Below are positions 1-64,000 of a stretch of DNA of 64,000 nucleotides, piece by piece. The translations under genes and the position numbers were made by a program. The first letter of the stretch is position 1. The number at the start of each line of letters is the position of its first letter. The stretch is from sequence record KC801932; one strand, given 5' to 3'. Below the pieces are notes generated by a model. It was not told the DNA's origin, did not search any database, and worked only from the letters and a program-made list of their open reading frames with translations. This stretch comes from Escherichia phage Lw1.

Positions 1-909
1 TTAGTAATGACTGAACCCTGCGGTTACATCAGTCATCACCTGATAACGGCATACACGCATTTTGGCGTTGTCGTAGTCTACAGGGATTGCCACCACGTCG
101 CGAGGATTTACCTTAACCTGAATCACTCGCCCACGTCCACCACCATAGTGAGGGAGATACGATTTTGCGGCAACATGCAGACCGCATGAACAGGTTTTGT
201 GTTTGTCTTCGTCTACCTGGTTGCGAGGCATTTTGACGATAGCGCCAGGGCTGTTATCGAACTTGCCTGTTGCCATATCCTTATAGTCTTCGCTAACGCG
301 TTTCCATGCGTAGAAATCACCGTCATCAGCTAATTCGATATCGTTATGCACCAGGAAGCCATAAAGCTGATACACAGCATCACGGGACGGGTTTTGCATC
401 AACTTTTCGAAGAAGTTGACCAGATGTTCGTATGGGCGTTCGTTGTACATTTCACGAACAATACGCTGCGTGATCCCGCTGTCAAACACGACATCTTTAT
501 ACATGACTTGGTGACCGATGATCTTGATATTACCTTTGCTGAACACCTTCAACGCCTGTTTGGTATTCAACAGCGCGGCTACACCTTCAATATCACCTTT
601 AGTCAGAAGAACATGCGCCTTTTCAAAGTTCGGATGGTTTGAATCAGCGGTGATAATCTCACCGTTTCGCACCAGAGTAATGAATGATTCAGAACCAATC
701 ATCTTAGAACCCGTATCCGTTTTCGGTAGCGGTTTCTGTTCTTCGTGTGCATATTTCGCGTGTTGTTCGGTAATAACGCGCCCGATTGTTCGGACGCTTA
801 CACCAAATTGTTTAGCCAGTGCGGTTTTGTTTGCGCTGGTTAGAAAGCCCTCATAGACTGCTTTCTTTTGTACATCATCGAGGATCTTAACAGTTCTCAT
901 TATTTCCAC
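1..909 (-). CDS. rIIB: rIIB protein
   Basis: 302-aa ORF directly downstream of rIIA on the same strand; C-terminal motifs (FYAWK, KMPR, GLHV..KSY, PRDVV.IP.DY.DAKMR) match T4 rIIB as recalled; stop at 1-3. Confidence 0.85.
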   Translation of the reverse strand: MEIMRTVKILDDVQKKAVYEGFLTSANKTALAKQFGVSVRTIGRVITEQHAKYAHEEQKPLPKTDTGSKMIGSESFITLVRNGEIITADSNHPNFEKAHVLLTKGDIEGVAALLNTKQALKVFSKGNIKIIGHQVMYKDVVFDSGITQRIVREMYNERPYEHLVNFFEKLMQNPSRDAVYQLYGFLVHNDIELADDGDFYAWKRVSEDYKDMATGKFDNSPGAIVKMPRNQVDEDKHKTCSCGLHVAAKSYLPHYGGGRGRVIQVKVNPRDVVAIPVDYDNAKMRVCRYQVMTDVTAGFSHY

Positions 910-3149
910 CGTATTAATTTTACCATATCATCAGTCATCGCTTTATCTCCCAGAATATACCGGATTTGATAGCCATCACTGTTTCTCAGGATTCGAGCAA
1001 TTAACGGATTGCGTTTAGCGAAAATCTCATATTGTTCGTCAACGCGTTCAATCATTGCATGTTCCATTTCTTCATGTCGGGCCTGTGCCACACGAATAGA
1101 CGGGTTCTTTGCTTCTGTCGTTTCACCGTCTTCTGTAGTCTGCATCAACACGTTACCATCAAGCGTGTTCAGAATGTTATAACGACGCGAATCATAACGG
1201 TTTTTAACCATGCGATCAAGGCTAATACCCAAATTTTCGTATAGTTCTTTAACGGAACCACGATACTTTTTCGAAACAAAAGCCGGATACCAGTTAGGTT
1301 TCATTTCTTTTGCAGTCTTGCAGAACAATTCAGCAAGGAACGTATCAAGACAAATCATGCTGCTGTCTGGGATCTTATTCCATAACGAATTACGGAGTGT
1401 ATACACCACACGAACACCAGAGATTTCCATCACAGTAGCCAGGTTATTCATGATGCTTGACATCGAGAAGTTATTCGACTCACTCAACGAACTGTAATCA
1501 TCAACACCATACAGACGCAATGCGTATGCAGATTCGAGGTTTACAAACTCCGCTTTCGTGAGGAACAAATCTTCTTTGTTCAAATCGCCATTGATCCCGA
1601 CCGTGTAACGGTATGCTGTCGGCGTTTTCGGACGCGGTTCAGAATCTTTATCGATTGTTTCGCGTGTTGCTCTCCAGCGACGGCGGCCCTCAGTATACAC
1701 TTCCAGTTCTTCCGTCATTTCACTGGTTTTCAGATAAACGATTTCAGATTCATCATAGTAACCGTTTTTGATGAAGTTCTGTAAATTATCCTGGTTTCTG
1801 TTCGGATCGTATTCAACAAAGTTCATACGGTCAGTTTTGTGAAGCATACAGTACCCGATAGCATACGCACGTACAGACTTCGCGTTGTTATCGTTCTGTA
1901 ACAGATACAGGTTTCTCTGCTTCCACGGGTGCAGCATACGCGTAATATCCTGGCGGCGCATAGTTTCTGATTTAAACGTTTCCCAACGACGACCGGAACC
2001 TGTGCGCTCAAAGCTGCAATCTTTCCCGTCATACGTGTTCGCCCAGTATCCCCAGATTTGCATATTTGTGATTAGATCTTTACTGTTGAAGTGCATCACC
2101 AGATCCGAAAGCGTAATATTACCAACTCTGAATTTCTTATCGCGGGTAACGAATGATTGCAGCATAGTAGGAAGATTCTGATACCAGATCACCTTTTCAC
2201 GCGTCGTTTTCAGTTTCGCAAAGTCTTCCGTCAGTTCAGAATAGTAACATTCGTTAATACCTTTCAGACGATCCAGAATAGCTTGCTTGGTGATTTTATC
2301 CAGACTCAGTTCTTCACGGGACGGCATGAAGTCCAGAGTACCCAGGGGGAAATCCAGAATGTAAGCATAATCGCTGTTCTGATAGCAATAGAACAGTGAA
2401 TCCCTGAACATATCCAAATCGATCGGATAGCAGATATTACCCATACGAGCGAACAGGCCAGAATAATGTTTTGACTTATAACGGATGATCCCGCGATTAT
2501 TTGCTTCTGTCGGTTGCCAGTTGATATCCAGTTGAACACCAATAAAGCGAGGACGAATAGTTGTAAACGCTTCGTAAACACGAGCGGCTTCACGTTCCCA
2601 TTCTGGGATATCTTCGACGTTAACCGGAACTGTTACCTGAACGCCGTTAGGTTCATCAGTTTCTACAGCATACAGCGGGTCAATGTACGGTTCGCCGTCT
2701 TCATTGAGGTAAGCAGTATAACCGCGCTTCATGCCGTCCTGAATTGATTCTACGGTGAATGTTGAGGTGTAGCAGAACGGTGATTTGCTACCCAGCCCCA
2801 ACGCCCCGATCAGGTCGTCGGTGTCGGTTTTGGTTGATTCGAAATAAACGGTGAATACTTCGTTCACCATGTAATCACTCAGGCCAGTACCGTAATCACG
2901 AACGATGAAACGAGGATCGAGAACAGTCGGTAACTGAACGTCAAAGCGATCCATGTTACCCGCTACGATATGGCCATCAATCGCGTTACAAGAAATCTCA
3001 CGAATGATTGCGCGGATCTTGTATTTGTAGATTGTGGATGAAAGGATTTTGAACGCTTTCTTACCTGCTCTCATTCCAAAAGCTCTACGGCTTCCAGACT
3101 CGATACCTACACGATGAACTGTGCTTGCTTGGCTTTCGCGTAACTTCAT
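900..3149 (-). CDS. rIIA: rIIA protein (HATPase-like N-terminal region)
   Basis: 749 aa, T4 rIIA-sized; N-terminal NAIDGH-type ATPase motif; rIIA-rIIB adjacency. Confidence 0.85.
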   Translation of the reverse strand: MKLRESQASTVHRVGIESGSRRAFGMRAGKKAFKILSSTIYKYKIRAIIREISCNAIDGHIVAGNMDRFDVQLPTVLDPRFIVRDYGTGLSDYMVNEVFTVYFESTKTDTDDLIGALGLGSKSPFCYTSTFTVESIQDGMKRGYTAYLNEDGEPYIDPLYAVETDEPNGVQVTVPVNVEDIPEWEREAARVYEAFTTIRPRFIGVQLDINWQPTEANNRGIIRYKSKHYSGLFARMGNICYPIDLDMFRDSLFYCYQNSDYAYILDFPLGTLDFMPSREELSLDKITKQAILDRLKGINECYYSELTEDFAKLKTTREKVIWYQNLPTMLQSFVTRDKKFRVGNITLSDLVMHFNSKDLITNMQIWGYWANTYDGKDCSFERTGSGRRWETFKSETMRRQDITRMLHPWKQRNLYLLQNDNNAKSVRAYAIGYCMLHKTDRMNFVEYDPNRNQDNLQNFIKNGYYDESEIVYLKTSEMTEELEVYTEGRRRWRATRETIDKDSEPRPKTPTAYRYTVGINGDLNKEDLFLTKAEFVNLESAYALRLYGVDDYSSLSESNNFSMSSIMNNLATVMEISGVRVVYTLRNSLWNKIPDSSMICLDTFLAELFCKTAKEMKPNWYPAFVSKKYRGSVKELYENLGISLDRMVKNRYDSRRYNILNTLDGNVLMQTTEDGETTEAKNPSIRVAQARHEEMEHAMIERVDEQYEIFAKRNPLIARILRNSDGYQIRYILGDKAMTDDMVKLIRWK

Positions 3150-3159
3150 TGTTTATATC

Positions 3160-3393
3160 TCACTTGTTGAAAATAATGTTTTCGCATGAATACTTTGTCG
3201 GTTTCTTGTCGATACCGTATTCAAGCGGTGTACACATACGATCCATATAATCGTAAATTTCTTGTTTGCGTTTTTCGTCCTTTTTCATTTCAAGGATACC
3301 AAAAACGATAGCAGTCACAAAACACATAGCGATAGTTGAAAGAATAACGATAGCTACGTATTTTGATGTGTTTGGTGCGCTGCATGGTCTCAT
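3160..3393 (-). CDS. small membrane protein (rIIA.1 position)
   Basis: 77 aa with one hydrophobic helix; ATG overlaps upstream stop as ATGA. Confidence 0.5.
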   Translation of the reverse strand: MRPCSAPNTSKYVAIVILSTIAMCFVTAIVFGILEMKKDEKRKQEIYDYMDRMCTPLEYGIDKKPTKYSCENIIFNK

Positions 3394-3656
3394 TGTAACA
3401 CCTTCGCAAATTCCTGTGAAGTCAGTTTACGGGCAACTAAACGCCCTTTTGTTGATGCTTTATGGCCTACCATATACATCGTGGAAATGTTGCGTTTTCC
3501 TGATTGGATTTCATTATACATCTTTTCCGGCATGGTTGATTGATAAACTTCACCGTTTGATGTTTTCAGGAACATAGCATAAACATGGTCATCTTTCTTT
3601 TCGATGATTTCTTTTTCACGAACACGAACCTTAGACGATGTTGGTTTAGCACCCAA
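3390..3656 (-). CDS. hypothetical protein; in-frame continuation of the SprT-like ORF after a TGA
   Basis: 88 codons in the same frame as 3675..3932, separated by TGA plus 6 codons; track start is TTG. Confidence 0.35.
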   Translation of the reverse strand: MGAKPTSSKVRVREKEIIEKKDDHVYAMFLKTSNGEVYQSTMPEKMYNEIQSGKRNISTMYMVGHKASTKGRLVARKLTSQEFAKVLQ

Positions 3657-3674
3657 TTCAATAGCCTTTCTTTG

Positions 3675-3932
3675 TCATACAGGTCCGTGTCCAGCACCAT
3701 AACCAACAAGGGCATGTGCGATTTCGTGCATAAGAGTATCCAAAATGCAATCGTAGGTATCTTCTTCAACATGTTTCCGGCGTAACTGGATCTCTCTTTT
3801 GGAGTAACTGCAACAACCCAGAGTAGTTTTCAAACGTCCGTTAATTTTGAATGACCAATCAGACAAACCATGTTTAGCCATGATGCTTTTGGCCCAAAGA
3901 ATAATTTCCATGTCGCTACGAGTTTTGAACAT
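3675..3932 (-). CDS. SprT-like zinc metallopeptidase domain protein (N-terminal part)
   Basis: DTLMHEIAHALVGYGAGHG contains HExxH plus a downstream His; ends at TGA with the frame open beyond. Confidence 0.55.
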   Translation of the reverse strand: MFKTRSDMEIILWAKSIMAKHGLSDWSFKINGRLKTTLGCCSYSKREIQLRRKHVEEDTYDCILDTLMHEIAHALVGYGAGHGPV

Positions 3933-3959
3933 TTTACATCCTCCTGTGTTTACGGGAGT

Positions 3960-3993
3960 AATATAACAAAAAAGCCCCTGCTATGCAAGGGCT
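3960..3993 (-). promoter_or_regulatory. terminator hairpin with embedded promoter (-35 TTGCAT, 17 bp, -10 TATATT)
   Basis: minus-sense AAGCCCTTGCATAGCAGGGGCTTTTTTGTTATATT between gene 52 stop and the SprT-like ORF. Confidence 0.45.
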
Positions 3994-4002
3994 TGATGTA
4001 AA

Positions 4003-5292
4003 CTATTTCAATTTCTTCGAAAGTTCTTTCAAGTCATTGAGATATTCAATTTTCGGGGTTGTTGTTTCCCAGTATTTCAGTTGCTTACGCAGTTCGTTCG
4101 CTTCGTCTTCCAGCTTTTGACGTTCGTCCGTGGTTAGATGATAGATGTTCATCGCAACCAGAATTTCGGCGTGGTTCTCACAACCAGTCCACGTAGAGAC
4201 AAGTTTAACCGCTTCGCTGCGACTAAGCCCCTTCAACGCGTCAGGCTGTGCGATCATCTGGTCGATGAAGTCAACCTTCGCTAATGCCTTAGCCAGCGCT
4301 TCTTTAGCTTCCTGAATACGTTTTTCAATGCGCTGCTGGTAAACCGTCATACGGATATCAACGAAGTCTTTCAGCAACGTTTCAGGACGTTCATACGAAT
4401 GCAGTTTTCCGTTGAAGATAACGTTGATGTTCGGGTTTGAGTTCTCAATCAATCCGAAATCTTTCAGGATCTTCTCATGGGTAAGCCCGTTGGCATATTC
4501 GCGTTTAAGGGTTATCTCATAGCGGAAATCTTCTTTCGATAGATCCTTGTAGCTTACGATATAACCTTTCTCTTCCAGTTTATCCAGAATGGAGATATAT
4601 TTCACGCGGTCATACTTGACCGGAATCTCAGTAATCACCAGTTTGGTTTTGCCCTGGAGTTCGAATTTACCGTACATCGTACCGTCTTTAATATCGCCTT
4701 TAAAGTGCGGATATTTCAGATCTAACGCGAAATCTTTCCCATTCAGGTAACTAATACACCCATTCAGAACCGATACCGGATCATGTGGTGGAATGTTGGT
4801 AGCGTATGCTTTCGCGATCCCGCTGAACCCGTTAACCAATACCATCGGAATGATAGGCAGATAATAGGCAGGCGGTACGTGTTCAGGGTCTTCATGCGGA
4901 AGAGTTAAATCTTCGTCCATGTAGATAGCCTTGAACAGCGGAGACAGCTTACATTTGATGTAACGCGGTGCGCCTGGCTTCTTAACCAGACGGGAACCAA
5001 AGAACCCATCACGTTCGAAAAGCGGGATGTTGTTGCACCAGTGCGCCGCCATGAGAGACAACGCTTCTTCAACGGATGTTTCCCCGTGGTGATAACCATA
5101 CATAGCAACACCGCCAGCGATAGAGGCTACTTTCTGGAAGCCTGTACCGCCTTTTGCAGCGGAATGTATGAAGAAACGGTGAACGGGTTTGAACCCGTCT
5201 ACCAGGTGCGGGATCGCACGAGAATAAATTGTGTAAAGGGCAAACGTAAGCCCTTCAACCTGCACAACGTCTTTAATACTTCGTTCCATCAA
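4003..5292 (-). CDS. 52: DNA topoisomerase II medium subunit (GyrA-like)
   Basis: 429 aa; FKPVHRF, SIAGG, GYHHGE, FGSR, HVPPAYYLPIIP motifs as in T4 gp52. Confidence 0.9.
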   Translation of the reverse strand: MMERSIKDVVQVEGLTFALYTIYSRAIPHLVDGFKPVHRFFIHSAAKGGTGFQKVASIAGGVAMYGYHHGETSVEEALSLMAAHWCNNIPLFERDGFFGSRLVKKPGAPRYIKCKLSPLFKAIYMDEDLTLPHEDPEHVPPAYYLPIIPMVLVNGFSGIAKAYATNIPPHDPVSVLNGCISYLNGKDFALDLKYPHFKGDIKDGTMYGKFELQGKTKLVITEIPVKYDRVKYISILDKLEEKGYIVSYKDLSKEDFRYEITLKREYANGLTHEKILKDFGLIENSNPNINVIFNGKLHSYERPETLLKDFVDIRMTVYQQRIEKRIQEAKEALAKALAKVDFIDQMIAQPDALKGLSRSEAVKLVSTWTGCENHAEILVAMNIYHLTTDERQKLEDEANELRKQLKYWETTTPKIEYLNDLKELSKKLK

Positions 5293-7190
5293 TCAACCCT
5301 TGAAAATTTATGTTTTCCGTTTACCCAGTCTTTACGCGGATCGGAATCATCACCGAAACACAGTTCCAGAACGTCTTTGTATTCGTCGCCCAGTACGATT
5401 GTATCGTATTTCAACTGGTCGCCCAACACCCGATCGTAATCTTCTTTACGCAAAGAACCCAGCCCTTTGATGTATCGTACCTCTTTCGCTTTATCACGGA
5501 AAGGCGTGAAATCGTCCAGAGAGTAGAACCATTTTTCTTCACGTCCGACTTTCGCAATGATAATCGGTGTGCGAATATACCGGATCTTTTTCTTCGCGAA
5601 CAACTCAGGCCAACGGCTAAAGAATGCAATTAACAGGGTGAGAATATCGCCCCCGTCAACGTCAGCATCCACCATGATCCCGATGTTGTCGTAAGTCATT
5701 TCGGACGAGTCGCCTGGATGGAGATTCAGGATCGCCATTAACTCGAATAATTCTTTGTTTTTGAGAATGTCGGAAATGCTCATTCCCCAGGTGTTCAACG
5801 GTTTGCCACGTAGCGGAAACGCGCCTTGTGTCTCTTCGTTTCTGCACTCGATAAACTGCCCCACAGCGGAATCACCTTCCGTCAGAAACAAAGTGGTTTC
5901 GACTCCATCGGTATCAATTCCTGATGCTGGAACATGTTTTGCAACCTTCGCCTTTTTCGCTTTCTTTTTCGCTTTCGTAATGGCTGCTGCTTCTGCTGCC
6001 TGTTTGCGAATCAAAGCGGACTCGATGATCGGAGTGATTATTTCAGAAGTATCCATAATCTGTTTCGCGATCTTCTTGTAGTTCAGTCCGGCGTGGTTGT
6101 TGAACTCCCCAGCAGTGTTTGTCAGTTTTTCTTTCGTCTGACTATCAAAAGCTGGTGCATTGAAGTTATGCAAAAACACGACCAAAGTCAAACATTCTTT
6201 TACACGGGCTTTCGGGATCTCGATAGCGTGTTTCTTCTTGATCATCGGTTCCAGTTCGGCATAGATACCATCGATCATGCAATCGACGTGTACACCACCG
6301 TTTTTTGTGTCAAGACCGTTGACAAATGATTTCTGTTTGAACCCGTCTTCTGTGCTTGCCAGGATGAAACTGATTTTGTTGTTTGTCTGAACAATCGTTT
6401 TCTCTCCGTACATCGCACCATACATCGCGAATTTATTCGGGAGAACTTCATTGTTGTACGTAAATTTAACCGAAGGGAATGCCACTGCAAGCGCCATAAG
6501 GCGATCTTTGATGACTTCCTTTGTTTCTTCATCGATACCATCCACACCGAAGATAGAGAAATCAGGGGTAAACTTAACAGTGGTTCCCTGTTCTTTCGTC
6601 GGGCTGGTTCGGTAATCCATGTTCTGTGCGCCGTCAGTACAGTTGATAGTTACTTTGCGCTTACCGTTGGATGTCTCACCGATAAAGATTGAACTGTAAC
6701 AGTTCGTCAGGAAAGAACCTACACCGTTCATCCCCATTGTTACGCGGTTTTCATCATCGAAGTTCGAACCTGATTTTGCCATAGTCCATGCTGCAACAGG
6801 TTTAGGGACGATTTTACCTTCCGGCGTTCTTACGTCATCTTGGGGGATGCCTCGCCCGTTGTCGGAGATTGTCACCAAATTATGATCAATCTTCACTTCG
6901 ATTTTGTTCGCGAATTTAAAATCTGTGCGGATCGCTTCGTCAATAGAGTTATCGAGGATTTCGTTGATGATTTTCACCAGACCTTCGACATATTCCACTT
7001 TGCGGAACTTACCCTGAATGAAGCGTTCGTGTGCTTCTCGGTTCACTGAACCCACATACATGTTAGGACGTTTGCGAATGTGATCGCGATCACTTAGGCA
7101 GAATGATTCATCGACTTCCACGCCTTTTGGCGTTTCCGGTACTTTCTGCGGTTCTTCTTCGTCCATTAAGAAATCTAAACTCATATTCAC
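5289..7190 (-). CDS. 39: DNA topoisomerase II large subunit (GyrB-like, gene 39 fused with gene-60 portion)
   Basis: 633 aa; N-terminus parallels T4 gp39 (MY.GS, HERF, NS.DE.IRT.FKFANKI, DNGRGIPQ); longer than T4 gp39 alone, so uninterrupted 39/60. Confidence 0.9.
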   Translation of the reverse strand: MNMSLDFLMDEEEPQKVPETPKGVEVDESFCLSDRDHIRKRPNMYVGSVNREAHERFIQGKFRKVEYVEGLVKIINEILDNSIDEAIRTDFKFANKIEVKIDHNLVTISDNGRGIPQDDVRTPEGKIVPKPVAAWTMAKSGSNFDDENRVTMGMNGVGSFLTNCYSSIFIGETSNGKRKVTINCTDGAQNMDYRTSPTKEQGTTVKFTPDFSIFGVDGIDEETKEVIKDRLMALAVAFPSVKFTYNNEVLPNKFAMYGAMYGEKTIVQTNNKISFILASTEDGFKQKSFVNGLDTKNGGVHVDCMIDGIYAELEPMIKKKHAIEIPKARVKECLTLVVFLHNFNAPAFDSQTKEKLTNTAGEFNNHAGLNYKKIAKQIMDTSEIITPIIESALIRKQAAEAAAITKAKKKAKKAKVAKHVPASGIDTDGVETTLFLTEGDSAVGQFIECRNEETQGAFPLRGKPLNTWGMSISDILKNKELFELMAILNLHPGDSSEMTYDNIGIMVDADVDGGDILTLLIAFFSRWPELFAKKKIRYIRTPIIIAKVGREEKWFYSLDDFTPFRDKAKEVRYIKGLGSLRKEDYDRVLGDQLKYDTIVLGDEYKDVLELCFGDDSDPRKDWVNGKHKFSRVD

Positions 7191-7249
7191 CTCTTTGTTA
7201 GTTCAGTCATTATATAGGGTTCTATGAAAAAGAAAACCCCTTTCGGGGT

Positions 7250-7459
7250 TTAAGCATCTTTGATTTTTTGAAGAATGGGTATCAGTTCTTCAACTTGCAT
7301 TCGTGTTAACGCGATCTCAAAACCGTATTGGTTAATTCGCGTGATTTGCGACACCGATTCTGAATCAAATTCAACAATCAGTTTGTCGCAATATTCTTGC
7401 GGTTGAAACCCATCAGCATACCCGTAATCGTCGGGTATGGTTTCGTTTATTTTAGACAT
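7250..7459 (-). CDS. hypothetical protein
   Basis: ATG start 4 codons inside the track ORF (MSKINETIP...); intercistronic hairpin at its 3' end. Confidence 0.5.
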   Translation of the reverse strand: MSKINETIPDDYGYADGFQPQEYCDKLIVEFDSESVSQITRINQYGFEIALTRMQVEELIPILQKIKDA

Positions 7460-7613
7460 AGGGAAAGCCACCTTTTACCATTTGGGGCTTATCAACTGTT
7501 CGATGTGCTTCGCCCCCGCATTCACAGTCCTTTGGTGCATCGCGGGTCGCAATGCTGGACATTTTCGGGAACTCTTTTTCACACTTTTTGCATTTATAGG
7601 TATAAGTCGGCAT
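7452..7613 (-). CDS. small zinc-ribbon protein (FmdB-like)
   Basis: 53-aa ORF absent from track: MPTYTYKCKKCEKEF...CECGG; TAATG overlap with upstream gene. Confidence 0.45.
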   Translation of the reverse strand: MPTYTYKCKKCEKEFPKMSSIATRDAPKDCECGGEAHRTVDKPQMVKGGFPYV

Positions 7614-8050
7614 TAATAGATCTCTTTTAAACTCAACATATCAATAAGATTAGCTCTACGCATATCAAACACACATTGTGATTTACCTGCATACAACCGA
7701 TCAACTTCATATACCATACAAACGAAACCACAATTGTGTAAGCGTTCGCGTTCGTATTTGTTAAACCATTTTGACAGTTTAGGCAATGAAGCAAATCCGA
7801 AATGAAATCCATCGAAACCGTCACCATTAAGACTACGAGAAAGTCGCAGATCTTCCCAAGGGGCCGGATGTCGGTCGTCGTCAATGGATACACAAGGACG
7901 AGGATTAATATAAAATTGTTCTAACCATTTTAACGTTTTGTTGTTTATTACTTGCGTTACGTATGGCCCGATATTGCGAGTCCATTGCGTTTTTCCACAA
8001 TTCTGATCACGAATAACAGAAACGTTCAATTCAACACGGTAGACTAACAT
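7613..8050 (-). CDS. hypothetical protein
   Basis: 145 aa; ATG preceded by GAGGA. Confidence 0.55.
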   Translation of the reverse strand: MLVYRVELNVSVIRDQNCGKTQWTRNIGPYVTQVINNKTLKWLEQFYINPRPCVSIDDDRHPAPWEDLRLSRSLNGDGFDGFHFGFASLPKLSKWFNKYERERLHNCGFVCMVYEVDRLYAGKSQCVFDMRRANLIDMLSLKEIY

Positions 8051-8070
8051 TATATAATCCTCACAATTGA

Positions 8071-8718
8071 TTAACTACAGGTATCGTACCACTTCTGTAG
8101 TTTCTTCGCAACAAGTTTATTCACTACTTGCGCGATTTCGTGCGTTCCGTGGGTTGCGTTCAGTTCCAGGTAGATGACATCCAGAGCGCACAGGATCACA
8201 TCAACGCTTTCCTCTACGATGTTACCGCCTCGCTGGGGCTGAATGATACATTCAGACACTTCCCCAACTTCTGCCGCCATGTGATGCACTACGTCGCTTT
8301 TGTGGCGTTTCTTAACCCGGTGCGCAACCTTAAAGAAGTCATCCAGCACAACAGAAGTTGATTCACGCGGGGCGACCTCGCCTCCTGCTGTTGCTTCTTC
8401 CAGAATTTTTCTGAACAGTTCTGGAACAACAATATCGTTTCTTGGCGCTTCTGCTTCTTCTGCTTCTTCGCGTGTTGCGATGTATACCGGATTAAACAGG
8501 GTTTTCAGCGTGTCAAACGTAACCGGACAGGGGATGCCCTCAAGATAAACTGAGTTCAGCATTACAATGCTGATTTTACGCGGCGCGTTGAAGTCCATCG
8601 GATTCTTGCGCAATGCTTCATAGATACGACGAACCGGATCGGTCGGTTTGCACGTTTGCACAACCGCTAAGAAAATCGATTTCGGGGCGTACATGTCGCC
8701 TACTTTATACTTGCTCAT
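8071..8718 (-). CDS. hypothetical protein
   Basis: 215 aa from internal ATG (MSKYKVGD); TAATG junction with upstream gene; acidic-helical C-terminal half. Confidence 0.55.
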   Translation of the reverse strand: MSKYKVGDMYAPKSIFLAVVQTCKPTDPVRRIYEALRKNPMDFNAPRKISIVMLNSVYLEGIPCPVTFDTLKTLFNPVYIATREEAEEAEAPRNDIVVPELFRKILEEATAGGEVAPRESTSVVLDDFFKVAHRVKKRHKSDVVHHMAAEVGEVSECIIQPQRGGNIVEESVDVILCALDVIYLELNATHGTHEIAQVVNKLVAKKLQKWYDTCS

Positions 8719-8989
8719 TAACAATACCTTTATAGTAACCAAAAATAAAACAGTTCACGGTCGGACGTTCGCCAGGGAAATGAACACACTGCATGATGCG
8801 TTCAGCCATTAAAACATCGTCAAGATACACGCACGTTGTTTCTTCGTGATAATGGCTGTCATATGATGTACGCTTAACCATGCCAGGCAAACCAGCAATG
8901 TGCATGAATTTGGCGTTGCTGCACGGCTTTCCTGGCTTATCGTCGTAACATAACACTACATTCGTTTTGCTGTTCTTTGGTCTGCTCAT
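8705..8989 (-). CDS. hypothetical protein
   Basis: 94 aa; ATGA overlap with upstream gene. Confidence 0.5.
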   Translation of the reverse strand: MSRPKNSKTNVVLCYDDKPGKPCSNAKFMHIAGLPGMVKRTSYDSHYHEETTCVYLDDVLMAERIMQCVHFPGERPTVNCFIFGYYKGIVNEQV

Positions 8990-9576
8990 TTGTTCACAAC
9001 CTCATTATATGTTTTCAAATTCCATTCATGCACTTCCGGCACTTTGGAGTAATGATCCAGAAAAATTAACTGGACTTGCATAACACTAGCACGGCTCATA
9101 TTGAAAAGGAAGCGCTGAGGCGATGAAATACACAGATAATCTTCTGTGATCCCTCTGCTCGCGGTAAATTCCTTTGTTTCTCCACCGTCGAATTTTGCAT
9201 AAACGCTAGTGGAGAAGTACGGGGCGAAAAGATTACGCTTTTCGTCGTCAGTAATCGCGCTAAAACATGCGCTGACGAGTTTTCCAGTCCCTTCCCTTGT
9301 GACGGTGAAGGTTGTTCCCTTCGTGCGTCCTAAGACGTTCACAACGCGTTCTGTGACATCACCGAAAGCGTTCGTATAATTAACAGTTTCGACAAATCCG
9401 TGATCGCGCCTTTCCTGCAACATCTTTTCATGTTGGGCTATTGAATCTTGTTCAGCGGCTTGTTCTGCTGCTTGATAAACTGCTTTATTCGGATCTCTTG
9501 ATTGCCATGCGAAGAAAAACACTCCAGCGGCTATCAGTCCAAAAATTGCAAATCGTGCGGTTCCTGATAGTTTCAT
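8986..9576 (-). CDS. membrane-anchored or secreted protein
   Basis: 196 aa from internal ATG (MKLSGTARFAIFGLIAAGVFFFA = signal/anchor); track N-terminal extension overlaps the next gene in another frame. Confidence 0.5.
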   Translation of the reverse strand: MKLSGTARFAIFGLIAAGVFFFAWQSRDPNKAVYQAAEQAAEQDSIAQHEKMLQERRDHGFVETVNYTNAFGDVTERVVNVLGRTKGTTFTVTREGTGKLVSACFSAITDDEKRNLFAPYFSTSVYAKFDGGETKEFTASRGITEDYLCISSPQRFLFNMSRASVMQVQLIFLDHYSKVPEVHEWNLKTYNEVVNK

Positions 9577-9610
9577 TTTCTTTTCCAGAAAGGGGCCGAA
9601 GCCCCTTAGT

Positions 9611-9940
9611 TTAGCGTAAGTATTTGACATACCCAGATGAATCGATGCTGTTTTCTGGGTTGTTGAAGATGTTACCACGAATACCCTTAGCAGGTGCTTT
9701 CCAGCCAGCGGCTTTGTAGATATTCCCGTCATTATCCAGGAATCCGGCAACTGAACGCTGGTTGAACATTCCACCAGTTTCTTTGTTGCGAGTATCCTGC
9801 ACGATGCGATGATACTTACGACCTTTCTCCAGAGTAAAAACAGTTTCAAACGGAGAATCTTGGAAACGTGCGTTACGAGCAACGAACATCGCGTTCAGGT
9901 AAGGTGCTGCGGCGTTAGCGAGAGTTTCAAAAGTATTCAT
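9611..9940 (-). CDS. hypothetical protein
   Basis: 109 aa; AAGGAG before ATG; shares upstream element CTTTGATATAGTTACCCCATCGAAAC with the 10226 gene. Confidence 0.5.
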   Translation of the reverse strand: MNTFETLANAAAPYLNAMFVARNARFQDSPFETVFTLEKGRKYHRIVQDTRNKETGGMFNQRSVAGFLDNDGNIYKAAGWKAPAKGIRGNIFNNPENSIDSSGYVKYLR

Positions 9941-10007
9941 GGTAAATCTCCTTAGTTCGTTTCGATGGGGTAACTATATCAAAGTCGGTATTGCGATACA
10001 AGCAATT

Positions 10008-10226
10008 TTATTGATTTTCGAGCAAATAATTCAAATGGGCTTTCAGGGCCGGAAGTTCTGCAATGTGGTTTTTCTTAACTTTATCATACTCTTTGCGTTC
10101 CCACGGTTCCAGGTTACTCGCCAGCGCTTCATCACAATAAGCGATCCCGCGTTCTGCGTCCTGAACCATTTGAGTCCACTGTTTTACTGCTTGCTGATGA
10201 AGAGAACCGTTAACCATCATAATCAT
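10008..10226 (-). CDS. hypothetical protein
   Basis: 72 aa; GGGAGG before ATG. Confidence 0.45.
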   Translation of the reverse strand: MIMMVNGSLHQQAVKQWTQMVQDAERGIAYCDEALASNLEPWERKEYDKVKKNHIAELPALKAHLNYLLENQ

Positions 10227-10451
10227 TTCCTCCCTTGTTTCGATGGGGTAACTATATCAAAGCTACCCCGTGAAGTCTTTAGCAAAAAGTGCTATGAGTG
10301 AAGCCAATTACCGATCGCAACAATAAAACTAGTGATGAATGGGGCATTACAGAAAAACAGTACCCCGTAATCACATTCCTTTATCTTAAAGTTGTTGTAT
10401 ACAAGATAAAGAAAATTAGCAAAGGCCCATAGTGAGAACACAGCGAAAAAT

Positions 10452-10670
10452 TCAACCATGATTCTCTACCAGTTTTCCCTGATACCACTTAGGAAACGTA
10501 ACGCGTTCAATCAGGGTTCTTGCCAGGTTATGACTATCACCGAAAAGGAGAACACCAAACAAAGGATCTCTCTTGATGTCGTTTTTCCCTACGGTTCTCA
10601 TATTGCCTTGATAAATCACGGTGTCGCCCACCGTGATATCTTTGATACTGACTTTTGTTACATTATACAT
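10452..10670 (-). CDS. hypothetical protein
   Basis: 72 aa. Confidence 0.45.
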   Translation of the reverse strand: MYNVTKVSIKDITVGDTVIYQGNMRTVGKNDIKRDPLFGVLLFGDSHNLARTLIERVTFPKWYQGKLVENHG

Positions 10671-10819
10671 ACAATCACCTCAGCAAGTTTCGCGGGTTTC
10701 GCTTCCGGTCTGATTTTGAGCGCATCATCTAAATTCTTTTCAACCATAACAACTGCGTTTTCTTCGTTGAACCCGTTCTTAACCAGGGCTTTAACTACTT
10801 TGGCTTTTAAGTTTTCCAT
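10658..10819 (-). CDS. hypothetical small protein
   Basis: 53 aa from ATG (MENLKAKVVK); track N-terminus is translated leader sequence. Confidence 0.4.
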   Translation of the reverse strand: MENLKAKVVKALVKNGFNEENAVVMVEKNLDDALKIRPEAKPAKLAEVIVCIM

Positions 10820-10856
10820 GATGCGTTCCTTTTGTCTGTTTCGTTTCGATGTGTGT

Positions 10857-10900
10857 AATATACAAAAAAGCCCCCTGCATTGCAAGAGGCTTCTTTAGCA
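10857..10900 (-). promoter_or_regulatory. terminator hairpin with embedded promoter (-35 TTGCAA, 17 bp, -10 TATATT) plus conserved leader
   Basis: minus-sense hairpin followed by T-run after the 10911..11207 gene; leader 10825..10862 identical to 56214..56251. Confidence 0.5.
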
Positions 10901-10910
10901 AAAAGTGCTA

Positions 10911-11207
10911 TTATCTCAATAGTCGTTTACGAATGCCGCCATCACGGGTTTGGTCGTAAATCGCTTTGGCTTCTACTATTGTCTTTTTCAGTGTATGGCT
11001 TTCCCCGTATCCGGTAAAATAGAACTCAACGAACCCTTCGTAAAGGTTTACATGGGTCGTCACACCTTCACCACGGAAGTGTTTCACAAACTGGCGCGTA
11101 TTATACTTAAACCAATCATGGGCTTCCCCGTGTCTGTATAAGGAGTGGATCACAAATGCACCACCAACACTAATCAGAATAAGGCCAATTAATATAATAG
11201 TATTCAT
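10911..11207 (-). CDS. membrane protein
   Basis: 98 aa with N-terminal TM helix (MNTIILIGLILISVGGAFVI). Confidence 0.5.
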   Translation of the reverse strand: MNTIILIGLILISVGGAFVIHSLYRHGEAHDWFKYNTRQFVKHFRGEGVTTHVNLYEGFVEFYFTGYGESHTLKKTIVEAKAIYDQTRDGGIRKRLLR

Positions 11208-11413
11208 TATTTTCCCCTGTTTACAGACTGACGATGCAGCGCACGGTTGATGCGCGGTGCTTTATACGGTTTTACTTTGTATGGAGTCGGTTCATCGTAT
11301 GGAATTCGACTACACAGATCAACACAAGGTGTACGAACCCAACGAATAGAATCAATCAAGCAACTTACCAGAGTGCGGCTAATCATAGTACCGCCTAATA
11401 CCGCTATACGCAT
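11207..11413 (-). CDS. hypothetical protein
   Basis: 68 aa from internal ATG (MRIAVLGG). Confidence 0.4.
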   Translation of the reverse strand: MRIAVLGGTMISRTLVSCLIDSIRWVRTPCVDLCSRIPYDEPTPYKVKPYKAPRINRALHRQSVNRGK

Positions 11414-11421
11414 AAAACCCC

Positions 11422-11565
11422 CTATCGAGTAGCAAGAATGCGAAGCCATTCGCCCAACCAAACGATCGCCTCGTAGGACAACCATAATCCGATCGATACA
11501 ACTGAAATCATACCAATAATCGCAAATGCGAATACAACCTTAAATCCTTCTTTCAAATCAAACAT
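11422..11565 (-). CDS. small membrane protein
   Basis: 47-aa ORF absent from track (MFDLKEGFKVVFAFAIIGMISVVSIGLWL...); AAGAGGA before ATG. Confidence 0.4.
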   Translation of the reverse strand: MFDLKEGFKVVFAFAIIGMISVVSIGLWLSYEAIVWLGEWLRILATR

Positions 11566-11592
11566 AAATTGTCCTCTTTTGTGTCAGTCCCT

Positions 11593-11626
11593 AAAATAAC
11601 AAAACCCTTGCACGAATGCAAGGGTT
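11593..11626 (-). promoter_or_regulatory. terminator hairpin with embedded promoter (-35 TTGCAT, 17 bp, -10 TATTTT)
   Basis: minus-sense AACCCTTGCA-TTCG-TGCAAGGGTT after dexA, upstream of the 47-aa membrane ORF. Confidence 0.45.
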
Positions 11627-11630
11627 TTTA

Positions 11631-12302
11631 TTATCTTTTTCTCGGTAAACTCAGTTCGTCGGTTTCTTCTTCGGTCGGCGGTTCTTCCAACCCCATTGCA
11701 TAACGCATGGCATAGATCAGCATCAGCGCATCTTTTGCACAATCGTGAATTGAGTTGTGCATCACAAAACCATTTAGAATGCCTTTACGCAGAGGACAGG
11801 TTGAAGCCCCACGGGTCAACAGTCGGTTTTCAATGGCTGTACGCACATCACGACTATTCCAGAACACGGTCGGCATGTCGTCAAAGATGTCAATCTTTCC
11901 TATCATCTTACGTACCACATCAACCAGGATACCTCGATCGAATTCAGGGCCACGAACATAATCGAGGGATTGCCAACGGCTTACACCGTCTGCTTTCAAG
12001 TCCTCGAAAAACTGTTTATGTCCTTCGTACAGGTCGATATCATCAGGCGAAGGTTTCAGAATAGCACGGGCTTCTTCGCTTTGCTGTTTCCACCAATCAA
12101 TCGTTGATTTGTCAGCAATGCGATCCGGTTGCTTTTTCAAATCGAACTTATATTTTCTCCCCCGCGAAACCAGTTCCGCGAATGTTGGCGGGTTGTGGGG
12201 GTCGTCGATAAACGGAACGTAAGACAGTTCAACGAGTTTACCGTTTGGTGACGGGCCTACAGTTTCATAGTCCCATACGTAATCAACTGGAAGATGTGAC
12301 AT
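11631..12302 (-). CDS. dexA: exonuclease A (DEDDh 3'-5' exonuclease)
   Basis: 223 aa from ATG (MSHLPVDY); DYETVG and H-x4-D (HNSIHDCAKDA) motifs; near dda as in T4. Confidence 0.7.
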   Translation of the reverse strand: MSHLPVDYVWDYETVGPSPNGKLVELSYVPFIDDPHNPPTFAELVSRGRKYKFDLKKQPDRIADKSTIDWWKQQSEEARAILKPSPDDIDLYEGHKQFFEDLKADGVSRWQSLDYVRGPEFDRGILVDVVRKMIGKIDIFDDMPTVFWNSRDVRTAIENRLLTRGASTCPLRKGILNGFVMHNSIHDCAKDALMLIYAMRYAMGLEEPPTEEETDELSLPRKR

Positions 12303-12594
12303 TACGAATCCTCTTATATTCTTCCATGAAACCAGCCAGCGCAAGGGCTACTCTGGGAGTGATATCAAACTCACTGATTTCTTCGTTACTCAGCATCTGC
12401 ATACCGAATTGACGCAAACCACAGTTATATATCGACTGTTCGAGTCGCTTTGTATTTTCAACAGCTTCCACGAATTCACACAGATAGTCATAATCAACGT
12501 GTAACGGGATTTGCTCGCGGGGTGTCTTTAAAATCAGATCAGCAATCAGATCCGCATGAAGACGAGGGAATTTCATAGAGATATCTGTTTTCAT
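12283..12594 (-). CDS. hypothetical protein
   Basis: 103 aa from internal ATG; ATGA overlap with upstream gene. Confidence 0.5.
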   Translation of the reverse strand: MKTDISMKFPRLHADLIADLILKTPREQIPLHVDYDYLCEFVEAVENTKRLEQSIYNCGLRQFGMQMLSNEEISEFDITPRVALALAGFMEEYKRIRNVTSSS

Positions 12595-12902
12595 GGTAAG
12601 TACCACAGGTCTTTGTTTTCGCGTAAGTTACGCATGACACGAAGAATCATAGTAACAACACCATATTCTTCATATGTAAGTTCAACTGTAAGGGCGACGT
12701 TACCCCATGAATAACTTGGCCCATTAGGGCAATACAGATTTTTATTGTAGCTGTCAATGTATTTCAGCTTACGGATCACATCAGCAGGATCGATAGTGCT
12801 GTACATTGCAAACATGGAATTTGCATGAGGGTCTTTTTCGCGAATCTTTTCGACTGCGTTCAGAATCTGCTGGATGTCGGTAACTTTGATACTCAATTTC
12901 AT
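12591..12902 (-). CDS. hypothetical protein
   Basis: 103 aa. Confidence 0.5.
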   Translation of the reverse strand: MKLSIKVTDIQQILNAVEKIREKDPHANSMFAMYSTIDPADVIRKLKYIDSYNKNLYCPNGPSYSWGNVALTVELTYEEYGVVTMILRVMRNLRENKDLWYLP

Positions 12903-12928
12903 AATAACCTCATAGGGGCCGTAGCCCC

Positions 12929-14260
12929 TTATACATAGTCAACGGTGAAACGTGCGCGGGTAATACCCACATAGATTAACTGTTTGCACAGGTCATAGTC
13001 AGCGAAAGCGTAAGCATCGCGGGTATACATGTATGAATGGTCATACGTGCTTCCCTGGCCTTTGTGGTACGTGCAAACCGGAAGAGGCTTAACGTCCTGG
13101 AACTTGTTTTTAATGGCCCAGAATGAATGCCACGGGGCTTTATAACCTGTTTGCTGCTTGATGCGCTTATAGTTGCTTGCGACATAAGCCAGATAGTTCC
13201 CCAGACGTTCTTTCATCACCGGATCAACAACAACCTGAATCTGTGCGTTTGTCCCTTCTTCCAAAGATACCGTTTTCAGAAGGTAGTAGTCAATAGAAAT
13301 TTTCTCGTCACACTTATCAGCCTTAATGACCTCAGTTCGCGGAACAATTTCAAGCACCCTGATTTGTTCGTTATTGTTGTAAATGATTTCGGTGAATATC
13401 TGCCCGTTAAGACGCATTTCCTGAACTAACGGTTCCTGCATCACGATCACTTCGTCAACAATAAACGGTTGTGTTGTTTTATACAGGTGTTTTCGGATCG
13501 TTGCGTTCAGTTTGTCTACGTTGTCGTTGGTGTAGGCAAACATACGGTTTTCGATCAGATCATCAGGAGTCTTCACACGACGAAAATACTGTTTCAGGAA
13601 GTCTACAGCGTTCGCATGTTGGAATACACCAATATCCCCGACCGACATCGGTTTAAGCATCTTACCATCGCGTACAGCGCGTGAAACCTGAATAATCGGG
13701 TTCCCTTCGGCTTGACGCATGATTTTATCCAGACGAATAACATCAAAGATTTCTTCATCAAAGAATGGTGATAACTCAGTTTTCCCGTCAGAGTTTACCG
13801 GACGGATCTGGTCTTTGTCGCCCAGTCCCAGAATAACCGCATGACTGGGAATCGTTCGCTTAATGATGCGAAACAGTTCTGTATCAATCATCGATACTTC
13901 TTCGACAACAAACACACGACATTCTGATAAGTCTGCCGCTTTTTTACCGCGCTGCTGTTCGAATACGCGGATCTCTTCGTTCGTCACAGGGCTAATTTTC
14001 AAAGCAGAATGAACCGTTGTTGCATCCATACCCGTAGCCTGTGCAAGCACGTTTTTAGCCTGGTGCGTCGGTGCGGTTAACCACAACCCGCTAATACCCA
14101 TAGCTTTCAGGGTTTCGAAGATAAACTTCACCAGTGTTGTTTTACCAACGCCAGGGCCACCCGTGATTGTGGTATGTACCTTGTTTTGAATGTTTTTGAT
14201 AACACGATCGTGACCTGCTTTCTGGTCATCACTCAGATCGTCAAATGTTAATTCGTTCAT
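12929..14260 (-). CDS. dda: Dda DNA helicase (SF1B)
   Basis: 443 aa; Walker A GGPGVGKTT; EVSM, KQIRPV, VMQEPL, GQGSTYDHSYMY, LIYVGITRARFTVDYV closely parallel T4 Dda. Confidence 0.9.
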   Translation of the reverse strand: MNELTFDDLSDDQKAGHDRVIKNIQNKVHTTITGGPGVGKTTLVKFIFETLKAMGISGLWLTAPTHQAKNVLAQATGMDATTVHSALKISPVTNEEIRVFEQQRGKKAADLSECRVFVVEEVSMIDTELFRIIKRTIPSHAVILGLGDKDQIRPVNSDGKTELSPFFDEEIFDVIRLDKIMRQAEGNPIIQVSRAVRDGKMLKPMSVGDIGVFQHANAVDFLKQYFRRVKTPDDLIENRMFAYTNDNVDKLNATIRKHLYKTTQPFIVDEVIVMQEPLVQEMRLNGQIFTEIIYNNNEQIRVLEIVPRTEVIKADKCDEKISIDYYLLKTVSLEEGTNAQIQVVVDPVMKERLGNYLAYVASNYKRIKQQTGYKAPWHSFWAIKNKFQDVKPLPVCTYHKGQGSTYDHSYMYTRDAYAFADYDLCKQLIYVGITRARFTVDYV

Positions 14261-14544
14261 ACTTTGAGTATTACCCCTTGAATTTTCGAGTTCTCAATAA
14301 ACCAACGCATTTCTTTCTTCTGTTCTTCGGTTGCTGGCAACTGTTCGGTCTTGCGGAAGAAACTAAAACGCGGTTCTTCTGGAACATAGTTGATTTTTTG
14401 TTCAAAGCAACCCTGGATAAAACGCAACTTCGAAGCCGCTGCGTCTTGAGTCAGAAACAGTTCTGGCGGTTTTCCCTTTTCGGTGTAAGGAACAGTGAAC
14501 CCGTCTTTGTCTTTCGTAACAATGATGTAATATTTGGCAATCAT
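14257..14544 (-). CDS. hypothetical protein
   Basis: 95 aa. Confidence 0.5.
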   Translation of the reverse strand: MIAKYYIIVTKDKDGFTVPYTEKGKPPELFLTQDAAASKLRFIQGCFEQKINYVPEEPRFSFFRKTEQLPATEEQKKEMRWFIENSKIQGVILKV

Positions 14545-14726
14545 TTTTCTCGCCCCTCATATATGACGTAGAATAAACCTATAAACCATAATATTGATAC
14601 TACAGCCAACAGGGGTTTGTTGTCAACACCGTTTACATGGAAAACGCACCATCCAAAGAGATACGTTATCACCGCGCACACGATGTATGACATTGCTAAT
14701 ATTGCGTATAGCGCGGTGATGTCCAT
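14541..14726 (-). CDS. small membrane protein
   Basis: 61 aa, two hydrophobic segments. Confidence 0.45.
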   Translation of the reverse strand: MDITALYAILAMSYIVCAVITYLFGWCVFHVNGVDNKPLLAVVSILWFIGLFYVIYEGREK

Positions 14727-15262
14727 TAGTAGTTGTTAGCCCAACGACGCAGGTTTTCAGCCTGTTTCAGAGCATACAGCTTGTAGATGGTTTCCGCATC
14801 CAGCCCCAGCGCGAGGAACTTACACATGAAGAAATGCCACTGGTCGATCAGTTCAAACAGGATTTCCAGTTTATCTTCTTCTTTCATTTCTGCGAATACC
14901 TGGTTACGCAGTGCCTGATGATTTGATTTCCACGGTTTCCAGACACCGGAAGCCGCTTTTGCACCGCGAGACATACCACCCAGAGCGGTGTAAAGTTCGC
15001 GGGTTTCATCTGCGATCGCGTCATCTTGTAGTTTCAGCCAGTCTAGGATCTCACCGCACGTTTTCAGTTCGTTCGGACGTGGAACCCAATGCAGCGTATC
15101 AGACAGGCTTTGTTGTGCATGGTTTTGTAAATCCAGCATGGATTGTAAAGGATCGCCATTACGGGCCAGAACCTTTTGATATTCGGAATCTACAAATTCC
15201 AGATCTTCCGGGTTAACCAGGTGCGCACATGAATTAAATACAGGAGTTTTATCAGTAGTCAT
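14726..15262 (-). CDS. 56: dCTP pyrophosphatase (dCTPase)
   Basis: 178 aa; NSCAHLV, LQSMLDLQ, LGGMSRGAKAASGVWKPWK, LEILFELIDQWHF, KLYALKQAEN parallel T4 gp56. Confidence 0.8.
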   Translation of the reverse strand: MTTDKTPVFNSCAHLVNPEDLEFVDSEYQKVLARNGDPLQSMLDLQNHAQQSLSDTLHWVPRPNELKTCGEILDWLKLQDDAIADETRELYTALGGMSRGAKAASGVWKPWKSNHQALRNQVFAEMKEEDKLEILFELIDQWHFFMCKFLALGLDAETIYKLYALKQAENLRRWANNY

Positions 15263-15273
15263 ATCAATCTCAA

Positions 15274-15591
15274 TTAAATTAGGTTGTTGTTCCAGTTTTT
15301 ATACATGCTGCGATTATTGATCGCATCTTCGATATTTTCTTTGAATACAGCTACAAATTGTGCCTTTGTGATATCAAGAGGTAAATAATCGGCGGTTGTA
15401 TCGCAGTACGGCCCATATGCATAACAATCACTGGATCGCTCAACAAAGAAATATTCATTCATAAATTCGCTGATCTTTGGATTATCCTTAACGAATGCGC
15501 CGAACCCACACCATGCGCCCTCACCCTCATTAAGTCCTTTCAGGTAGTTGAATAATCCAACACTATCAATTTTATATTTTGCTTTAGCCAT
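15274..15591 (-). CDS. hypothetical protein
   Basis: 105 aa. Confidence 0.5.
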   Translation of the reverse strand: MAKAKYKIDSVGLFNYLKGLNEGEGAWCGFGAFVKDNPKISEFMNEYFFVERSSDCYAYGPYCDTTADYLPLDITKAQFVAVFKENIEDAINNRSMYKNWNNNLI

Positions 15592-15598
15592 AATTATC

Positions 15599-16624
15599 TC
15601 ATTTTTTCGGTGATTTGTTCCACGACTTAAATCGAAGTTTTGCCATGAGTCCAGAAACAGTATTATCTTTCAAATACTGCATAATTTCGGCTTTGGTTGC
15701 ACCGTCAGTTTTTATCATTTCGTTGATATCTTTTGACGACCACGGGCTATTATCCCACATCACAACCTTTTCGCCGGACTCAATTAATTTTAAAAGGCGT
15801 GAACAAGTATCAGGGTGACGGGCTTCGTTGTCAAGTACCCAAACACGCATATTTTTATACGGAACCTCAGACAACGCCAACTGTCCACCAGTGATCGCCC
15901 CTGCATTATCAACAAACAGGCTATCTAATGGCCCTTCAAGGAAGTAAACCGTTTTCAACGGGTCTATGGTGTCTTGTCCATAGATTTTCGTTGACTGCTC
16001 ACATGCTTTGATAGTCATGTATTTTGCTGCTGCATTGTCACGCAGAGCACGTCCCTGGAACGATTCAATCTTACCTTTGTTGTCAAAGATAGGGATCACT
16101 AAACGCGGTTCATCCTTCGGCAATGGGTACGCATCAGGAGTGATCGAGTTTACCAGGTGTTGCCATTGACGCGTAAACCAGAGGCGATCATATTTGTCTT
16201 TAGGTATGTGGCGACCTGCAACATACTTAATGATAGGGTGACTTTCTGGTAAAGTGTCCAGGCGTTCGCAGAACTGCAATTCAGGAATATACTTCTTCTC
16301 TTCCTTCGGGGGTTCTACATGGGTTTGTTTCGTTTGTTTGCGATCCTTGAACGATTCCATAAGATAATCCCTGTAATCGTCAGGGTAATAATCTTTAAGG
16401 AACACGGTAAACGGTCGGTTATACCCACAGTTAAAACAACCACAGTTCATGTGGTCGCCTTTCTTCGACGGATAGATCCAGAAACGTTTTTTGTGTTTGT
16501 CTTTCATGGAGTCGCCACAAATCGGACAACGGGAATGGATGCTTAACGATCCACCCCGTCGAACGATTTCACTTTGTGGTAATGATCCCATGATACGAGT
16601 TGCAAACTCTATATCAAGATACAT
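15599..16624 (-). CDS. 61: DNA primase
   Basis: 341 aa; N-terminal zinc ribbon (CPICGDS...CGCFNCGY) and C-terminal TOPRIM-like region; T4 gp61 size. Confidence 0.85.
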   Translation of the reverse strand: MYLDIEFATRIMGSLPQSEIVRRGGSLSIHSRCPICGDSMKDKHKKRFWIYPSKKGDHMNCGCFNCGYNRPFTVFLKDYYPDDYRDYLMESFKDRKQTKQTHVEPPKEEKKYIPELQFCERLDTLPESHPIIKYVAGRHIPKDKYDRLWFTRQWQHLVNSITPDAYPLPKDEPRLVIPIFDNKGKIESFQGRALRDNAAAKYMTIKACEQSTKIYGQDTIDPLKTVYFLEGPLDSLFVDNAGAITGGQLALSEVPYKNMRVWVLDNEARHPDTCSRLLKLIESGEKVVMWDNSPWSSKDINEMIKTDGATKAEIMQYLKDNTVSGLMAKLRFKSWNKSPKK

Positions 16625-16632
16625 TATTACCT

Positions 16633-16854
16633 CTATTCGTAAACTTCGTTTTCAGTACCGTCTAACGTGATTTTCCAGTCACAGAATACATCATTAAACG
16701 AACGGGATCTAGGAATATCAACACCAGATGTTCCCTTTCTTACATTCGTATACACAACAACGGTATCGCTCATGTATCGGATTCGGATCGGGAACCATGT
16801 GTAATTATTCGCAGTCACCCATATTCTATAATTCAACGGAGGGAATGGTTTCAT
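16633..16854 (-). CDS. hypothetical protein
   Basis: 73 aa. Confidence 0.4.
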   Translation of the reverse strand: MKPFPPLNYRIWVTANNYTWFPIRIRYMSDTVVVYTNVRKGTSGVDIPRSRSFNDVFCDWKITLDGTENEVYE

Positions 16855-17342
16855 TCTTCACTCTTCATAATTTTACGTTTGCGTTTATGAGGACGCGTAG
16901 AACCCAGGACTTTTGGCCCTTTGTTCGTGATCGCGCCAGTGGTAACACCAGAAGCAATATTTTCAACACTACCGCCTGAATCACCAGCGACCATTTCTTC
17001 ATTCATGATTTGACGCATTTCTGGCATGTTCATCATGATCATTTCGTGGTCTTCTTCCGTCAGGTTATAACGGTTGCGTAGCGAGTCGTACATGCTCGTA
17101 AGGTTCATGAACCCAGACATATAGGGAACCGCATTTAAACGGCGCTTGATGTGTCTAACAGAGCGATGGAACGGGGAATATGCTTCCTGTTCTTCCTTCG
17201 TCTTAGGGTTCTTGATTACTTCCCCTTGACCGTCGATGATTCCCAGCTTGTACGCCGTCCATTCGGTAAAGGGTTTTTTCAGTAGGCGAATCATTCGCAC
17301 ACTGTAAGTTAAATCCATGTTTTTTACTAATTGATCGCTCAT
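16851..17342 (-). CDS. hypothetical protein
   Basis: 163 aa; basic C-terminal tail. Confidence 0.5.
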   Translation of the reverse strand: MSDQLVKNMDLTYSVRMIRLLKKPFTEWTAYKLGIIDGQGEVIKNPKTKEEQEAYSPFHRSVRHIKRRLNAVPYMSGFMNLTSMYDSLRNRYNLTEEDHEMIMMNMPEMRQIMNEEMVAGDSGGSVENIASGVTTGAITNKGPKVLGSTRPHKRKRKIMKSEE

Positions 17343-17347
17343 AGTCT

Positions 17348-18133
17348 TTACTCTATTGTGAAAGTGAAAAGGTTTTGCGCGGGTTTGGTTTCCGGTTCGG
17401 GGAATTCCATGCAGACAATTTCACACAACGGCTTCACGCCTTTCCAGTCCTCCAGATAGTATCCGGTATCAATGCCGCAACCAGGTTGCATTTCAAGGCC
17501 AGTTTCATCGAGAAACTTTTTACATTTTGATGACGTTGTTGATTCATCTTTCCTAAAATAACGTTCACCGGAGTATCGGAAGTTAGCGGACATTTGCGGG
17601 AGGATGAACGTACCCATACGGGCAATCTGTGAAGCACGTTCGATCACCTTATATTCAAATTCCGCGCCTGTATACTTACCCTTAAAATCGGATGTCTTTA
17701 TCTTCCCGAAAGGTGGATTACTGATCGCCATATCAAACAGAGTATCAAACTCAGTCGTTAATGCGTCTGCATTAATCCAGGTCGCTTCCGGTACGATACG
17801 CTTACCCAACTTATAGTATGTATGGTTTAACTCAACACAGACGATTTCACGCGGTTTTGCGTACATCATCATATGAATCATCGCAAAGGATAAACCACCA
17901 ATACCAGCGCAAAGGTCAACAACACTTCCGCTTGTGCAAGCATCGATCGTGAAATCGCGAGCAAGCCCAATCGGGGTAAAGAATGCCCCTAACTCAGAAT
18001 TATTCGTAAAAGCACCTTCATGGAAGTTCTCAATAATGAATAACTTCTCTTCATAGGTTAGTGCTTTGTCAGACTCCACCAGATCCATTATCTGATTGTG
18101 TTTCTTCGTTTCCGCTTTTGTTAACTTCGCCAT
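17348..18133 (-). CDS. putative N6-adenine-type DNA methyltransferase
   Basis: 261 aa; GAFFTP, SAM-binding VDLCAGIGG, catalytic NPPF; motif order suits a gamma-class amino-methyltransferase. Confidence 0.65.
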   Translation of the reverse strand: MAKLTKAETKKHNQIMDLVESDKALTYEEKLFIIENFHEGAFTNNSELGAFFTPIGLARDFTIDACTSGSVVDLCAGIGGLSFAMIHMMMYAKPREIVCVELNHTYYKLGKRIVPEATWINADALTTEFDTLFDMAISNPPFGKIKTSDFKGKYTGAEFEYKVIERASQIARMGTFILPQMSANFRYSGERYFRKDESTTSSKCKKFLDETGLEMQPGCGIDTGYYLEDWKGVKPLCEIVCMEFPEPETKPAQNLFTFTIE

Positions 18134-18473
18134 TGTCCCAACTATACAATAATGTTGATTCGTTTGGATAGAATTCCCACCCGTCTACATATCCGGTTTC
18201 CCAGTCAGTAGTTTGGTCAAAACCACAGATCCATTCATACACACCTGGCGGCATTTCAACGGAATCAGGTAGCCCGATATCTTCCGCACTGCGTCCACAT
18301 TCAAAGAATGAATCATGTATGTTTGGTCGAGATAATACAGTAACATAACCTTCGTCGTCAATAGCCACAATCCATTTCGAACTGTGAGGACTATCGAAAA
18401 CTGGTCCTTCATCAGGAATTGCTTGCATTTCCACGTTTCCCAAGTCAAAATTTCCCCAGTCAATATTATTCAT
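18069..18473 (-). CDS. hypothetical protein
   Basis: 134 aa; 3' end overlaps the methyltransferase start by about 65 nt. Confidence 0.5.
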   Translation of the reverse strand: MNNIDWGNFDLGNVEMQAIPDEGPVFDSPHSSKWIVAIDDEGYVTVLSRPNIHDSFFECGRSAEDIGLPDSVEMPPGVYEWICGFDQTTDWETGYVDGWEFYPNESTLLYSWDNGEVNKSGNEETQSDNGSGGV

Positions 18474-18700
18474 TTCACTAAACCCTCTTTCAAACCTTCT
18501 TTGATTGCTTTAAGAACACCAATGAACGCATCTTTACCGCCCATAGCACCGATGATAATCATAAGCCCCATTACAAACCCTGCTGCTGCGATCCTGAAAA
18601 GGTTCCATGCAAACGGGATAGCCATTAAAACCAGCCACGGGAACGGGAATCCCATCAGCGCGTTCAGAACAAGTAAGATAAAAGCGATTGCAAGTTTCAT
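18470..18700 (-). CDS. membrane protein
   Basis: about 76 aa from internal ATG (MKLAIAFILLV); three hydrophobic segments. Confidence 0.5.
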   Translation of the reverse strand: MKLAIAFILLVLNALMGFPFPWLVLMAIPFAWNLFRIAAAGFVMGLMIIIGAMGGKDAFIGVLKAIKEGLKEGLVK

Positions 18701-18764
18701 GATGTCCTCCTTTTGTTTAATATAAGGTATCACTTTTCACAGGTGATTGCAATACCTACAAATA

Positions 18765-18790
18765 CAAAAAAGCCCCGAAAGGGGCTTTTA
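18765..18790. terminator. bidirectional intrinsic terminator (A-run, AGCCCC-GAAA-GGGGCT, T-run)
   Basis: read directly between the 18470 and 18793 genes. Confidence 0.65.
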
Positions 18791-18792
18791 TT

Positions 18793-19047
18793 TTATGCTT
18801 TGTTGATTAGATACCGGAGAACGTTTTTCGCTTGTTCCTCATTACAACCAACTTTGAAATCAGGGTCGATCGGAAGGAAGTTCCAGAGGAATTCAACACT
18901 ACCTTCAACGTCAGCTTTAGCGCCTTTCAGCATTTCAACAAGTAAACCTCTGTTTACTACGCTGTTGACTACTGCATCGAAATAACCACTGCTGAAATTC
19001 AGTTCTGGGTTCAGAACTTCGTCGTATGGGTTGTTCAGTAAGTTCAT
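18793..19047 (-). CDS. hypothetical protein
   Basis: 84 aa; AAGGAG before ATG; bidirectional terminator at 3' end. Confidence 0.5.
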   Translation of the reverse strand: MNLLNNPYDEVLNPELNFSSGYFDAVVNSVVNRGLLVEMLKGAKADVEGSVEFLWNFLPIDPDFKVGCNEEQAKNVLRYLINKA

Positions 19048-19120
19048 TTGGTATCTCCTTTTAATCTTTTGTTGTCTACGGGAGTCATATTATCATACTG
19101 ACTACCTGTGTCAACAACTT

Positions 19121-19270
19121 TTTAGATTATCGGGTACTTTTTACAACCCATCGAGAGAATGCAGGAAATACACCTGCAACAGCAACGGTAATCACCACCC
19201 ATACAGCGATTTTACCCACAGTCAATAGAATCAGCGGAGAGAATACCCACCACCAGGAAGCAGTAGCCAT
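19121..19270 (-). CDS. possible small transmembrane peptide
   Basis: 49-codon ORF absent from track (MATASWWWVFSPLILLTVGKIAVWVVITVAVAGVF...); in frame with gp41 beyond its stop; no clear SD. Confidence 0.3.
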
Positions 19271-19360
19271 AAGGCCAACTTGTGCGAGTTTTAAACCCAA
19301 CAGGATCAGAAATACAACGGATAAATTTTCACAGTTTACCTTTAGGGGGCCGTAGCCCCG

Positions 19361-20797
19361 TTAAAATTCAATGTTCATAGATTTTGCGGCTTCGGCTAAC
19401 TTACTTCTGTTACCCTCTGCCTGTTTTACCATAGCGCCTTGTGCTTCTTCAACAGTTTTCGGCATCTGACGACCTTTATAATCAGATTTAAACCCGATAT
19501 CGCTGTTGTCGGTATCCATCCAGCGCTGGTTTCCCTTACGTACTTCAAGTTTGAAATGGTTGAAATGATTCTTGTCACCATAACGAGACTTGATTTGCTT
19601 AAACACCTGCAAGCCCTGATCGGCTAGTTCATCCGTTTCAATCACCGCTAACATAAAGTCGGCAGTAGCTGGCAAACCAGCAGATTCGGCAACATCACCC
19701 ATGCTAATATCAGAAGCGTCCCATGCGTTACGAGTTGTTTGCGCACCAGTCCACATTACTGTATTAGTTTCGACAGCTAAACCGCGAAGTTCTTCGGCAA
19801 TCGCTTTAACCAGAATGTATGTGTTTTCAGCACCACGCACACGGGTAGAAGCACAGATCCCCAGGTAATCGATAATGATTACATCAGGAACAAAGTTCTT
19901 CTTCAATTTAAGCTCTTTAATCAGCGCTTTGAAGTGGTTTGCGTTTGCCCCTGCTGTTGGGTACTGCTTAACGATTAAACGCCCGACCTTAGTCTGTTTG
20001 AGGCGTTCCATGCGGTTTTTATAGTCCGCATAGGTGATATTACCATTGTCGATATCATCAAGCGATACATCAAGTAAATTCGCATCAATACGTTTAGAAC
20101 AAACATGTTCAGCCATTTCCATGCTGATGTAGAGAACGTTTTTACCTGATTGCAGATAATCAGCGGCAAGAGAACACAGCCCTAATGATTTACCAACGTT
20201 AACACCAGCCATAAGGATGTTCAATGTTCCTCGTTCCGCACCGCCTTTTGTAATGGCGTTCAGGATCGGGATATTGAAAGGGATCTTCATCGCTTTGGAC
20301 TGGTAAAGCATCCAGCGTTTTTCGTAGTCTTCGAAGTAATCATGACCGACCGAACTATCGAAGCTAATCGCCAACGCCTCAGCCATAATATCAGGGATAG
20401 CCCCAACATCAGGGATTTTGTTGTTGCGTTCGCCAGCAGGTTTTTCCGCGTTTGCCTGGATCTCGATTGCGCGTGACAGGGCGCGATACATCGCCTTGTC
20501 TTTGCAATACGTTTCCGTTTCCTTCATCAACCAATCTAAATCTTCCGGTGCATTTTTCATGCTGCGGATCATCTTCTTGGTGTCTTCGTAAACTACATCG
20601 CTAAGACTCCGTTTTTCAAGCGCAACCTCTAACGCTGTCTGTGAAGGAATGCTGTTGAATTCCTGTACGTGCTTGTCCATCAGATCATAAAGGACTTGCG
20701 CGTTACCTTCGAAATAGTCGCGTTTTAAATGGGGCCATGCCTGAACAAAATACGTGCCATTAAAAACCAGATTTGAAAATATTGTTTCGACGATCAT
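19361..20797 (-). CDS. 41: replicative DNA helicase (DnaB-like)
   Basis: 478 aa; Walker A (GVNVGKS) and RecA-like core; T4 gp41 size and position beside uvsX. Confidence 0.9.
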   Translation of the reverse strand: MIVETIFSNLVFNGTYFVQAWPHLKRDYFEGNAQVLYDLMDKHVQEFNSIPSQTALEVALEKRSLSDVVYEDTKKMIRSMKNAPEDLDWLMKETETYCKDKAMYRALSRAIEIQANAEKPAGERNNKIPDVGAIPDIMAEALAISFDSSVGHDYFEDYEKRWMLYQSKAMKIPFNIPILNAITKGGAERGTLNILMAGVNVGKSLGLCSLAADYLQSGKNVLYISMEMAEHVCSKRIDANLLDVSLDDIDNGNITYADYKNRMERLKQTKVGRLIVKQYPTAGANANHFKALIKELKLKKNFVPDVIIIDYLGICASTRVRGAENTYILVKAIAEELRGLAVETNTVMWTGAQTTRNAWDASDISMGDVAESAGLPATADFMLAVIETDELADQGLQVFKQIKSRYGDKNHFNHFKLEVRKGNQRWMDTDNSDIGFKSDYKGRQMPKTVEEAQGAMVKQAEGNRSKLAEAAKSMNIEF

Positions 20798-20806
20798 TAT
20801 TACCTC

Positions 20807-21112
20807 TTAAACCAGATTGGCGAACATTTGAAAGAAATTGTACAGCTTTACTTTCAATGCCGCCCATAAGGTCTTTTCAGGCTTTGGGAGATTTGGCGCT
20901 ATCTGTGCGTAAATTGCATCATGCACCAATGGGATCAGTGCTTCTTTGTTTTCATCCGGCGTACTGAATTCAACTTTTAAACCGTTGTCCCAGTAAACCT
21001 TATGAATGTATACTAAATGCGCAACATCATTTTCATCGTTGATCAGCAGTTCTTGAATAACGTCCTGCATTGCTTCATCGAGAATGTTTTGTGTTTTTTG
21101 TTCAATGTCCAT
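20807..21112 (-). CDS. hypothetical protein (gene 40 position)
   Basis: 101 aa between uvsX and gene 41; assignment positional only. Confidence 0.45.
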   Translation of the reverse strand: MDIEQKTQNILDEAMQDVIQELLINDENDVAHLVYIHKVYWDNGLKVEFSTPDENKEALIPLVHDAIYAQIAPNLPKPEKTLWAALKVKLYNFFQMFANLV

Positions 21113-21150
21113 GATTCACCTGTTAAGGGGGCAAAAGCCCCCAGTTATTA

Positions 21151-22296
21151 TTACTCTTCCATCAGATCTACATCATCGGGAATATCATCATCGAAATCAA
21201 CTTTATTTGATTCGACAACATCATCAGAATAAAGATCTTCGAGTGCTGCACCATCAGTGATTTCTTTATCAGGAATCCGGTATTTGTCCTGAATAGCGTC
21301 GATGAACGGCTGATGTTTAAACAGAGGTTTCCAGAACTCGATGCAGTTGGTTTCTGCTTCGCGCCATTTCTTTTCTTCCAGTTCCAGTTCACCCGTTTCC
21401 GTGTTCAGGAACGCACGACCACGCCAGCCTTTAGTTGGAGTCTGAACGAAGTTCATTTCCATAGCCAGATCCAGAAGACCAGAGAACATACTGATACCAC
21501 CCTCATACGTAACATGAAGAGGGAATTTCGATTTTTCTTTCACGAAACGAGATTTCTCAACGTTCATAATGAAGTCATAACCGACAACCTCAGTACCTTC
21601 TTTCACCTGCTGTTTGCCCAGGATAATAGCAGTATCAGCGGAGTACATCAAACCCGTACCGCCTGAAATGACCTTCTTGCTGTACATTTCTTGCGTATCG
21701 TAAGTGTGACAGATACACACCATAGGGATATCAATGTCAGCCAGGTAAGGCGTTACCATACGGAACATACCTTTCAGGGCTTTAGCTCGCGTCATATCCT
21801 GCTTGTCGTTGTCTTCCAGAGCATCTTTAAGCTCTTTCTTACTTGCCGTGTTGCCTACAGAGTCCACGAAAATGATCACTTTGTCGCCGCGTTCAAGCGC
21901 GTCAAGCTGGCTTACAACATCGTTACGAAGTTGTTCAACTGTCGTGATACGAGTATACACAACACGATCCGGGTCAACGCCCATTGATTTCAGATAGGAC
22001 TTAGTAACGCCTTTCTCTGAATCATAGAACAGACATACAGCGTCCTCATTCGCTTTGAGATACGCCGCAACTGCAACCAGTCCCAGATTCGATTTGAAGT
22101 GTTTCGACGGGCCAGCGATCAGCGTTAAGCCGGAGGTAAGGCCACCATCAAAAGCACCAGATAGAACGAGGTTCAAGATTGGTACACGGGTTCGGGTTTT
22201 GGTGATGTTATTAAAAACATCGCTTTCAGACAGAATTGACGCAGATTGACTATTCGAATTTTTGATCAGTTTTTTCAGGAGTGCTTTATTAGACAT
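21151..22296 (-). CDS. uvsX: UvsX recombinase (RecA-like)
   Basis: 381 aa; RecA-fold Walker A region (GPSKHFKS); T4 UvsX size; acidic C-terminus. Confidence 0.9.
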   Translation of the reverse strand: MSNKALLKKLIKNSNSQSASILSESDVFNNITKTRTRVPILNLVLSGAFDGGLTSGLTLIAGPSKHFKSNLGLVAVAAYLKANEDAVCLFYDSEKGVTKSYLKSMGVDPDRVVYTRITTVEQLRNDVVSQLDALERGDKVIIFVDSVGNTASKKELKDALEDNDKQDMTRAKALKGMFRMVTPYLADIDIPMVCICHTYDTQEMYSKKVISGGTGLMYSADTAIILGKQQVKEGTEVVGYDFIMNVEKSRFVKEKSKFPLHVTYEGGISMFSGLLDLAMEMNFVQTPTKGWRGRAFLNTETGELELEEKKWREAETNCIEFWKPLFKHQPFIDAIQDKYRIPDKEITDGAALEDLYSDDVVESNKVDFDDDIPDDVDLMEE

Positions 22297-22346
22297 TTAT
22301 TTTTCCGGTTTATATACACGCATAATATTTTCCTCACAAGTTTATA

Positions 22347-22367
22347 TAAAAGGGGCATTTCTGCCCC
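22347..22367 (-). terminator. intrinsic terminator after gene 43 (GGGGCA-GAAA-TGCCCC + T-run, minus sense)
   Basis: hairpin followed by TTTT in the minus sense, between gene 43 stop and uvsX. Confidence 0.6.
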
Positions 22368-22375
22368 ATCAGGTC

Positions 22376-25081
22376 TTACCAGTCATCACCGAACAAAGTA
22401 TTCAGGGATGCGCGTTTTTCGTAATCAATTTTACATGCTTCCGTGATGTTTTGCAATGGACTGATTACATGTTTTTCAAATAATCCGTTGTAGTCAACCC
22501 ATTTGAGAATATCACTTTCAATCTCAACAGGTAAACGGCTACCGGATTGCCATGCGATACAATCAGCTTGCCACGGGTTTTTATCACGCAACGGCAGAAC
22601 CATAACCTTTTCACCTTCCATAATCTGAGTGACTCCAGGAATCCCCTTCGTATGGCGGTTAAAGAACAGTACGCCTTTAATGTGGTTTGGTGTGCCTTTA
22701 ATCGGGTATCCCATACCATCATTATATTTCGTGATGTTGTTTGCCGATGATACACCAGCAATCTCGCGATAGTCAAGCGCCTTATACTCTTCCTCAAAAA
22801 CTTTGAAGGATTCGTGTAATGACTCTTCACCTTCTTGCAGGATGCGACGGATCGCCTCTTTCAAGAATTTTTTAACCGCTGTTGGTGTACTGCTTCGCTG
22901 GGTTTCCATTCCCATGATTTTTAATTTAGGCTTCTCGTAGCGGGTTCCTTCGGAGTCCCACACGTTAGCCGCATAACGTTTCTTCGCAGTCCAGAAACTA
23001 CCCAACCCTTTCGAACCCAACGGAGGGCCGGAAATGATTTCGCGATCCATGAACATCAAGTGTTCGACGTTGTTCATGTATTCGCATAGTTCGCGATAGC
23101 CCTTATCAATGATAGGTTCCATGCGCTCACGACTGAATTTATCCAGGAAATCAACCCAGTGATTGTTGTCTCTGAACTTGCTTTCGCCGCCCACTTTCTC
23201 GATCACGTTATCCATACATACATAGATTGAATCCGTGTCGCAGTAGCGAACGTAAGCGTAATCCGTGGTGTTGCACAACTGGTTCAGATATTCGTTAACC
23301 TTGCGCTCAATCCACTGGATAGCCAATTGACCGAACATGGTGATCGCGCTGGCGTTTCGAATATCAAAGTACCGGAAGTGTTCGTTACCCAACGCACCAT
23401 AAAGGGAGTTGATACTGATCTTACGGTTAAGCTGTGCGGTGTTCGCCTGTGCGATTTTCTTCTCACAAACTTTCTTCACGGCTTTAAGCATTTGCTTAGT
23501 CAGCGTTTTAAGAACCGCTTTCGATTCATCACTGAAATCAGTATAGAAATCGAAATCAGGATCAATCATCTGGTTATGCGCATCCGTCAGGTGTTCGAGT
23601 TCATGCTTGATTAATTCAAGATTTCTCTCACCCGCCATCATTCGTTTTTTCCACATCTTACGCTGATCGAATACTTTCTTGATCTCGACTGGGATCACGC
23701 CTTTAACGTCACGCCGGAACATCCACCCGTTAGGAGAGCAGCTAAATTCATCGCTAGGACGTGGAGCGGTCTTATTGATGTATTCGTGCATAGGACGCAC
23801 CGCAAAGCTGTTAGCGATTGTCTCAGGGCTTATATTCACCTGTCTGATGATAGACGGGTACAGACTGGTTAAGTCGAACGATACAATGTATTTGTATGGA
23901 GCAACAACCGGATCTTTAACATACGCACCATCATAAGGCGTTTTAGTGTGGCGTTTGTTTTCTGGGATTACAATCTTATCTTCTCGCAAAGAGTTATATA
24001 TGATTGCGTCCCACGTTTTCAACGGCGACATTACACCAGGGAAGTTGATCTTCGCATAGTACGCCACAGACAGAACCAGTTCGATGAAGTTACGCTTACC
24101 ATCAATATCAAGTACGCGGATTACGTCAACGATGTTGTACGTGATGTATTTCTGGTGATCCGCTTGACGCAGTTCAGACAGAGAACCTTCGTAATCAACT
24201 TTGCTCTTACCTGTTTCATATTCAGCGATCGCGCCCAGTCCGTAAGACGGTTGCGGGGTGAAACTGAACTTCTTATACAGATCCATGCCGTCCATCTGAG
24301 AAACGCCATAAATCTCATATCCCAGTTGTTCGTTCCCGTACTGGTCGGTCGTTGTCTTCGCTGTCACCTTACCGAACGGGCTAAAATGACGAACCACGTT
24401 TTGCCCGAAAATATTCAGGTAACGTGTGATGATGTATGCGATATCGAATTTGTTTGAGTTCCAGCCCGTAACAATAACAGGTGTGCGCTCTTTCCAGTCT
24501 TTGATGTACGCAGACAGCAACGATTTTTCAGTTGAGAATGAACGATATACAACCTTTTTCAAATCCTCTTCACTGATTTCATTTTCAGTGTCAACCTTTG
24601 AGGCTACCCACTCGTCTAAACCACCCTCGACCAGATCATACACAAAGAACTTATCTTCAACGCTGTCATAGTGGGTGATTGCGTCGATAGCATATTTTGC
24701 TTCGCGTGGATCAGGGAATTCAGGCGCGGTAACTTCGATATCGAGTGAAGCGATACGGATTCTTTCGCGGTTATAGTCGATCTCGGTTCGATAGGTGTCG
24801 GAAATGTAAGCAAGGCGATAGTCATCCATCCCCAGAGCTTCCATCCCGACATCCTTCATTCGCTGCATCCAGCTTTTAGCATCCTTGATGCTGTCAAACT
24901 TTTTCTTGATGCACGTCTTACCGTAGATGTCTTTGTATGGCGAGTCTACACCCGCCATAGCGTGTTGATACATCGTTGGTTCATATTTTGTTTTGCGAAC
25001 TTGTTCGCGTCCCTCAGAGTCAATGAAGCGCTCATAGATATGATCGCCCATTTGCTCAACCGATAGATAAAATTCAGTCAT
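22376..25081 (-). CDS. 43: DNA polymerase (family B)
   Basis: 901 aa (T4 gp43 898); exonuclease and polymerase motifs (YCDTDS, SLYPSI, KIDYEK-type). Confidence 0.95.
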   Translation of the reverse strand: MTEFYLSVEQMGDHIYERFIDSEGREQVRKTKYEPTMYQHAMAGVDSPYKDIYGKTCIKKKFDSIKDAKSWMQRMKDVGMEALGMDDYRLAYISDTYRTEIDYNRERIRIASLDIEVTAPEFPDPREAKYAIDAITHYDSVEDKFFVYDLVEGGLDEWVASKVDTENEISEEDLKKVVYRSFSTEKSLLSAYIKDWKERTPVIVTGWNSNKFDIAYIITRYLNIFGQNVVRHFSPFGKVTAKTTTDQYGNEQLGYEIYGVSQMDGMDLYKKFSFTPQPSYGLGAIAEYETGKSKVDYEGSLSELRQADHQKYITYNIVDVIRVLDIDGKRNFIELVLSVAYYAKINFPGVMSPLKTWDAIIYNSLREDKIVIPENKRHTKTPYDGAYVKDPVVAPYKYIVSFDLTSLYPSIIRQVNISPETIANSFAVRPMHEYINKTAPRPSDEFSCSPNGWMFRRDVKGVIPVEIKKVFDQRKMWKKRMMAGERNLELIKHELEHLTDAHNQMIDPDFDFYTDFSDESKAVLKTLTKQMLKAVKKVCEKKIAQANTAQLNRKISINSLYGALGNEHFRYFDIRNASAITMFGQLAIQWIERKVNEYLNQLCNTTDYAYVRYCDTDSIYVCMDNVIEKVGGESKFRDNNHWVDFLDKFSRERMEPIIDKGYRELCEYMNNVEHLMFMDREIISGPPLGSKGLGSFWTAKKRYAANVWDSEGTRYEKPKLKIMGMETQRSSTPTAVKKFLKEAIRRILQEGEESLHESFKVFEEEYKALDYREIAGVSSANNITKYNDGMGYPIKGTPNHIKGVLFFNRHTKGIPGVTQIMEGEKVMVLPLRDKNPWQADCIAWQSGSRLPVEIESDILKWVDYNGLFEKHVISPLQNITEACKIDYEKRASLNTLFGDDW

Positions 25082-25394
25082 TACGTTTTTCTTTCTCCGC
25101 GTTTAATCGTATCAGAAATGATACACCAGCCAGCTTGATCAGATCAAGTGAACGCTGTGCAGAATCACGAAGGGTTTTATGTCCTTCAATCGAATTCAAC
25201 TGATTTACCAGCAGTGTATATTCATTCATGATACGTGTATAGAAATTGGGGAAGTAGTTCTGTGCGTAATTATAGGTACGCAGATCAGAGAGATTGCAAG
25301 TCAGAGACAGATCGATTTCGTCGCGGTGCAGACGGATAATCAAATGGTCGTCTGTTTTGAGAGATTTAAGAATTTCTTCAATACTAATTTTCAT
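25074..25394 (-). CDS. hypothetical protein
   Basis: 106 aa between regA and gene 43; overlaps gene 43 start. Confidence 0.5.
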   Translation of the reverse strand: MKISIEEILKSLKTDDHLIIRLHRDEIDLSLTCNLSDLRTYNYAQNYFPNFYTRIMNEYTLLVNQLNSIEGHKTLRDSAQRSLDLIKLAGVSFLIRLNAEKEKRND

Positions 25395-25431
25395 AATTTA
25401 GTCCTCACAATTGGTGTACAACCAATATAAC

Positions 25432-25465
25432 AAAGCCCTTGCATTTCTGCAAGGGCTTTTTGATT
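25432..25465 (-). promoter_or_regulatory. terminator hairpin with embedded promoter (-35 TTGCAG, 17 bp, -10 TATATT)
   Basis: minus-sense AAGCCCTTGCA-GAAA-TGCAAGGGCTT then TGTTATATT between regA and the ORF preceding gene 43. Confidence 0.45.
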
Positions 25466-25832
25466 AATGTCCGATCCGGTACTTGTATTTCAAAGTCCAT
25501 TCGGCTTTTTGTGCGTGGGTCAGTACGCGGAAGTTATTCTCTTCTGAGAATTTCAGATCCGGCGTAAGGATTTCGATCATTCCCCACTCTTCCAGAAGTC
25601 GCGCAATGTTGTTGCGGCGTAATTCGTCGTCTTCGGTCATGTCAACCTGGCGACCGTCCAGCCTCAAAAGTTCTTTGAAGTGTACGATAAAATAGCGCCC
25701 TTGCTTCTGTAAGATGTGGCAAGACTGCCACAGCATTTTCTTTTTATTGTTTGCGATCCCGATACGGGTTAGCGTTTCGCGAATTTTTAAAAAACTGTCG
25801 TCGCTGGACAGTTTGATTTCGAGCATGTTCAT
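25464..25832 (-). CDS. regA: RegA translational repressor
   Basis: 122 aa, same length as T4 RegA; ETLTRIGIANNKKKMLWQSCHILQK...HFKELLRLDGRQV parallels T4 RegA. Confidence 0.9.
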   Translation of the reverse strand: MNMLEIKLSSDDSFLKIRETLTRIGIANNKKKMLWQSCHILQKQGRYFIVHFKELLRLDGRQVDMTEDDELRRNNIARLLEEWGMIEILTPDLKFSEENNFRVLTHAQKAEWTLKYKYRIGH

Positions 25833-25835
25833 ATA

Positions 25836-26408
25836 TCACCATTTCTTTATTAATTGTTCAACCTTTTTCTGGTCGGTTTTATTTTTCACAACATCAGCCA
25901 ACACAGATATAGCAACTTTCATATTTTTCCGCTTCCACTCGTCCAGTTTTTCAAGCTGTTTGAGTTCTTCGTAATATTCCATTGCGATACGTGTATTTAC
26001 GCCATACCGTTTTTGGAGAACATGAAGGATAACTTTCATTTCGTTATCTTCGGTGAGTTTAGCCCACGCCCCGAACCGCTTACCTTTGCGCACCGTATGC
26101 AGGTAATAATCAAAGTGCGCCTGGTCAGGTAAACCGGAACCGATCATATTCATTGTGTATGCAGGGATCAGCGTTTCGATATGCTGGCTCATTGCATTGT
26201 CAATGAAATACTTGTCGTATGAATCAAGGCCAGAAATACGCAATGGTTTCTTTCCTGTATTCAATTCTTCGAGAACCATAAACAAGGTGTTTTCCTTGTC
26301 TTTGGTGTACTCTTTCACAAGCCCTTCGATCTTATCCCAGTCTTTAGAACGCCAGGCCGCTTCATGTTCGTTCAGTTCTTCTTCATCGAGAAAAGCAGCC
26401 AATGACAT
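25836..26408 (-). CDS. 62: clamp loader small subunit
   Basis: 190 aa (T4 gp62 187) between gene 44 and regA. Confidence 0.75.
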   Translation of the reverse strand: MSLAAFLDEEELNEHEAAWRSKDWDKIEGLVKEYTKDKENTLFMVLEELNTGKKPLRISGLDSYDKYFIDNAMSQHIETLIPAYTMNMIGSGLPDQAHFDYYLHTVRKGKRFGAWAKLTEDNEMKVILHVLQKRYGVNTRIAMEYYEELKQLEKLDEWKRKNMKVAISVLADVVKNKTDQKKVEQLIKKW

Positions 26409-26409
26409 T

Positions 26410-27408
26410 TTAAGCCTCCCACGCGAGGGTAAGCATTAACCCCATGAACAGATATTGCAGGTGAATTTCTTTGTTCACTGCCAGCCCGTATTGTGCGTTG
26501 TTTTCGCCAATTGCCTGAATCAATGCAACTTTAGATTCGTTGGTGACGATCGGGTATACAGCATCAAGCAGTTTAGCCAGGAACGTTTCATACTCAGGCG
26601 CGTACTTGATTGCTTCGGCTCGCAGTGCTTTGAAGTTCTTCGCTTTAAGCCCCTCAATCACTGGTGTGATGTCCGAACCAACAATCTCACTCAAGATACC
26701 CGCATCAATTTTACCGCGCTTAGAATAGAACCCAAGAGCTTTTACGATGGATCGTGCATCAGGGTAGTGCTTCTTAACGAACGCCGCGATCACCTGCTGG
26801 TCATATTCGATTCCTTCGATTTCGAGGATACCGAAACAACGCTTGATCATCTGCTTCATAAGTTCAATTCGTTCTTCCTTCGACGGGGAACCGAACTTAA
26901 CCGGAGGGCAACGAGACAACAGCGCCGGATGAATACCATTGATATTGTTTGCGGTGACGATAACGGTTACGTTCTTGCTGTATGCTTCGATAAAGCTACG
27001 CATGTGTTTCTGTGCTTCTGCCATGCCAGGGCGATCGAATTCGTCAATCAGGATAATTTTGCCGCCTTTCTTCTGAGTCATCGAAGAGGCGAAACGATCC
27101 ATTTCGTTACGGATGAAGTTCACACCACAATCTGAACCGTTGACAAACATCACTTCTGCGTCAACTTCATTACCCAGAACCAGCGCCAGTGTTGTTTTAC
27201 CCGTACCAGGGGAATCAGAAACCAGAGTCATGTTATCAATGCGACCGGACTTGATAAACCCGCGCATCGTTTCTTTATCCGCAGCAGGGAGAATACATTC
27301 ATCAATCGTTGTCGGGCGATAGCGTTGATCCCATGCGAATTCATCGGGAGATTGGGAGATTTTGCCGTATTTGGTGTCAATCAGTTGTACGTTTTCACTA
27401 AGTTCCAT
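26410..27408 (-). CDS. 44: clamp loader large subunit (AAA+)
   Basis: 332 aa; Walker A SPGTGKTT, DEFD Walker B, SRC arginine finger. Confidence 0.9.
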   Translation of the reverse strand: MELSENVQLIDTKYGKISQSPDEFAWDQRYRPTTIDECILPAADKETMRGFIKSGRIDNMTLVSDSPGTGKTTLALVLGNEVDAEVMFVNGSDCGVNFIRNEMDRFASSMTQKKGGKIILIDEFDRPGMAEAQKHMRSFIEAYSKNVTVIVTANNINGIHPALLSRCPPVKFGSPSKEERIELMKQMIKRCFGILEIEGIEYDQQVIAAFVKKHYPDARSIVKALGFYSKRGKIDAGILSEIVGSDITPVIEGLKAKNFKALRAEAIKYAPEYETFLAKLLDAVYPIVTNESKVALIQAIGENNAQYGLAVNKEIHLQYLFMGLMLTLAWEA

Positions 27409-27429
27409 AATATACCTTCATTAATTTAT

Positions 27430-27451
27430 CAAAAAGGGGCATTACGCCCCT
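27430..27451 (-). terminator. intrinsic terminator/attenuator between genes 45 and 44 (minus sense)
   Basis: AGGGGC-GTAAT-GCCCCT followed by TTTTTG in the minus sense. Confidence 0.6.
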
Positions 27452-27470
27452 AACATTACTGCTTTTTATC

Positions 27471-28142
27471 TTACTTGAACTGGCTGGTTGCTTCAAGCAC
27501 AACCACGTAAGCAACACCATTTTCGGAAGAGAATTTAGCCGCACCCTGTGCAGAGATTTCGACTTTGTAATCACTGTTGATGAACTGCATGTTGTCAATC
27601 TTCATATCGAAGTTAAACACGTTATCACCTTCGTAGTCGCCTACTTCAACAGAGAAAGTAGATTGACTTTCTTTGCTTTTCGCGGTGATTACCAGTTTGC
27701 CGTTGATTGGTTCAACAGACAGGTCGGTCAGTTTCATCATGCGTGATGCTTTGATCAGTTTTTCGAAATCGTTAGCGCTAATCTGGAAAATCAGATCGGC
27801 AACAGGCATTTGCAAACGTTTTTTCGGCTTGACGATGGTAGTCGGGTCGCATGAACGCTCAACGATTTTCATTTTCTCACCGCGAATAACGATTTCGCCA
27901 GTAGACAGATCGTGCGTTACATCAGCATCCGAACCTACAACGTTAAGCATGTTCAGGAAGGAGTTCAGATCGTAGATACCTACGTCTTCGTCGATTACGT
28001 CAGGAATTTCTGCTTCCGCGTAAACTACGCTGTTAATGGTTTTCGTCATGATGAACGAACCTTTAGTCAGCATGATAGACGGGTTGATCTGAGAGAAGTT
28101 TTTCAGGATATCAATTGTTTGTTTTGAGAATTTCATATTCAA
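27471..28142 (-). CDS. 45: sliding clamp
   Basis: 223 aa; close parallel to T4 gp45 along its length (TINS..YAEAEIPDVID.DVGIYDLN, GDYEGDNVFNF, GAAKF). Confidence 0.9.
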   Translation of the reverse strand: MNMKFSKQTIDILKNFSQINPSIMLTKGSFIMTKTINSVVYAEAEIPDVIDEDVGIYDLNSFLNMLNVVGSDADVTHDLSTGEIVIRGEKMKIVERSCDPTTIVKPKKRLQMPVADLIFQISANDFEKLIKASRMMKLTDLSVEPINGKLVITAKSKESQSTFSVEVGDYEGDNVFNFDMKIDNMQFINSDYKVEISAQGAAKFSSENGVAYVVVLEATSQFK

Positions 28143-28156
28143 CCTATAATTTTCAA

Positions 28157-28441
28157 TTAGGCAAAAGTGCCGTTAATCAGAGTTTCTACCACGGAAGCCG
28201 CAGCGTTTTCGAGCAATTCTTTATTCTTTGATTCAGTGACTTTAATTCCCGCTTCGCGAGCGTCCAGAATCAATCCGCTATGTACAGCGCTTACTGCTTC
28301 ATCGATTCGTTTATAATGATCGAATCGTTCAGATTGAGGCATCGCACGAAACATCAATTTAATATTGTCGGGGGTTTTATTTACCCATGATTTGCGGACA
28401 GTATTCAGGTGCGCAACATATACATTTTGTTCTAAATTCAT
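28157..28441 (-). CDS. hypothetical protein (rpbA position)
   Basis: 94 aa immediately upstream of gene 45; positional only. Confidence 0.45.
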   Translation of the reverse strand: MNLEQNVYVAHLNTVRKSWVNKTPDNIKLMFRAMPQSERFDHYKRIDEAVSAVHSGLILDAREAGIKVTESKNKELLENAAASVVETLINGTFA

Positions 28442-28487
28442 ATCTACCTCAAACTTTCAAAGTTGGGGGCTTTCGCCCCCGTAAGCA

Positions 28488-29468
28488 TTACAGATCCAGC
28501 AGTTTATCCAGGTCGTCATCACCGGAACCATTACCCAGATCAAACGGAACATCGTCATCAGGTACAGAACTTCCTACATTCAGTTGGCTAACGCCACCGG
28601 ATTCAACAGAACCTTTTGACTGGTTGCTATTGTCGAAGTTTTTCAGATCATTGTCAAATGAACTTAATTCGCTATCCAGATCAGCACCAGCGCTTGCGCC
28701 AGCACCCAGAGCAGCACCGCCACCGAATACTTTAGTGAAACGCGCGGTCAGTTCAGCAGCAGGTTTAAACTGGTCTGGTGCAGTAATCGGACGGAGATCA
28801 CTCATACCTTCGAAAATCGCTTTCTGAACGGCTTCTTCGTCGATACCTTTAATCGGGCCAGGTACGCCGAATGTGCTGTCGTCATAGTTAGGCCATTCGC
28901 CTACTTTCTTCGCTTTCAGAGTGAAGTTAGCACCACCGAACGGACACGTTACAGCAATACCAGGTTCATCCAGATCAGGGTTGCCAGCGATGGTTGCGGT
29001 GATTTTGTCCATGATCTTCTTACCGAAGCGGAACTTAAACACTTTACCTTCATTTTCCGGTGCGCCAGGATCTTTGATTACCAGGATGTTAGCCCAGAAC
29101 GATTGTTTACGTCCGATTTGTCCCAGCAGTTTATCGGCTTCACCGCCTTTATTTGCTTTCGCTTTTTCGAACAGGTCGTTGTCAGAAATATACTGACATA
29201 CCGGACAACCATCATAATCGCCGTGAGTAGACGGGCAGTTTTCGATATACCACTGATTTTGTTTTTTGAATGAATGGCTAACGATACGCACGAACGCCAG
29301 TTCATCATCGGAGCGGTTAGGCAGGAAACGAATCACAGCGGAACCGTTTTTCTGTGCATCCAGAGTGAGTTTCCACTCTTTTTCATCTTTCTGGAAGCCG
29401 GAAGAACCTTTCAGGGCTGCAACTTGTTCTTGTAATTTGGTCGGGTCTTGACGTTTAAAAAATGACAT
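28488..29468 (-). CDS. 32: single-stranded DNA-binding protein
   Basis: 326 aa; WKLTLDAQKNGSAVIRFLP, WYIENCPSTHGDYDGCPVCQYIS, ANILVIKDPGAPENEGKVFKFRFGKKI, acidic tail, as in T4 gp32. Confidence 0.95.
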   Translation of the reverse strand: MSFFKRQDPTKLQEQVAALKGSSGFQKDEKEWKLTLDAQKNGSAVIRFLPNRSDDELAFVRIVSHSFKKQNQWYIENCPSTHGDYDGCPVCQYISDNDLFEKAKANKGGEADKLLGQIGRKQSFWANILVIKDPGAPENEGKVFKFRFGKKIMDKITATIAGNPDLDEPGIAVTCPFGGANFTLKAKKVGEWPNYDDSTFGVPGPIKGIDEEAVQKAIFEGMSDLRPITAPDQFKPAAELTARFTKVFGGGAALGAGASAGADLDSELSSFDNDLKNFDNSNQSKGSVESGGVSQLNVGSSVPDDDVPFDLGNGSGDDDLDKLLDL

Positions 29469-29471
29469 GGA

Positions 29472-30137
29472 TTATTTCTCGTTTAGTTTAGTTAAGGTTT
29501 GTTTCATTAAATTTCGGTATTTTACGATTTCTTCGTCACTGATTTCTACTAATTTTCTGTATGCGTTTAGTTTTTTGCTAAATTCATTCCAGACAAAATC
29601 CGTTGCGATTTCATCGTGTTTATTTATGATGTCTAAAAATGAGTCGAGAATCAAGAATGATTCGTAAGAAATCACTCCAGACTGAACGAGTTTACTGATA
29701 TAAGAAGTGGATGATTTTACGCTATACTGAAACACCGTTGAGAGGGGAATACCTTTCATGCGGGAAAATTCATACAGGTTTTTTACATCGTCCACGAAAA
29801 TATTATCAATTCGTCGCAACTTACCAATGTATTGACGATAAAACACGATCGTATCTTCGTCTATATCCCCAACCCAAAAGTCGGGGTTAGCCACCATGTT
29901 GCAGAGTAGTATAAGGTAAATTTCCTTGAAAGTAAACCTTTCGGCTAACTTCGTGAAGAAATACTTATCCTTTCTCTTCTGGAACGCGTGTTCAGTGATC
30001 TTTATTTCCCATTTGTACTTGATCGCGTCATATCTTCCCGCGAAATGGTTTTTCATCACCAGATACAGCTTGTACACCGCGATCGGTTTCAAACGGGAAT
30101 TTGCCTCTGAACCGACAAACGGGGTTTTAAATTTCAC
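29472..30137 (-). CDS. 59: helicase loader
   Basis: 221 aa directly upstream of gene 32; T4 gp59 size. Confidence 0.8.
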   Translation of the reverse strand: MKFKTPFVGSEANSRLKPIAVYKLYLVMKNHFAGRYDAIKYKWEIKITEHAFQKRKDKYFFTKLAERFTFKEIYLILLCNMVANPDFWVGDIDEDTIVFYRQYIGKLRRIDNIFVDDVKNLYEFSRMKGIPLSTVFQYSVKSSTSYISKLVQSGVISYESFLILDSFLDIINKHDEIATDFVWNEFSKKLNAYRKLVEISDEEIVKYRNLMKQTLTKLNEK

Positions 30138-30385
30138 ATGAAATCATCCAGGGTTTGCGTTGTTGCGTGGTCTTTAGCCACAGAAGGACGCAGCAAATTG
30201 TTTTTGATTGCTTCATCGCTAATCTTGTCAATGATAGCTTTCGGAACAGTTTTGTTCAACATCGAATAATCGATGCTATTTTCATCCATCCATTGTAACG
30301 TTGCTTCCATGTAAGTTGCCCCTTCCGAGGCAACCAGATTTTCGATGTATAAGCCAACTTCGGTTTTATTTCCAATTTCGCTCAT
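30134..30385 (-). CDS. 33: late transcription co-activator (gp33-like)
   Basis: 83 aa between dsbA and 59; positional. Confidence 0.5.
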   Translation of the reverse strand: MSEIGNKTEVGLYIENLVASEGATYMEATLQWMDENSIDYSMLNKTVPKAIIDKISDEAIKNNLLRPSVAKDHATTQTLDDFM

Positions 30386-30386
30386 A

Positions 30387-30650
30387 TTACGCCTTATCGA
30401 TCACATCGTAAAGCTGAACCAGTTCGTTGTTTTGTTCTTCGAACTCGTTACGCGCCTGGTTGTGATACAGGTTGAACAGTTTGGTAAAGGTTTTACCATC
30501 GATACCGTAATCAGTTTTAGCTTTGGATTTGATATCCTTCAACGTACCCTGATGGATCTCGATCTGGGTTTTCACGTTGGACGCTTCTTTGATCATGTCT
30601 TTGATTGCTTTTGCAATTTCAGGGTTTTCTTGCAGTAATTCAATGCTCAT
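30387..30650 (-). CDS. dsbA: double-stranded DNA-binding protein DsbA
   Basis: 87 aa (T4 DsbA 89); position between rnh and 33. Confidence 0.7.
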   Translation of the reverse strand: MSIELLQENPEIAKAIKDMIKEASNVKTQIEIHQGTLKDIKSKAKTDYGIDGKTFTKLFNLYHNQARNEFEEQNNELVQLYDVIDKA

Positions 30651-30658
30651 TTGTTACC

Positions 30659-31594
30659 TCAAAAGTCACTTAATTTTTCAAACATACGGACAAGTTTGTT
30701 TTCCATGAAGTATTTCTCCATTTTAGCCTTGTTGCCCGATTTCGGATTATTGTACGCCTTTTCGATTTCATCTGCAACATCTTTTGGAATAAAATCGAAA
30801 TCACGTAGTTCTTCGTTTTCCCTGTACCTTGCGGCCCACTCAGGGGTCATATGGACAGTAGGGTCGTCCGCATCCAGCCACAATTCCAGTTCATTAGCGC
30901 GGATTTGCGGGGCGCGTTCACCTTCAACTTTCGTAACAATATAGTCGTTTCTCATTTTAATACAAGCGATACTATCTTTTTTATCGCCCTTAATGATCTT
31001 CATACGTAAATCATTACGAGGTGTACCGTATTTCGGCGTAACCCATTTCTTTTGGGTAGGCGACCATTGTCGAACACCCTGATATTTTTGCAGCGCGGTA
31101 AAGTCACTATCCGCTGATACAATCAGGACTCGCTTACCTTGCGCTACTGCGTTTTTCGTAACGACACCGATAATATCATCGGCTTCTGCGAAGTCAACCC
31201 TCAAACCTTTGTACGGAAGATTCTCGCGGATCTCGTCGTAGGTCGGATGAAGGAAACCGTTCAGAAAATCCCAGTCCCATTCGGATTCCGCGTGTTCCAT
31301 TTGTCGTTTCTTTTTGTAGTACCAGGCTTTACTTCTTCGCCAATACTTGTTATCATCAAAGGCTAAGACAATTTCTGGGTACTCACCTTTGAATTTAACC
31401 ACGTTGTACCGGATTGTGTCAAGAACAATGTGACGAATAATTTGTTGATTGATGTCTTTCTGGTCTTTCGGCTTGAAGTTGTTCATCAACGTTGCTACCG
31501 AAAGGTTTGAAATATCTATACACATCACATCAACAGGATCATCTTCATTGCTCATTAAACTGTTCAGATTGAACATTGAAGCAAATGAACTCAT
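30659..31594 (-). CDS. rnh: RNase H (5'-3' flap endonuclease)
   Basis: 311 aa from ATG (MSSFASMF) with GAGGT SD; CIDISN, YWRR, WDWDF, SADSDFTALQKY, VRQWSP, KGDKKDSIA, TKVEGERAP parallel T4 RNase H. Confidence 0.85.
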   Translation of the reverse strand: MSSFASMFNLNSLMSNEDDPVDVMCIDISNLSVATLMNNFKPKDQKDINQQIIRHIVLDTIRYNVVKFKGEYPEIVLAFDDNKYWRRSKAWYYKKKRQMEHAESEWDWDFLNGFLHPTYDEIRENLPYKGLRVDFAEADDIIGVVTKNAVAQGKRVLIVSADSDFTALQKYQGVRQWSPTQKKWVTPKYGTPRNDLRMKIIKGDKKDSIACIKMRNDYIVTKVEGERAPQIRANELELWLDADDPTVHMTPEWAARYRENEELRDFDFIPKDVADEIEKAYNNPKSGNKAKMEKYFMENKLVRMFEKLSDF

Positions 31595-31671
31595 TTCAAT
31601 ACCTCGTTGTTGTTGAATGAAGCTGATTATAGTGATCACTTTTTCAAAGTCAATAGATCATTTCAAGATTC

Positions 31672-31812
31672 TGAGCGAAGCGAAGGACACGAACGAAGTG
31701 AGTGTCTAACTACATAACTACACTTTTAAATTTTTATATTTTATATATAGAGAAAAATGTAGTTTTTGGTATGTTTTTTAACCAATCTTACCTATCCGTT
31801 TCGCTTCGCTCA
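31672..31812. repeat. 13-bp perfect inverted repeat (TGAGCGAAGCGAA / TTCGCTTCGCTCA) flanking an AT-rich 115-bp core
   Basis: read directly in the rnh/55 divergent intergenic region; GCGAAG-type sub-repeats on both arms. Confidence 0.7.
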
Positions 31813-31916
31813 CGGAAACGCTTCGCGTTGATTTTATTAAATAATATAGATTGGAAGTAGGTTTGAAACCTGTAATTCCATCAGCTATAATGAATGTATT
31901 CAATTTGGAGAATATA

Positions 31917-32432
31917 ATGACTACTAAGATTTATGCAGATAATGATAAGCTGTATCCGGTTATGTGTAAGTGGAAACAGCAGATCCGTGAAACTGGAGAT
32001 CGCAAAATGCCTGATGACCTGGGTATTGCAATCATGAACATCGCTCACGGTTTGGCCCGTCGATACAACTTCAACCGTTATTCCGAAGATTGGAAAATGG
32101 ATATGATCGATGATGGTATTTCCGCTACGATTTCCGGTTTACACAACTTTGATGAAACCAAATATACAAACGTTTATGGGTATATCAATAAGGCTTGTTG
32201 GCAAGCGTTTGTAACCCGCATTCTCTACGAAAAGAAAGAGAACGCGAAGAAATACAAATACTTCCTGGAACACGTTTACGATAGTGACGATGCTGATATG
32301 ACTTCGATAGCTGATGAAACTTTCATTCAGGATATTCATGATAAATTAAATCAGTATGAAGAGTCCGCGAAAAAACCGAAGGATAAAATCGAGGTTGTGG
32401 ACGAATCGCCAACTTTGGAAATGTTTCTATGA
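31917..32432 (+). CDS. 55: late-promoter sigma factor
   Basis: 171 aa from ATG after GGAG; DDLGIAIMNIAHGLARRYNFNRYS parallels T4 gp55. Confidence 0.85.
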   Translation: MTTKIYADNDKLYPVMCKWKQQIRETGDRKMPDDLGIAIMNIAHGLARRYNFNRYSEDWKMDMIDDGISATISGLHNFDETKYTNVYGYINKACWQAFVTRILYEKKENAKKYKYFLEHVYDSDDADMTSIADETFIQDIHDKLNQYEESAKKPKDKIEVVDESPTLEMFL

Positions 32433-32656
32433 AAATTAAAATTGACCTGAACAAAATTTTAGCAGACGCTGAAAACGAAATTGATCTGCTTCCGTACCTC
32501 GTGAAATTAGAGTTGCAGAACGTAGGGGTTCCGGTTATTATCGACCCTACTGATGTACGAGATCCAGACTTTGCTATAGAAAGCGGACGACTGGACTATG
32601 TAATAAATGCCGAAACAATGATCATGGAGATCACTTACTATGACCGAGCAGCATGA
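32429..32656 (+). CDS. hypothetical protein
   Basis: 75 aa; overlapping start/stop with gene 55. Confidence 0.45.
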   Translation: MKIKIDLNKILADAENEIDLLPYLVKLELQNVGVPVIIDPTDVRDPDFAIESGRLDYVINAETMIMEITYYDRAA

Positions 32657-32987
32657 AGTAATCGACGAAGTAGTACACGACAAAACAGCCACAGAACTTC
32701 GTGAAGAAGAACTGGAATCCCTGAAAGGTACGCGTGTTGAACAGGAAGCGCTAAGCAAAGCACAGAAGTATATGCGAAAGAACCGCGCTGAATGGAAACG
32801 ACTTCACAAACACGCAGAAAATGCCCTGTTCGATGGTAACAAAGCACAGTATGTGTACGCTATCAAAAAGATGCGTGATATGCTTAAACAGCCATACAAC
32901 GATGAACTGATTGAAACGATGTGGATCACTTCAAATCAACAGCTTAAAGATCTATTCGTAATGGCTTCCGAAAAATACGGCAAATAA
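32640..32987 (+). CDS. hypothetical protein
   Basis: 115 aa; followed by terminator hairpin. Confidence 0.5.
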   Translation: MTEQHEVIDEVVHDKTATELREEELESLKGTRVEQEALSKAQKYMRKNRAEWKRLHKHAENALFDGNKAQYVYAIKKMRDMLKQPYNDELIETMWITSNQQLKDLFVMASEKYGK

Positions 32988-33004
32988 ACCCCTTCGGGGG
33001 TTTT
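32987..33004 (+). terminator. intrinsic terminator (AACCCC-TTCG-GGGGTT + T-run)
   Basis: GC stem with UUCG tetraloop followed by TTTT, immediately after the 32640..32987 stop. Confidence 0.6.
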
Positions 33005-33013
33005 GAGGTATAT

Positions 33014-34033
33014 ATGAATTATGTGTTAATTGGCGATACACATGCAGGACTTCGCCAGGATAACCCCTGGAACGAAGATAACCTGTATGAAGTATTCAAA
33101 CAGATAGTAGCGTATTGCAAAGAACATGGGATCACTCGCGGTTTCCATGCGGGTGATTTCTTTGATGTTCGAAAAGCAACCACACAGACAACGATGAATT
33201 TCGTTCGTGAAAAGCTGGTTCCTCTTCTGACTGAGGCTGGGATCGTTATCGATACTTTGGTTGGCAACCACGATTGCCAATTTAAAGACAAAATCCGGCC
33301 CAACGCGCCGCGCGAGATACTCAGTCAGTATGAATGCTTTAATGTCATCGACGAACCGACCACAGTCGATTTAGGCGGTGGAAAATCGATTGACCTGATC
33401 CCGTGGATTTGTCAGGAAAACAGTCATAGGATTTTCGAGTTTATCAAACAGTCAAAATCAAATTTCTGTCTGGGACACTTCGAACTTTCTGGTTACTATT
33501 TCTACAAAAACAGTAAAGCGGATCACGGGCTTGAACCGGACTTCTTGAAAAAGTATGAACGCGTTTACTCTGGACACTATCACCATGCAAACGAAGGTGA
33601 TAACGTGTTTTACATCGGTACACCGCTTACTATGAGCGCCAACGATGAAGACGAAACACGCGGGTTTTATGTGTTCACTGGTAAACCTGAACTCACTTTC
33701 ATTGCAAACCCAGTGTGCCACCATCGCCGGATTATGTACCCGTCACAGAAAGATGTTGATCTGGAAGAGTACCGCAATTGTTCTGTGCGTCTGATCGTGA
33801 GTGAAGTTGACAACGGCCTTGCGAAGTTCCAGACGAAGATCGAAGAAATCGCATACGAAATCAGCATCATAGATAAAATTCAGACTGATGCAACCGTAGA
33901 TACTGACTTTGAGATCAAAACCGTCCGTGGGCTAATCAGCGAATATGTTGCTAATATGCAAATAAGCGACGACGAAAAAGAAGATGTTAACAAGCTGATA
34001 AGTGAACTTTACGCGGAGGTGTCAAGTGCATAA
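33014..34033 (+). CDS. 47: recombination endonuclease subunit (Mre11-like)
   Basis: 339 aa (same as T4 gp47); phosphoesterase motifs GDTHAG, GDFFD, GNHD, GHxH. Confidence 0.9.
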   Translation: MNYVLIGDTHAGLRQDNPWNEDNLYEVFKQIVAYCKEHGITRGFHAGDFFDVRKATTQTTMNFVREKLVPLLTEAGIVIDTLVGNHDCQFKDKIRPNAPREILSQYECFNVIDEPTTVDLGGGKSIDLIPWICQENSHRIFEFIKQSKSNFCLGHFELSGYYFYKNSKADHGLEPDFLKKYERVYSGHYHHANEGDNVFYIGTPLTMSANDEDETRGFYVFTGKPELTFIANPVCHHRRIMYPSQKDVDLEEYRNCSVRLIVSEVDNGLAKFQTKIEEIAYEISIIDKIQTDATVDTDFEIKTVRGLISEYVANMQISDDEKEDVNKLISELYAEVSSA

Positions 34034-34085
34034 ACGATATGAAAAATATTTTGGGGAAACCCCATTGTATTTGCCACTGCTTACG

Positions 34086-34301
34086 ATGTTCGGTATTGAC
34101 CATATTGTAAGCGAAAGCGATGATAGTGTATGTTTGACGTTCGTTAAAGGGAACTGGCATTCTTCAAGAACGTTTTCTATCCTGATGCTTGATGCGTTAG
34201 ACGATGATACATTGTCATATGCTCTTGAGGTCGAACTCGTTAATATGGTTGCAGAACTTAGTGAAGGTATTTTAAGTGAAACTAAACTTCAAAAAAATTA
34301 A
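34086..34301 (+). CDS. hypothetical small protein
   Basis: 72 aa from first ATG of track ORF 34002..34301; overlaps gene 46 start; weak. Confidence 0.25.
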   Translation: MFGIDHIVSESDDSVCLTFVKGNWHSSRTFSILMLDALDDDTLSYALEVELVNMVAELSEGILSETKLQKN

Positions 34302-35967
34302 GTATCAGAATATTCTGTCGGTAGGGAATACCCCGATCGAACTTGAATTCGATACTGCAAAGAAAACCCTGATCACGGGTAAAAATGGTGGTGGTAAATC
34401 CACACTGATCGAAGCGTTGACGTATGCTCTTTTTGGTAAGTCATTTCGTGATTTAAAAGTCGGGCAACTGGTAAACAGTGTCAACAAAAAGAAATGTCTG
34501 GTTGAACTGGATATTGAATACGGGAAAGATTCGTACAAAGTCGTTCGCGGACAAAAGCCGAAAGTATTCGAGATCTGGAAAAACGGTGATAAGTTAGCAG
34601 AAGATTCAGCAGCGGGTGATTATCAATCTCAGCTTGAATCCATGCTCAATATTAACCTGGTTGGATTCAAACAGGTAATCGTTTTGGGTACTGCTGGCTA
34701 TACTCCATTCATGGAACTGAAAACACCGGATCGCCGTAAACTGGTTGAAGACCTGTTGTCGCTATCGGTTATCAGTGAAATGGATAAGCTGAACAAATCA
34801 TATGTCCGTGGTGTTAATCAGCAGTTGGATACCCTGTCAATGCAGGTTAACCACATCCAGCAGCAGATCGCTACACACCAGCGCTTCATTGATGAACAGC
34901 GAGCTAAAGCGAACCAGAACAACGCACGATACAAAGAGATCTACGATAGCCACGTTGAAACCGCTAAGAATATCAAAGCACAGCTTATGCAGTTGCAAGC
35001 GGAGATCGCAGAAACGGTGATCACTGGCGCAGACCGAACGGAAGATATAAACAAACTCCGTGATGGATATACGCGCCTCTCTATGACTGTAGAACAGTTT
35101 AAAAAGCTGGAAGTGATGTATCAGAAAGGTGGTGAGTGTCCGGCCTGTAAACAGGCGATTACGCCCACTCCTGAACGCATGGAAGAGATCGCAAACAACA
35201 TCAAAGCGGGTACGCAACGATTAACGCTGATCAAAACCAAACAGGACGAGTTGCAAGGCATTATGAACGAGTTGCTTCAACAGCAACGCGCACTGAATGC
35301 TATGAAAACGAAATACGAAGCCCTGAAAGGTACGCTGCAAAATGAAGTTGCCAACGCTAAACGCGCACAAGCGATCATGGAACAGGCAAGCGCGGAAGTT
35401 GTTATTGATGAAGAACCTGTTAAGCAGTTGCAACAACAGGAAGCAGATCTGAACGATAAACGTCAAGGATATGTGAAAGAAAAATATATCCGTGGTATCG
35501 TTACAGATATGTTAAAAGATTCGGGTGTAAAAGCCAGCATCGTAAAACGTTATATCCCGTACTTCAACAAGCAGATCGCATACTATCTGGATCTGTTGGG
35601 CGCTGACTACCAGTTCACGTTAGATGATGAATTCAACGAATCAATCAAATCACTGGGGCGCGATGATTTTAGTTACGCATCATTTAGCCAGGGTGAACGC
35701 GCACGAATCAACTTATCGATTCTGTTTACATGGCGCGACGTAACAAGCAAAGTTTCCGGCGTGGACCTGTCTCTTCTGATTATGGACGAAGTTTTCGATA
35801 ACGCTCTTGATAAAGAAGGTGCGTTTGCTGTAGGGGCTGTTCTGAATGGTATTGATGGTAATATCATGGTGATTAGCCACAACGATTTAGACCCTGGTGA
35901 TTTCGATCGTCATATCGTCATGGCTAAATTGGGGCGCTTCTCGAAGATGGAAATCAAGAAGTCTTAA
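34276..35967 (+). CDS. 46: recombination endonuclease subunit (Rad50/SbcC-like ATPase)
   Basis: 563 aa; GTG start; Walker A GKNGGGKS, central coiled coil with CPAC zinc hook, C-terminal signature/Walker B. Confidence 0.9.
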   Translation: MKLNFKKIKYQNILSVGNTPIELEFDTAKKTLITGKNGGGKSTLIEALTYALFGKSFRDLKVGQLVNSVNKKKCLVELDIEYGKDSYKVVRGQKPKVFEIWKNGDKLAEDSAAGDYQSQLESMLNINLVGFKQVIVLGTAGYTPFMELKTPDRRKLVEDLLSLSVISEMDKLNKSYVRGVNQQLDTLSMQVNHIQQQIATHQRFIDEQRAKANQNNARYKEIYDSHVETAKNIKAQLMQLQAEIAETVITGADRTEDINKLRDGYTRLSMTVEQFKKLEVMYQKGGECPACKQAITPTPERMEEIANNIKAGTQRLTLIKTKQDELQGIMNELLQQQRALNAMKTKYEALKGTLQNEVANAKRAQAIMEQASAEVVIDEEPVKQLQQQEADLNDKRQGYVKEKYIRGIVTDMLKDSGVKASIVKRYIPYFNKQIAYYLDLLGADYQFTLDDEFNESIKSLGRDDFSYASFSQGERARINLSILFTWRDVTSKVSGVDLSLLIMDEVFDNALDKEGAFAVGAVLNGIDGNIMVISHNDLDPGDFDRHIVMAKLGRFSKMEIKKS

Positions 35968-36664
35968 ACTTACAGTTGTCAAAATGCCATCGTTTCATAT
36001 TGGTGGCATCACCAACTTTAGCGCAATGGGGGCAAGTTAATTGCTCCCTTTTCTTTTGTATTTTTCTGTCTGGGTTCTTGGTACAATATGGAATATGACT
36101 GTTCAAGTAATGCACTGTCGATTCTGTACCACAATGAGGACAAGAACCGCGCTCCGATACTACGTTTCTGTTTTTATGTGCTCGCATGACTCCTGCAAAT
36201 GCATTCACTTTCCCTTCATTGCCTGGCTTGTTCTTGCAGTTGTCGAAGTGCCAGCGGTTCATATTACCTACTAAGCCGGACGTATTGCAATGAGGACACG
36301 TAACCCTGTTCTGTTGAAGTTTGGCCTGTCTCATGCGTAAGCGTGTCTCTTCGCTGAACTCTTTTTGTTTCTGGGCTTCAAGTGCTTTTTCTTTTAACCA
36401 TCCATAGCGGCGGTTTGCTGTACGCGCAGACGATCGAGAAGTGCCGACTGTAAGCATGTTAGCAGCATAAATTAGTTTATGGTTGCCTGGATACATCTTA
36501 ACCAATAGCAGATGTGCTATGAAATGTTGACGTGCTGACAGTTCAACCAGATTTTCGGGATCGTCCGATCCTCCCATACATTTTGGAACGATGTGGTGTT
36601 TCTCTTTGTACTCTGCATCCGTTCCGGCAGTCATGAGTTGTTCGTAAATCTTATGATAATTCAT
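35954..36664 (-). CDS. HNH homing-endonuclease-like protein with three C-terminal zinc-finger repeats
   Basis: 236 aa; HNH core HHIVPKCMGGSDDPENLVELSARQHFIAH; three copies of CPHC-x12-14-(R/K)WHFDNCK; opposite strand to flanking genes. Confidence 0.8.
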   Translation of the reverse strand: MNYHKIYEQLMTAGTDAEYKEKHHIVPKCMGGSDDPENLVELSARQHFIAHLLLVKMYPGNHKLIYAANMLTVGTSRSSARTANRRYGWLKEKALEAQKQKEFSEETRLRMRQAKLQQNRVTCPHCNTSGLVGNMNRWHFDNCKNKPGNEGKVNAFAGVMRAHKNRNVVSERGSCPHCGTESTVHYLNSHIPYCTKNPDRKIQKKREQLTCPHCAKVGDATNMKRWHFDNCKFKTS

Positions 36665-36712
36665 GATGATAAACCCTGTTTGATAGTCCGTTAGATACCC
36701 CTATTTAGGAAC

Positions 36713-36910
36713 ATGATTATGTTAGAACGAGAATTTGAATTGATGACCTCTCCAGAAGCGGAGAGGTTTTATCTTCATAACGAACTGTTGGAAGAAAAAC
36801 ACGTTGTCACTATGGAAGATGTCAAAGAAGCCTTTAAAGACAATCAGTTAGAGCTAACGCGAATACTGAATAATAAATCGTCTATGTGGTTTCTCGAAAA
36901 AATCTATTGA
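36713..36910 (+). CDS. hypothetical protein
   Basis: 65 aa; followed by terminator. Confidence 0.45.
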   Translation: MIMLEREFELMTSPEAERFYLHNELLEEKHVVTMEDVKEAFKDNQLELTRILNNKSSMWFLEKIY

Positions 36911-36936
36911 CATCAGAACATAAATACCTTAAAGTT

Positions 36937-36969
36937 GCCCGTGTACTGAGTTGCACGGGCTTTTATTTT
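36937..36969 (+). terminator. intrinsic terminator (GCCCGTG...CACGGGC + TTTTATTTT)
   Basis: 7-bp GC stem plus T-run between the 65-aa ORF and the J-domain gene. Confidence 0.7.
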
Positions 36970-36981
36970 GAGGAACGGAAA

Positions 36982-38679
36982 ATGATTAACGAAAAAATGA
37001 CACACCGCGAAGCGTTGGAAATCTTAGGGGCCACGGGTACTGAATCCAAAGCTGAAATGTCCAAACTCTTCAAACGTGCTTCTCTGCGTAATCACCCCGA
37101 TCGTGGTGGTAGCACAGAACTCATGCAAAAAATTAACCAGGCATATGACGTAGTAACGAGAACAAACAGTTCTGGTGAAACTATGATGGATATGCGAGCG
37201 CGTCACGCAGCGAATAAAAAAGCGTGGGAAGAAAAACTGGATGCGTATTTTGTTGTTGCTAAGAACTATTTCAGCACGAAATTTAACGCACAGGAATTCG
37301 CTGAATACTTCACCAAATACACCGGACAGCCGACGACCTTCACACAGGAAGTCAAGAAAGATACAATTTCCGTATCTGCTGTGTTCCGTTTCACTTCTGG
37401 TGATGCTCACTTTGATTTCGCTTTCTACTGCAAGCCAGAAGAAGGTAAAGGTTTGATGTCTCCTGATGCAAGCGCATTGGGTAGTGTTTCTGTCAATACT
37501 CTGGTACTGGTTGGAACCAAAAAACATAAAATGGCAAGCCGTGAATATCAATGGGGCAAAAACCCAGATAAGATCACACCGGAAAGCCTGTTCCCGTCCA
37601 AGAAACTTGCATCAATTTTCAGCCCGACACAAAAGAACCTCAAGTTCAAACGTGCTGACTATATGACTTCTTTCCGCAAGCACTTAGACGCAGAAATCAG
37701 CGGCAATGATATCTATGTTCCTGTAGGCGACCTGAAAGTTCGTTTCTATCGTCATGTAATGATGCGTAAAGGTGCGTATGTGTTTAGTGCGGTATACGAC
37801 CCAGCGGTAAGTAAATTCCGTTCTGCTGCAAACCTTCGCGGAACTATGTTCGAAGACGAAGACGGCGCATGTTTGGATATGATTATCGACACTTTCAAAG
37901 AAATGCAGAAAGCAAAACCGAACGTTAACGGTATTGTCAGTATCATTGACAAGATGAACGCAGAATTCGCAGCGGGACACCGTTCAGCATCTTTCGTCAA
38001 ACGTATGGCACAGCAAGCAGCAGCACCGAAGCCGGAAGAAAAGCCGAAACGCACTGTTAACCGTATCAGCAAAGATGATTATTTCAACGCATTGAAACAA
38101 GCGGGTGCAACATTCCGTAGCAACTACGGTGAGTTTGATAACGGCGCTGGATTGACTTTCCACTTCAAGCGCGAGATCAGCAACCGTAAAGGCTTCTGGA
38201 GTTTCAGCAGTTTTAATTTCATGCACTCCGGTCAACGTCATGTTGAATGGTTGAAAGATATCGACATTGACGAAGACAGCAAAGGTGCAAGTATCGGTCT
38301 GATGGTTGATACTCTGAAACAGTTGCGTGGTGTTGCTGATTGGTATACTGCAAGAAAGATCCTGGAAGCGATGCGCGATAACTTCAAAGCTGGTAAGTTC
38401 TCCGCACCACACGTTAAGAAAGAAGCCGAACAGAAACGCACTGAGGCGCAAGCTAAGGACGAGTTAGGCGCACAGCCTACCAAACCCCATGAAGCGAAGA
38501 AAGAAGCCCCAGCAGTTGATAAGGCTCACGAGGCGCAAATGGCGAAAGAGAAAGCACAGATGAATGCAACTATTCGTTCTATGCTCTCCGCTCTGGTTAA
38601 AGCTGGACGCAAAGACACGCCGGAAGAAATTAAAAAAGCAGTTGATGAAGCAATCGCTCTTTGGCGCTTGAAACACTAA
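36982..38679 (+). CDS. J-domain (DnaJ-like) protein, large, C-terminal region of unknown function
   Basis: 565 aa from ATG after GAGGA; N-terminal J-domain with HPD (EALEILGATGTESKAEMSKLFKRASLRNHPDRGGSTELMQKINQAYDVV); Lys/Ala/Glu-rich tail. Confidence 0.75.
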   Translation: MINEKMTHREALEILGATGTESKAEMSKLFKRASLRNHPDRGGSTELMQKINQAYDVVTRTNSSGETMMDMRARHAANKKAWEEKLDAYFVVAKNYFSTKFNAQEFAEYFTKYTGQPTTFTQEVKKDTISVSAVFRFTSGDAHFDFAFYCKPEEGKGLMSPDASALGSVSVNTLVLVGTKKHKMASREYQWGKNPDKITPESLFPSKKLASIFSPTQKNLKFKRADYMTSFRKHLDAEISGNDIYVPVGDLKVRFYRHVMMRKGAYVFSAVYDPAVSKFRSAANLRGTMFEDEDGACLDMIIDTFKEMQKAKPNVNGIVSIIDKMNAEFAAGHRSASFVKRMAQQAAAPKPEEKPKRTVNRISKDDYFNALKQAGATFRSNYGEFDNGAGLTFHFKREISNRKGFWSFSSFNFMHSGQRHVEWLKDIDIDEDSKGASIGLMVDTLKQLRGVADWYTARKILEAMRDNFKAGKFSAPHVKKEAEQKRTEAQAKDELGAQPTKPHEAKKEAPAVDKAHEAQMAKEKAQMNATIRSMLSALVKAGRKDTPEEIKKAVDEAIALWRLKH

Positions 38680-38695
38680 CTGATTGTGTTATACT

Positions 38696-38725
38696 GGGAA
38701 CTGTTGAAAAGCAGTTCCCTTTTTT
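38696..38725 (+). terminator. intrinsic terminator (GGGAACTG...CAGTTCCC + TTTTTT)
   Basis: 8-bp stem plus T6 immediately after the J-domain gene. Confidence 0.75.
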
Positions 38726-38739
38726 ATGAGGAAAATACT

Positions 38740-39066
38740 ATGAGTTGTCCAACATGGGCGCATTTTGAAAATTTGAAAGAAGGTACGCAGAAACGCGTGT
38801 ATATCAATTTGGGTTGGATTCCACCAACTGATTTTGAATTAGCCGTAATAATGGTTAATGCCAGCAAAGAGATCAGCGAAACTTTCGAATGGGAAAGACT
38901 TACTTTGCCTGTTCATCCAGGGTTCTTTATGGCCCGTGAAAAGTTCGAAGAAATGAAACGAGCGGTAGAATGTATCAATGGGTTGACTACGCCATCTTTA
39001 CGTATGCACTACCGGAACCTATTCACCCTGAAAAAAGCATGGGAAATCGCGGAGGTTGAATTATGA
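38740..39066 (+). CDS. hypothetical protein
   Basis: 108 aa from ATG (MSCPTWAHF) after GAGGAAAA. Confidence 0.5.
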   Translation: MSCPTWAHFENLKEGTQKRVYINLGWIPPTDFELAVIMVNASKEISETFEWERLTLPVHPGFFMAREKFEEMKRAVECINGLTTPSLRMHYRNLFTLKKAWEIAEVEL

Positions 39067-39344
39067 TTATTCAGGTATCCGTACAGGGTAATACTCTGAC
39101 CGTAACCTATTCAATTATGACCGCTATGGCTGCATGTCGTGATCATGTGTTGACAAAGCCGCCTGTGACTGAAATTCTGGAAATTGATATATGGAACGGT
39201 GGTGTAATTTGTGGATCTTATGGATTTACACCACTGGAAGAAAATTTAAACACAATGGAAGAATGGTTATATGGGAAATTGTACACCAATGAAACTACCA
39301 AAGCATACGACGCTGTTAACTCGCGAAAAACTACATTCTGTTGA
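39063..39344 (+). CDS. hypothetical protein
   Basis: 93 aa. Confidence 0.45.
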   Translation: MIIQVSVQGNTLTVTYSIMTAMAACRDHVLTKPPVTEILEIDIWNGGVICGSYGFTPLEENLNTMEEWLYGKLYTNETTKAYDAVNSRKTTFC

Positions 39345-39546
39345 ATGGAGTCCGTTAGACGTGATGATCTTTGATATCGAATCACGGATCATTAATGCTC
39401 GTATGAACGGATTAGGAATCTTTTCTGTTGAATTCGAAAAGATTCGCGGTTATAATGCTGACTGTAAAAACAAGTTGCGCGTCATGGTGGAAGCAATGGG
39501 CTACATCGTGGATATTGAAGACAATAAAATGTGGATCGGATTATGA
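39289..39546 (+). CDS. hypothetical protein
   Basis: about 85 aa; start uncertain; overlaps neighbours. Confidence 0.4.
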   Translation: MKLPKHTTLLTREKLHSVEWSPLDVMIFDIESRIINARMNGLGIFSVEFEKIRGYNADCKNKLRVMVEAMGYIVDIEDNKMWIGL

Positions 39547-40124
39547 GCAAAGTAAAAGCAGTTTTCGCAGTCGGTAATGACGCATACGAAGAAGATTTTG
39601 CGTTTGGCTACCAGCAGGGTTTACCGTGGGGGCATTGCAAAGAAGATTTGCAGAAATTCAAAGCAGAAACTGCAAATAGCGTCCTGATCATGGGTGCGAA
39701 CACTTTTACTTCTCTGCCTGGTAAATTGTCAGGGCGAGTACATTGCGTTATGTCTGCATCCGGTCAACGTCTGGTAACGAAGAACGGAAATACCGCTGAT
39801 TACATCATCCACTGTGGCGGGTTGTCTGCTGCAATCGACGTGATGAAAGCAACGCATCCAGATAGTGATGTGTGTATCATTGGTGGTAAGGGGTTGCTTC
39901 TGGAAGCAATCAATAATACACTGGTTGATGAATTAGTCATAACTCACGTTTATGGACATCGTGTGTATAATGCACCAGCGTTTAAACGTGATGTCTCGTT
40001 TAGCGTCAAAGAATTCTATGATGCAGTCTTGAAGTATGGATATTGTGATTTTGAAACTATCCATATTCACGACAACGAACGCGTTGCAAAACTTGTGATC
40101 GACCGACATACGAAAAAGGCATGA
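39543..40124 (+). CDS. frd: dihydrofolate reductase
   Basis: 193 aa from ATG (MSKVKAVFAVG); LPW motif and Gly-rich NADPH region; upstream of td as in T4. Confidence 0.85.
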   Translation: MSKVKAVFAVGNDAYEEDFAFGYQQGLPWGHCKEDLQKFKAETANSVLIMGANTFTSLPGKLSGRVHCVMSASGQRLVTKNGNTADYIIHCGGLSAAIDVMKATHPDSDVCIIGGKGLLLEAINNTLVDELVITHVYGHRVYNAPAFKRDVSFSVKEFYDAVLKYGYCDFETIHIHDNERVAKLVIDRHTKKA

Positions 40125-40125
40125 A

Positions 40126-40992
40126 ATGAAACAGTATCTTGATATTATAAACACAGTTCTAACACACGGTGTAGAATCAACGGATCGTACTGGTGTTGGT
40201 ACACTTCGCATCTTCGGAATGCAAACCCGTTGGAACCTCGCAGAAGGTTTCCCAGCAACAACCAGCAAACAACTATTCTTCAAACCGTGTAAGCATGAAT
40301 TGCAATGGTTCCTGTCCGGTTCTACTAACGTTGATGAACTACGTGAAATGACCTGGGGAATAGGAAGCGATAAACGCACTATTTGGGACGATAACTACGA
40401 AAATCAGGCTAAAGCACTGGGATACTCTCATGGTTATCTGGGGCCAATCTACGGCTACCAGTGGCGTTCGTTTGGTGGCAATGGTGAATTCGATGGTAAT
40501 TTCCCTGGTGTTGACCAGATCGCTCGAATCATCAAAGAACTGAAAGAGAAACCAGACGATCGCGGGATCATCGTTTCCGCATGGAATCCGGTTGATCTTG
40601 ATGCAATGGCTTTGCGTCCGTGTCACTGTTTCTTCCAGTTCGTCGTAATCAACGGTAAACTGTCTCTACAGTGGTATCAGCGTTCGGTTGATGTCTTCTT
40701 AGGGTTGCCGTTCAATATAGCCTCATACGCTCTCCTGACGCATATTATCGCTGATATTTGCGGGTATGAAGTAGGCGATCTGGTTTGGACTGGTGGTGAT
40801 GTTCATATCTACAAAAATGCAATTGAACAAGCGAAAGAACTATTGAAGCCGGAACGCACACCGTTACCGCTTCCGACTCTGGTAATGCCGAAGGTAAATA
40901 GCTTACTTGATTTGGATCAAGAATTCTTTGACTCCATCCATTTGAAAGACTATAATCACCACGGCTCGCTAAAAGCAGCTATGGCAGTATAA
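40126..40992 (+). CDS. td: thymidylate synthase
   Basis: 288 aa, uninterrupted; ThyA motifs (R.FG, catalytic PCH, DRR-type); no intron evident. Confidence 0.95.
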   Translation: MKQYLDIINTVLTHGVESTDRTGVGTLRIFGMQTRWNLAEGFPATTSKQLFFKPCKHELQWFLSGSTNVDELREMTWGIGSDKRTIWDDNYENQAKALGYSHGYLGPIYGYQWRSFGGNGEFDGNFPGVDQIARIIKELKEKPDDRGIIVSAWNPVDLDAMALRPCHCFFQFVVINGKLSLQWYQRSVDVFLGLPFNIASYALLTHIIADICGYEVGDLVWTGGDVHIYKNAIEQAKELLKPERTPLPLPTLVMPKVNSLLDLDQEFFDSIHLKDYNHHGSLKAAMAV

Positions 40993-40996
40993 ACAA

Positions 40997-41017
40997 AAGG
41001 GGCTACGGCCCCTTTCT
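40997..41017 (+). terminator. stem-loop (AGGGGC-TACG-GCCCCT) after td
   Basis: 6-bp GC stem plus tetraloop then TTCTT. Confidence 0.55.
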
Positions 41018-41032
41018 TAACAAGGTAAGATA

Positions 41033-43282
41033 ATGAGTGATATTAAAACAGTAGTAAAATCCTCTGGTGTAAGTCAACCATTCGACAAAGAAAAACTGTT
41101 TAAAGTCCTGAACTGGGCCAGTGTTGGAAAGAATATTGATGTTAACGCATTCCTTGAAAGTGTCGTTGACCTGCTTCGTGACGGTATGACTACCAAACAG
41201 ATCCAGGGCGTAGCTATCAAGTATGCAGCGGATCGCATTTCAGTAAAAGAACCTGACTGGCAGTATGTAGCGGCTAACCTCGAAATGTTCGCCCTTCGTA
41301 AAACCGTTTACGGGCAATTTGACCCGATCCCATTCTACGAACACATCACTAAGCTGGTTGAGGCTGGAAAATACGACAAAGAGATCCTAACCAAATGGAC
41401 TAAATCTGATATCGAATATTTCGAAGAGAACATTAAGCACGATAAAGATTTCGAGTTCTCTTACGCTGGTGTTCAGCAGTTGATCGGGAAATATCTGTTG
41501 CAGGATCGCACAAACGGTGACATCTACGAAACCCCGCAATACGCTTTCATGCTGATTGCTATGTGTCTGCATCAGGACGAACCGCGAACCCTGAGCGCAT
41601 TTAATCATGTGGTTGATTTCTACAACGCAATTTCGGATCGTAAGCTGTCGTTACCTACGCCTATTATGGCTGGTGTGCGTACTCCTACGCGTCAGTTTTC
41701 CAGTTGCGTAGTGATTGAATCAGGTGATTCACTGGGTTCTCTGAATGCTGTAACCTCTGCGATCGTGAAGTATATTTCACAACGTGCTGGTATCGGTGTA
41801 AACGCCGGACATATTCGCGCGATGGGTTCTAAAATCCGTGGTGGTGAAGCAGTTCATACAGGCGTGATCCCGTTCTGGAAACATATTCAGACAGCGGTTA
41901 AATCCTGTTCACAAGGTGGTGTTCGTGGTGGTGCTGCAACGTTGTATTATCCGATCTGGCATTTGGAAGTTGAAAACCTGCTGGTTCTGAAAAACAACAA
42001 AGGTGTTGAAAACAACCGTATCCGTCACCTGGATTATGGCGTACAGCTTAACGATTTGATGTATAAACGTTTGATGAATAACGATTACATCACTCTGTTC
42101 AGCCCTGATGTTGCTAACGATCGTCTGTATGATGCGTTCTATCAAGCGGATCAGACTGAATTCGAAGAACTGTATACCAGCCTTGAAAAAGACCCGACTG
42201 TACGCAAGAAACGTATTAAAGCGGTAGATCTGTTCCAGTTGCTTGCACAGGAACGCGCACAGACTGGACGCAAATATATTTTCAACAGTCATCACGTCAA
42301 TCAGCAGGGTAGTTTCTCTGTTCCGGTTCGTATGTCGAACCTTTGCTGTGAAATTGCGATCCCTACAAGTCCTCTGGATGACGATGATAAACTGGCTGGC
42401 GAAATTGGACTGTGTACGCTTATGGCTATCGTTCTCGATAATGCCGATATAAGCGAATTTCCGGCCCTTACGCGCATTGCAGTACGCGCACTGGATAACT
42501 TGCTGGATTACCAGAATTATCCTGTTGCAGCGGCACTGAAAGCTAAACAGCGTCGTTCTCTGGGTGTTGGTATCACCAACTATGCTTCGTGGCTGGCAAG
42601 TAACTATTGCGACTACTCAGAAGCATACGCCGGAAACGTTCATGAACTGATGGAAGCGTTTCAATATAACTTGTTGGTTGCCTCTATGGAACTGGCAAAA
42701 GAACGCGGCGCGTGTGGACTGTTCCACGAAACAAAATATTCACAGGGACTGTTACCGATCGATTGGTACTGCAAGAACGTTGATGAACTCGCATCACCTG
42801 TGTATAACTGCGACTGGGAATGGTTGCGTGGTGAAATCAAAAAATACGGCTTGCGTAACTCAACGCTTTCTGCTTTAATGCCATGTGAGAGTAGTTCTCA
42901 AGTAAGTAACTCCACAAACGGTATTGAACCGCCTCGCGGCCCTGTGAGTGTGAAATCTTCGAAGGAAGGTTCATTTAACCAGGTAGTTCCGAACCATAAT
43001 GACCAGATTGATTTCTATGATTATCTCTGGACAATGGCTAAACGCGGTAACAAAGGTTATCTGTCTCATGTTGCTGTTATGCAGAAGTTTGTTGACCAGG
43101 CTATCTCTGCAAACACCGACTATGATCCGGCTAACTATGCTGATGGTAAAGTTCCGACTGAGGAAATCTTAGATGACCTCCTGTACGCGAACTATTTCGG
43201 TGTTAAAACACTGTATTACCACAACACCCGCGATGGTGCTGGTGAAGATGAAGCGGAAGATTGCGAAGGTTGCAAGATTTGA
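41033..43282 (+). CDS. nrdA: ribonucleotide reductase alpha subunit (class Ia)
   Basis: 749 aa; N-terminal ATP-cone, catalytic NLCCEI-type cysteines, C-terminal CEGCK pair. Confidence 0.95.
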   Translation: MSDIKTVVKSSGVSQPFDKEKLFKVLNWASVGKNIDVNAFLESVVDLLRDGMTTKQIQGVAIKYAADRISVKEPDWQYVAANLEMFALRKTVYGQFDPIPFYEHITKLVEAGKYDKEILTKWTKSDIEYFEENIKHDKDFEFSYAGVQQLIGKYLLQDRTNGDIYETPQYAFMLIAMCLHQDEPRTLSAFNHVVDFYNAISDRKLSLPTPIMAGVRTPTRQFSSCVVIESGDSLGSLNAVTSAIVKYISQRAGIGVNAGHIRAMGSKIRGGEAVHTGVIPFWKHIQTAVKSCSQGGVRGGAATLYYPIWHLEVENLLVLKNNKGVENNRIRHLDYGVQLNDLMYKRLMNNDYITLFSPDVANDRLYDAFYQADQTEFEELYTSLEKDPTVRKKRIKAVDLFQLLAQERAQTGRKYIFNSHHVNQQGSFSVPVRMSNLCCEIAIPTSPLDDDDKLAGEIGLCTLMAIVLDNADISEFPALTRIAVRALDNLLDYQNYPVAAALKAKQRRSLGVGITNYASWLASNYCDYSEAYAGNVHELMEAFQYNLLVASMELAKERGACGLFHETKYSQGLLPIDWYCKNVDELASPVYNCDWEWLRGEIKKYGLRNSTLSALMPCESSSQVSNSTNGIEPPRGPVSVKSSKEGSFNQVVPNHNDQIDFYDYLWTMAKRGNKGYLSHVAVMQKFVDQAISANTDYDPANYADGKVPTEEILDDLLYANYFGVKTLYYHNTRDGAGEDEAEDCEGCKI

Positions 43283-43287
43283 TTAAT

Positions 43288-43307
43288 GCCCCTTCGGGGG
43301 CTTTTAT
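43288..43307 (+). terminator. intrinsic terminator (GCCCC-TTCG-GGGGC + T-run)
   Basis: after nrdA stop. Confidence 0.65.
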
Positions 43308-43318
43308 AAGGTAAACTC

Positions 43319-44494
43319 ATGTTAACAGTAATGAACACAAACCCCGAACACAAACACTTAGAACAGCCGATGTTCTTCGGTGAGGATACGGGGGTTGCCC
43401 GATATGAAGAACAAAAACACAGTGTATTTGAAAAGCTGACTGAAAAACAACTGTCATTCTTCTGGCGACCGGAAGAAGTGGATCTGTCGATTGACCGTAT
43501 GCAGTATGCGAAAATGCCGGAACATGAAAAAATCATTTTCGATTCTAACCTGCAATATCAAACCCTACTGGATACCATTCAGGGACGCGGCCCTAACCTT
43601 GCATTTCTCCCGATTGCCTCTGATGTATCAATGGAAACGTGGATCGAAACATGGGCGTTCAGTGAAACAATTCACAGTCGCAGTTATACGCACATTCAGC
43701 GCAACCTGCATATCGATCCGGCTAAAGAGTTCGACAAAATCCTTCGTAACGAAGCGATCATGAAACGTTCTGCATCAATGACCAGTTATTACGATAACTT
43801 GATCAGCGAATGTCATGAACTGAAAAACATCGTTCTCAAGATCGAAATGATGACATCCCACGGATACCCAGACGAATCGATCGCTGAATACGAACAGAAA
43901 CGCAAAGAGCAAATGCGCAAATGTAAGGTTGCTCTTTATCTGTGTATGCACGCTGTCAACGCTCTGGAAGCGATTCGTTTCTATGTCTCGTTTACCTTTA
44001 CGTTCAACTTTGCCGAACAGGGCAAGATGGAAGGTAACGCAAAGATCATGCGTCTGATTGCCCGTGATGAAGCACTTCATCAGAAAGGTACTCAAAGCAA
44101 GATCCGACTCTGGCAGATGGGTAAAGATGACCCAGAAATGGCAGAAATCGCGTATCAGTACGAAGAAGAAGCAACACAGATTTTCCTCGAAGTTTACGAG
44201 CAGGAAAAAGAATGGGCTGAACACTTATTCAGTATTGGTGATGTTGACGGCGTGACACTGAAAAGTACAATCGCCTATATCGAACACTTAACCGACCAAC
44301 GTATGCGAGCGGTTGGGTTACAGTCTCCGTTTAAACCGAGTCCTAACCCGTATCCGTGGATGAACAAATGGTTGAAGTCTGACAACGTTCAGGTAGCCCC
44401 GCAAGAGGTTGAAGTAAGTTCTTACCTGGTTGGCAACCTCAACACTGAGATCAGCGACGAAGCCTATGCAAAATGGCGACAAAAATACGCTTGA
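43319..44494 (+). CDS. nrdB: ribonucleotide reductase beta subunit
   Basis: 391 aa, uninterrupted; di-iron/tyrosyl radical region (ETWAFSETIHSRSYTHI). Confidence 0.95.
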   Translation: MLTVMNTNPEHKHLEQPMFFGEDTGVARYEEQKHSVFEKLTEKQLSFFWRPEEVDLSIDRMQYAKMPEHEKIIFDSNLQYQTLLDTIQGRGPNLAFLPIASDVSMETWIETWAFSETIHSRSYTHIQRNLHIDPAKEFDKILRNEAIMKRSASMTSYYDNLISECHELKNIVLKIEMMTSHGYPDESIAEYEQKRKEQMRKCKVALYLCMHAVNALEAIRFYVSFTFTFNFAEQGKMEGNAKIMRLIARDEALHQKGTQSKIRLWQMGKDDPEMAEIAYQYEEEATQIFLEVYEQEKEWAEHLFSIGDVDGVTLKSTIAYIEHLTDQRMRAVGLQSPFKPSPNPYPWMNKWLKSDNVQVAPQEVEVSSYLVGNLNTEISDEAYAKWRQKYA

Positions 44495-44777
44495 TTGTCG
44501 CGTCGTAAACAAGTATAAAGGTAACTGGGATGTCGATATTCAAAGAGGTACGAAGTTCGGCAATCCCTTTTACAAGGGAACACGGGGTGAAAACATTCTT
44601 AACTTCATCCCGTATTTCCAAAACTTGATTCGAACTGGCGTGATCACAATCGACGAACTGAAAGAACTGGACGGGAAGCGGTTAGGCTGTAGTTGCAAAC
44701 CCTTACCGTGTCACGGTGATTATATTGCTCACTGCGTCAATGTGTTGACCGGAAAGGTGAATAAGTTGGATATATAA
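44466..44777 (+). CDS. DUF4326-like small protein (GNPF and CSCKPLPCHGD motifs)
   Basis: about 103 aa from first in-frame ATG of track ORF; start overlaps nrdB 3' end; family assignment from memory. Confidence 0.5.
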   Translation: MQNGDKNTLDCRVVNKYKGNWDVDIQRGTKFGNPFYKGTRGENILNFIPYFQNLIRTGVITIDELKELDGKRLGCSCKPLPCHGDYIAHCVNVLTGKVNKLDI

Positions 44778-45175
44778 TGGACGATGTAACGTTTGGTGTA
44801 ATATTTCCTTTGCGTCTGGGTTCAGACAAAAGGATAGATCGGAGTTTTGTTAAATGTGGTGAATTCCGGCATTGTGTATATTTTATTGAAATCGACGGTC
44901 GGATAGTGTATGTTGGCAAGTGTCGTGATTTGTGGAAGCGGTTAGACACATACCGCAATTCGAAATACTGGCGGGAAGCAAACCCCAGTAACATTTTGAA
45001 AACCGCACGTCTGGAAATGGCAATCAAAAAAGGTAAACGTGTAAATCTTATCGTGACAACACACGACGAAAGCACGTATCACGATTTTGAAATCAACATG
45101 ATCCGAAAAATTAATCCTGAATGGAACAAACAGCACTATGACAAATCTAACCAAAAATCAGAAAACCCTCTTTGA
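44777..45175 (+). CDS. denA: endonuclease II (GIY-YIG)
   Basis: 132 aa (T4 DenA 136); GIY-YIG-like VYFIEIDGRIVYVGK; follows nrdB as in T4. Confidence 0.6.
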   Translation: MDDVTFGVIFPLRLGSDKRIDRSFVKCGEFRHCVYFIEIDGRIVYVGKCRDLWKRLDTYRNSKYWREANPSNILKTARLEMAIKKGKRVNLIVTTHDESTYHDFEINMIRKINPEWNKQHYDKSNQKSENPL

Positions 45176-46295
45176 CCAGTTGATGAAACTGTGTAACGAA
45201 AGCGAATGCTTCTATTTCATTGATCAAAAAACCGTGATGCAAACCCATGTTCGCATCTTTAACTATCGCATGGCGAGCTATTCCGACTGGTTAAAACCTG
45301 GTGCGCTGGAATGTCGCGGTATCATGTTTGTGATGGATGGGGATACCCCCGTAAAACTCGTCAGTCGCCCGATGGAGAAGTTTTTCAACTATGCCGAAGT
45401 AAAGGCATGGGAAGCACTTAAAGCCGCTCCTGTAACGATTGGTGAAACCGTAGTTGATGTGATGATTAAGGAAGATGGTTCCCTTATTTCCACCTTCTGT
45501 GATTCCGGCTATCTGGGCGTTAAGTCTAAAGCATCAGTTCAATCTGAACAGGCTATGGACGCTATGAGCGTGATTCAGAGAAACCGCGCACTGTTCGATC
45601 GTCTGACCGAACTGGTTAATGATGGTTTCACAGTCAATATGGAATACGTCGCACCAACAAACCGTATCGTAATTGGTTATCAGGAACCAGCAGTGGTGAT
45701 CCTGAACATCCGTAATAACGACACGGGCGAATACGTCGATTATCAGGACATCTTCGCAGATAGTGTATTACGTCCGTTCCTGGTTGAGCGTGAGAAAATC
45801 GAAGTCACCGATCTGGATGCATTCATTACCGAAGCCTACACGAAAGAAGGTTTTGAGGGTTACGTAATCAAAACTGATAAAGGGTTCGTGAAAGCGAAAA
45901 CTAACTGGTACGTAAACCTACACCGCACGAAAGATAGCATCAACAATAATAAGGATCTGTTCTTAAATATTGTTGAAAATACCGTAGATGACCTGAAACA
46001 AATGTTCCTCGATGATATGTACGCACTCAAGAAAATTGACGCATTCGAAACGTTATTCCTTGATAGTCTGAATCGTCTGACTGCAAAAGCATTCCAGGCA
46101 ATCGAAGACACGAAAGGCAAATCACACAAAGATTACGCGATCGCCCTGAGTTCTGACTTAACCCCTGACGGTCGTATCATCTTCGGGCCTATGATGCGTT
46201 ATTTTGATGATACCGATAAGCAAAAGCTGGTCGATAACATCGTTGCATTAATGGCGAAGAACTACGAACAGTTTATACCGGAAGAATATAAATGA
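45138..46295 (+). CDS. rnlA: RNA ligase 1
   Basis: 385 aa; adenylation lysine motif KEDGSL; T4 gene 63 size and position. Confidence 0.7.
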   Translation: MTNLTKNQKTLFDQLMKLCNESECFYFIDQKTVMQTHVRIFNYRMASYSDWLKPGALECRGIMFVMDGDTPVKLVSRPMEKFFNYAEVKAWEALKAAPVTIGETVVDVMIKEDGSLISTFCDSGYLGVKSKASVQSEQAMDAMSVIQRNRALFDRLTELVNDGFTVNMEYVAPTNRIVIGYQEPAVVILNIRNNDTGEYVDYQDIFADSVLRPFLVEREKIEVTDLDAFITEAYTKEGFEGYVIKTDKGFVKAKTNWYVNLHRTKDSINNNKDLFLNIVENTVDDLKQMFLDDMYALKKIDAFETLFLDSLNRLTAKAFQAIEDTKGKSHKDYAIALSSDLTPDGRIIFGPMMRYFDDTDKQKLVDNIVALMAKNYEQFIPEEYK

Positions 46296-46618
46296 CATTA
46301 CCCGCCTTTCCAAAGTTAACTTCTTTGGTGTGGCCTGTACTTGTTGCCCTGTCTCTGGCAGGGCTTTTGTACATGACAATCACGCTGAAAAGTGAAAACG
46401 ATCAATTGGCTAAAGATATCAAAGAGTTACGCGATGATGTCAAAAAAGTCAAAGAGACAAACAACACCAATACGGTGATCTACGTCGAACAAAAAGCGAA
46501 GGATCAGCAGTTGGTCAAGGATGCCGGACGTAAAGACCTGTTGTTCAAGAAACCAGGACTGATCGAAATCAAGATCAATAAATCCTTCGAAGAGTATATG
46601 AGAGATTTCGAAAAATGA
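46292..46618 (+). CDS. i-spanin-like protein (type II membrane, coiled coil)
   Basis: 108 aa; N-terminal TM then coiled-coil region; directly upstream of a lipoprotein ORF and pseT. Confidence 0.55.
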   Translation: MTLPAFPKLTSLVWPVLVALSLAGLLYMTITLKSENDQLAKDIKELRDDVKKVKETNNTNTVIYVEQKAKDQQLVKDAGRKDLLFKKPGLIEIKINKSFEEYMRDFEK

Positions 46619-46941
46619 AAATAACGACATTAGCCCTTGTTCTGGGCGTTCTGTTGGTCGGGTGTGCTGAGAAGCCCCCTGAAAAGATTTTGCCGACTTT
46701 ACCCGCTAAGGTAAACCCTGTTGATGTGAAATGGAAAGTAATGGCGGAAGTAAGGGAAATCGACGGGAAGAAATATCTCGTTATGCCGTTTGACGGCAAC
46801 CCATACGTTGCGCTATCATATCCAGACTCATTGATTTTTCGTAGCTGGATGAATGACGTTAAGCGACAGAAAGATCAAACCGATAATATCCTATGTACCG
46901 TGGGATATTCCGAAAAATGCAAATTGAGAGATTCTAAATGA
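46615..46941 (+). CDS. o-spanin-like outer-membrane lipoprotein
   Basis: 108 aa; signal peptide with lipobox LLVGC. Confidence 0.6.
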   Translation: MKITTLALVLGVLLVGCAEKPPEKILPTLPAKVNPVDVKWKVMAEVREIDGKKYLVMPFDGNPYVALSYPDSLIFRSWMNDVKRQKDQTDNILCTVGYSEKCKLRDSK

Positions 46942-47825
46942 ACCTGTTTATTACTGTAGGCGTACCAGGTAGCGGGAAAACTACATGGGCGAAAGAAAAA
47001 GCGCGTCAACTGGGGAACACTCTGACTGTTTCCCGTGACGATATCCGTCGAACCCTTTATTGTGCTGGCGGTGATCTAACTGGCTACCGCTTCACCGAAG
47101 AGAAAGAAAAACTGGTAACTCAGATGCAAACCAATATTGTTCTTAGTGCTCTGGGGCATGGAAAGAACGTTATTGTACACAATACGCATCTTAAACCAGG
47201 CGACCATATCTTCTGGAAAGAACTCGCGAAAGGAACAGGCGCGGAGTTGCATTTCGAATACTTTGATGTTGATATCGTCGAACTGCTGAAGCGCAACCAT
47301 AAACGCGGTGTAAATGCTTTGCCTGTCTCCCGTGTATGGGAAATGTTTACACAGTATCGTAAATTGCGTGGTTGGGTTCCGGCTATGCAGTACGCAGATC
47401 CAAACAAACCAAAATGCGTTATCTTCGACGTTGACGGAACGTTAACCAAAGTTGGACAGCGTAGCCCGTATGACTTTACGAAGGTAATCAACGATCCGGC
47501 TAACCCTCCGGTTCAGGAACTGTTCAGAATGTATAAAGCCTCTGGCTATGCCTGTGTTGTTGTATCGGGGCGTGAGGGTACTGTACAGTGCGCACATGAT
47601 ACCGCTGCAAGCCTGATCGGGTATGGTGTTGACCTGAGCGATGGTATTTTCATGCGCGAAGAAGGGGATCATCGTCACGATTTTCACGTAAAAGAGCAAA
47701 TACTTGTTGAAAAGATTCTCGATAAGTATTATCCTGTTCTTGCAGTGGACGACCGAGATACCCCTACCGGAATGTGGCGAATGAACGGTATCCCATGTTT
47801 CCAGGTTGATTACGGCGACTTCTAA
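46938..47825 (+). CDS. pseT: polynucleotide 5'-kinase/3'-phosphatase
   Basis: 295 aa; P-loop GVPGSGKTT; phosphatase DVDGTL; parallels T4 Pnk throughout. Confidence 0.9.
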   Translation: MNLFITVGVPGSGKTTWAKEKARQLGNTLTVSRDDIRRTLYCAGGDLTGYRFTEEKEKLVTQMQTNIVLSALGHGKNVIVHNTHLKPGDHIFWKELAKGTGAELHFEYFDVDIVELLKRNHKRGVNALPVSRVWEMFTQYRKLRGWVPAMQYADPNKPKCVIFDVDGTLTKVGQRSPYDFTKVINDPANPPVQELFRMYKASGYACVVVSGREGTVQCAHDTAASLIGYGVDLSDGIFMREEGDHRHDFHVKEQILVEKILDKYYPVLAVDDRDTPTGMWRMNGIPCFQVDYGDF

Positions 47826-47884
47826 AAACAGTTGACAGTGATTGCGGGTATGATAAGATACCCGCACACAAAAGGAGATATATT

Positions 47885-48151
47885 ATGATCGAACGTGAAA
47901 ATGTAAATGTAATAGTTGAACTGGGTGATCGTGTTAATGTTGATAATCCGGTTGATTTACAACTGAAACTGAACCAGTTAGGCCAGCGTCTTGTTGATCG
48001 GCTTCCTGCTGGTTACAACGTGAAACTTGTCCGTGACGGTCAGTTCTCCTTCCTGCTGGGGATTATTAGTCAACGTGGTATCGTTGAACAACAGTTCGGA
48101 ATCCAATGGAATCCGGTTTCTAAATTCGTAACGTGGGCTGGTGTATTATGA
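47885..48151 (+). CDS. hypothetical protein
   Basis: 88 aa; GGAG before ATG. Confidence 0.5.
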   Translation: MIERENVNVIVELGDRVNVDNPVDLQLKLNQLGQRLVDRLPAGYNVKLVRDGQFSFLLGIISQRGIVEQQFGIQWNPVSKFVTWAGVL

Positions 48152-48399
48152 ACGAAGCTAAAAAGATCCATCAAGCATGGTTGTTGATGGATACCCGAAT
48201 GGTTCGATATGGTTGTGTTTTTGGTTTGGTTGACAACGATCCGACATTGGATATTGTAACAAGTCCGGTTGTTGAATACGAAATTCCTAGCGATAATTCG
48301 TATGTGATCGTGAAAACTCGTTCTGGTAGTACATATCATATTGTCGAACCAGACAACAATTTTCTGAAAGACCTTCTGAAATACATGGGCGACCGATGA
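48148..48399 (+). CDS. hypothetical protein
   Basis: 83 aa from ATG (MNEAKKI). Confidence 0.45.
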   Translation: MNEAKKIHQAWLLMDTRMVRYGCVFGLVDNDPTLDIVTSPVVEYEIPSDNSYVIVKTRSGSTYHIVEPDNNFLKDLLKYMGDR

Positions 48400-48920
48400 A
48401 ATTACTTCATATGATCCGCGCCATAAAACACAGTCAGGGTTCTCGATGTGTATCGACCCGTGTAGGTGCGGTTATTGTAATGAATGGGCGCGTGGTGTCC
48501 CAGGGTTCGAATAATACGGTTGATTCCGATTGTCGTTGTGCTGATCATAACGAGCACATGCTGAATGATGAAGGTAAGCTGAAAGCTGTTCACCGTCCAG
48601 AACATTCAGCATGGTCGAACGACAACGAGATCCACGCCGAAATGAAAGCGTTGCTAAGTGCTCATACTAATGGTATCATGCTTAACAACGCAGAGTTGTA
48701 CACAACCACTTCACCGTGTCCGAACTGTGCAAAACACATCGAATGGTATGTTGCGATTGGTGCAATAACTGCTGTATACTACCTCGATAAATACGATCGT
48801 GGTAATGACGAATGGATTTCACGTTTGCAAAAATATGGTTGCAGAGTGGAACAAATTAAACGGGAAGAGTTGGAACCTCATATCAACTTTTCTAATTTAG
48901 TGTTTAACAACAATGAGTAA
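48396..48920 (+). CDS. cd: dCMP deaminase
   Basis: 174 aa; zinc-binding HAEMKAL and SPCPNCAK. Confidence 0.85.
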   Translation: MKLLHMIRAIKHSQGSRCVSTRVGAVIVMNGRVVSQGSNNTVDSDCRCADHNEHMLNDEGKLKAVHRPEHSAWSNDNEIHAEMKALLSAHTNGIMLNNAELYTTTSPCPNCAKHIEWYVAIGAITAVYYLDKYDRGNDEWISRLQKYGCRVEQIKREELEPHINFSNLVFNNNE

Positions 48921-49269
48921 CAAAATGTCTGAATTGAAAGTAAAAGCATCTTTTGAATACGTGATTATCGAAGCAACTGCTCGACCGCAGGGTTCCGAAA
49001 TCGTATCATCAACTGGCATTGTAGTAGGTGTGCGTCAACAAGGGGAACAACCGTATTTTGGTAAAGTTGTTTCTGTAGGGCCGGAAGTACCGGAAGAAAA
49101 CGCAAAAGCCCTGTTGGGTAAAATGGTTCCGCTTCCACATGCTCAAATGGCGAATGTTCCAGATCCAGACCTGGTTGCTGGCTACATTTCCGAAAAAGAA
49201 GCAAAAGAGAAAGAAACGAAATACGTTTCTGCACATTACAAAGCTGTTCAGGCAATTTACGAGATCTAA
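48913..49269 (+). CDS. 31: co-chaperonin (GroES-like)
   Basis: 118 aa; between cd and rIII as in T4; GroES-like size. Confidence 0.65.
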   Translation: MSNKMSELKVKASFEYVIIEATARPQGSEIVSSTGIVVGVRQQGEQPYFGKVVSVGPEVPEENAKALLGKMVPLPHAQMANVPDPDLVAGYISEKEAKEKETKYVSAHYKAVQAIYEI

Positions 49270-49271
49270 TC

Positions 49272-49523
49272 ATGGCTAAATCAATTCAAAGCATTATCGC
49301 TGATACCGTCAGCAAGTCCAAAAAACTGTTCGACAAAGGCGATATCCTGGAAGCTCCGGCACGTATCGACGTGATGGCAGCAATGATCATCGATGCGCAT
49401 CAGGGTAAACTGAAATCTCGTGCCGATGAAGTCATGGCATATGTTGTCCAGTTTGAAGACGTATGCAAATACGCGAAGGGTGTAGACCCGCTGGTACAAG
49501 AGATCTACCGTAAGCAATTCTAA
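49272..49523 (+). CDS. rIII: rIII-like protein
   Basis: 83 aa (T4 rIII 82) directly after gene 31; positional. Confidence 0.5.
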   Translation: MAKSIQSIIADTVSKSKKLFDKGDILEAPARIDVMAAMIIDAHQGKLKSRADEVMAYVVQFEDVCKYAKGVDPLVQEIYRKQF

Positions 49524-49529
49524 AAATTT

Positions 49530-49607
49530 GGCCCCTTAGCTCAATTGGTTAGAGCGAACCCCTCATAAGGGTGTGGTTTCCGGTTCAAGTCACGGAAGGG
49601 GCCACCA
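49530..49607 (+). tRNA. tRNA with CAU anticodon (Met or lysidine-dependent Ile)
   Basis: hand-folded: 7-bp acceptor stem GGCCCCT/AGGGGCC, D-arm GCTC..GAGC, anticodon loop CUCAUAA, T-loop TTCAAGT, encoded CCA; one A-G mismatch in anticodon stem and one G-A in T-stem. Confidence 0.6.
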
Positions 49608-49760
49608 AATCAGGGTGCTGGCGCAATGCCGTTAAATGGTTCCGAATATGCAACCTTATCCATTGGATAGGCTCTGTTGGTATCGGGTAATAGGTTCCCC
49701 GGAATGCGGGGTGAAGTAAAGAAACTTCCAGCCCATCAAATTAACTTAAAGAGAAATGAA

Positions 49761-50192
49761 ATGAATACATCTGGTCTGATTACCCTGTTTAAACTGGCTC
49801 CGAAAATCCGTGCTGTTATTGCCTCGCGTTCAGAAGATCATCTCAACGCAGGGATCATGCAAGTATTTCAAGAAGAAATTCCTGATTTTGAACGTGTGTT
49901 CGGTGATGCGCTTACCGCATATTCTACACAGGGTTATCTCGCTGCACCGTTAGTGAACGACCCCAACGCATATCGACGGACATATTTCAACTGGCAGATC
50001 ATTACGCTGGTTAAGCGTAGCGGTATTACTCCGACAAACTACCAGCTTTTAACAGTTGACGCGTCGAAGTTTTTAATCCAATATCTGATGACAGGTGGAT
50101 TCAAAAACGAACTCGTACCTGTGGATAACGATGCGTTAATCAGAGAATTCGACGACGCAAAAAATCTAATCGAATCATTGAAATCTATGTGA
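49761..50192 (+). CDS. hypothetical protein
   Basis: 143 aa from ATG (MNTSGLI); track N-terminal extension covers the tRNA region. Confidence 0.5.
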   Translation: MNTSGLITLFKLAPKIRAVIASRSEDHLNAGIMQVFQEEIPDFERVFGDALTAYSTQGYLAAPLVNDPNAYRRTYFNWQIITLVKRSGITPTNYQLLTVDASKFLIQYLMTGGFKNELVPVDNDALIREFDDAKNLIESLKSM

Positions 50193-50199
50193 GGTTTAT

Positions 50200-50481
50200 A
50201 TGAAGTTCCGTAAATATGATAGTCGCAATCATAACAGGTATGACGAAAGCTGTTTTATACCAATGAGCGCAAAAACATTTAAAGAGCGGTATGGGTATAG
50301 CTTTACTGAATGGAAATCTGAGTTAGATAAAGACGATTATCGTCGTAACTTTAAATTCAGTGAATGTTATTGTGACGATGATCCATATGATCAAGATATA
50401 TACGGGACAACAACACCTATCATTGAACGAACGATTGACGAACTTTATGATTCTGTTTGTTTGTCAGCAGACGAAATTTAA
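50200..50481 (+). CDS. hypothetical protein
   Basis: 93 aa; followed by terminator. Confidence 0.5.
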   Translation: MKFRKYDSRNHNRYDESCFIPMSAKTFKERYGYSFTEWKSELDKDDYRRNFKFSECYCDDDPYDQDIYGTTTPIIERTIDELYDSVCLSADEI

Positions 50482-50486
50482 TCAAC

Positions 50487-50512
50487 AGGCTATCTTCGGA
50501 TAGCCTTTTTTC
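50487..50512 (+). terminator. intrinsic terminator (AGGCTATC-TTCG-GATAGCCT + T6)
   Basis: 8-bp stem, UUCG loop, T-run. Confidence 0.7.
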
Positions 50513-50522
50513 TGGAGAAACT

Positions 50523-51092
50523 ATGCGCTATTTAAAATACGCAAGCTGGATCTTACTGGTTCCGGTAGACATTATCACAGGTATCCTGGCTATCTTGCTG
50601 GCCCCCTTCGTGGTTCCGTTCTATGACGAAAAAGTAGGACATTTGCCTAAAGGGTTCCGATGGATGGAAACCTACGACAACCCGATCGATGGTGACGGTG
50701 GACACATCGAACGCTGGAAAGATATTCGAAAATGGGGCGCTGTCGGTGTCTATGCTCAACGTGTAGCATGGCTATGGCGTAACAAGGCGTATAACTTCGC
50801 GTATCACGTGCTGGGACGTGAGTCTATATCACACACCTACTGGAAAGGAAACAAACTGGTAGACAGCAGTTCAAGCGATCCTAAACATCACGGCTTCCTG
50901 GTGATGTGGAACGAATCTGCATGGGGTGTGTTCGGCTTCGTGCCGTGGCTACGGGTGCATAACATTCAATTCTGTCTGCGTGTCTATTGCGGGTGGAAAC
51001 TGAAATCAGAAGTAAACAACCCAGACAACAAAGACCGTGTGATGCTGGCATTCCACATCAACCCGTTCCGGTTCTATAAGGTAAACACATGA
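50523..51092 (+). CDS. membrane-anchored hypothetical protein
   Basis: 189 aa from ATG (MRYLKYASWILLVPVDIITGILAILLAPFVV). Confidence 0.5.
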   Translation: MRYLKYASWILLVPVDIITGILAILLAPFVVPFYDEKVGHLPKGFRWMETYDNPIDGDGGHIERWKDIRKWGAVGVYAQRVAWLWRNKAYNFAYHVLGRESISHTYWKGNKLVDSSSSDPKHHGFLVMWNESAWGVFGFVPWLRVHNIQFCLRVYCGWKLKSEVNNPDNKDRVMLAFHINPFRFYKVNT

Positions 51093-51367
51093 TCGAAGAT
51101 ATCAAGGGGTATAAACCCCATACCGAAGAAAAGATTACGATTGTAAATCGTATCAAAGCAGTTGAAAATGAAATGGGTGCAATCCTCGATGATCTGGATA
51201 AACGATATTCAGGAGACTATGCGTGTTCAGATCTGGAATCACACACAGAAAAAGAACTTGATGAAATGCTCGAACGCACACATCAAATTCAACTGGCAAA
51301 AGACCGACTGAAAGAAGCCTCTATGTGGGCGTGTCGTGCGGTATTCCAGCCAGAAGAAAAGTATTAA
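51089..51367 (+). CDS. hypothetical protein
   Basis: 92 aa. Confidence 0.5.
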   Translation: MIEDIKGYKPHTEEKITIVNRIKAVENEMGAILDDLDKRYSGDYACSDLESHTEKELDEMLERTHQIQLAKDRLKEASMWACRAVFQPEEKY

Positions 51368-51371
51368 AACC

Positions 51372-51402
51372 AAGCCGTTGCCGAAAGGTAGCGGCTTTTT
51401 TC
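51372..51402 (+). terminator. intrinsic terminator (11-bp stem, GAAA loop, T-run)
   Basis: AAGCCGTTGCC-GAAA-GGTAGCGGCTT followed by TTTTTTCGTTTTT. Confidence 0.7.
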
Positions 51403-51422
51403 GTTTTTATGAAAAATAATGC

Positions 51423-51451
51423 TTGCATCAAATACGGCTTTCTTGTATCTT
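51423..51451 (+). promoter_or_regulatory. sigma70-like promoter (-35 TTGCAT, 17-bp spacer, -10 TATCTT)
   Basis: read directly; upstream TGCTTG resembles a MotA box; about 40 nt before the GAGGA/ATG of the 51493 gene. Confidence 0.45.
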
Positions 51452-51492
51452 TAACCACGTAGGCAAGACAACTTAACTTTGAGGATGACATT

Positions 51493-51783
51493 ATGAAAAC
51501 TTACAACATGAAAGACCTGGTTTGCTTCAAAACTCGCCGTGAAGCCCGTGCGTATGTTTTGGCGGCTGGTAAGAATACCTCTGCTGTAATCGACCTGGGT
51601 ACTGATAAAGAGGTTGGTGCTCGTTGGGCCGCTGTTGTGGTTATCGCTGTCCCTGTTACCCCTGCTAAAACTCTGGTTCTGGGTGCTCGCAACAGCGAAA
51701 CTCTGAACACCAGCACTTGCAATAACAGAGGCGTTCATAGTGTCAAAGTGTTCAAACGTCGCAGCATTGGCGCGAGGGTTTAA
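51493..51783 (+). CDS. small basic protein with strongly optimized codon usage (internal-protein-like candidate)
   Basis: 96 aa beginning MKTY; codons almost all CTG/CGT/GGT/GCT/GTT/AAA/GAA, like gp32; GAGGA SD. Confidence 0.55.
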   Translation: MKTYNMKDLVCFKTRREARAYVLAAGKNTSAVIDLGTDKEVGARWAAVVVIAVPVTPAKTLVLGARNSETLNTSTCNNRGVHSVKVFKRRSIGARV

Positions 51784-51786
51784 ACA

Positions 51787-52014
51787 ATGAGTTCTATTAA
51801 CACAGAAAAAGATTTTGTGATGTTTGTCGGGGTACAGACTGTAAAGAAAGATATCTTCGGTAAACTGTACCTGTCAAACGACGATCGCAACCCTGCATCA
51901 TTCGAAACCGATGAAGATGCATATATCGCGAAGAACATCAGCGATAATGAAGACATTCGCCAATATGCGCGGATCTATAACCGTGAAGTAACAACCCGTC
52001 TGGAGAGAGCGTGA
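51787..52014 (+). CDS. hypothetical protein
   Basis: 75 aa. Confidence 0.45.
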   Translation: MSSINTEKDFVMFVGVQTVKKDIFGKLYLSNDDRNPASFETDEDAYIAKNISDNEDIRQYARIYNREVTTRLERA

Positions 52015-52244
52015 TGAAATACATTCTCGAATATCATGAGCATCAAATAACAGAACCAATGATCGATAAGATGCGGTGTTATAACCAAAACATCATCAGC
52101 ATCAAACCGCTGTCAGTATATCGTGAATTTGTGGGATACTCCTTCGCGATGTACACAAATTCCGAAGATGACGCAACCGCTTATCTGAAAAGTATCGGTG
52201 CAATCTTCGACAAATTCGACAAAGTATGGAAGGTAGGTTTCTAA
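52011..52244 (+). CDS. hypothetical protein
   Basis: 77 aa. Confidence 0.45.
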   Translation: MMKYILEYHEHQITEPMIDKMRCYNQNIISIKPLSVYREFVGYSFAMYTNSEDDATAYLKSIGAIFDKFDKVWKVGF

Positions 52245-52405
52245 TGAAACAATATTTTATTGAAGCGGCAGATCGTATCGTTCTGGCTATGCTGAACTGG
52301 AACCGTCGTCAGGATGTTTCTATCATGGCATCAACCAACGGGACAACATACGACCGTTATGATCCGGCGCGTGGACTCCATGAACCCTATGAGGTGAAAG
52401 AGTGA
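52244..52405 (+). CDS. hypothetical small protein
   Basis: 53-aa ORF absent from track (MKQYFIEAADRIVLAML...); ATGA-type overlap with upstream gene. Confidence 0.3.
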   Translation: MKQYFIEAADRIVLAMLNWNRRQDVSIMASTNGTTYDRYDPARGLHEPYEVKE

Positions 52406-52706
52406 ATGTCGAAACGATGGATGTAATGTTGGTCATTGTATCTTTTATTTTGGGTTATTGGGCGGCATCATGAAATACTATGGATTCAAAACGAGTCATT
52501 TCGGTAAAGCATACCGCACTGACAACATCGATCGCAAACGTCCGTACTATGATTCCCTTGTACGTGCAGGGCGCAAACGTGCTCGCCAGGAAGGGAAGAA
52601 GCAAGGAGAATCCGAGCTATGAACTGGAAACAAATAGTCGGAATTATTGCAGGTGTTATCATCGGACGCGGTTTGTATGATCTAATCTTTTCGGCGGGGG
52701 TTCATT

Positions 52707-53147
52707 GTGGACATTGGTTCGGGTAGTCAATATCCATCATGTGCATTGAGCAACTTCGCCCCGCATCCGTTCACTTTTGACGGGGTAGAATGTGCATCAA
52801 TGGAGGGTTTTTTACAAAGCCTGAAATACAGCAACCCAGATATGCAAGCGCATGTGTGTACTCTGGTAGGTAAAGCCGCCAAGTTCAAAGGCAAGAAAAA
52901 GAAATGGTATCGCGATCAGACCCTATACTGGAAAGGTACACCGATTCACCGTGAGTCCGAAGCGTATCAGATTCTTATCGAAAACGCGTACAATGCTCTT
53001 TTCCTGAATGACGGGTTTCGCCGTGCGTTGAAAGCAACCGGAAAAAGCACCTTGACTCATTCAATGGGAAAGAATAAGATGAATGAAACAGTGCTCACCG
53101 AACGTGAGTTTGTTCGAAATTTAACCCGACTAAGGGATCTGCTATGA
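52707..53147 (+). CDS. NADAR-domain protein (YbiA-like, DUF1768)
   Basis: 146 aa; N-terminal YPSCALSNFAPHPFTFDGVECASMEGFLQSLKY fits the NADAR signature; GTG start. Confidence 0.7.
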   Translation: MDIGSGSQYPSCALSNFAPHPFTFDGVECASMEGFLQSLKYSNPDMQAHVCTLVGKAAKFKGKKKKWYRDQTLYWKGTPIHRESEAYQILIENAYNALFLNDGFRRALKATGKSTLTHSMGKNKMNETVLTEREFVRNLTRLRDLL

Positions 53148-53353
53148 TTGATTATTCAGTCATTCAAATGTATACCGGGAACTGGCGACTGTTTTATTAT
53201 TTTCGTTGGTTTCCGTGGTATAAATGGACCCCGACCTTCGGTGACGGTTGCGGAAATGATACTGGTATTCCGGTTGAATACAACCAAAAGAATGATGTTA
53301 TTGATTGGCATCGTAAGAACGAACAACTAAAAGAAAGGTTGAAATTATTATGA
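53144..53353 (+). CDS. hypothetical protein
   Basis: 69 aa, Trp/Tyr-rich. Confidence 0.45.
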   Translation: MIDYSVIQMYTGNWRLFYYFRWFPWYKWTPTFGDGCGNDTGIPVEYNQKNDVIDWHRKNEQLKERLKLL

Positions 53354-53556
53354 TCTATTTCGCAATCGTGGTTGGTGTCTTGATATACCTTGCTATTGGT
53401 GTATACTGTGCAGCACGGTTTACCTGGTGTTTTGGTGTAAGTCATAACGGCTACCATACATTCTGGGGTACTGTGTTACAATATACCATTTTCCCGTTGA
53501 TTGTGCTGTTTTGGCCTTTCTTCGCGTTGTGGTTCATTTTTGCATTATTTGTTTGA
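53350..53556 (+). CDS. small membrane protein
   Basis: 68 aa, two TM helices. Confidence 0.5.
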   Translation: MIYFAIVVGVLIYLAIGVYCAARFTWCFGVSHNGYHTFWGTVLQYTIFPLIVLFWPFFALWFIFALFV

Positions 53557-53563
53557 GGTTATT

Positions 53564-53827
53564 ATGAGTGATGAAAGAGTAACATGTGCGTTCTTGTTCA
53601 AAGGCGCGATTAACCCGCTGGCATTACTCCATGCACAGGGTGCTTTGAGTTCTACCCTGATTATGGGTGTTGTCTATAAAGCGGGTGTGTATTACGTCAC
53701 AATTGGCGCAAACAACATGAACGTAATCAACAGCTATGTTGAAAAGTGTAATGTTAAAGGCATTGTGTTTAACAAAGTTGAAATGGATGTTCCTGGTTTC
53801 GACGCTGTTTATATGTACAGGGGTTGA
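53564..53827 (+). CDS. hypothetical protein
   Basis: 87 aa from ATG (MSDERV). Confidence 0.45.
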   Translation: MSDERVTCAFLFKGAINPLALLHAQGALSSTLIMGVVYKAGVYYVTIGANNMNVINSYVEKCNVKGIVFNKVEMDVPGFDAVYMYRG

Positions 53828-53828
53828 T

Positions 53829-54050
53829 ATGAGTTATGTAGTGTATTTTGACTGTTCGGATCTCGACCCGTTTGTTCTGCAACAGGCGAAGAAATACCAT
53901 CAGGATATCGTTGGCATCAGTGTAACAAATGATGATATGCTGTGCATTGAATTTGATTATTATCGTACATTCGAACGTGATTATTTCATGGGTGAACTGA
54001 ACGCGTTCAAAAGTACCCTTTTCTTTGATCGTTATGAGGTTAAATCTTGA
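53829..54050 (+). CDS. hypothetical protein
   Basis: 73 aa from ATG (MSYVVYFD). Confidence 0.4.
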   Translation: MSYVVYFDCSDLDPFVLQQAKKYHQDIVGISVTNDDMLCIEFDYYRTFERDYFMGELNAFKSTLFFDRYEVKS

Positions 54051-54664
54051 AACCAGTTATTCTTACCGATATTGACGGGATCGCCGTAAAATGGCAAAGC
54101 GGCCTCCCGTTCTTTTTGTCTAAACACAATATGCCTACTGATATTGCTCTGGACATGGTCACCGATGAAAGATTTCGTGATATGACCGAAATATTCGGGT
54201 GTGATCACCAACTGGCTAAAATCCTGATGGAAGAATATAACAACAGTTCGTTTATTCGCTATCTAAGCGCGTATGACGATGCGTTAGTTGTGATCAACCG
54301 TCTGAAAGCCAAATATGATTTCGTCGCTGTCACGGCGCTGGGAACCACTCCTACGGCAAGTCTGAACCGTATTGCAAACCTGAACACATTGTTCCCGTCT
54401 GCATTCAAAGAAGTGATGGTCGTCGGACATGGTGAAACAAAAACACATCGTTACCTGGAAGCAAAAGCCAAATACGGATCGCGGTTGGTTTGCTTTGTTG
54501 ATGACCTTGCGGTAAACTTAAACGAGTGTCATAACGTCATCAGTCAGTTGCCGTTATTTCACATGTTGCGTGGTGAACGTGAACAACCAAATGTTCCGCA
54601 CAGTATCGTAAAATCATGGTTTGAAATTGAAGAGAAATTAGATGATCTTATCAATATTGAATGA
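54047..54664 (+). CDS. HAD-superfamily hydrolase-like protein (possible 5'(3')-deoxyribonucleotidase)
   Basis: 205 aa; N-terminal ILTDIDGI resembles HAD motif I; C-terminal VDD. Confidence 0.5.
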   Translation: MKPVILTDIDGIAVKWQSGLPFFLSKHNMPTDIALDMVTDERFRDMTEIFGCDHQLAKILMEEYNNSSFIRYLSAYDDALVVINRLKAKYDFVAVTALGTTPTASLNRIANLNTLFPSAFKEVMVVGHGETKTHRYLEAKAKYGSRLVCFVDDLAVNLNECHNVISQLPLFHMLRGEREQPNVPHSIVKSWFEIEEKLDDLINIE

Positions 54665-56165
54665 ACTTGCATCGACTCTGAAAACCTCAGAGAAGGAAGC
54701 AATTTTAAAACGTAATGCAAACAACCTATTGTTGAAAGAGATTTTCCGAATTACGTACACAAAACAGATTATGTTCTATGTGCGTAAGTTTCCCCAGGTG
54801 GACGGCAAACCAGGAACAACCCCGCTATCAAATGCAATCGCGGACCTGATGTCCGATTTAGCATCGCGGAAGTATACAGGTAATGCAGCCCGCGATCGCC
54901 TGATGGATATTGTGTCATCAGTAAACGAGAACGATCGCGAAGTGTTGCGCCGTATCATTAACCGCGATCTTGAATGTGGTGCGGGTACAACTCTGCCAAA
55001 CCGCGTATGGAAGAAACTTATTCCAGAACAGCCTCAATGCCTCGCTACGCCGTTTAGTGAAAAAGCCTTAAAACGTATTCGCTTCCCTGCTTACTCTCAG
55101 CTTAAAGCCGATGGTGCGCGTTGTATGTCGGATCTGTTAGAAGACCAGATTCGCAAAGCAACCCGCGCGGGAAATGAGTATACAGGTTTGGTTGATCTGG
55201 ATAAGGATTTGAAAAAGATCCGCGAATATCTGGGTTATGATGTTGTGCTGGATGGAGAATTGATTTATGTCCCTGGTGGAAAATCCGTTGAAGTTCCTGT
55301 GTCTCCTGTTACGTTTAGCCTTGCTGGGTTTATGGGCGATGACGATGATTCTGTTACTGACTTTGTGGCTGATGTTAGGCGGGAAGCCACCGAGGGAGAA
55401 AAACAGGAAGAGGCGAAACGCGAAGAAGGAAACGGAATCGTAAACAAATCCCTGAAAGGCACTATCAGCGACGAAGAACAACAGAACATCGTTTATGTTG
55501 TCTGGGACATCATACCGTATGAAGTTTATTATGGTGATGCTCCGAGTGTTCAGCCTTACAAAGATCGCTTGTCTATCCTTGATGGTGTTATCGCTGGCAC
55601 TGGTGTAACATCGGTTCAGTTGATTCCTTCTATCCTGGTGCAAACCATCGCGGAAGCAAAACAGGATTACAACAATTACCGCAATGACGGTAAAGAGGGT
55701 TCAATCCTGAAAAACGTTGATTTCGTCTGGAAGGATTCACGCGTTGCGGATCAGGTTAAGTTGAAGAACAAAACCCCGATCGAACTACGAATCATCGACG
55801 TATACGCGCACACCAAAGAACCTCATAAGGTCGGCGGGTTTGTTGTTGAGGACTTATCAGGAGAAGCCAGGACGAACACAGGTTCCGGTTTAACTGATAC
55901 AGACTACCGTTACGATGAAGACGGTGTTACCCGCGTGTATATCCCGTTAGACGAACGTGGAGAACTGGATCGCGAGTATATCATGACGAACAAAGATGAC
56001 TATATTGGCGCTATCGTCGAAATGGAAGTTGACGGACTCCAGAAGTCTAAAACGCGTAAGAAGGGCGAACCTGAATACAGTTTCTTCTTGCCAATCATCA
56101 AGAAGATTCGACGCGATAAGACGGAACCTGATGATATTCATGTGGTTTTTGCCGATCTGTTTTAA
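54642..56165 (+). CDS. 30: ATP-dependent DNA ligase
   Basis: 507 aa; N-terminus MILSILNELAS parallels T4 gp30; adenylation motif LKADGARC. Confidence 0.9.
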   Translation: MILSILNELASTLKTSEKEAILKRNANNLLLKEIFRITYTKQIMFYVRKFPQVDGKPGTTPLSNAIADLMSDLASRKYTGNAARDRLMDIVSSVNENDREVLRRIINRDLECGAGTTLPNRVWKKLIPEQPQCLATPFSEKALKRIRFPAYSQLKADGARCMSDLLEDQIRKATRAGNEYTGLVDLDKDLKKIREYLGYDVVLDGELIYVPGGKSVEVPVSPVTFSLAGFMGDDDDSVTDFVADVRREATEGEKQEEAKREEGNGIVNKSLKGTISDEEQQNIVYVVWDIIPYEVYYGDAPSVQPYKDRLSILDGVIAGTGVTSVQLIPSILVQTIAEAKQDYNNYRNDGKEGSILKNVDFVWKDSRVADQVKLKNKTPIELRIIDVYAHTKEPHKVGGFVVEDLSGEARTNTGSGLTDTDYRYDEDGVTRVYIPLDERGELDREYIMTNKDDYIGAIVEMEVDGLQKSKTRKKGEPEYSFFLPIIKKIRRDKTEPDDIHVVFADLF

Positions 56166-56184
56166 ATAGCACTTTTTGTTTAAA

Positions 56185-56219
56185 AAGCCCTTGCATACGT
56201 GCGAGGGCTTTGTTATATT
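56185..56219 (+). promoter_or_regulatory. terminator hairpin with embedded promoter (-35 TTGCAT in stem, 17-bp spacer, -10 TATATT)
   Basis: AAAGCCCTTGCA-TACG-TGCGAGGGCTTT hairpin after ligase; -10 begins the 38-nt leader that recurs identically at 10825..10862. Confidence 0.5.
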
Positions 56220-56256
56220 ACACACATCGAAACGAAACAGACAAAAGGAACATCCC

Positions 56257-56529
56257 ATGCAAATCACTAAAGAACTCGAAGGCAAAGTAATCAACCTGAC
56301 ATACCGTGCGCGTTTTGAAAAACTGGCTAATGGTGGCGAATCTTTGGGTGAAGCGGTAGCGTTATTCGAAAGACTTCGGGTTAAACGTGTTGTTGATGGT
56401 TGGGTTATTGCTCTCCCTGTTGCAGATGAAGATAAAGCAGTATATGACCCAGTTGCCGATTCATGGGATATTGAAATCTGTTTAGTTAACGTTGAAGTAG
56501 AACTTTGCTTCGAAGAAGAAAATAATTGA
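56257..56529 (+). CDS. hypothetical protein
   Basis: 90 aa from ATG (MQITKELEG) after AAGGAA; track N-terminus is translated leader. Confidence 0.5.
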   Translation: MQITKELEGKVINLTYRARFEKLANGGESLGEAVALFERLRVKRVVDGWVIALPVADEDKAVYDPVADSWDIEICLVNVEVELCFEEENN

Positions 56530-56596
56530 AATAGTTCTTGTATTGTGTGTAGGGTAGTGTGGTATCTTACACACATCGGAACAAAGGAGAGACACC

Positions 56597-56887
56597 ATGA
56601 AAAATAAAGAATACGACCCAGCAGAAATTAAAGAACGGTTATCAGTAGCAAGGAGATTCCTTGAATCTATCGATCCAGATAAACTTGGAAAACTCCCAGA
56701 CACGATTTGTTTAAATTGTGGTCGCTGTGTGTTGGTTGGTAAATGTTGCGACAACCCAAACATTGTCGTCATGGAACGGAAAGAAGTTTCGCCGGAAGTG
56801 TGGGATAAGATTCAGGAAATCATCAAAAACCCTCCAGAACCAACGAAACGTTTACGAGAACTTATGAGCAAGGAATACACGTTATGA
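56597..56887 (+). CDS. hypothetical Cys-rich protein
   Basis: 96 aa; CLNCGRCVLVGKCC cluster; AAGGAG before ATG. Confidence 0.5.
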   Translation: MKNKEYDPAEIKERLSVARRFLESIDPDKLGKLPDTICLNCGRCVLVGKCCDNPNIVVMERKEVSPEVWDKIQEIIKNPPEPTKRLRELMSKEYTL

Positions 56888-57264
56888 AAAATGAACCAAG
56901 CAAGACTGTACGCCTTATCCGTTGGGAAGGCAACGAACTCCGTTATGAAGACGGCGACCGCGAATTCGTTCATGAAATGCTGGCGCATAATCTGGGATTG
57001 AAAAACGCTAACCTGGTGCAGATGCAGCAGACAGCAGATCCTGACACATGGCAATGTGTTATTGTTGAACTGAATCCTAACAAGGAATACACGGAAGATG
57101 AACTCTTTGTGCTTGTCCAGGACGTTCCAGCGCGTCAGAAATGTTTTATGATAGACATGCCACGGGAAAACTACGAGAACATCAAAAAAGCCCGTCAGAA
57201 GCCCAAAAACAACGTATTCGATCTGTTTATGGGCTATCATGAAGAACCACAAACAACGGCCTAA
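56884..57264 (+). CDS. hypothetical protein
   Basis: 126 aa. Confidence 0.5.
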   Translation: MKNEPSKTVRLIRWEGNELRYEDGDREFVHEMLAHNLGLKNANLVQMQQTADPDTWQCVIVELNPNKEYTEDELFVLVQDVPARQKCFMIDMPRENYENIKKARQKPKNNVFDLFMGYHEEPQTTA

Positions 57265-58364
57265 GCCTCGCTTGTTTTGCTGTTATCGTTAGTCGCAGCA
57301 GCCACCTGTACACATTCCAATGTTTGCAGGTGGAAATCTTTTGATACGTCACGGATACATTCAACGATCAAATACTTACCCGCGTATTCATCCCCCAACA
57401 CTTCAATCATCCCCCCTACTTTAACATCCATTCGACCCTGATTAATATCAAACTTAATCCGTTTTTCATAACCGGACAGTAACTGACATTTAACCGCCTG
57501 GAATGGCTGGCCTTGTTTGTCGGGGTTCTGGAAGTTGGTATTGTATACCGCGTTCCGGTTCATTGTGATCCACGCGTTTTCAACGTCTGTACTTGCGAGT
57601 ATATCGCTGTATAACTTCTTGTCAGTCATCGAGAAACTAAAGAAACTTGCATCCCCTAACAGGGTAGTGTTATCCTTATACGTAATGTATTCAGCTTTCG
57701 TGAATACCAAAGAATCACCTAAAAACGGATTGCTTACGTTATACTTGTAAGCCTTTAACGGGGTTTGTGCTAGGATCTCCGTATTGCTTCGCATAAAGAT
57801 ACCGGAACCATCTTCCCACAAATAACAGAAGTCTGACGAATCAACGCTCTGACCGTTATCCCTTATGTAATCAAACACGGTTTCATACGTCCCGCTTAAA
57901 CATGCCGGAGGTATACGCACGTTTGAAGCATCAATGGTCGGGGTAATCAGCTTCATATCGTTGTATAGTGCCGTCATACACTCTGTAATCGTCTGTACGG
58001 CGTTATTACTGAATGAACGGGAGAACTTACGACGAAATACCGTATGCACCGGAGAAAGGTTTAGGCGCAATATAGAACGGTTCATATCATCGGTTTCGAC
58101 GTTCGAATACAGAACACCATAGTAATGCTGTTCCAACGTCTGATTATACTTGAAAGATACCTGAATAATTGGTTTCTCTGTCAACTGATAGATTAACTGG
58201 TTATCGTAGATCTGCATCAATGTTTCAGAAGTACCGTTGATAATAGTTTTCTCACTCATTGAGACAAGGGCAGGTAGCAATTCAAGATAGACGTTATCCG
58301 CAAACTTTTCATATGTTGGATATAATTTAACCGATACAATACGGTTTATAACTTTATTGGACAT
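57261..58364 (-). CDS. 27: baseplate hub subunit (gp27-like)
   Basis: 367 aa; N-terminal SVKLYPTYEKFADNVYLELLPAL and C-terminal region resemble T4 gp27 as recalled; divergent to gp28-gp54. Confidence 0.55.
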   Translation of the reverse strand: MSNKVINRIVSVKLYPTYEKFADNVYLELLPALVSMSEKTIINGTSETLMQIYDNQLIYQLTEKPIIQVSFKYNQTLEQHYYGVLYSNVETDDMNRSILRLNLSPVHTVFRRKFSRSFSNNAVQTITECMTALYNDMKLITPTIDASNVRIPPACLSGTYETVFDYIRDNGQSVDSSDFCYLWEDGSGIFMRSNTEILAQTPLKAYKYNVSNPFLGDSLVFTKAEYITYKDNTTLLGDASFFSFSMTDKKLYSDILASTDVENAWITMNRNAVYNTNFQNPDKQGQPFQAVKCQLLSGYEKRIKFDINQGRMDVKVGGMIEVLGDEYAGKYLIVECIRDVSKDFHLQTLECVQVAAATNDNSKTSEA

Positions 58365-58424
58365 TAGACATCCTCCCTTTATTCTATTTACTAAATAGTA
58401 AATATCGGGATACTTGAGGCGATT

Positions 58425-59000
58425 ATGAACAAAAAGAACACACTTGATAAATTTATGGTTACTCGTTTAAACATCAAGAACAGCAAAAGCAAAATAGTTA
58501 CCTTGCCTACTGGTGAGAAAGTCACGATCCCGCGTCTGGGTTATCGTCATTTCACCCAGATTAAAGCAATGAAAGACCCTATGCAGTTGCTTGAATATAT
58601 CATCAACGAGATCAAACCGCGTGAGTTAACCGCAGCAGAAACTGAATTCCTTCTGATCCATTTGCATTACCATAATGATGATAAAGCAATGGAAGCATTA
58701 AAAGAGATCGGAATCAATCTGGATGATATGAAAATCAGCGAGGCTAAGTATGAATACACTTTCGATAACATTCGATTGGTATTCAATAAACCGACCTTGA
58801 TGCTGGATGATTTGGCTTTACTGATTAAAGAAGCATACGACAACGGGGAACCGATCGAACTTACGGACGATAACCGAATTCAATTAATTAACAGCCTGTA
58901 TCGTTATGAATATGACGATGTAAAACGTGGTGTACTCCAGGAAGTTTATATTGTGCATGAGGGGAAAACCATCAAAGGGCTTAACATCATCGGTGAATGA
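58425..59000 (+). CDS. baseplate distal hub subunit (gp28-like, positional)
   Basis: 191 aa immediately upstream of the tape-measure-like gene. Confidence 0.45.
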   Translation: MNKKNTLDKFMVTRLNIKNSKSKIVTLPTGEKVTIPRLGYRHFTQIKAMKDPMQLLEYIINEIKPRELTAAETEFLLIHLHYHNDDKAMEALKEIGINLDDMKISEAKYEYTFDNIRLVFNKPTLMLDDLALLIKEAYDNGEPIELTDDNRIQLINSLYRYEYDDVKRGVLQEVYIVHEGKTIKGLNIIGE

Positions 59001-60748
59001 TAATGGCTAACAATCCATATTACAGCGACGAACAACGCCGCAGGATGCAAAATCCAAAACCACAGCCACAACCCACCGTTCGTAAGATTAACGCAACGTT
59101 GGATAAGGCTTCGATGCAGGAATTGAAGGACATCAACGACAACACTCTCGAAACCGCGTTGAATACGCTGGATATCAAAGACAGTGTGAAGTCCTTCGAA
59201 GACCGTTTTAAAGAGAAATTTGCAGGGTTCCAGGAACAGTACGAACAGGATCAACAACCGTTAGCCGACCAGTTACCGGATTTTGTTGGTCCTTCTCGTC
59301 CTTCTGTTCTGACTGATAACAGCACGAATAGTGTTGATAATTCTGTTAGCGTATCAAATCAGAACAATCCGTTTAGTAAGCTGGAAGCACACACCAGCAC
59401 TATCGCAGACGCTATCACGAAGTTTATTGAACTGGCAAGCAAAAAGCCCGAACCAGCGCCGGAACCTGAACCCGTACCGGAAGAAGAACCAGAAGTTGAT
59501 AAGAAGAAAAAGAAAATACGCGATAAAGACAAAGACGAAAAGAAATTCAGTAAGAAAGTTCTGTTTCTTCTGGATGCGATCAAAAGCAATACGTCAGCTC
59601 TGTTGTCTCGTTTCATTGGTTATTCTCTGGAAACGATAGCGAAGTTTGCGAAGTGGACGTTGATTATCGGCAGTATCGTATTCGCGATCGAGGTGTTGGG
59701 TAAAGTTATTGCCTCGTGGTTTAATGATTTACTTAATGATGGGGAAGCATCCAAACAACTTTTTGGATCATATTTCAACAATATAAAGGCGTTGGCAAAA
59801 AGTATAGATGAAGGATTAGATAAATTAGGTGATAAAGATGCAACATTAGCAGAAAAATTAAAAGCTCTGTTAGTAGAACCATTTAAGATTCTGGGTAATA
59901 CCATTAAAACCGCAATCACGGAAGGTATCGGTAATCTGATTTACGCTCTGGGTGAATATACCGGATCTGAAACGATTACCAACGCCGGACGCGGAATGAA
60001 AGTATCAGCACTGCGCGACAAACAAAAATACGGTCTTGAAATTGATCCCGATGACCTGATTATGCTGAAAGAGCAAGAGATTCAGGATCAGAAAGATAAA
60101 ATCACACAGGCCCGTGAAAAGGTTGTTGAGCAAGTCAAAGCAACACAAGGCATGTTTAGCTATGGTTTCGGGCAACAGACAGAAGCACAACAGGTTCAGT
60201 CTAAGCACCTTGAAGAACTCCGTAACCAGGTTGATCTTGAAGAACAGATCACGAAGGAGAAAGAGAAAGAACTCCAGATGCTGAAAGATAACCCTAACCT
60301 GCTTAAAAAGCAAGTGTTGAAGGAAAACACCGCGAACGCTAAACGTGTTGATGATGCTAAACAGGTGGAAGCAGCGCAAAAGGCTACCAAACCAAAAGCA
60401 GAAAGTGAATTCGATCGGGGTGATGCTATTCTGGATAAAGACGAGATCACTGGCAAAGACAAAGAGTTAATGGAAAAGATCCTTGAATCTCTGGAAGAGA
60501 AGAACAATTCCAAAAAGCTCGATGAAGATGACAGCGAACGATATCGTTCTATGCTCGACCAATGGCAGAACAAAATTGCTGTTGTACCGGAAAGCAGCGC
60601 ATCAATCGACAAACAACCGGAACCTGTACGCGCACCTGTTGAAGCAACCGCATCAAACAATGTTCAGGTAAACAACAAAACAGTAAATAACACGGTTCAA
60701 CATTCTGTTCAACGAACCGAACGTAAACCGTTGATTGCATTAGCATAA
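58997..60748 (+). CDS. 29: baseplate hub / tail length determinator (gp29-like)
   Basis: 583 aa (T4 gp29 590); long coiled-coil, Lys/Glu-rich; precedes gp48/gp54-like genes. Confidence 0.6.
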   Translation: MIMANNPYYSDEQRRRMQNPKPQPQPTVRKINATLDKASMQELKDINDNTLETALNTLDIKDSVKSFEDRFKEKFAGFQEQYEQDQQPLADQLPDFVGPSRPSVLTDNSTNSVDNSVSVSNQNNPFSKLEAHTSTIADAITKFIELASKKPEPAPEPEPVPEEEPEVDKKKKKIRDKDKDEKKFSKKVLFLLDAIKSNTSALLSRFIGYSLETIAKFAKWTLIIGSIVFAIEVLGKVIASWFNDLLNDGEASKQLFGSYFNNIKALAKSIDEGLDKLGDKDATLAEKLKALLVEPFKILGNTIKTAITEGIGNLIYALGEYTGSETITNAGRGMKVSALRDKQKYGLEIDPDDLIMLKEQEIQDQKDKITQAREKVVEQVKATQGMFSYGFGQQTEAQQVQSKHLEELRNQVDLEEQITKEKEKELQMLKDNPNLLKKQVLKENTANAKRVDDAKQVEAAQKATKPKAESEFDRGDAILDKDEITGKDKELMEKILESLEEKNNSKKLDEDDSERYRSMLDQWQNKIAVVPESSASIDKQPEPVRAPVEATASNNVQVNNKTVNNTVQHSVQRTERKPLIALA

Positions 60749-60759
60749 GGGAAATTTAC

Positions 60760-61854
60760 ATGAAAATCAAAGTTTTACAAGATACTGTGCAATCATTTGC
60801 AAAAATCAAAAATGCTGGCATCCCCTCTGGGGGTGCTACAACAACTAAAAACGCGTTGACACAACCAATCGTAACAGCGGAATTTCCTTCCCAACGTGCA
60901 GCAGGTATTGATAACGCTTATAACGCATCAAGCCTGTATAATAACGGCTTGCTGTTCACTGCATATGAATTCACTGGTGGATTTGCACCAGGCAGTAAAG
61001 ATAACTACCGTTCACTACGTCAAGCAGCACAGAACGCACAACAGATCCTGAGCGCGAATACAGGCAACGTTCGATATAAACAAGTTTTGAATACCCGTAC
61101 TATGGGTACGCTCAACCCCATTTGTCAAATACTTTTACCGCGAAGCCTGAACGATAACGAGGTTAACAGCCACCGTTACCAGGATGCAACCGATAGTATC
61201 GTTGCTAAAGGACCGTCAAGAGTTGTGTCTAACGTTATCTGGGGCGTTATTGAGTCTGCTAGTGGTGGTATTTTGGCAGACCGTAGAGAAGCAGTTGATG
61301 TTGGTACGAAAGCAGCGTTTCAAGGTTCTGATAAGCGCACAAAGATGTATTACAATACATTCGTTATCGAAAGTCGTTATGACCTGCTGGAACTTATTAA
61401 AATCTATTATCTGTTCACGGTGCTGGGATATGGTACGACATCAGGAGGAACTGCCGCTGAAATAGCAGAATTAGCTAAACAAACAATTAATAAAGCATCA
61501 ACAACAGGGGCAAAACTTATTAATAATGCAGCCGCTGGAAATGGCCCTACACCTACTGTATCTAATGGTTCGATTATAAGCGATCAGATGGTTGATTTTG
61601 TAACTAACATTGAAGTTATTAAATCACCTCCTGTATGGTTTATACGTGATTTCCAGACGGGCGACAGTTTACGGTTCCCTCATTCTACATTTGGGCCAGC
61701 AGGGATCACCAGCGTTCGTTTCGGGCGCACGATGGACAATATCGTAAATACGTTAAGAGAATCACCCAACACGCCAATATCCGTTGAAATCGAAATACAG
61801 TTCATGGAACTAATCGATATGCGTCAAGATTCGATTTTCGATGTTCAATACTAG
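60760..61854 (+). CDS. 48: baseplate tail-tube junction protein (gp48-like)
   Basis: 364 aa, same length as T4 gp48; position after gp29. Confidence 0.65.
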   Translation: MKIKVLQDTVQSFAKIKNAGIPSGGATTTKNALTQPIVTAEFPSQRAAGIDNAYNASSLYNNGLLFTAYEFTGGFAPGSKDNYRSLRQAAQNAQQILSANTGNVRYKQVLNTRTMGTLNPICQILLPRSLNDNEVNSHRYQDATDSIVAKGPSRVVSNVIWGVIESASGGILADRREAVDVGTKAAFQGSDKRTKMYYNTFVIESRYDLLELIKIYYLFTVLGYGTTSGGTAAEIAELAKQTINKASTTGAKLINNAAAGNGPTPTVSNGSIISDQMVDFVTNIEVIKSPPVWFIRDFQTGDSLRFPHSTFGPAGITSVRFGRTMDNIVNTLRESPNTPISVEIEIQFMELIDMRQDSIFDVQY

Positions 61855-61862
61855 GGGGAATA

Positions 61863-62726
61863 ATGTTCTATAGCGTAGATGAATTTTTGTCAGGAATGGC
61901 AAACCGTGACTTTCAGCGAAGCAACCTGTTTAGTGTTGTGTTTGCAACCAGTCCAGCATCACGCATTCTGGATAGTACGATCGGGAGTATCCGCGACACG
62001 TTAATTGATGGCACAATGAGTTCCATTAACGCGAACAACCCGAACGAGTTCATGAACGCTATCACAGGGGGTGTAAGAAAGCTATTCAGCTACACAGTTG
62101 ATAAGGCTATTATGTCCCTGAACAAAACCGGGTTTAGTAAGATTATGGGGGCGTTAAGCCCTCGTCTGATTACTTCCCTGTTTGGTGACAGCGTTTACGG
62201 GCAACTCTTAACAGAATTCCGTGATAAAATGATGTACAATATGGGTTTGAGTATCGTCGGTGTTCAGTTGCCTGGTAAAACATTAGGCTATGAATACGTG
62301 TACAACGGCGGTGTTCCTCAGATCCGATTTACCCGACCGGAGAACGGCGAATTGTCGTTAACGTTCCGTGTTGACTCAGAAGCACGTAACCTGAAAGTAT
62401 TCAATGAGTGGATGTCTGCTATTCGTGATGATATCACCGGACAGTTTGCATTCATTGATGAAGTATCAAGCGCGATCCAGGTTAACTTACATAACCGTGA
62501 CGGTGTTCCGCACAGCACATATGTATTCCAGAAATGTCTACCTGTCAAGGTAAGCAGTCCTGAATTAAGCTATGAGAACAACAACGAAATCTGGACATTC
62601 ACCGTTGACTTTGCGTATAAAACAGGTTGGCTTGTTGAAGCAGATAAAGAAGGTTGGGACGGGTTCAAACAATCCATCATCGAAGGTGCAGCAATTGCCG
62701 TTCGTGGTGTGGTATCAGGACAATAA
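61863..62726 (+). CDS. 54: baseplate tail-tube initiator (gp54-like)
   Basis: 287 aa; position after gp48. Confidence 0.65.
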   Translation: MFYSVDEFLSGMANRDFQRSNLFSVVFATSPASRILDSTIGSIRDTLIDGTMSSINANNPNEFMNAITGGVRKLFSYTVDKAIMSLNKTGFSKIMGALSPRLITSLFGDSVYGQLLTEFRDKMMYNMGLSIVGVQLPGKTLGYEYVYNGGVPQIRFTRPENGELSLTFRVDSEARNLKVFNEWMSAIRDDITGQFAFIDEVSSAIQVNLHNRDGVPHSTYVFQKCLPVKVSSPELSYENNNEIWTFTVDFAYKTGWLVEADKEGWDGFKQSIIEGAAIAVRGVVSGQ

Positions 62727-62753
62727 GGGGCTTTATGCCCCTTTGAGGTTAGC

Positions 62754-63497
62754 ATGATTGATATAATTCGCGTCAAACTACCCACAGGGGTAAAGCGTTT
62801 CCCTATGTTCACTGTTCGTGACCAGTTGAGTTTCTTGCTCACCAGTGCAGATATGGAAGGGAAAACGCTAACAGAACAACAACAGATGCTGGATGAAATT
62901 CTGGATATTCTTTATCCGGGTTACTCCCGTACAGAGCAAGAGAATATATTCACGCGGGTATATTGTGTATCATTCGGTAAGAGTGTAATCAAAATCCGTA
63001 TGAAAAATAAAGACAGTTACACAGAAGCATTCATGCAGGTTCATGATTATGTTTTGAATAATGAATATGCGCTTGATGATTCTATTACCCTGGGATTCAC
63101 ATTTCCTAAGAATCGAGACAACAGCGAACATCTATTCATTGAGTGTATCCAGTATGTGAAACAGGACGGTGAACGCTACGAATGGAAAGCGTTAGACGAT
63201 GACACGAAGAATGCTATTTTGGATCTGGTGTCTATCGAGGACATGGAGAACATCATTAAGCTGTTGCGCAAGTCGTGCCATGTTACTGTTCGTGATATCG
63301 AGTTTAGTGATTTGCTCACGTTGTACAAGATCCTGTTTAATAAAGCAGAATTGAATGAGTTCTTCAAAACCAACTATTTGTTAAATAAGAATGCAGTACA
63401 CATTGAACCTATAATGAATGCAAGCCCGATGGAACGTTCAATATACGTTGCATTACTGGCAGAAGATTTGAAACGAAAAGAGAATCCAAATGCGTAA
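62754..63497 (+). CDS. hypothetical protein (possibly baseplate hub-associated)
   Basis: 247 aa after gp54-like gene; no motif recognised. Confidence 0.4.
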   Translation: MIDIIRVKLPTGVKRFPMFTVRDQLSFLLTSADMEGKTLTEQQQMLDEILDILYPGYSRTEQENIFTRVYCVSFGKSVIKIRMKNKDSYTEAFMQVHDYVLNNEYALDDSITLGFTFPKNRDNSEHLFIECIQYVKQDGERYEWKALDDDTKNAILDLVSIEDMENIIKLLRKSCHVTVRDIEFSDLLTLYKILFNKAELNEFFKTNYLLNKNAVHIEPIMNASPMERSIYVALLAEDLKRKENPNA

Positions 63498-64000
63498 ACA
63501 TACTCCCAGACATATCCAAAAATATAATGTAACATATCGCCCTTTGACTGTTGGTGATGTCGGTGACACGGATAACTTCATTTTAGAAGGGAAGGTGTTC
63601 AAGCATCAACGCGATTATGTTTATCTTATGGCCCTGTTTGATACAATCAATAAGGATACTGTAGATCTGCAAATCAAATGTCCTGAATGTGGGGAACTGA
63701 TTAAGTTCACTCTGAATCGTCATCATATCCTGGTGGATGAATTCGAAGAAAAACTGTTTGGTAATGAAATTAAGATTTCGGTCGAACCACATACAACCGG
63801 AAAAGAAGAGTTACCCGAACTGATTAAGTTTGTTGTGATCGACGGGGAACAAATCTTATGGGACGATTGTAAGGAGTCCGAGAAAGAGGCTGTACTTGAT
63901 AGCATTGACTATCAGGTGTTTAAATCGATAAATACCGCTCTGGATAAGCCAGCAATGGTCGCAAACATTCCGGTTGGGTGTTCGTGTGGCTACAAACACA
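63490..64000 (+). CDS. hypothetical protein with CxxC...CxC motif (3' end truncated by window)
   Basis: ATG overlaps upstream stop; open to window end; CPECGE and CSCGYK pairs. Confidence 0.4.
   Translation, partial: MRKHTPRHIQKYNVTYRPLTVGDVGDTDNFILEGKVFKHQRDYVYLMALFDTINKDTVDLQIKCPECGELIKFTLNRHHILVDEFEEKLFGNEIKISVEPHTTGKEELPELIKFVVIDGEQILWDDCKESEKEAVLDSIDYQVFKSINTALDKPAMVANIPVGCSCGYKH

Follow-up and report, generated by a model that had tools for sequence, protein, structure and literature searches.

The small genes that precede DNA ligase in Escherichia phage Lw1 (sequence record KC801932) include one that starts at GTG and whose product raises two questions: is it a NADAR-domain protein, and would it counter a host defence that ADP-ribosylates DNA? 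Both ideas come from a preliminary description of the window, by which we mean the whole stretch of 64,000 nucleotides that was analysed. The gene and the elements around its start are as follows.

52707..53147, + strand: coding sequence of the adfN (gene 30.3) ortholog, 146 aa, GTG start, TGA stop; putative phage-type NADAR ADP-ribosylglycohydrolase
52696..52701, + strand: Shine-Dalgarno-like GGGGGT, read from the sequence, 5 nt 5′ of the GTG
52619..52726, + strand: hydrophobic ORF of 35 aa, MNWKQIVGIIAGVIIGRGLYDLIFSAGVHCGHWFG; its ATG overlaps the upstream stop (ATGA), and its last 20 nt lie within the beginning of adfN

The ORF listing places the TGA stop at 53145-53147 on the + strand, and the N-terminal string from which a NADAR relationship had been proposed corresponds exactly to residues 9-41 of the 146-aa product (YPSCALSNFAPHPFTFDGVECASMEGFLQSLKY). 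The GTG start and the overlap with a short upstream ORF, both recorded in the preliminary description, are borne out, the overlap being the 20 nt shared with the 35-aa frame at 52619-52726. The GTG is a credible initiation codon, since the ortholog of Cronobacter phage leE (98% identical) has ATG at the same position, GGGGGT lies upstream, T4 gp30.3 has a similarly long N-terminal leader ahead of its conserved PSCALSNF motif in the BLASTP alignment, and gene callers give the same 146-aa product in most close relatives. GGGGGT at 52696-52701 presumably acts as the ribosome-binding site. The 35-aa ORF is conserved (82-97%) in 56 phage records, has no CDS annotation of its own in leE and has no PHROG match; this putatively coding frame could specify a small membrane peptide or be a mere coupling ORF, and may couple the translation of adfN.

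A GTG in place of ATG, overlapped by another frame, could also be what is left of lost expression in a decayed, non-functional allele, and a natural defective allele is indeed known from phage RB69 (PMC11825919). Against such decay, the Shine-Dalgarno-like motif is properly spaced and overlaps of the ATGA type are usual among these genes; the coding sequence itself also bears on this reading and is considered below.

Sequence comparison points to a T4-type, Pseudotevenvirus-like phage in which this gene is orthologous to T4 gene 30.3 (adfN). The Pfam family PF08010, "Bacteriophage protein GP30.3", matches residues 9-144 of the protein over profile positions 2-138 of 138 with an E-value of 9.9e-56 and 187.8 bits (gathering cut-off 36 bits), and BLASTP aligns residues 1-146 with residues 4-152 of T4 gp30.3 at 42% identity and 58% similarity (E 2e-36). 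A search with the Lw1 protein returned 4,725 homologous protein clusters, and of 50,697 phage records 1,506 contain a homolog, nearly all being T4-like; with the PF08010 match, these counts put the ORF far beyond chance. Forty-eight columns are invariant among orthologs at 68-99% identity (alignment A1). The surrounding DNA agrees in its affinity, the window being ~86-93% identical to Pseudotevenvirus-type T4-like phages of Citrobacter, Cronobacter, Enterobacter and Klebsiella. The protein also matches phrog_652, covering only positions 129-272 of the 296-column profile. This partial match fits the 292-aa protein A0A1B4XWL9 of Tenacibaculum phage pT24 (BFVD), which has a gp30.3/NADAR core and ~145 extra residues and whose model superposes on our query model with a TM-score of 0.93; fused phage NADAR variants thus exist.

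Nearly all public orthologs in these 1,506 phage records are labelled "hypothetical protein". Two of the more distant ones, from Sinorhizobium phage phiM9 and Morganella phage Mm5, have a deposited CDS that begins ~30 codons after the onset of homology:

phiM9 piece, 101-553: gp30.3 ortholog region; homology starts before the deposited CDS
Mm5 piece, 98-562: gp30.3 ortholog region; homology starts before the deposited CDS

As a result of these late starts the annotated phiM9 and Mm5 proteins lack the SNF...E...K catalytic motif, and the starts are probably mis-called owing to non-ATG initiation codons. A truncated C-terminus was suspected in phages EC-W2 and KLB3, where the tblastn match spans residues 1-136 only; the EC-W2 CDS proved to be full length, at 147 aa, with its last 10 residues divergent. 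The practical value of the present assignment is one of annotation, as orthologs are mostly called hypothetical and some have a wrongly placed start that removes the catalytic motif.

The relationship to NADAR proteins proper is more distant. The HMMER search of PF08719 (NADAR) suggested in the preliminary description gave no match to the Lw1 protein at E ≤ 1, its own Pfam family being PF08010, and the kinship becomes visible only by profile-profile comparison and fold. Taking the lack of a NADAR profile match as disproof, as had been proposed, would wrongly reject a correct idea. Among 37 close relatives, 11 have weak, sub-threshold PF08719 matches (best E 5.3e-4), and several bacterial YbiA-like proteins have precomputed matches to PF08010 and PF08719 together. 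Sequence searches of the PDB returned noise and no NADAR chain, whether run with the single protein in phmmer (Ino80, E 0.7) or with the family profile in hmmsearch (plant defensins, E 0.3). When alignment A1 was instead compared by hhalign with an alignment of the YbiA family (A2), the two matched over 93 columns with 94.8% probability (E 4.9e-8); the alignment of YbiA relatives was required for this value, the single YbiA sequence giving 60%.

An AlphaFold2 model built from alignment A1 (pLDDT 91.5, pTM 0.87) has the NADAR fold, reduced to the core domain. The structure prediction that had been called for thus came out in favour of the NADAR claim: the top three Foldseek hits in the PDB are YbiA (2b3w), the G. 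lovleyi NADAR (8bat) and PnNADAR (8bau), which are the three solved NADARs. Among the viral models of BFVD, members of the gp30.3 family fit best (TM 0.91-0.95), and most of the next hits carry NADAR in their name. The hhalign match, the predicted fold and the weak PF08719 matches in relatives together support placing the protein in the NADAR superfamily, within the "phage NADAR / gp30.3" family, by remote homology.

Alignment with T4 AdfN and YbiA locates the residues on which activity would depend, and the model adds a C-terminal element.

52803..52805, + strand: codon of E33, which corresponds to the catalytic residue E36 in T4 AdfN and to E48 in E. coli YbiA (BLASTP, hhalign)
52824..52826, + strand: codon of K40, which corresponds to the catalytic residue K43 in T4 AdfN and to K55 in YbiA (BLASTP, hhalign)
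53058..53060, + strand: codon of H118, the histidine that sets phage NADARs apart; aligns with T4 H123 (BLASTP)
53100..53141, + strand: C-terminal alpha-helix, residues 132-145 of the AlphaFold2 model; intact

Both E33 and H118 are invariant in alignment A1 and in a broader alignment, A3, which takes in orthologs down to 29% identity, including those of Sinorhizobium, Morganella, Aeromonas, Acinetobacter and Ochrobactrum phages. K40 is invariant in A1 and nearly so in A3 (at least 90%), with Arg in one Acinetobacter phage. H118 lies in the last strand, opposite the invariant E125 of YbiA, when the hhalign match is extended by one column past its end. At the third catalytic position, members of the YbiA family are reported to have Glu, NADARs associated with DarT to have Asp, and phage NADARs to have His (PMC11543638, PMC11125620, PMC12945103).

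This histidine speaks against a YbiA-like role, in which the protein would be a metabolic N-glycosidase that clears reactive intermediates of the riboflavin pathway, a housekeeping enzyme and not an anti-defence one. The Glu that defines YbiA is replaced, and TIGR02464, to which YbiA belongs along with PF08719, aligns with residues 11-50 only (E 0.01), at 16.1 bits against a curated cut-off of 73.7 bits. With YbiA itself (2b3w) the Lw1 protein shares ~22% identity and falls below the family cut-offs; its genomic context also differs from that of ybiA in E. coli, which lies in the dinG-ybiB SOS operon, and the ORFs scanned from 50457 to the ligase yielded no riboflavin gene. As an anti-DarTG1 role is moreover defined for the T4 ortholog, we regard the housekeeping reading as highly improbable and retain that of a phage-type NADAR.

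The C-terminal helix bears on the decay of the gene. The RB69 allele that lacks the last 15 residues has lower activity, and its defect has been explained by loss of the C-terminal helix (PMC11825919). The Lw1 protein aligns with T4 AdfN through the last residue of the latter (BLASTP), its frame is full length, the helix is intact and every catalytic residue is kept. Together with the strong conservation among the 68-99% identical orthologs and their 48 invariant columns, this makes a dead allele of the RB69 kind scarcely probable, and the gene is best regarded as intact.

What an intact member of this family does is already known, since the fold, catalytic residues, activity and anti-DarTG1 role of the family were published between 2023 and 2025. 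Resistance of T-even phages to DarTG1 was mapped to gene 30.3, renamed adfN, by Johannesman et al. (Nat Commun 2025, PMC11825919). In that study T4 AdfN was necessary and sufficient against DarTG1 and enough to rescue RB69, and deletion of adfN from T4 and T2 abolished plaquing on DarTG1 hosts. In vitro, the protein strips ADP-ribose from DNA that DarT1 has modified, and it shows no binding to DarT1; its activity depends partly on E36 and K43, the E36A and K43A variants being impaired; and DarTG2 is unaffected by it (PMC11825919). In a transposon screen, too, adfN proved conditionally essential when the hosts carried DarTG1 (bioRxiv 10.1101/2025.11.20.689424). An independent in vitro study reported that T4 gp30.3 removes ADP-ribose from guanine and not from thymine (PMC11125620). 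Methods section 4.2 of that paper gives 'residues 1-208' for its construct of T4 gp30.3, a protein of 152 aa; T4 gp61.2/AdfA has 208 aa. The figure may be a typing error or may denote a different construct, which bears on how far that paper's T4 data can be relied on.

The protection that T4 AdfN gives appears to be tied to T-even infection. In the absence of infection it fails to save E. coli from DarT1, and phages other than T-evens gain little from it (PMC11825919); a phage factor beyond AdfN may therefore be needed for its action.

The suggestion that the Lw1 gene could counter a DarT-type host system is accordingly supported, as the T4 ortholog reverses DarT1 guanine ADP-ribosylation and counters DarTG1 (PMC11825919, PMC11125620), but it is not new, being the published function of AdfN. 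We consider it likely, from the sequence, the model and the analogy with T4, that the Lw1 protein is a phage-type NADAR that removes DarT1-made guanine ADP-ribose and so counters DarTG1. The protein would be made early, from within the tightly packed small early genes 5′ of DNA ligase, as a minimal, core-only NADAR-fold glycohydrolase. Host DarT1 would ADP-ribosylate guanine (at N2) in phage DNA and thereby block replication; the ADP-ribose would be held in a predicted pocket formed by E33, K40 and H118, and hydrolysis of the guanine-ribose N-glycosidic bond would free ADP-ribose and restore unmodified DNA. Phage replication would thereby become possible in cells that carry DarTG1.

What we observe in Lw1 itself is the ORF, its family and fold, the conserved catalytic residues, the intact C-terminus and the synteny. 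We infer that the enzymatic activity and the anti-DarTG1 phenotype carry over from the 42%-identical T4 protein to the Lw1 ortholog in its own hosts, which are probably Citrobacter, Enterobacter, Klebsiella or Cronobacter. If so, an intact adfN predicts resistance of Lw1 to DarTG1-carrying hosts, and adfN status would be useful when choosing therapeutic phages for Enterobacterales. The value as a discovery is small, the function being published and the ortholog being carried by ~1,500 sequenced phages.

The resemblance to T4 AdfN is extensive: the homology spans the full length, both proteins belong to PF08010, both fold as the NADAR core alone and find the same three neighbours in the PDB, they share the catalytic Glu, Lys and His, the C-terminal helix is intact in both, and both genes lie 5′ of 30.2 and DNA ligase. 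The Lw1 protein differs in being 42% identical, in its GTG start, in being six residues shorter, and in a conserved Lys-rich loop of the Lw1 clade, AAKFKGKKKKW, where T4 has AAQQAGRSYARA. At the level of the locus, four small ORFs separate the 30.3 and 30.2 homologs in Lw1, whereas the T4 genes abut. The Lw1 gene also has no counterpart of the internal out-of-frame ORF 30.3′ of T4 (T4 piece 5403-5630): no + strand ORF of ≥30 aa in another frame lies wholly inside it, and only those at 52619-52726 and 53144-53353/53148-53330 touch its ends, so 30.3′ is not conserved in this clade.

These differences leave some room for an active phage NADAR with another substrate, which might be guanine-ADP-ribosylated RNA or DNA modified by further guanine-specific ADP-ribosyltransferases such as pierisin/ScARP-like toxins, or with a broader range than that of T4 AdfN. 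All NADAR families tested, that of T4 included, hydrolyse guanosine-ADP-ribose on RNA in vitro, the T4 phage NADAR weakly and less efficiently than DarG1 (PMC11833690), and the divergence from T4, with the conserved lysine-rich loop at K56-K65 where the T4 sequence differs, would be compatible with such a shift. Yet loss of DarTG1 resistance is the sole phenotype found in T4, the Lw1 protein shares its catalytic residues with T4 AdfN, the family-specific His among them, and phage NADAR is not among the listed removers of cytidine-ADP-ribose (PMC12945103). We therefore judge a different substrate unlikely. It is very unlikely, in our estimation, that AdfN of the Pseudotevenvirus clade differs functionally from that of T4, by binding DNA itself without a T-even co-factor or by accepting wider substrates, or that gp30.2 is a partner of AdfN; such a difference would be suggested by the identity of only 42% and by the conserved lysine-rich loop (~residues 56-65). 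Removal of guanine ADP-ribose made by DarT1 is the reading we prefer.

Other NADARs that act on DarT products are less similar. The DarG1 antitoxins (BC4488-type NADARs, for example that of G. lovleyi, 8bat) differ from the Lw1 protein in having Asp in place of His at the third catalytic position, and in an N-terminal helix and beta-sheets that form the DarG1 DNA-binding channel and that the Lw1 protein lacks (146 versus 219 aa). Unlike darG1, the Lw1 gene is an orphan with no adjacent darT; no ART domain was detected in the scanned + strand neighbours, the 35-aa ORF at 52619-52726 having been scanned against PHROGs only. T4 AdfN is unable to replace DarG1 in uninfected cells (PMC11825919, PMC11125620). 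AdfN-Bas32 and AdfN-Bas60, of T5-like phages and Vequintavirinae, are similar in being phage-encoded orphan NADARs that counter DarTG1, but they belong to other NADAR branches, were co-opted independently and work without infection, whereas the Lw1 protein falls in the T4-superfamily cluster.

The locus itself retains the T4 arrangement, in the company of further small genes.

49530-49607: tRNA-Met, the sole tRNA of the window, 5′ of adfN
50457-51092, + strand: DUF7338 ORF, 211 aa (PF24027, E 1e-64), with a hydrophobic N-terminal segment, between tRNA-Met and the Acb2-like gene
51089-51367, + strand: ORF of 92 aa with an Acb2/Tad1 hairpin domain (PF24729, E 2.2e-17; phrog_717)
51372-51397: strong terminator-like hairpin with an 11-bp stem, directly after the Acb2/Tad1 ORF
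54047..54664, + strand: T4 gene 30.2 homolog (tblastn 47.5% identity, E 2e-57; phrog_420)
54642..56165, + strand: ATP-dependent DNA ligase, T4 gene 30 homolog (tblastn 39% identity, E 1e-99), the synteny anchor
56184-56211: terminator-like hairpin after the ligase

The gene had been placed among small ORFs between a tRNA and ligase, and this position is confirmed: small ORFs fill the interval between tRNA-Met and the ligase at 54642-56165, tightly packed on the + strand, and several are coupled by ATGA overlaps. The order 30.3 - 30.2 - ligase on one strand is kept as in T4. The flanking terminator-like hairpins suggest a single transcription unit from ~51.4 to 56.2 kb; a promoter scan gave 13 sites against 17 ± 4 in shuffled sequence, and we claim no promoter. 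The 92-aa Acb2/Tad1 protein, whose gene precedes adfN by ~1.3 kb, probably acts as a sponge for cyclic nucleotides directed against CBASS or Thoeris, and would be a second probable anti-defence gene of this region.

Two further anti-DarT factors of T4, AdfA (gp61.2) and AdfM (tk.4), gave no tblastn match at E ≤ 0.01 in the window, and their homologs may lie outside it. As T4 adfA (61.2) sits between primase and helicase, the corresponding interval of Lw1 was inspected.

15614-16627: primase, T4 homolog
19379-20794: replicative helicase, T4 homolog

This interval (15614-20794, - strand) contains a DNA methyltransferase-like ORF at 17348-18133 (phrog_3820) and two ORFs with no function assigned; the ORFs at the AdfA-syntenic site belong to other PHROGs.

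The gp30.2 homolog that lies between adfN and the ligase has no Pfam match at E ≤ 5 and no PDB sequence match, and its single-sequence AlphaFold model has a pLDDT of 39, too low to use. By eye, the protein carries HAD-phosphatase-like motifs (MKPVILTDIDG... and ...CFVDD...), and in Morganella phage Mm5 the gene adjoining the 30.3 ortholog is annotated as a HAD-superfamily hydrolase.

What the first reader, a model, noticed from the sequence alone, without database searches (positions are those of the whole stretch)
56214..56251. Identical 38-nt promoter/leader block duplicated at two distant loci in opposite orientation
TATATTACACACATCGAAACGAAACAGACAAAAGGAAC occurs at 56214..56251 (plus) and, as exact reverse complement, at 10825..10862 (minus). 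Each copy sits directly upstream of an unrelated small gene (56257..56529 and 10658..10819). Both copies begin with a -10-like TATATT preceded at 17 bp by TTGCA(T/A), and both have ATAGCACTTTTTG further upstream, a motif that also recurs near 10277..10294. Perfect identity of a non-coding block between otherwise unrelated genes suggests recent duplication or recombination of an early-promoter cassette, or strong selection on a leader RNA. A weaker relative lies at about 56545..56590.
Basis: seen in the sequence. Interest (0 to 1): 0.55.

Follow-up and report, generated by a model that had tools for sequence, protein, structure and literature searches.

The report
Repeated early promoter–terminator cassette (PeSL)
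The identical 38-base block is the -10 box, start site and untranslated leader of a ~90-base promoter-plus-terminator cassette that RB16/RB43-type T4-like phages put in front of small early genes; phages swap genes at it, so it is a known kind of element, but it has an unreported twin in T1-like phages.

Summary
The 38-mer occurs exactly twice (56214-56251 +, 10825-10862 -), where chance predicts none. The window is an RB16-like Pseudotevenvirus. The block is the 3' part of a ~90-nt composite cassette: upstream stop codon plus ATAGCACTTTTTG repeat, a GC hairpin carrying the -35 (TTGCAT/TTGCAA), 17 bp, TATATT, then an unstructured ~31-nt leader with SD AAGGA. This matches the PeSL (promoter-early stem-loop) cassettes of T4-type phages. 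Nolan et al. (2006) already predicted overlapping early promoters and terminators at the matching RB43 sites. The opposite orientation follows the divergent early transcription units.

The duplication is old: both copies sit at the same loci in RB16, RB43, Miller, Margaery and KP15/KP27, with locus-specific substitutions. Recombination at the cassette is supported. RB43/Miller carry denV inserted exactly inside cassette B, between 15-nt -10/start-site repeats. Window 10225-10851 is 99.2% identical to Klebsiella phage KP27, with edges inside cassettes B and D.

Unexpectedly, ATAGCACTTTTTG is the 21-22-nt intergenic repeat of T1-like Drexlerviridae, whose function is unknown. The -10/leader also recurs there, and the leader recurs in Vequintavirinae.

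Verdict: real, a new member of a known kind, moderately interesting.

The parts
56163..56256 (+). Cassette A, whole: from the ligase (gp30) stop codon TAA (56163-56165) to the base before the ATG of the 90-aa ORFan
   Evidence: Sequence; alignment A1 with cassette B and the RB16 orthologues. The RB43 orthologue was predicted as early promoter Pe:57694 and as terminator 57704-57725.
56166..56186 (+). Upstream repeat ATAGCACTTTTTGTTTAAAAA, about -60 to -40. It has the T-tract/A-tract layout of an UP element and equals the T1-like 21-22-nt intergenic repeat
   Evidence: exact 13-mer, 0 expected. Consensus given in PMC4319613 and PMC11447400.
56184..56211 (+). GC-rich hairpin (12 bp, -19.3 kcal/mol, z -5.5): intrinsic-terminator-like, with the -35 TTGCAT (56191-56196) in its 5' arm
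56214..56251 (+). The reported 38-nt block: -10 TATATT (56214-56219), discriminator ACACAC, inferred start site A at about 56226, and the first 26 nt of the 5'UTR, including SD AAGGA (56245-56249)
   Evidence: The start site is inferred from the 7-nt spacing and from the 3' end of Nolan's RB43 promoter model.
56257..56529 (+). Cargo gene A: a 90-aa ORFan with no Pfam family
   Evidence: The allele is 70% identical to RB16 but 89-91% to RB43/Miller/Margaery.
10820..10913 (-). Cassette B, whole: stop TAA (10913-10911), repeat ATAGCACTTTTTG (10911-10899), hairpin 10894-10866 holding -35 TTGCAA (10885-10880), -10 TATATT (10862-10857), inferred start about 10850, SD AAGGA (10831-10827)
10825..10862 (-). 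Second copy of the 38-nt block
10849..10863 (-). 15-nt -10/start-site segment (GTATATTACACACAT). It is the overlap between the two alignment blocks that flank the 534-bp denV insertion of RB43 and Miller, so it is the inferred crossover site
   Evidence: blastn blocks 8513-10863 and 10849-11634; sequences.
10658..10819 (-). Cargo gene B: a 53-aa ORFan
10225..10851 (-). Tract 99.2% identical to Klebsiella phage KP27 (Slopekvirus): leader B, three small ORFs and cassette D. The flanks are 55-79% identical
10227..10297 (-). Cassette D: repeat ATAGCACTTTTTG (10295-10283), hairpin 10269-10245 spanning the -10 TATAGT (10256-10251), leader TACCCCATCGAAAC, SD GGGAGG. This is the canonical T1-type layout
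   Evidence: Alignment A2 with T1 copies at 1450 and 2269.
9941..10007 (-). Cassette E: TTGTAT-N17-TATAGT with the leader TACCCCATCGAAACGAA. It shares a 26-nt exact repeat with cassette D (9959-9984 = 10237-10262)
   Evidence: The RB16/RB43 orthologues carry the ACACAC type here instead.
56530..56596 (+). Cassette C (the 'weaker relative'): hairpin 56544-56575 spanning an extended -10 TGGTATCTT, leader ACACACATCGGAAC, SD AGGAG. RB16, RB43 and Miller have two more genes directly after it
3933..4002 (-). Further cassette of the hairpin-embedded -35 class (TTGCAT-N17-TATATT), with a different leader
   Evidence: RB43 Pe:4005 and terminator 3977-3995.
11566..11630 (-). Further cassette of the same class (hairpin 11601-11628, TTGCAT-N17-TATTTT). 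RB43's ORF020 indel abuts it
25395..25463 (-). Further cassette of the same class (TTGCAG-N17-TATATT)
   Evidence: RB43 Pe:26374 and terminator 26343-26364.

Best explanation
The block is part of a composite early-gene regulatory cassette of the PeSL type (promoter-early stem-loop).

Each cassette is about 90 nt long and reads, 5' to 3':
1. The stop codon of the upstream gene, fused to the repeat ATAGCACTTTTTG(Y)TAAA. This is an A/T-tract element at about -60 to -40, where an UP element would sit.
2. A stable GC hairpin that can terminate transcripts arriving from upstream. Its 5' arm contains the -35 hexamer TTGCAT or TTGCAA.
3. A 17-bp spacer and the -10 TATATT.
4. A C/A-rich discriminator and a start site near the A of CATCG.
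5. An unstructured, A-rich leader of about 31 nt with SD AAGGA, followed by the ATG.

Host sigma-70 RNA polymerase would start early transcripts here. Each copy points the way its early transcription unit runs: the minus strand left of about 31.7 kb and the plus strand to the right. That explains the inverted orientation.

The two copies are old paralogues, kept nearly invariant across a whole group of phages. Because the same sequence sits in front of many unrelated genes, it also acts as a portable stretch of homology. Homologous recombination at it inserts, deletes or replaces gene modules that arrive already carrying a promoter, terminator and ribosome-binding site.

Shown here: the anatomy, hairpin stability, conservation, copy family and mosaic junctions. 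Inferred: promoter and terminator activity, the start site, the UP-like role of the repeat, and the recombination mechanism.
For: Identity of the genome:
- RB16-like phage, 97.7% identical over 1-25 kb. Genes run on the minus strand up to about 31 kb and on the plus strand after that.

Anatomy:
- -35 / 17 bp / -10 at both copies.
- Hairpins of -19.3 and -17.8 kcal/mol, z -5.5 and -3.5.
- 19 variant hairpins from other loci and genomes all fold with the -35 in the 5' arm. One of them has the G-rich and C-rich arms swapped.

Family within the window:
- Five -10 + ATCGRAAC leader copies.
- Five cassettes with a hairpin-embedded -35.

Prior prediction in RB43 (PMC1524935 supplements):
- Pe:57694 overlaps terminator 57704-57725.
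- Pe:11463 overlaps terminator 11434-11454.
- Likewise the orthologues of the window cassettes at 3.9, 11.6 and 25.4 kb.

The PeSL definition and the experiments behind it are in PMC2839356 and PMC4122927.

Conservation:
- 179 of 216 matching phage records hold a copy covering at least 80% of the block. All but 4 of the 216 have a best match of at least 90% identity.
- The block is 92-100% identical (87% in KP27 at locus B) where the adjacent ORFs are 70-91%.

Shuffling:
- The denV module in RB43/Miller splits cassette B at GTATATTAC(A/G)CACAT.
- Miller gene 0098 is flanked by two leader-bearing cassettes.
- The KP27-like tract 10225-10851 has its edges in cassettes B and D.
- Window cassette B has the RB43-type hairpin (100%) but the RB16-type block and the RB16/KP27-type cargo.
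- Cassette E carries a 26-nt patch of the cassette D type.
Against: - No transcript mapping exists for this phage or its close relatives, so the start site and terminator efficiency are predictions.
- The generic promoter scan finds no more sites than in shuffled sequence. It does not list cassette A, because TTGCAT matches only 3 of 6 positions of TTGACA.
- Hairpin A has a poor U-tract (UUUGUUAU).
- Not every indel against RB16 lies at a cassette. The junctions at 53156-53555 and 54631-54638 do not.
- Junctions may cluster at cassettes partly because intergenic sites are the only tolerated ones.
- Promoter function alone does not explain why 26 transcribed nucleotides are almost invariant.
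Confidence: 0.85

Rival explanations
1. A recent duplication or gene conversion within this genome made the two copies identical (concerted evolution).
For: The copies match 38/38 in the window. Local conversion does seem to happen: cassette E carries a 26-nt exact patch of the cassette D type that is absent from the RB16/RB43/KP27 orthologues.
Against: RB16 has both copies at the same loci, 38/38 and 37/38. RB43, Miller, Margaery and KP15/KP27 have them as well. Their differences follow the locus, not the genome: the B copies of RB43 and Miller share a 1-nt A deletion, and their A copies share TATTGT. The locus-specific tails ATCCC and GCATC are conserved between orthologues.
Confidence: 0.08
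2. The conserved leader is a structured or otherwise specific regulatory RNA, such as a riboregulator, a processing site, or the target of a translational repressor like RegA.
For: The transcribed 26 nt are far better conserved than the neighbouring coding DNA. The phage group encodes RegA. The same leader recurs in unrelated phage families.
Against: There is no predicted structure: MFE -0.9 and -1.0 kcal/mol, z about 0. Rfam gives no match. Other family members keep only ATCGRAAC plus an SD, so no extended RNA motif is shared. Binding by a protein or RNase cannot be excluded.
Confidence: 0.15
3. The ATAGCAC repeat, the leader, or both are operators for a dedicated DNA-binding regulator (stoperator-like or activator-like), not parts of a plain sigma-70 promoter.
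For: The repeat is asymmetric, is always oriented with transcription, and sits at a fixed distance from the start. In IMG/VR the leader begins exactly 50 nt after the repeat start in 46 of 169 unique copies; in the window the offsets are 51, 60 and 61. The T1-type copies have no proper -35 at 17 bp. Authors working on T1-like phages list stoperator and enhancer hypotheses.
Against: Families that share the cassette share none of the cargo proteins tested. A common phage-encoded regulator is therefore unlikely, and a host factor such as the alpha-CTD of RNA polymerase fits better. The 10-nt offset difference equals one helical turn, as expected for an UP-like element. In cassettes A and B the T- and A-tracts fall within 1-2 nt of the UP consensus positions; that placement is inferred from the sequence.
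Confidence: 0.2
4. It is a MotA-dependent middle promoter, as the matching sites are annotated in the KP27 record.
For: The KP27 record labels the orthologous sites 'putative middle promoter; discovered using MEME'.
Against: There is no MotA box (TGCTTtA 11-13 bp upstream of the -10). Instead TTGCAW lies at 17 bp. No motA orthologue or middle-promoter consensus was found for RB43 (PMC1524935). The KP27 label comes from a motif search only.
Confidence: 0.03

Closest known systems
PeSL (promoter-early stem-loop) cassettes of T4-type phages RB49/phi1, T4/PST and KVP40/nt-1 (Arbiol et al. 2010, PMC2839356; Comeau et al. 2014, PMC4122927)
   Same: The order of parts matches: stop codon and AT-rich region, sigma-70-like promoter, stem-loop overlapping a promoter box, SD and ATG. 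Also shared: many copies in front of small ORFans in plastic regions, location at indel and replacement junctions, and crossovers mapped between the -10 and the ATG.
   Different: The sequence is different. Here the upstream part is the specific ATAGCAC repeat rather than generic AT-rich DNA. A 27-nt leader is nearly invariant. The -35 is TTGCAW, embedded in a CCC/GGG hairpin. Mini-circles and promoter/terminator activity have not been tested for this group.
Predicted RB43 early promoters and TransTerm terminators (Nolan et al. 2006, PMC1524935)
   Same: These are the orthologous sites. Pe:57694 with terminator 57704-57725 matches cassette A. Pe:11463 with terminator 11434-11454 matches the 5' half of cassette B. 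Pe:58043, Pe:12201, Pe:10033, Pe:4005 and Pe:26374 match other window cassettes.
   Different: That study listed promoters and terminators separately. In the text and supplements read here, it does not describe the cassette, the conserved leader or the recombination junctions.
21-22-nt intergenic direct repeat of T1-like Drexlerviridae: aaATAGCACnnnTTGnTAAAA in TLS, VWATAGCAYKWWTTGYTAAAAV in Stevie, about 20 copies in T1 (PMC11447400, PMC4319613)
   Same: The sequence is the same. It is intergenic, oriented with transcription, and lies 69-92 nt upstream of start codons. In T1 it is followed by the same GGGGTA..TATAGTTACCCCATCRAAAC promoter and leader as window cassette D (A2).
   Different: It was described only in siphoviruses of the T1 group, and its function is unknown. 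Here it sits in a T4-like myovirus, with three copies in 64 kb. In cassettes A and B it lies one helical turn further upstream, to make room for a hairpin with a canonical -35.
Morons of lambdoid phages
   Same: Both are single genes that carry their own promoter and terminator and are added between resident genes.
   Different: The flanks of morons are not conserved repeats and are not thought to mediate the recombination. Here the regulatory sequence itself provides the shared homology.
Stoperators of mycobacteriophage L5
   Same: Both are short, asymmetric, oriented intergenic repeats present in many copies.
   Different: Stoperators bind the prophage repressor to silence transcription in a temperate phage. 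These phages are virulent, no repressor is known, and the repeat sits upstream of promoters.

Membership tests
PeSL cassette | Sigma-70-like -35 and -10 boxes with about 17-bp spacing, upstream of a gene and in its orientation | tested here: met
   TTGCAT-N17-TATATT at 56191-56219 and TTGCAA-N17-TATATT at 10885-10857. The -35 matches the consensus at only 3 of 6 and 4 of 6 positions.
PeSL cassette | A stable stem-loop overlapping or adjacent to the promoter boxes | tested here: met
   Hairpins 56184-56211 and 10866-10894 contain the -35 (z -5.5 and -3.5). 19 variants all fold this way. Cassettes C and D have hairpins over the -10.
PeSL cassette | An AT-rich upstream region that includes the upstream gene's stop codon, with SD and start codon at the 3' end | tested here: met
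   TAA at 56163-56165 and 10913-10911, fused to ATAGCACTTTTTG. SD AAGGA lies 7 nt before the ATG.
PeSL cassette | Multi-copy, in plastic regions in front of small genes of unknown function | tested here: met
   About 12 cassette-like intergenic regions in the window. Cargo ORFs have no Pfam family above cut-off, except DUF7717. Gene content between gp30 and gp27 ranges from 3 to 6 genes among relatives.
PeSL cassette | Located at insertion, deletion or replacement junctions between related genomes | tested here: met
   denV, Miller 0098, RB16 p089/p090, RB43 ORF020 and the KP27-like tract. Two other junctions are not at cassettes.
PeSL cassette | Demonstrated promoter and terminator activity; formation of mini-circles by recombination between cassettes | not testable with these tools
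   Needs reporter fusions, transcript mapping and inverse PCR on infected cells.
T1-like 21-22-nt intergenic repeat | Match to aaATAGCACnnnTTGnTAAAA | tested here: met
   Cassettes B and D read ATAGCACTTTTTGCTAAAG. Cassette A reads ATAGCACTTTTTGTTTAAAAA, with one extra T.
T1-like 21-22-nt intergenic repeat | Intergenic, oriented with transcription, at a fixed distance (about 76 nt) upstream of a start codon | tested here: met
   All three copies are on the transcribed strand, 69, 91 and 92 nt before the ATG. Modal repeat-to-leader offset is 50 nt in IMG/VR, against 51, 60 and 61 here.
T1-like 21-22-nt intergenic repeat | The host genome is a T1-like siphovirus (Drexlerviridae) | tested here: not met
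   The window is a Pseudotevenvirus, family Straboviridae. It belongs to the repeat family by sequence but lies outside the taxon in which the repeat was described.
MotA-dependent middle promoter | MotA box (a/t)(a/t)(a/t)TGCTTtA 11-13 bp upstream of the -10, and a motA gene in the phage | tested here: not met
   No such box at that spacing. No motA or middle-promoter consensus in RB43 (PMC1524935). motA was not searched for beyond this 64-kb window.
Known structured RNA (Rfam) | Match to a covariance model at the gathering score | tested here: not met
   0 matches in the whole window. That scan also failed to report the tRNA-Met that ARAGORN finds, so its sensitivity here is in doubt.

The most novel reading that the evidence does not exclude
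The whole cassette (ATAGCAC repeat, -10/discriminator and ATCGAAAC leader) may be a promiscuous regulatory module that moves without cargo between unrelated virulent enterobacterial phage families: Straboviridae of the RB16/RB43/KP15 group, T1-like Drexlerviridae, and Vequintavirinae. Its invariant 27-nt leader would serve as a portable recombination site. On this reading, the T4-like copies sit at the canonical UP-element position in front of a standard -35/-10. That would explain the long-unexplained T1-family intergenic repeat as the upstream (UP-like) half of a PeSL-type early promoter cassette.
Probability: 0.35. Interest if true: 0.65.

Novelty: new member of a known kind. Interest (0 to 1): 0.42.

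Why it matters
For this phage, the result says how small early genes of unknown function are expressed. Each has its own strong promoter, is insulated by a terminator, and has a standard unstructured leader.

It also says how such genes are gained and lost, with junctions mapped to within about 15-30 nt. One junction lies inside the reported block and marks a near-identical 627-nt module shared with a Klebsiella phage of another genus.

More broadly, the same upstream repeat and -10/leader occur in T1-like phages. Authors working on those phages list the repeat's function as an open question. The comparison with T4-like cassettes gives a specific, testable hypothesis: the repeat is an UP-like promoter element that is part of a recombinogenic cassette.

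A compact, conserved promoter-leader unit of this kind could also be useful for engineering phages.

Tried and rejected
- Chance: rejected, 0 of 100 shuffles.
- Host origin of the leader: no match in 5,426 complete E. coli genomes.
- Known RNA family: none.
- Structured leader RNA: none predicted. In read-through transcripts of A and B, the repeat's CUUUUUG can pair with the leader's CAAAAGG. Cassette D lacks this pairing, so I treat it as incidental.
- Related cargo proteins: the A and B products are unrelated. The cargo ORFs have no homologues in T1, PaulSarasin, Stevie, CR9 or L004, so only the non-coding cassette is shared.
- Concerted evolution as the cause of the A = B identity: rejected from the orthologue pattern.
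- MotA middle promoter (the KP27 annotation): rejected.
- Literature search for the sequence strings, and for transcript maps of T1-like or RB43-like phages: it found the Stevie and TLS descriptions of the repeat and nothing else.
- The generic promoter scan has no discriminating power in this AT-rich genome.
- My crude gene caller and global-alignment difference profiles across large indels were unreliable. I used them only for orientation.

Full report
**1. Observation**

The 38-mer is present exactly at 56214-56251 (+) and 10825-10862 (-). There is no third match even with three mismatches, and none in 100 dinucleotide shuffles.
- TTGCAT and TTGCAA lie 17 bp upstream of TATATT.
- ATAGCACTTTTTG is exact at 56166-56178, 10899-10911 and 10283-10295, with 0 expected.
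- A weaker relative lies at 56560-56590.
- Start codons are at 56257 and 10819, in front of a 90-aa and a 53-aa product with no similarity.

The homology is longer than reported. [quoted passage not shown]

**2. What the genome is**

The window is an RB16-like Pseudotevenvirus, a T4-related phage. It is 97.7% identical to RB16 over 1-25 kb and starts at the same base as the RB16 record. It is about 83-91% identical to RB16, RB43, Miller and IME-CF2 around 52-60 kb.

Genes run on the minus strand up to about 31 kb and on the plus strand beyond. Each copy of the block therefore points in the local direction of early transcription. This explains the opposite orientation.

**3. Anatomy**

Each copy belongs to a cassette with these parts, 5' to 3':
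- the upstream gene's stop codon, fused to ATAGCACTTTTTG(Y)TAAA;
- a GC hairpin whose 5' arm holds the -35 (56184-56211 at -19.3 kcal/mol, z -5.5; 10866-10894 at -17.8 kcal/mol, z -3.5);
- a 17-bp spacer and TATATT;
- the discriminator ACACAC;
- an inferred start at the A of CATCG (about 56226 and 10850);
- a leader of about 31 nt with SD AAGGA, 7 nt before the ATG.

The leader is unstructured (MFE about -1 kcal/mol, no different from shuffles). No Rfam family matches it.

Nineteen variant hairpins from other loci and genomes all fold with the -35 in the 5' arm, although their loops and stems differ. One of them has the G-rich and C-rich arms swapped.

Within the window, five cassettes share the -10 + ATCGRAAC leader: 9959-9978, 10237-10256 and 10843-10862 on the minus strand, and 56214-56233 and 56563-56582 on the plus strand. 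Five have the hairpin-embedded -35, with -35 hexamers starting at 3988, 10885, 11621 and 25452 on the minus strand and 56191 on the plus strand. A few more pair a terminator with a promoter in other arrangements.

**4. Relation to what is known**

This is the architecture of PeSLs (promoter-early stem-loops). These were described for RB49/phi1 and later for T4/PST and KVP40/nt-1. They combine a stop codon and AT-rich region, a sigma-70-like early promoter, and a stem-loop overlapping a promoter box, followed by the SD and ATG. They lie in plastic regions, and recombination between copies shuffles the flanked genes (PMC2839356, PMC4122927).

For RB43, Nolan et al. (2006) had already predicted early promoters and terminators that overlap at the orthologous sites:
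- Pe:57694 with terminator 57704-57725, matching cassette A;
- Pe:11463 with terminator 11434-11454, matching the 5' half of cassette B;
- Pe:58043, Pe:12201, Pe:10033, Pe:4005 and Pe:26374, matching other window cassettes.

The same paper found no motA gene or middle-promoter consensus in RB43. The 'putative middle promoter' label on these sites in the KP27 record came from a MEME motif search and is not supported.

**5. Age of the duplication**

RB16 carries both copies at the same loci, 38/38 at locus B and 37/38 at locus A. RB43, Miller, Margaery and KP15/KP27 carry them too.

The differences follow the locus, not the genome:
- The B copies of RB43 and Miller share a 1-nt deletion.
- Their A copies share TATTGT.
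- The tails ATCCC (A) and GCATC (B) are conserved between orthologues.

The duplication is therefore old, and the identity is maintained by constraint, not by recent copying.

The block is found in 216 phage records. Of these, 179 hold a copy covering at least 80% of it, and all but four have a best match of at least 90% identity. It is 92-100% identical (87% in KP27 at locus B) where the adjacent ORFs are only 70-91%.

**6. Recombination at the cassette**

(a) In RB43 and Miller, a 534-bp denV module sits inside cassette B. The repeat, hairpin and TATATT lie upstream of denV. A second TATATTACACACAT plus the leader lies upstream of the orthologue of gene B. The two alignment blocks overlap by the 15 nt 10849-10863.

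(b) Window 10225-10851 differs from Klebsiella phage KP27 (genus Slopekvirus) at only 5 of 627 positions, whereas the flanks are 55-79% identical. One edge falls inside the 38-nt block, between the leader and the discriminator. The other falls at the SD/ATG of cassette D.

(c) Within cassette B, the window has the RB43-type hairpin (100%, against 86% to RB16). Its block is RB16-type (100%; 97% to RB43, 87% to KP27), and its cargo gene is RB16/KP27-type (98-99%, against 88% to RB43).

(d) Miller has an extra gene, 0098, flanked by two leader-bearing cassettes.

(e) RB16, RB43 and Miller have two extra genes starting exactly at the ATG after cassette C.

(f) An RB43 LysM gene indel abuts the cassette at 11.6 kb.

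(g) Cassette E in the window carries a 26-nt patch of the cassette D type, absent from its orthologues.

Two other indels against RB16 (53156-53555 and 54631-54638, the latter a homing endonuclease) are not at cassettes. The association is strong but not exclusive, and selection for tolerated sites contributes to it.

**7. Link to other phage families**

ATAGCACTTTTTG(Y)TAAA is the 21-22-nt intergenic direct repeat of T1-like Drexlerviridae:
- 16 copies in Stevie and about 20 in T1 (PMC4319613);
- 18 intergenic copies in TLS, about 76 nt upstream of start codons. Its function is listed there as an open question, with stoperator, enhancer and UP-element hypotheses (PMC11447400).

The T1 copies at 1450 and 2269 align with window cassette D through the -10 and leader (GGGGTA..TATAGTTACCCCATCRAAAC; A2). 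The cassettes of PaulSarasin and Stevie (Drexlerviridae) and of CR9 (Vequintavirinae) align with A and B, including CATCGAAACGAAACA.ACAAAAGGAA (A3). The cargo genes are unrelated, and E. coli genomes have no copy.

In IMG/VR the repeat lies mostly on 42-53-kb contigs, but also on contigs of 148-189 kb. The leader starts exactly 50 nt after the repeat start in 46 of 169 unique copies. Window cassette D has 51, and A and B have 60 and 61, one helical turn more. In A and B this puts the T- and A-tracts within 1-2 nt of the UP-element consensus positions, upstream of a standard -35. That placement is an inference from the sequence.

I found no paper linking the T1-family repeat to T4-like phages. 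The searchable library lacks most subscription journals.

**8. Verdict**

The finding is real. It is a PeSL-type early promoter/terminator/leader cassette, a known kind of element, and its RB43 orthologues were already predicted as promoters and terminators. 'Recent duplication' is wrong. 'Recombination of a promoter cassette' is right and can now be shown at nucleotide resolution.

Two points remain unexplained and mildly novel: why the unstructured leader is almost invariant, and why the cassette is shared with T1-like and rV5-like phages.

Noticed in passing
window 10225-10851: This tract is 99.2% identical (5 differences in 627 nt) to Klebsiella phage KP27, genus Slopekvirus, while the flanking genes are 55-79% identical. 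It looks like a recent exchange between genera of a three-gene module bounded by two cassettes.
   Followed up: yes
window 9959-9984 and 10237-10262: A 26-nt exact direct repeat. Cassette E has the -10/discriminator of cassette D, whereas the RB16, RB43 and KP27 orthologues have other variants. This suggests local conversion between cassettes 278 bp apart.
   Followed up: partly
L028 (phage T1), L025 (PaulSarasin), L027 (Stevie), L024 (CR9), L004: The ATAGCAC repeat and the -10/ATCGAAAC leader recur in Drexlerviridae, and the leader recurs in Vequintavirinae, in front of unrelated genes. In T1-like phages the repeat is a published element of unknown function.
   Followed up: partly
window 3390-3932 (-): The homologue of RB16p004 (180 aa, HExxH motif LMHEIAH) has an in-frame stop codon in the window. 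This splits it into ORFs 3675-3932 and 3390-3521. It may be a pseudogene or a sequencing error.
   Followed up: no
window 54631-54638 and 53156-53555: The window lacks RB16's 'homing endonuclease 4' upstream of the ligase gene. It also has about 400 extra bp (two small ORFs) that RB16 lacks. Neither junction is next to a cassette.
   Followed up: partly
window 31594-31917: The 320-nt divergent intergenic region between rnh and gene 55 folds into a long imperfect hairpin (about -83 kcal/mol) with GAGCGAAGCGAA / TTCGCTTCGCTC arms around a very AT-rich centre. It could hold divergent promoters or an origin-like element.
   Followed up: no
window 49530-49700: ARAGORN finds only tRNA-Met (49530-49607), whereas RB16 annotates tRNA-Met and tRNA-Gly side by side. 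The Rfam gathering scan of the whole window returned no hit at all, not even this tRNA.
   Followed up: no
L029 (RB16 60001-110000): record positions about 72305, 92721, 93249, 94714, 98510: Further leader-bearing cassettes lie in RB16's large plastic region. One is a third near-full copy of the 38-nt block, upstream of frd.1 (93249). Another has a GAA-type variant of the repeat (92759), as in one TLS subclass.
   Followed up: partly
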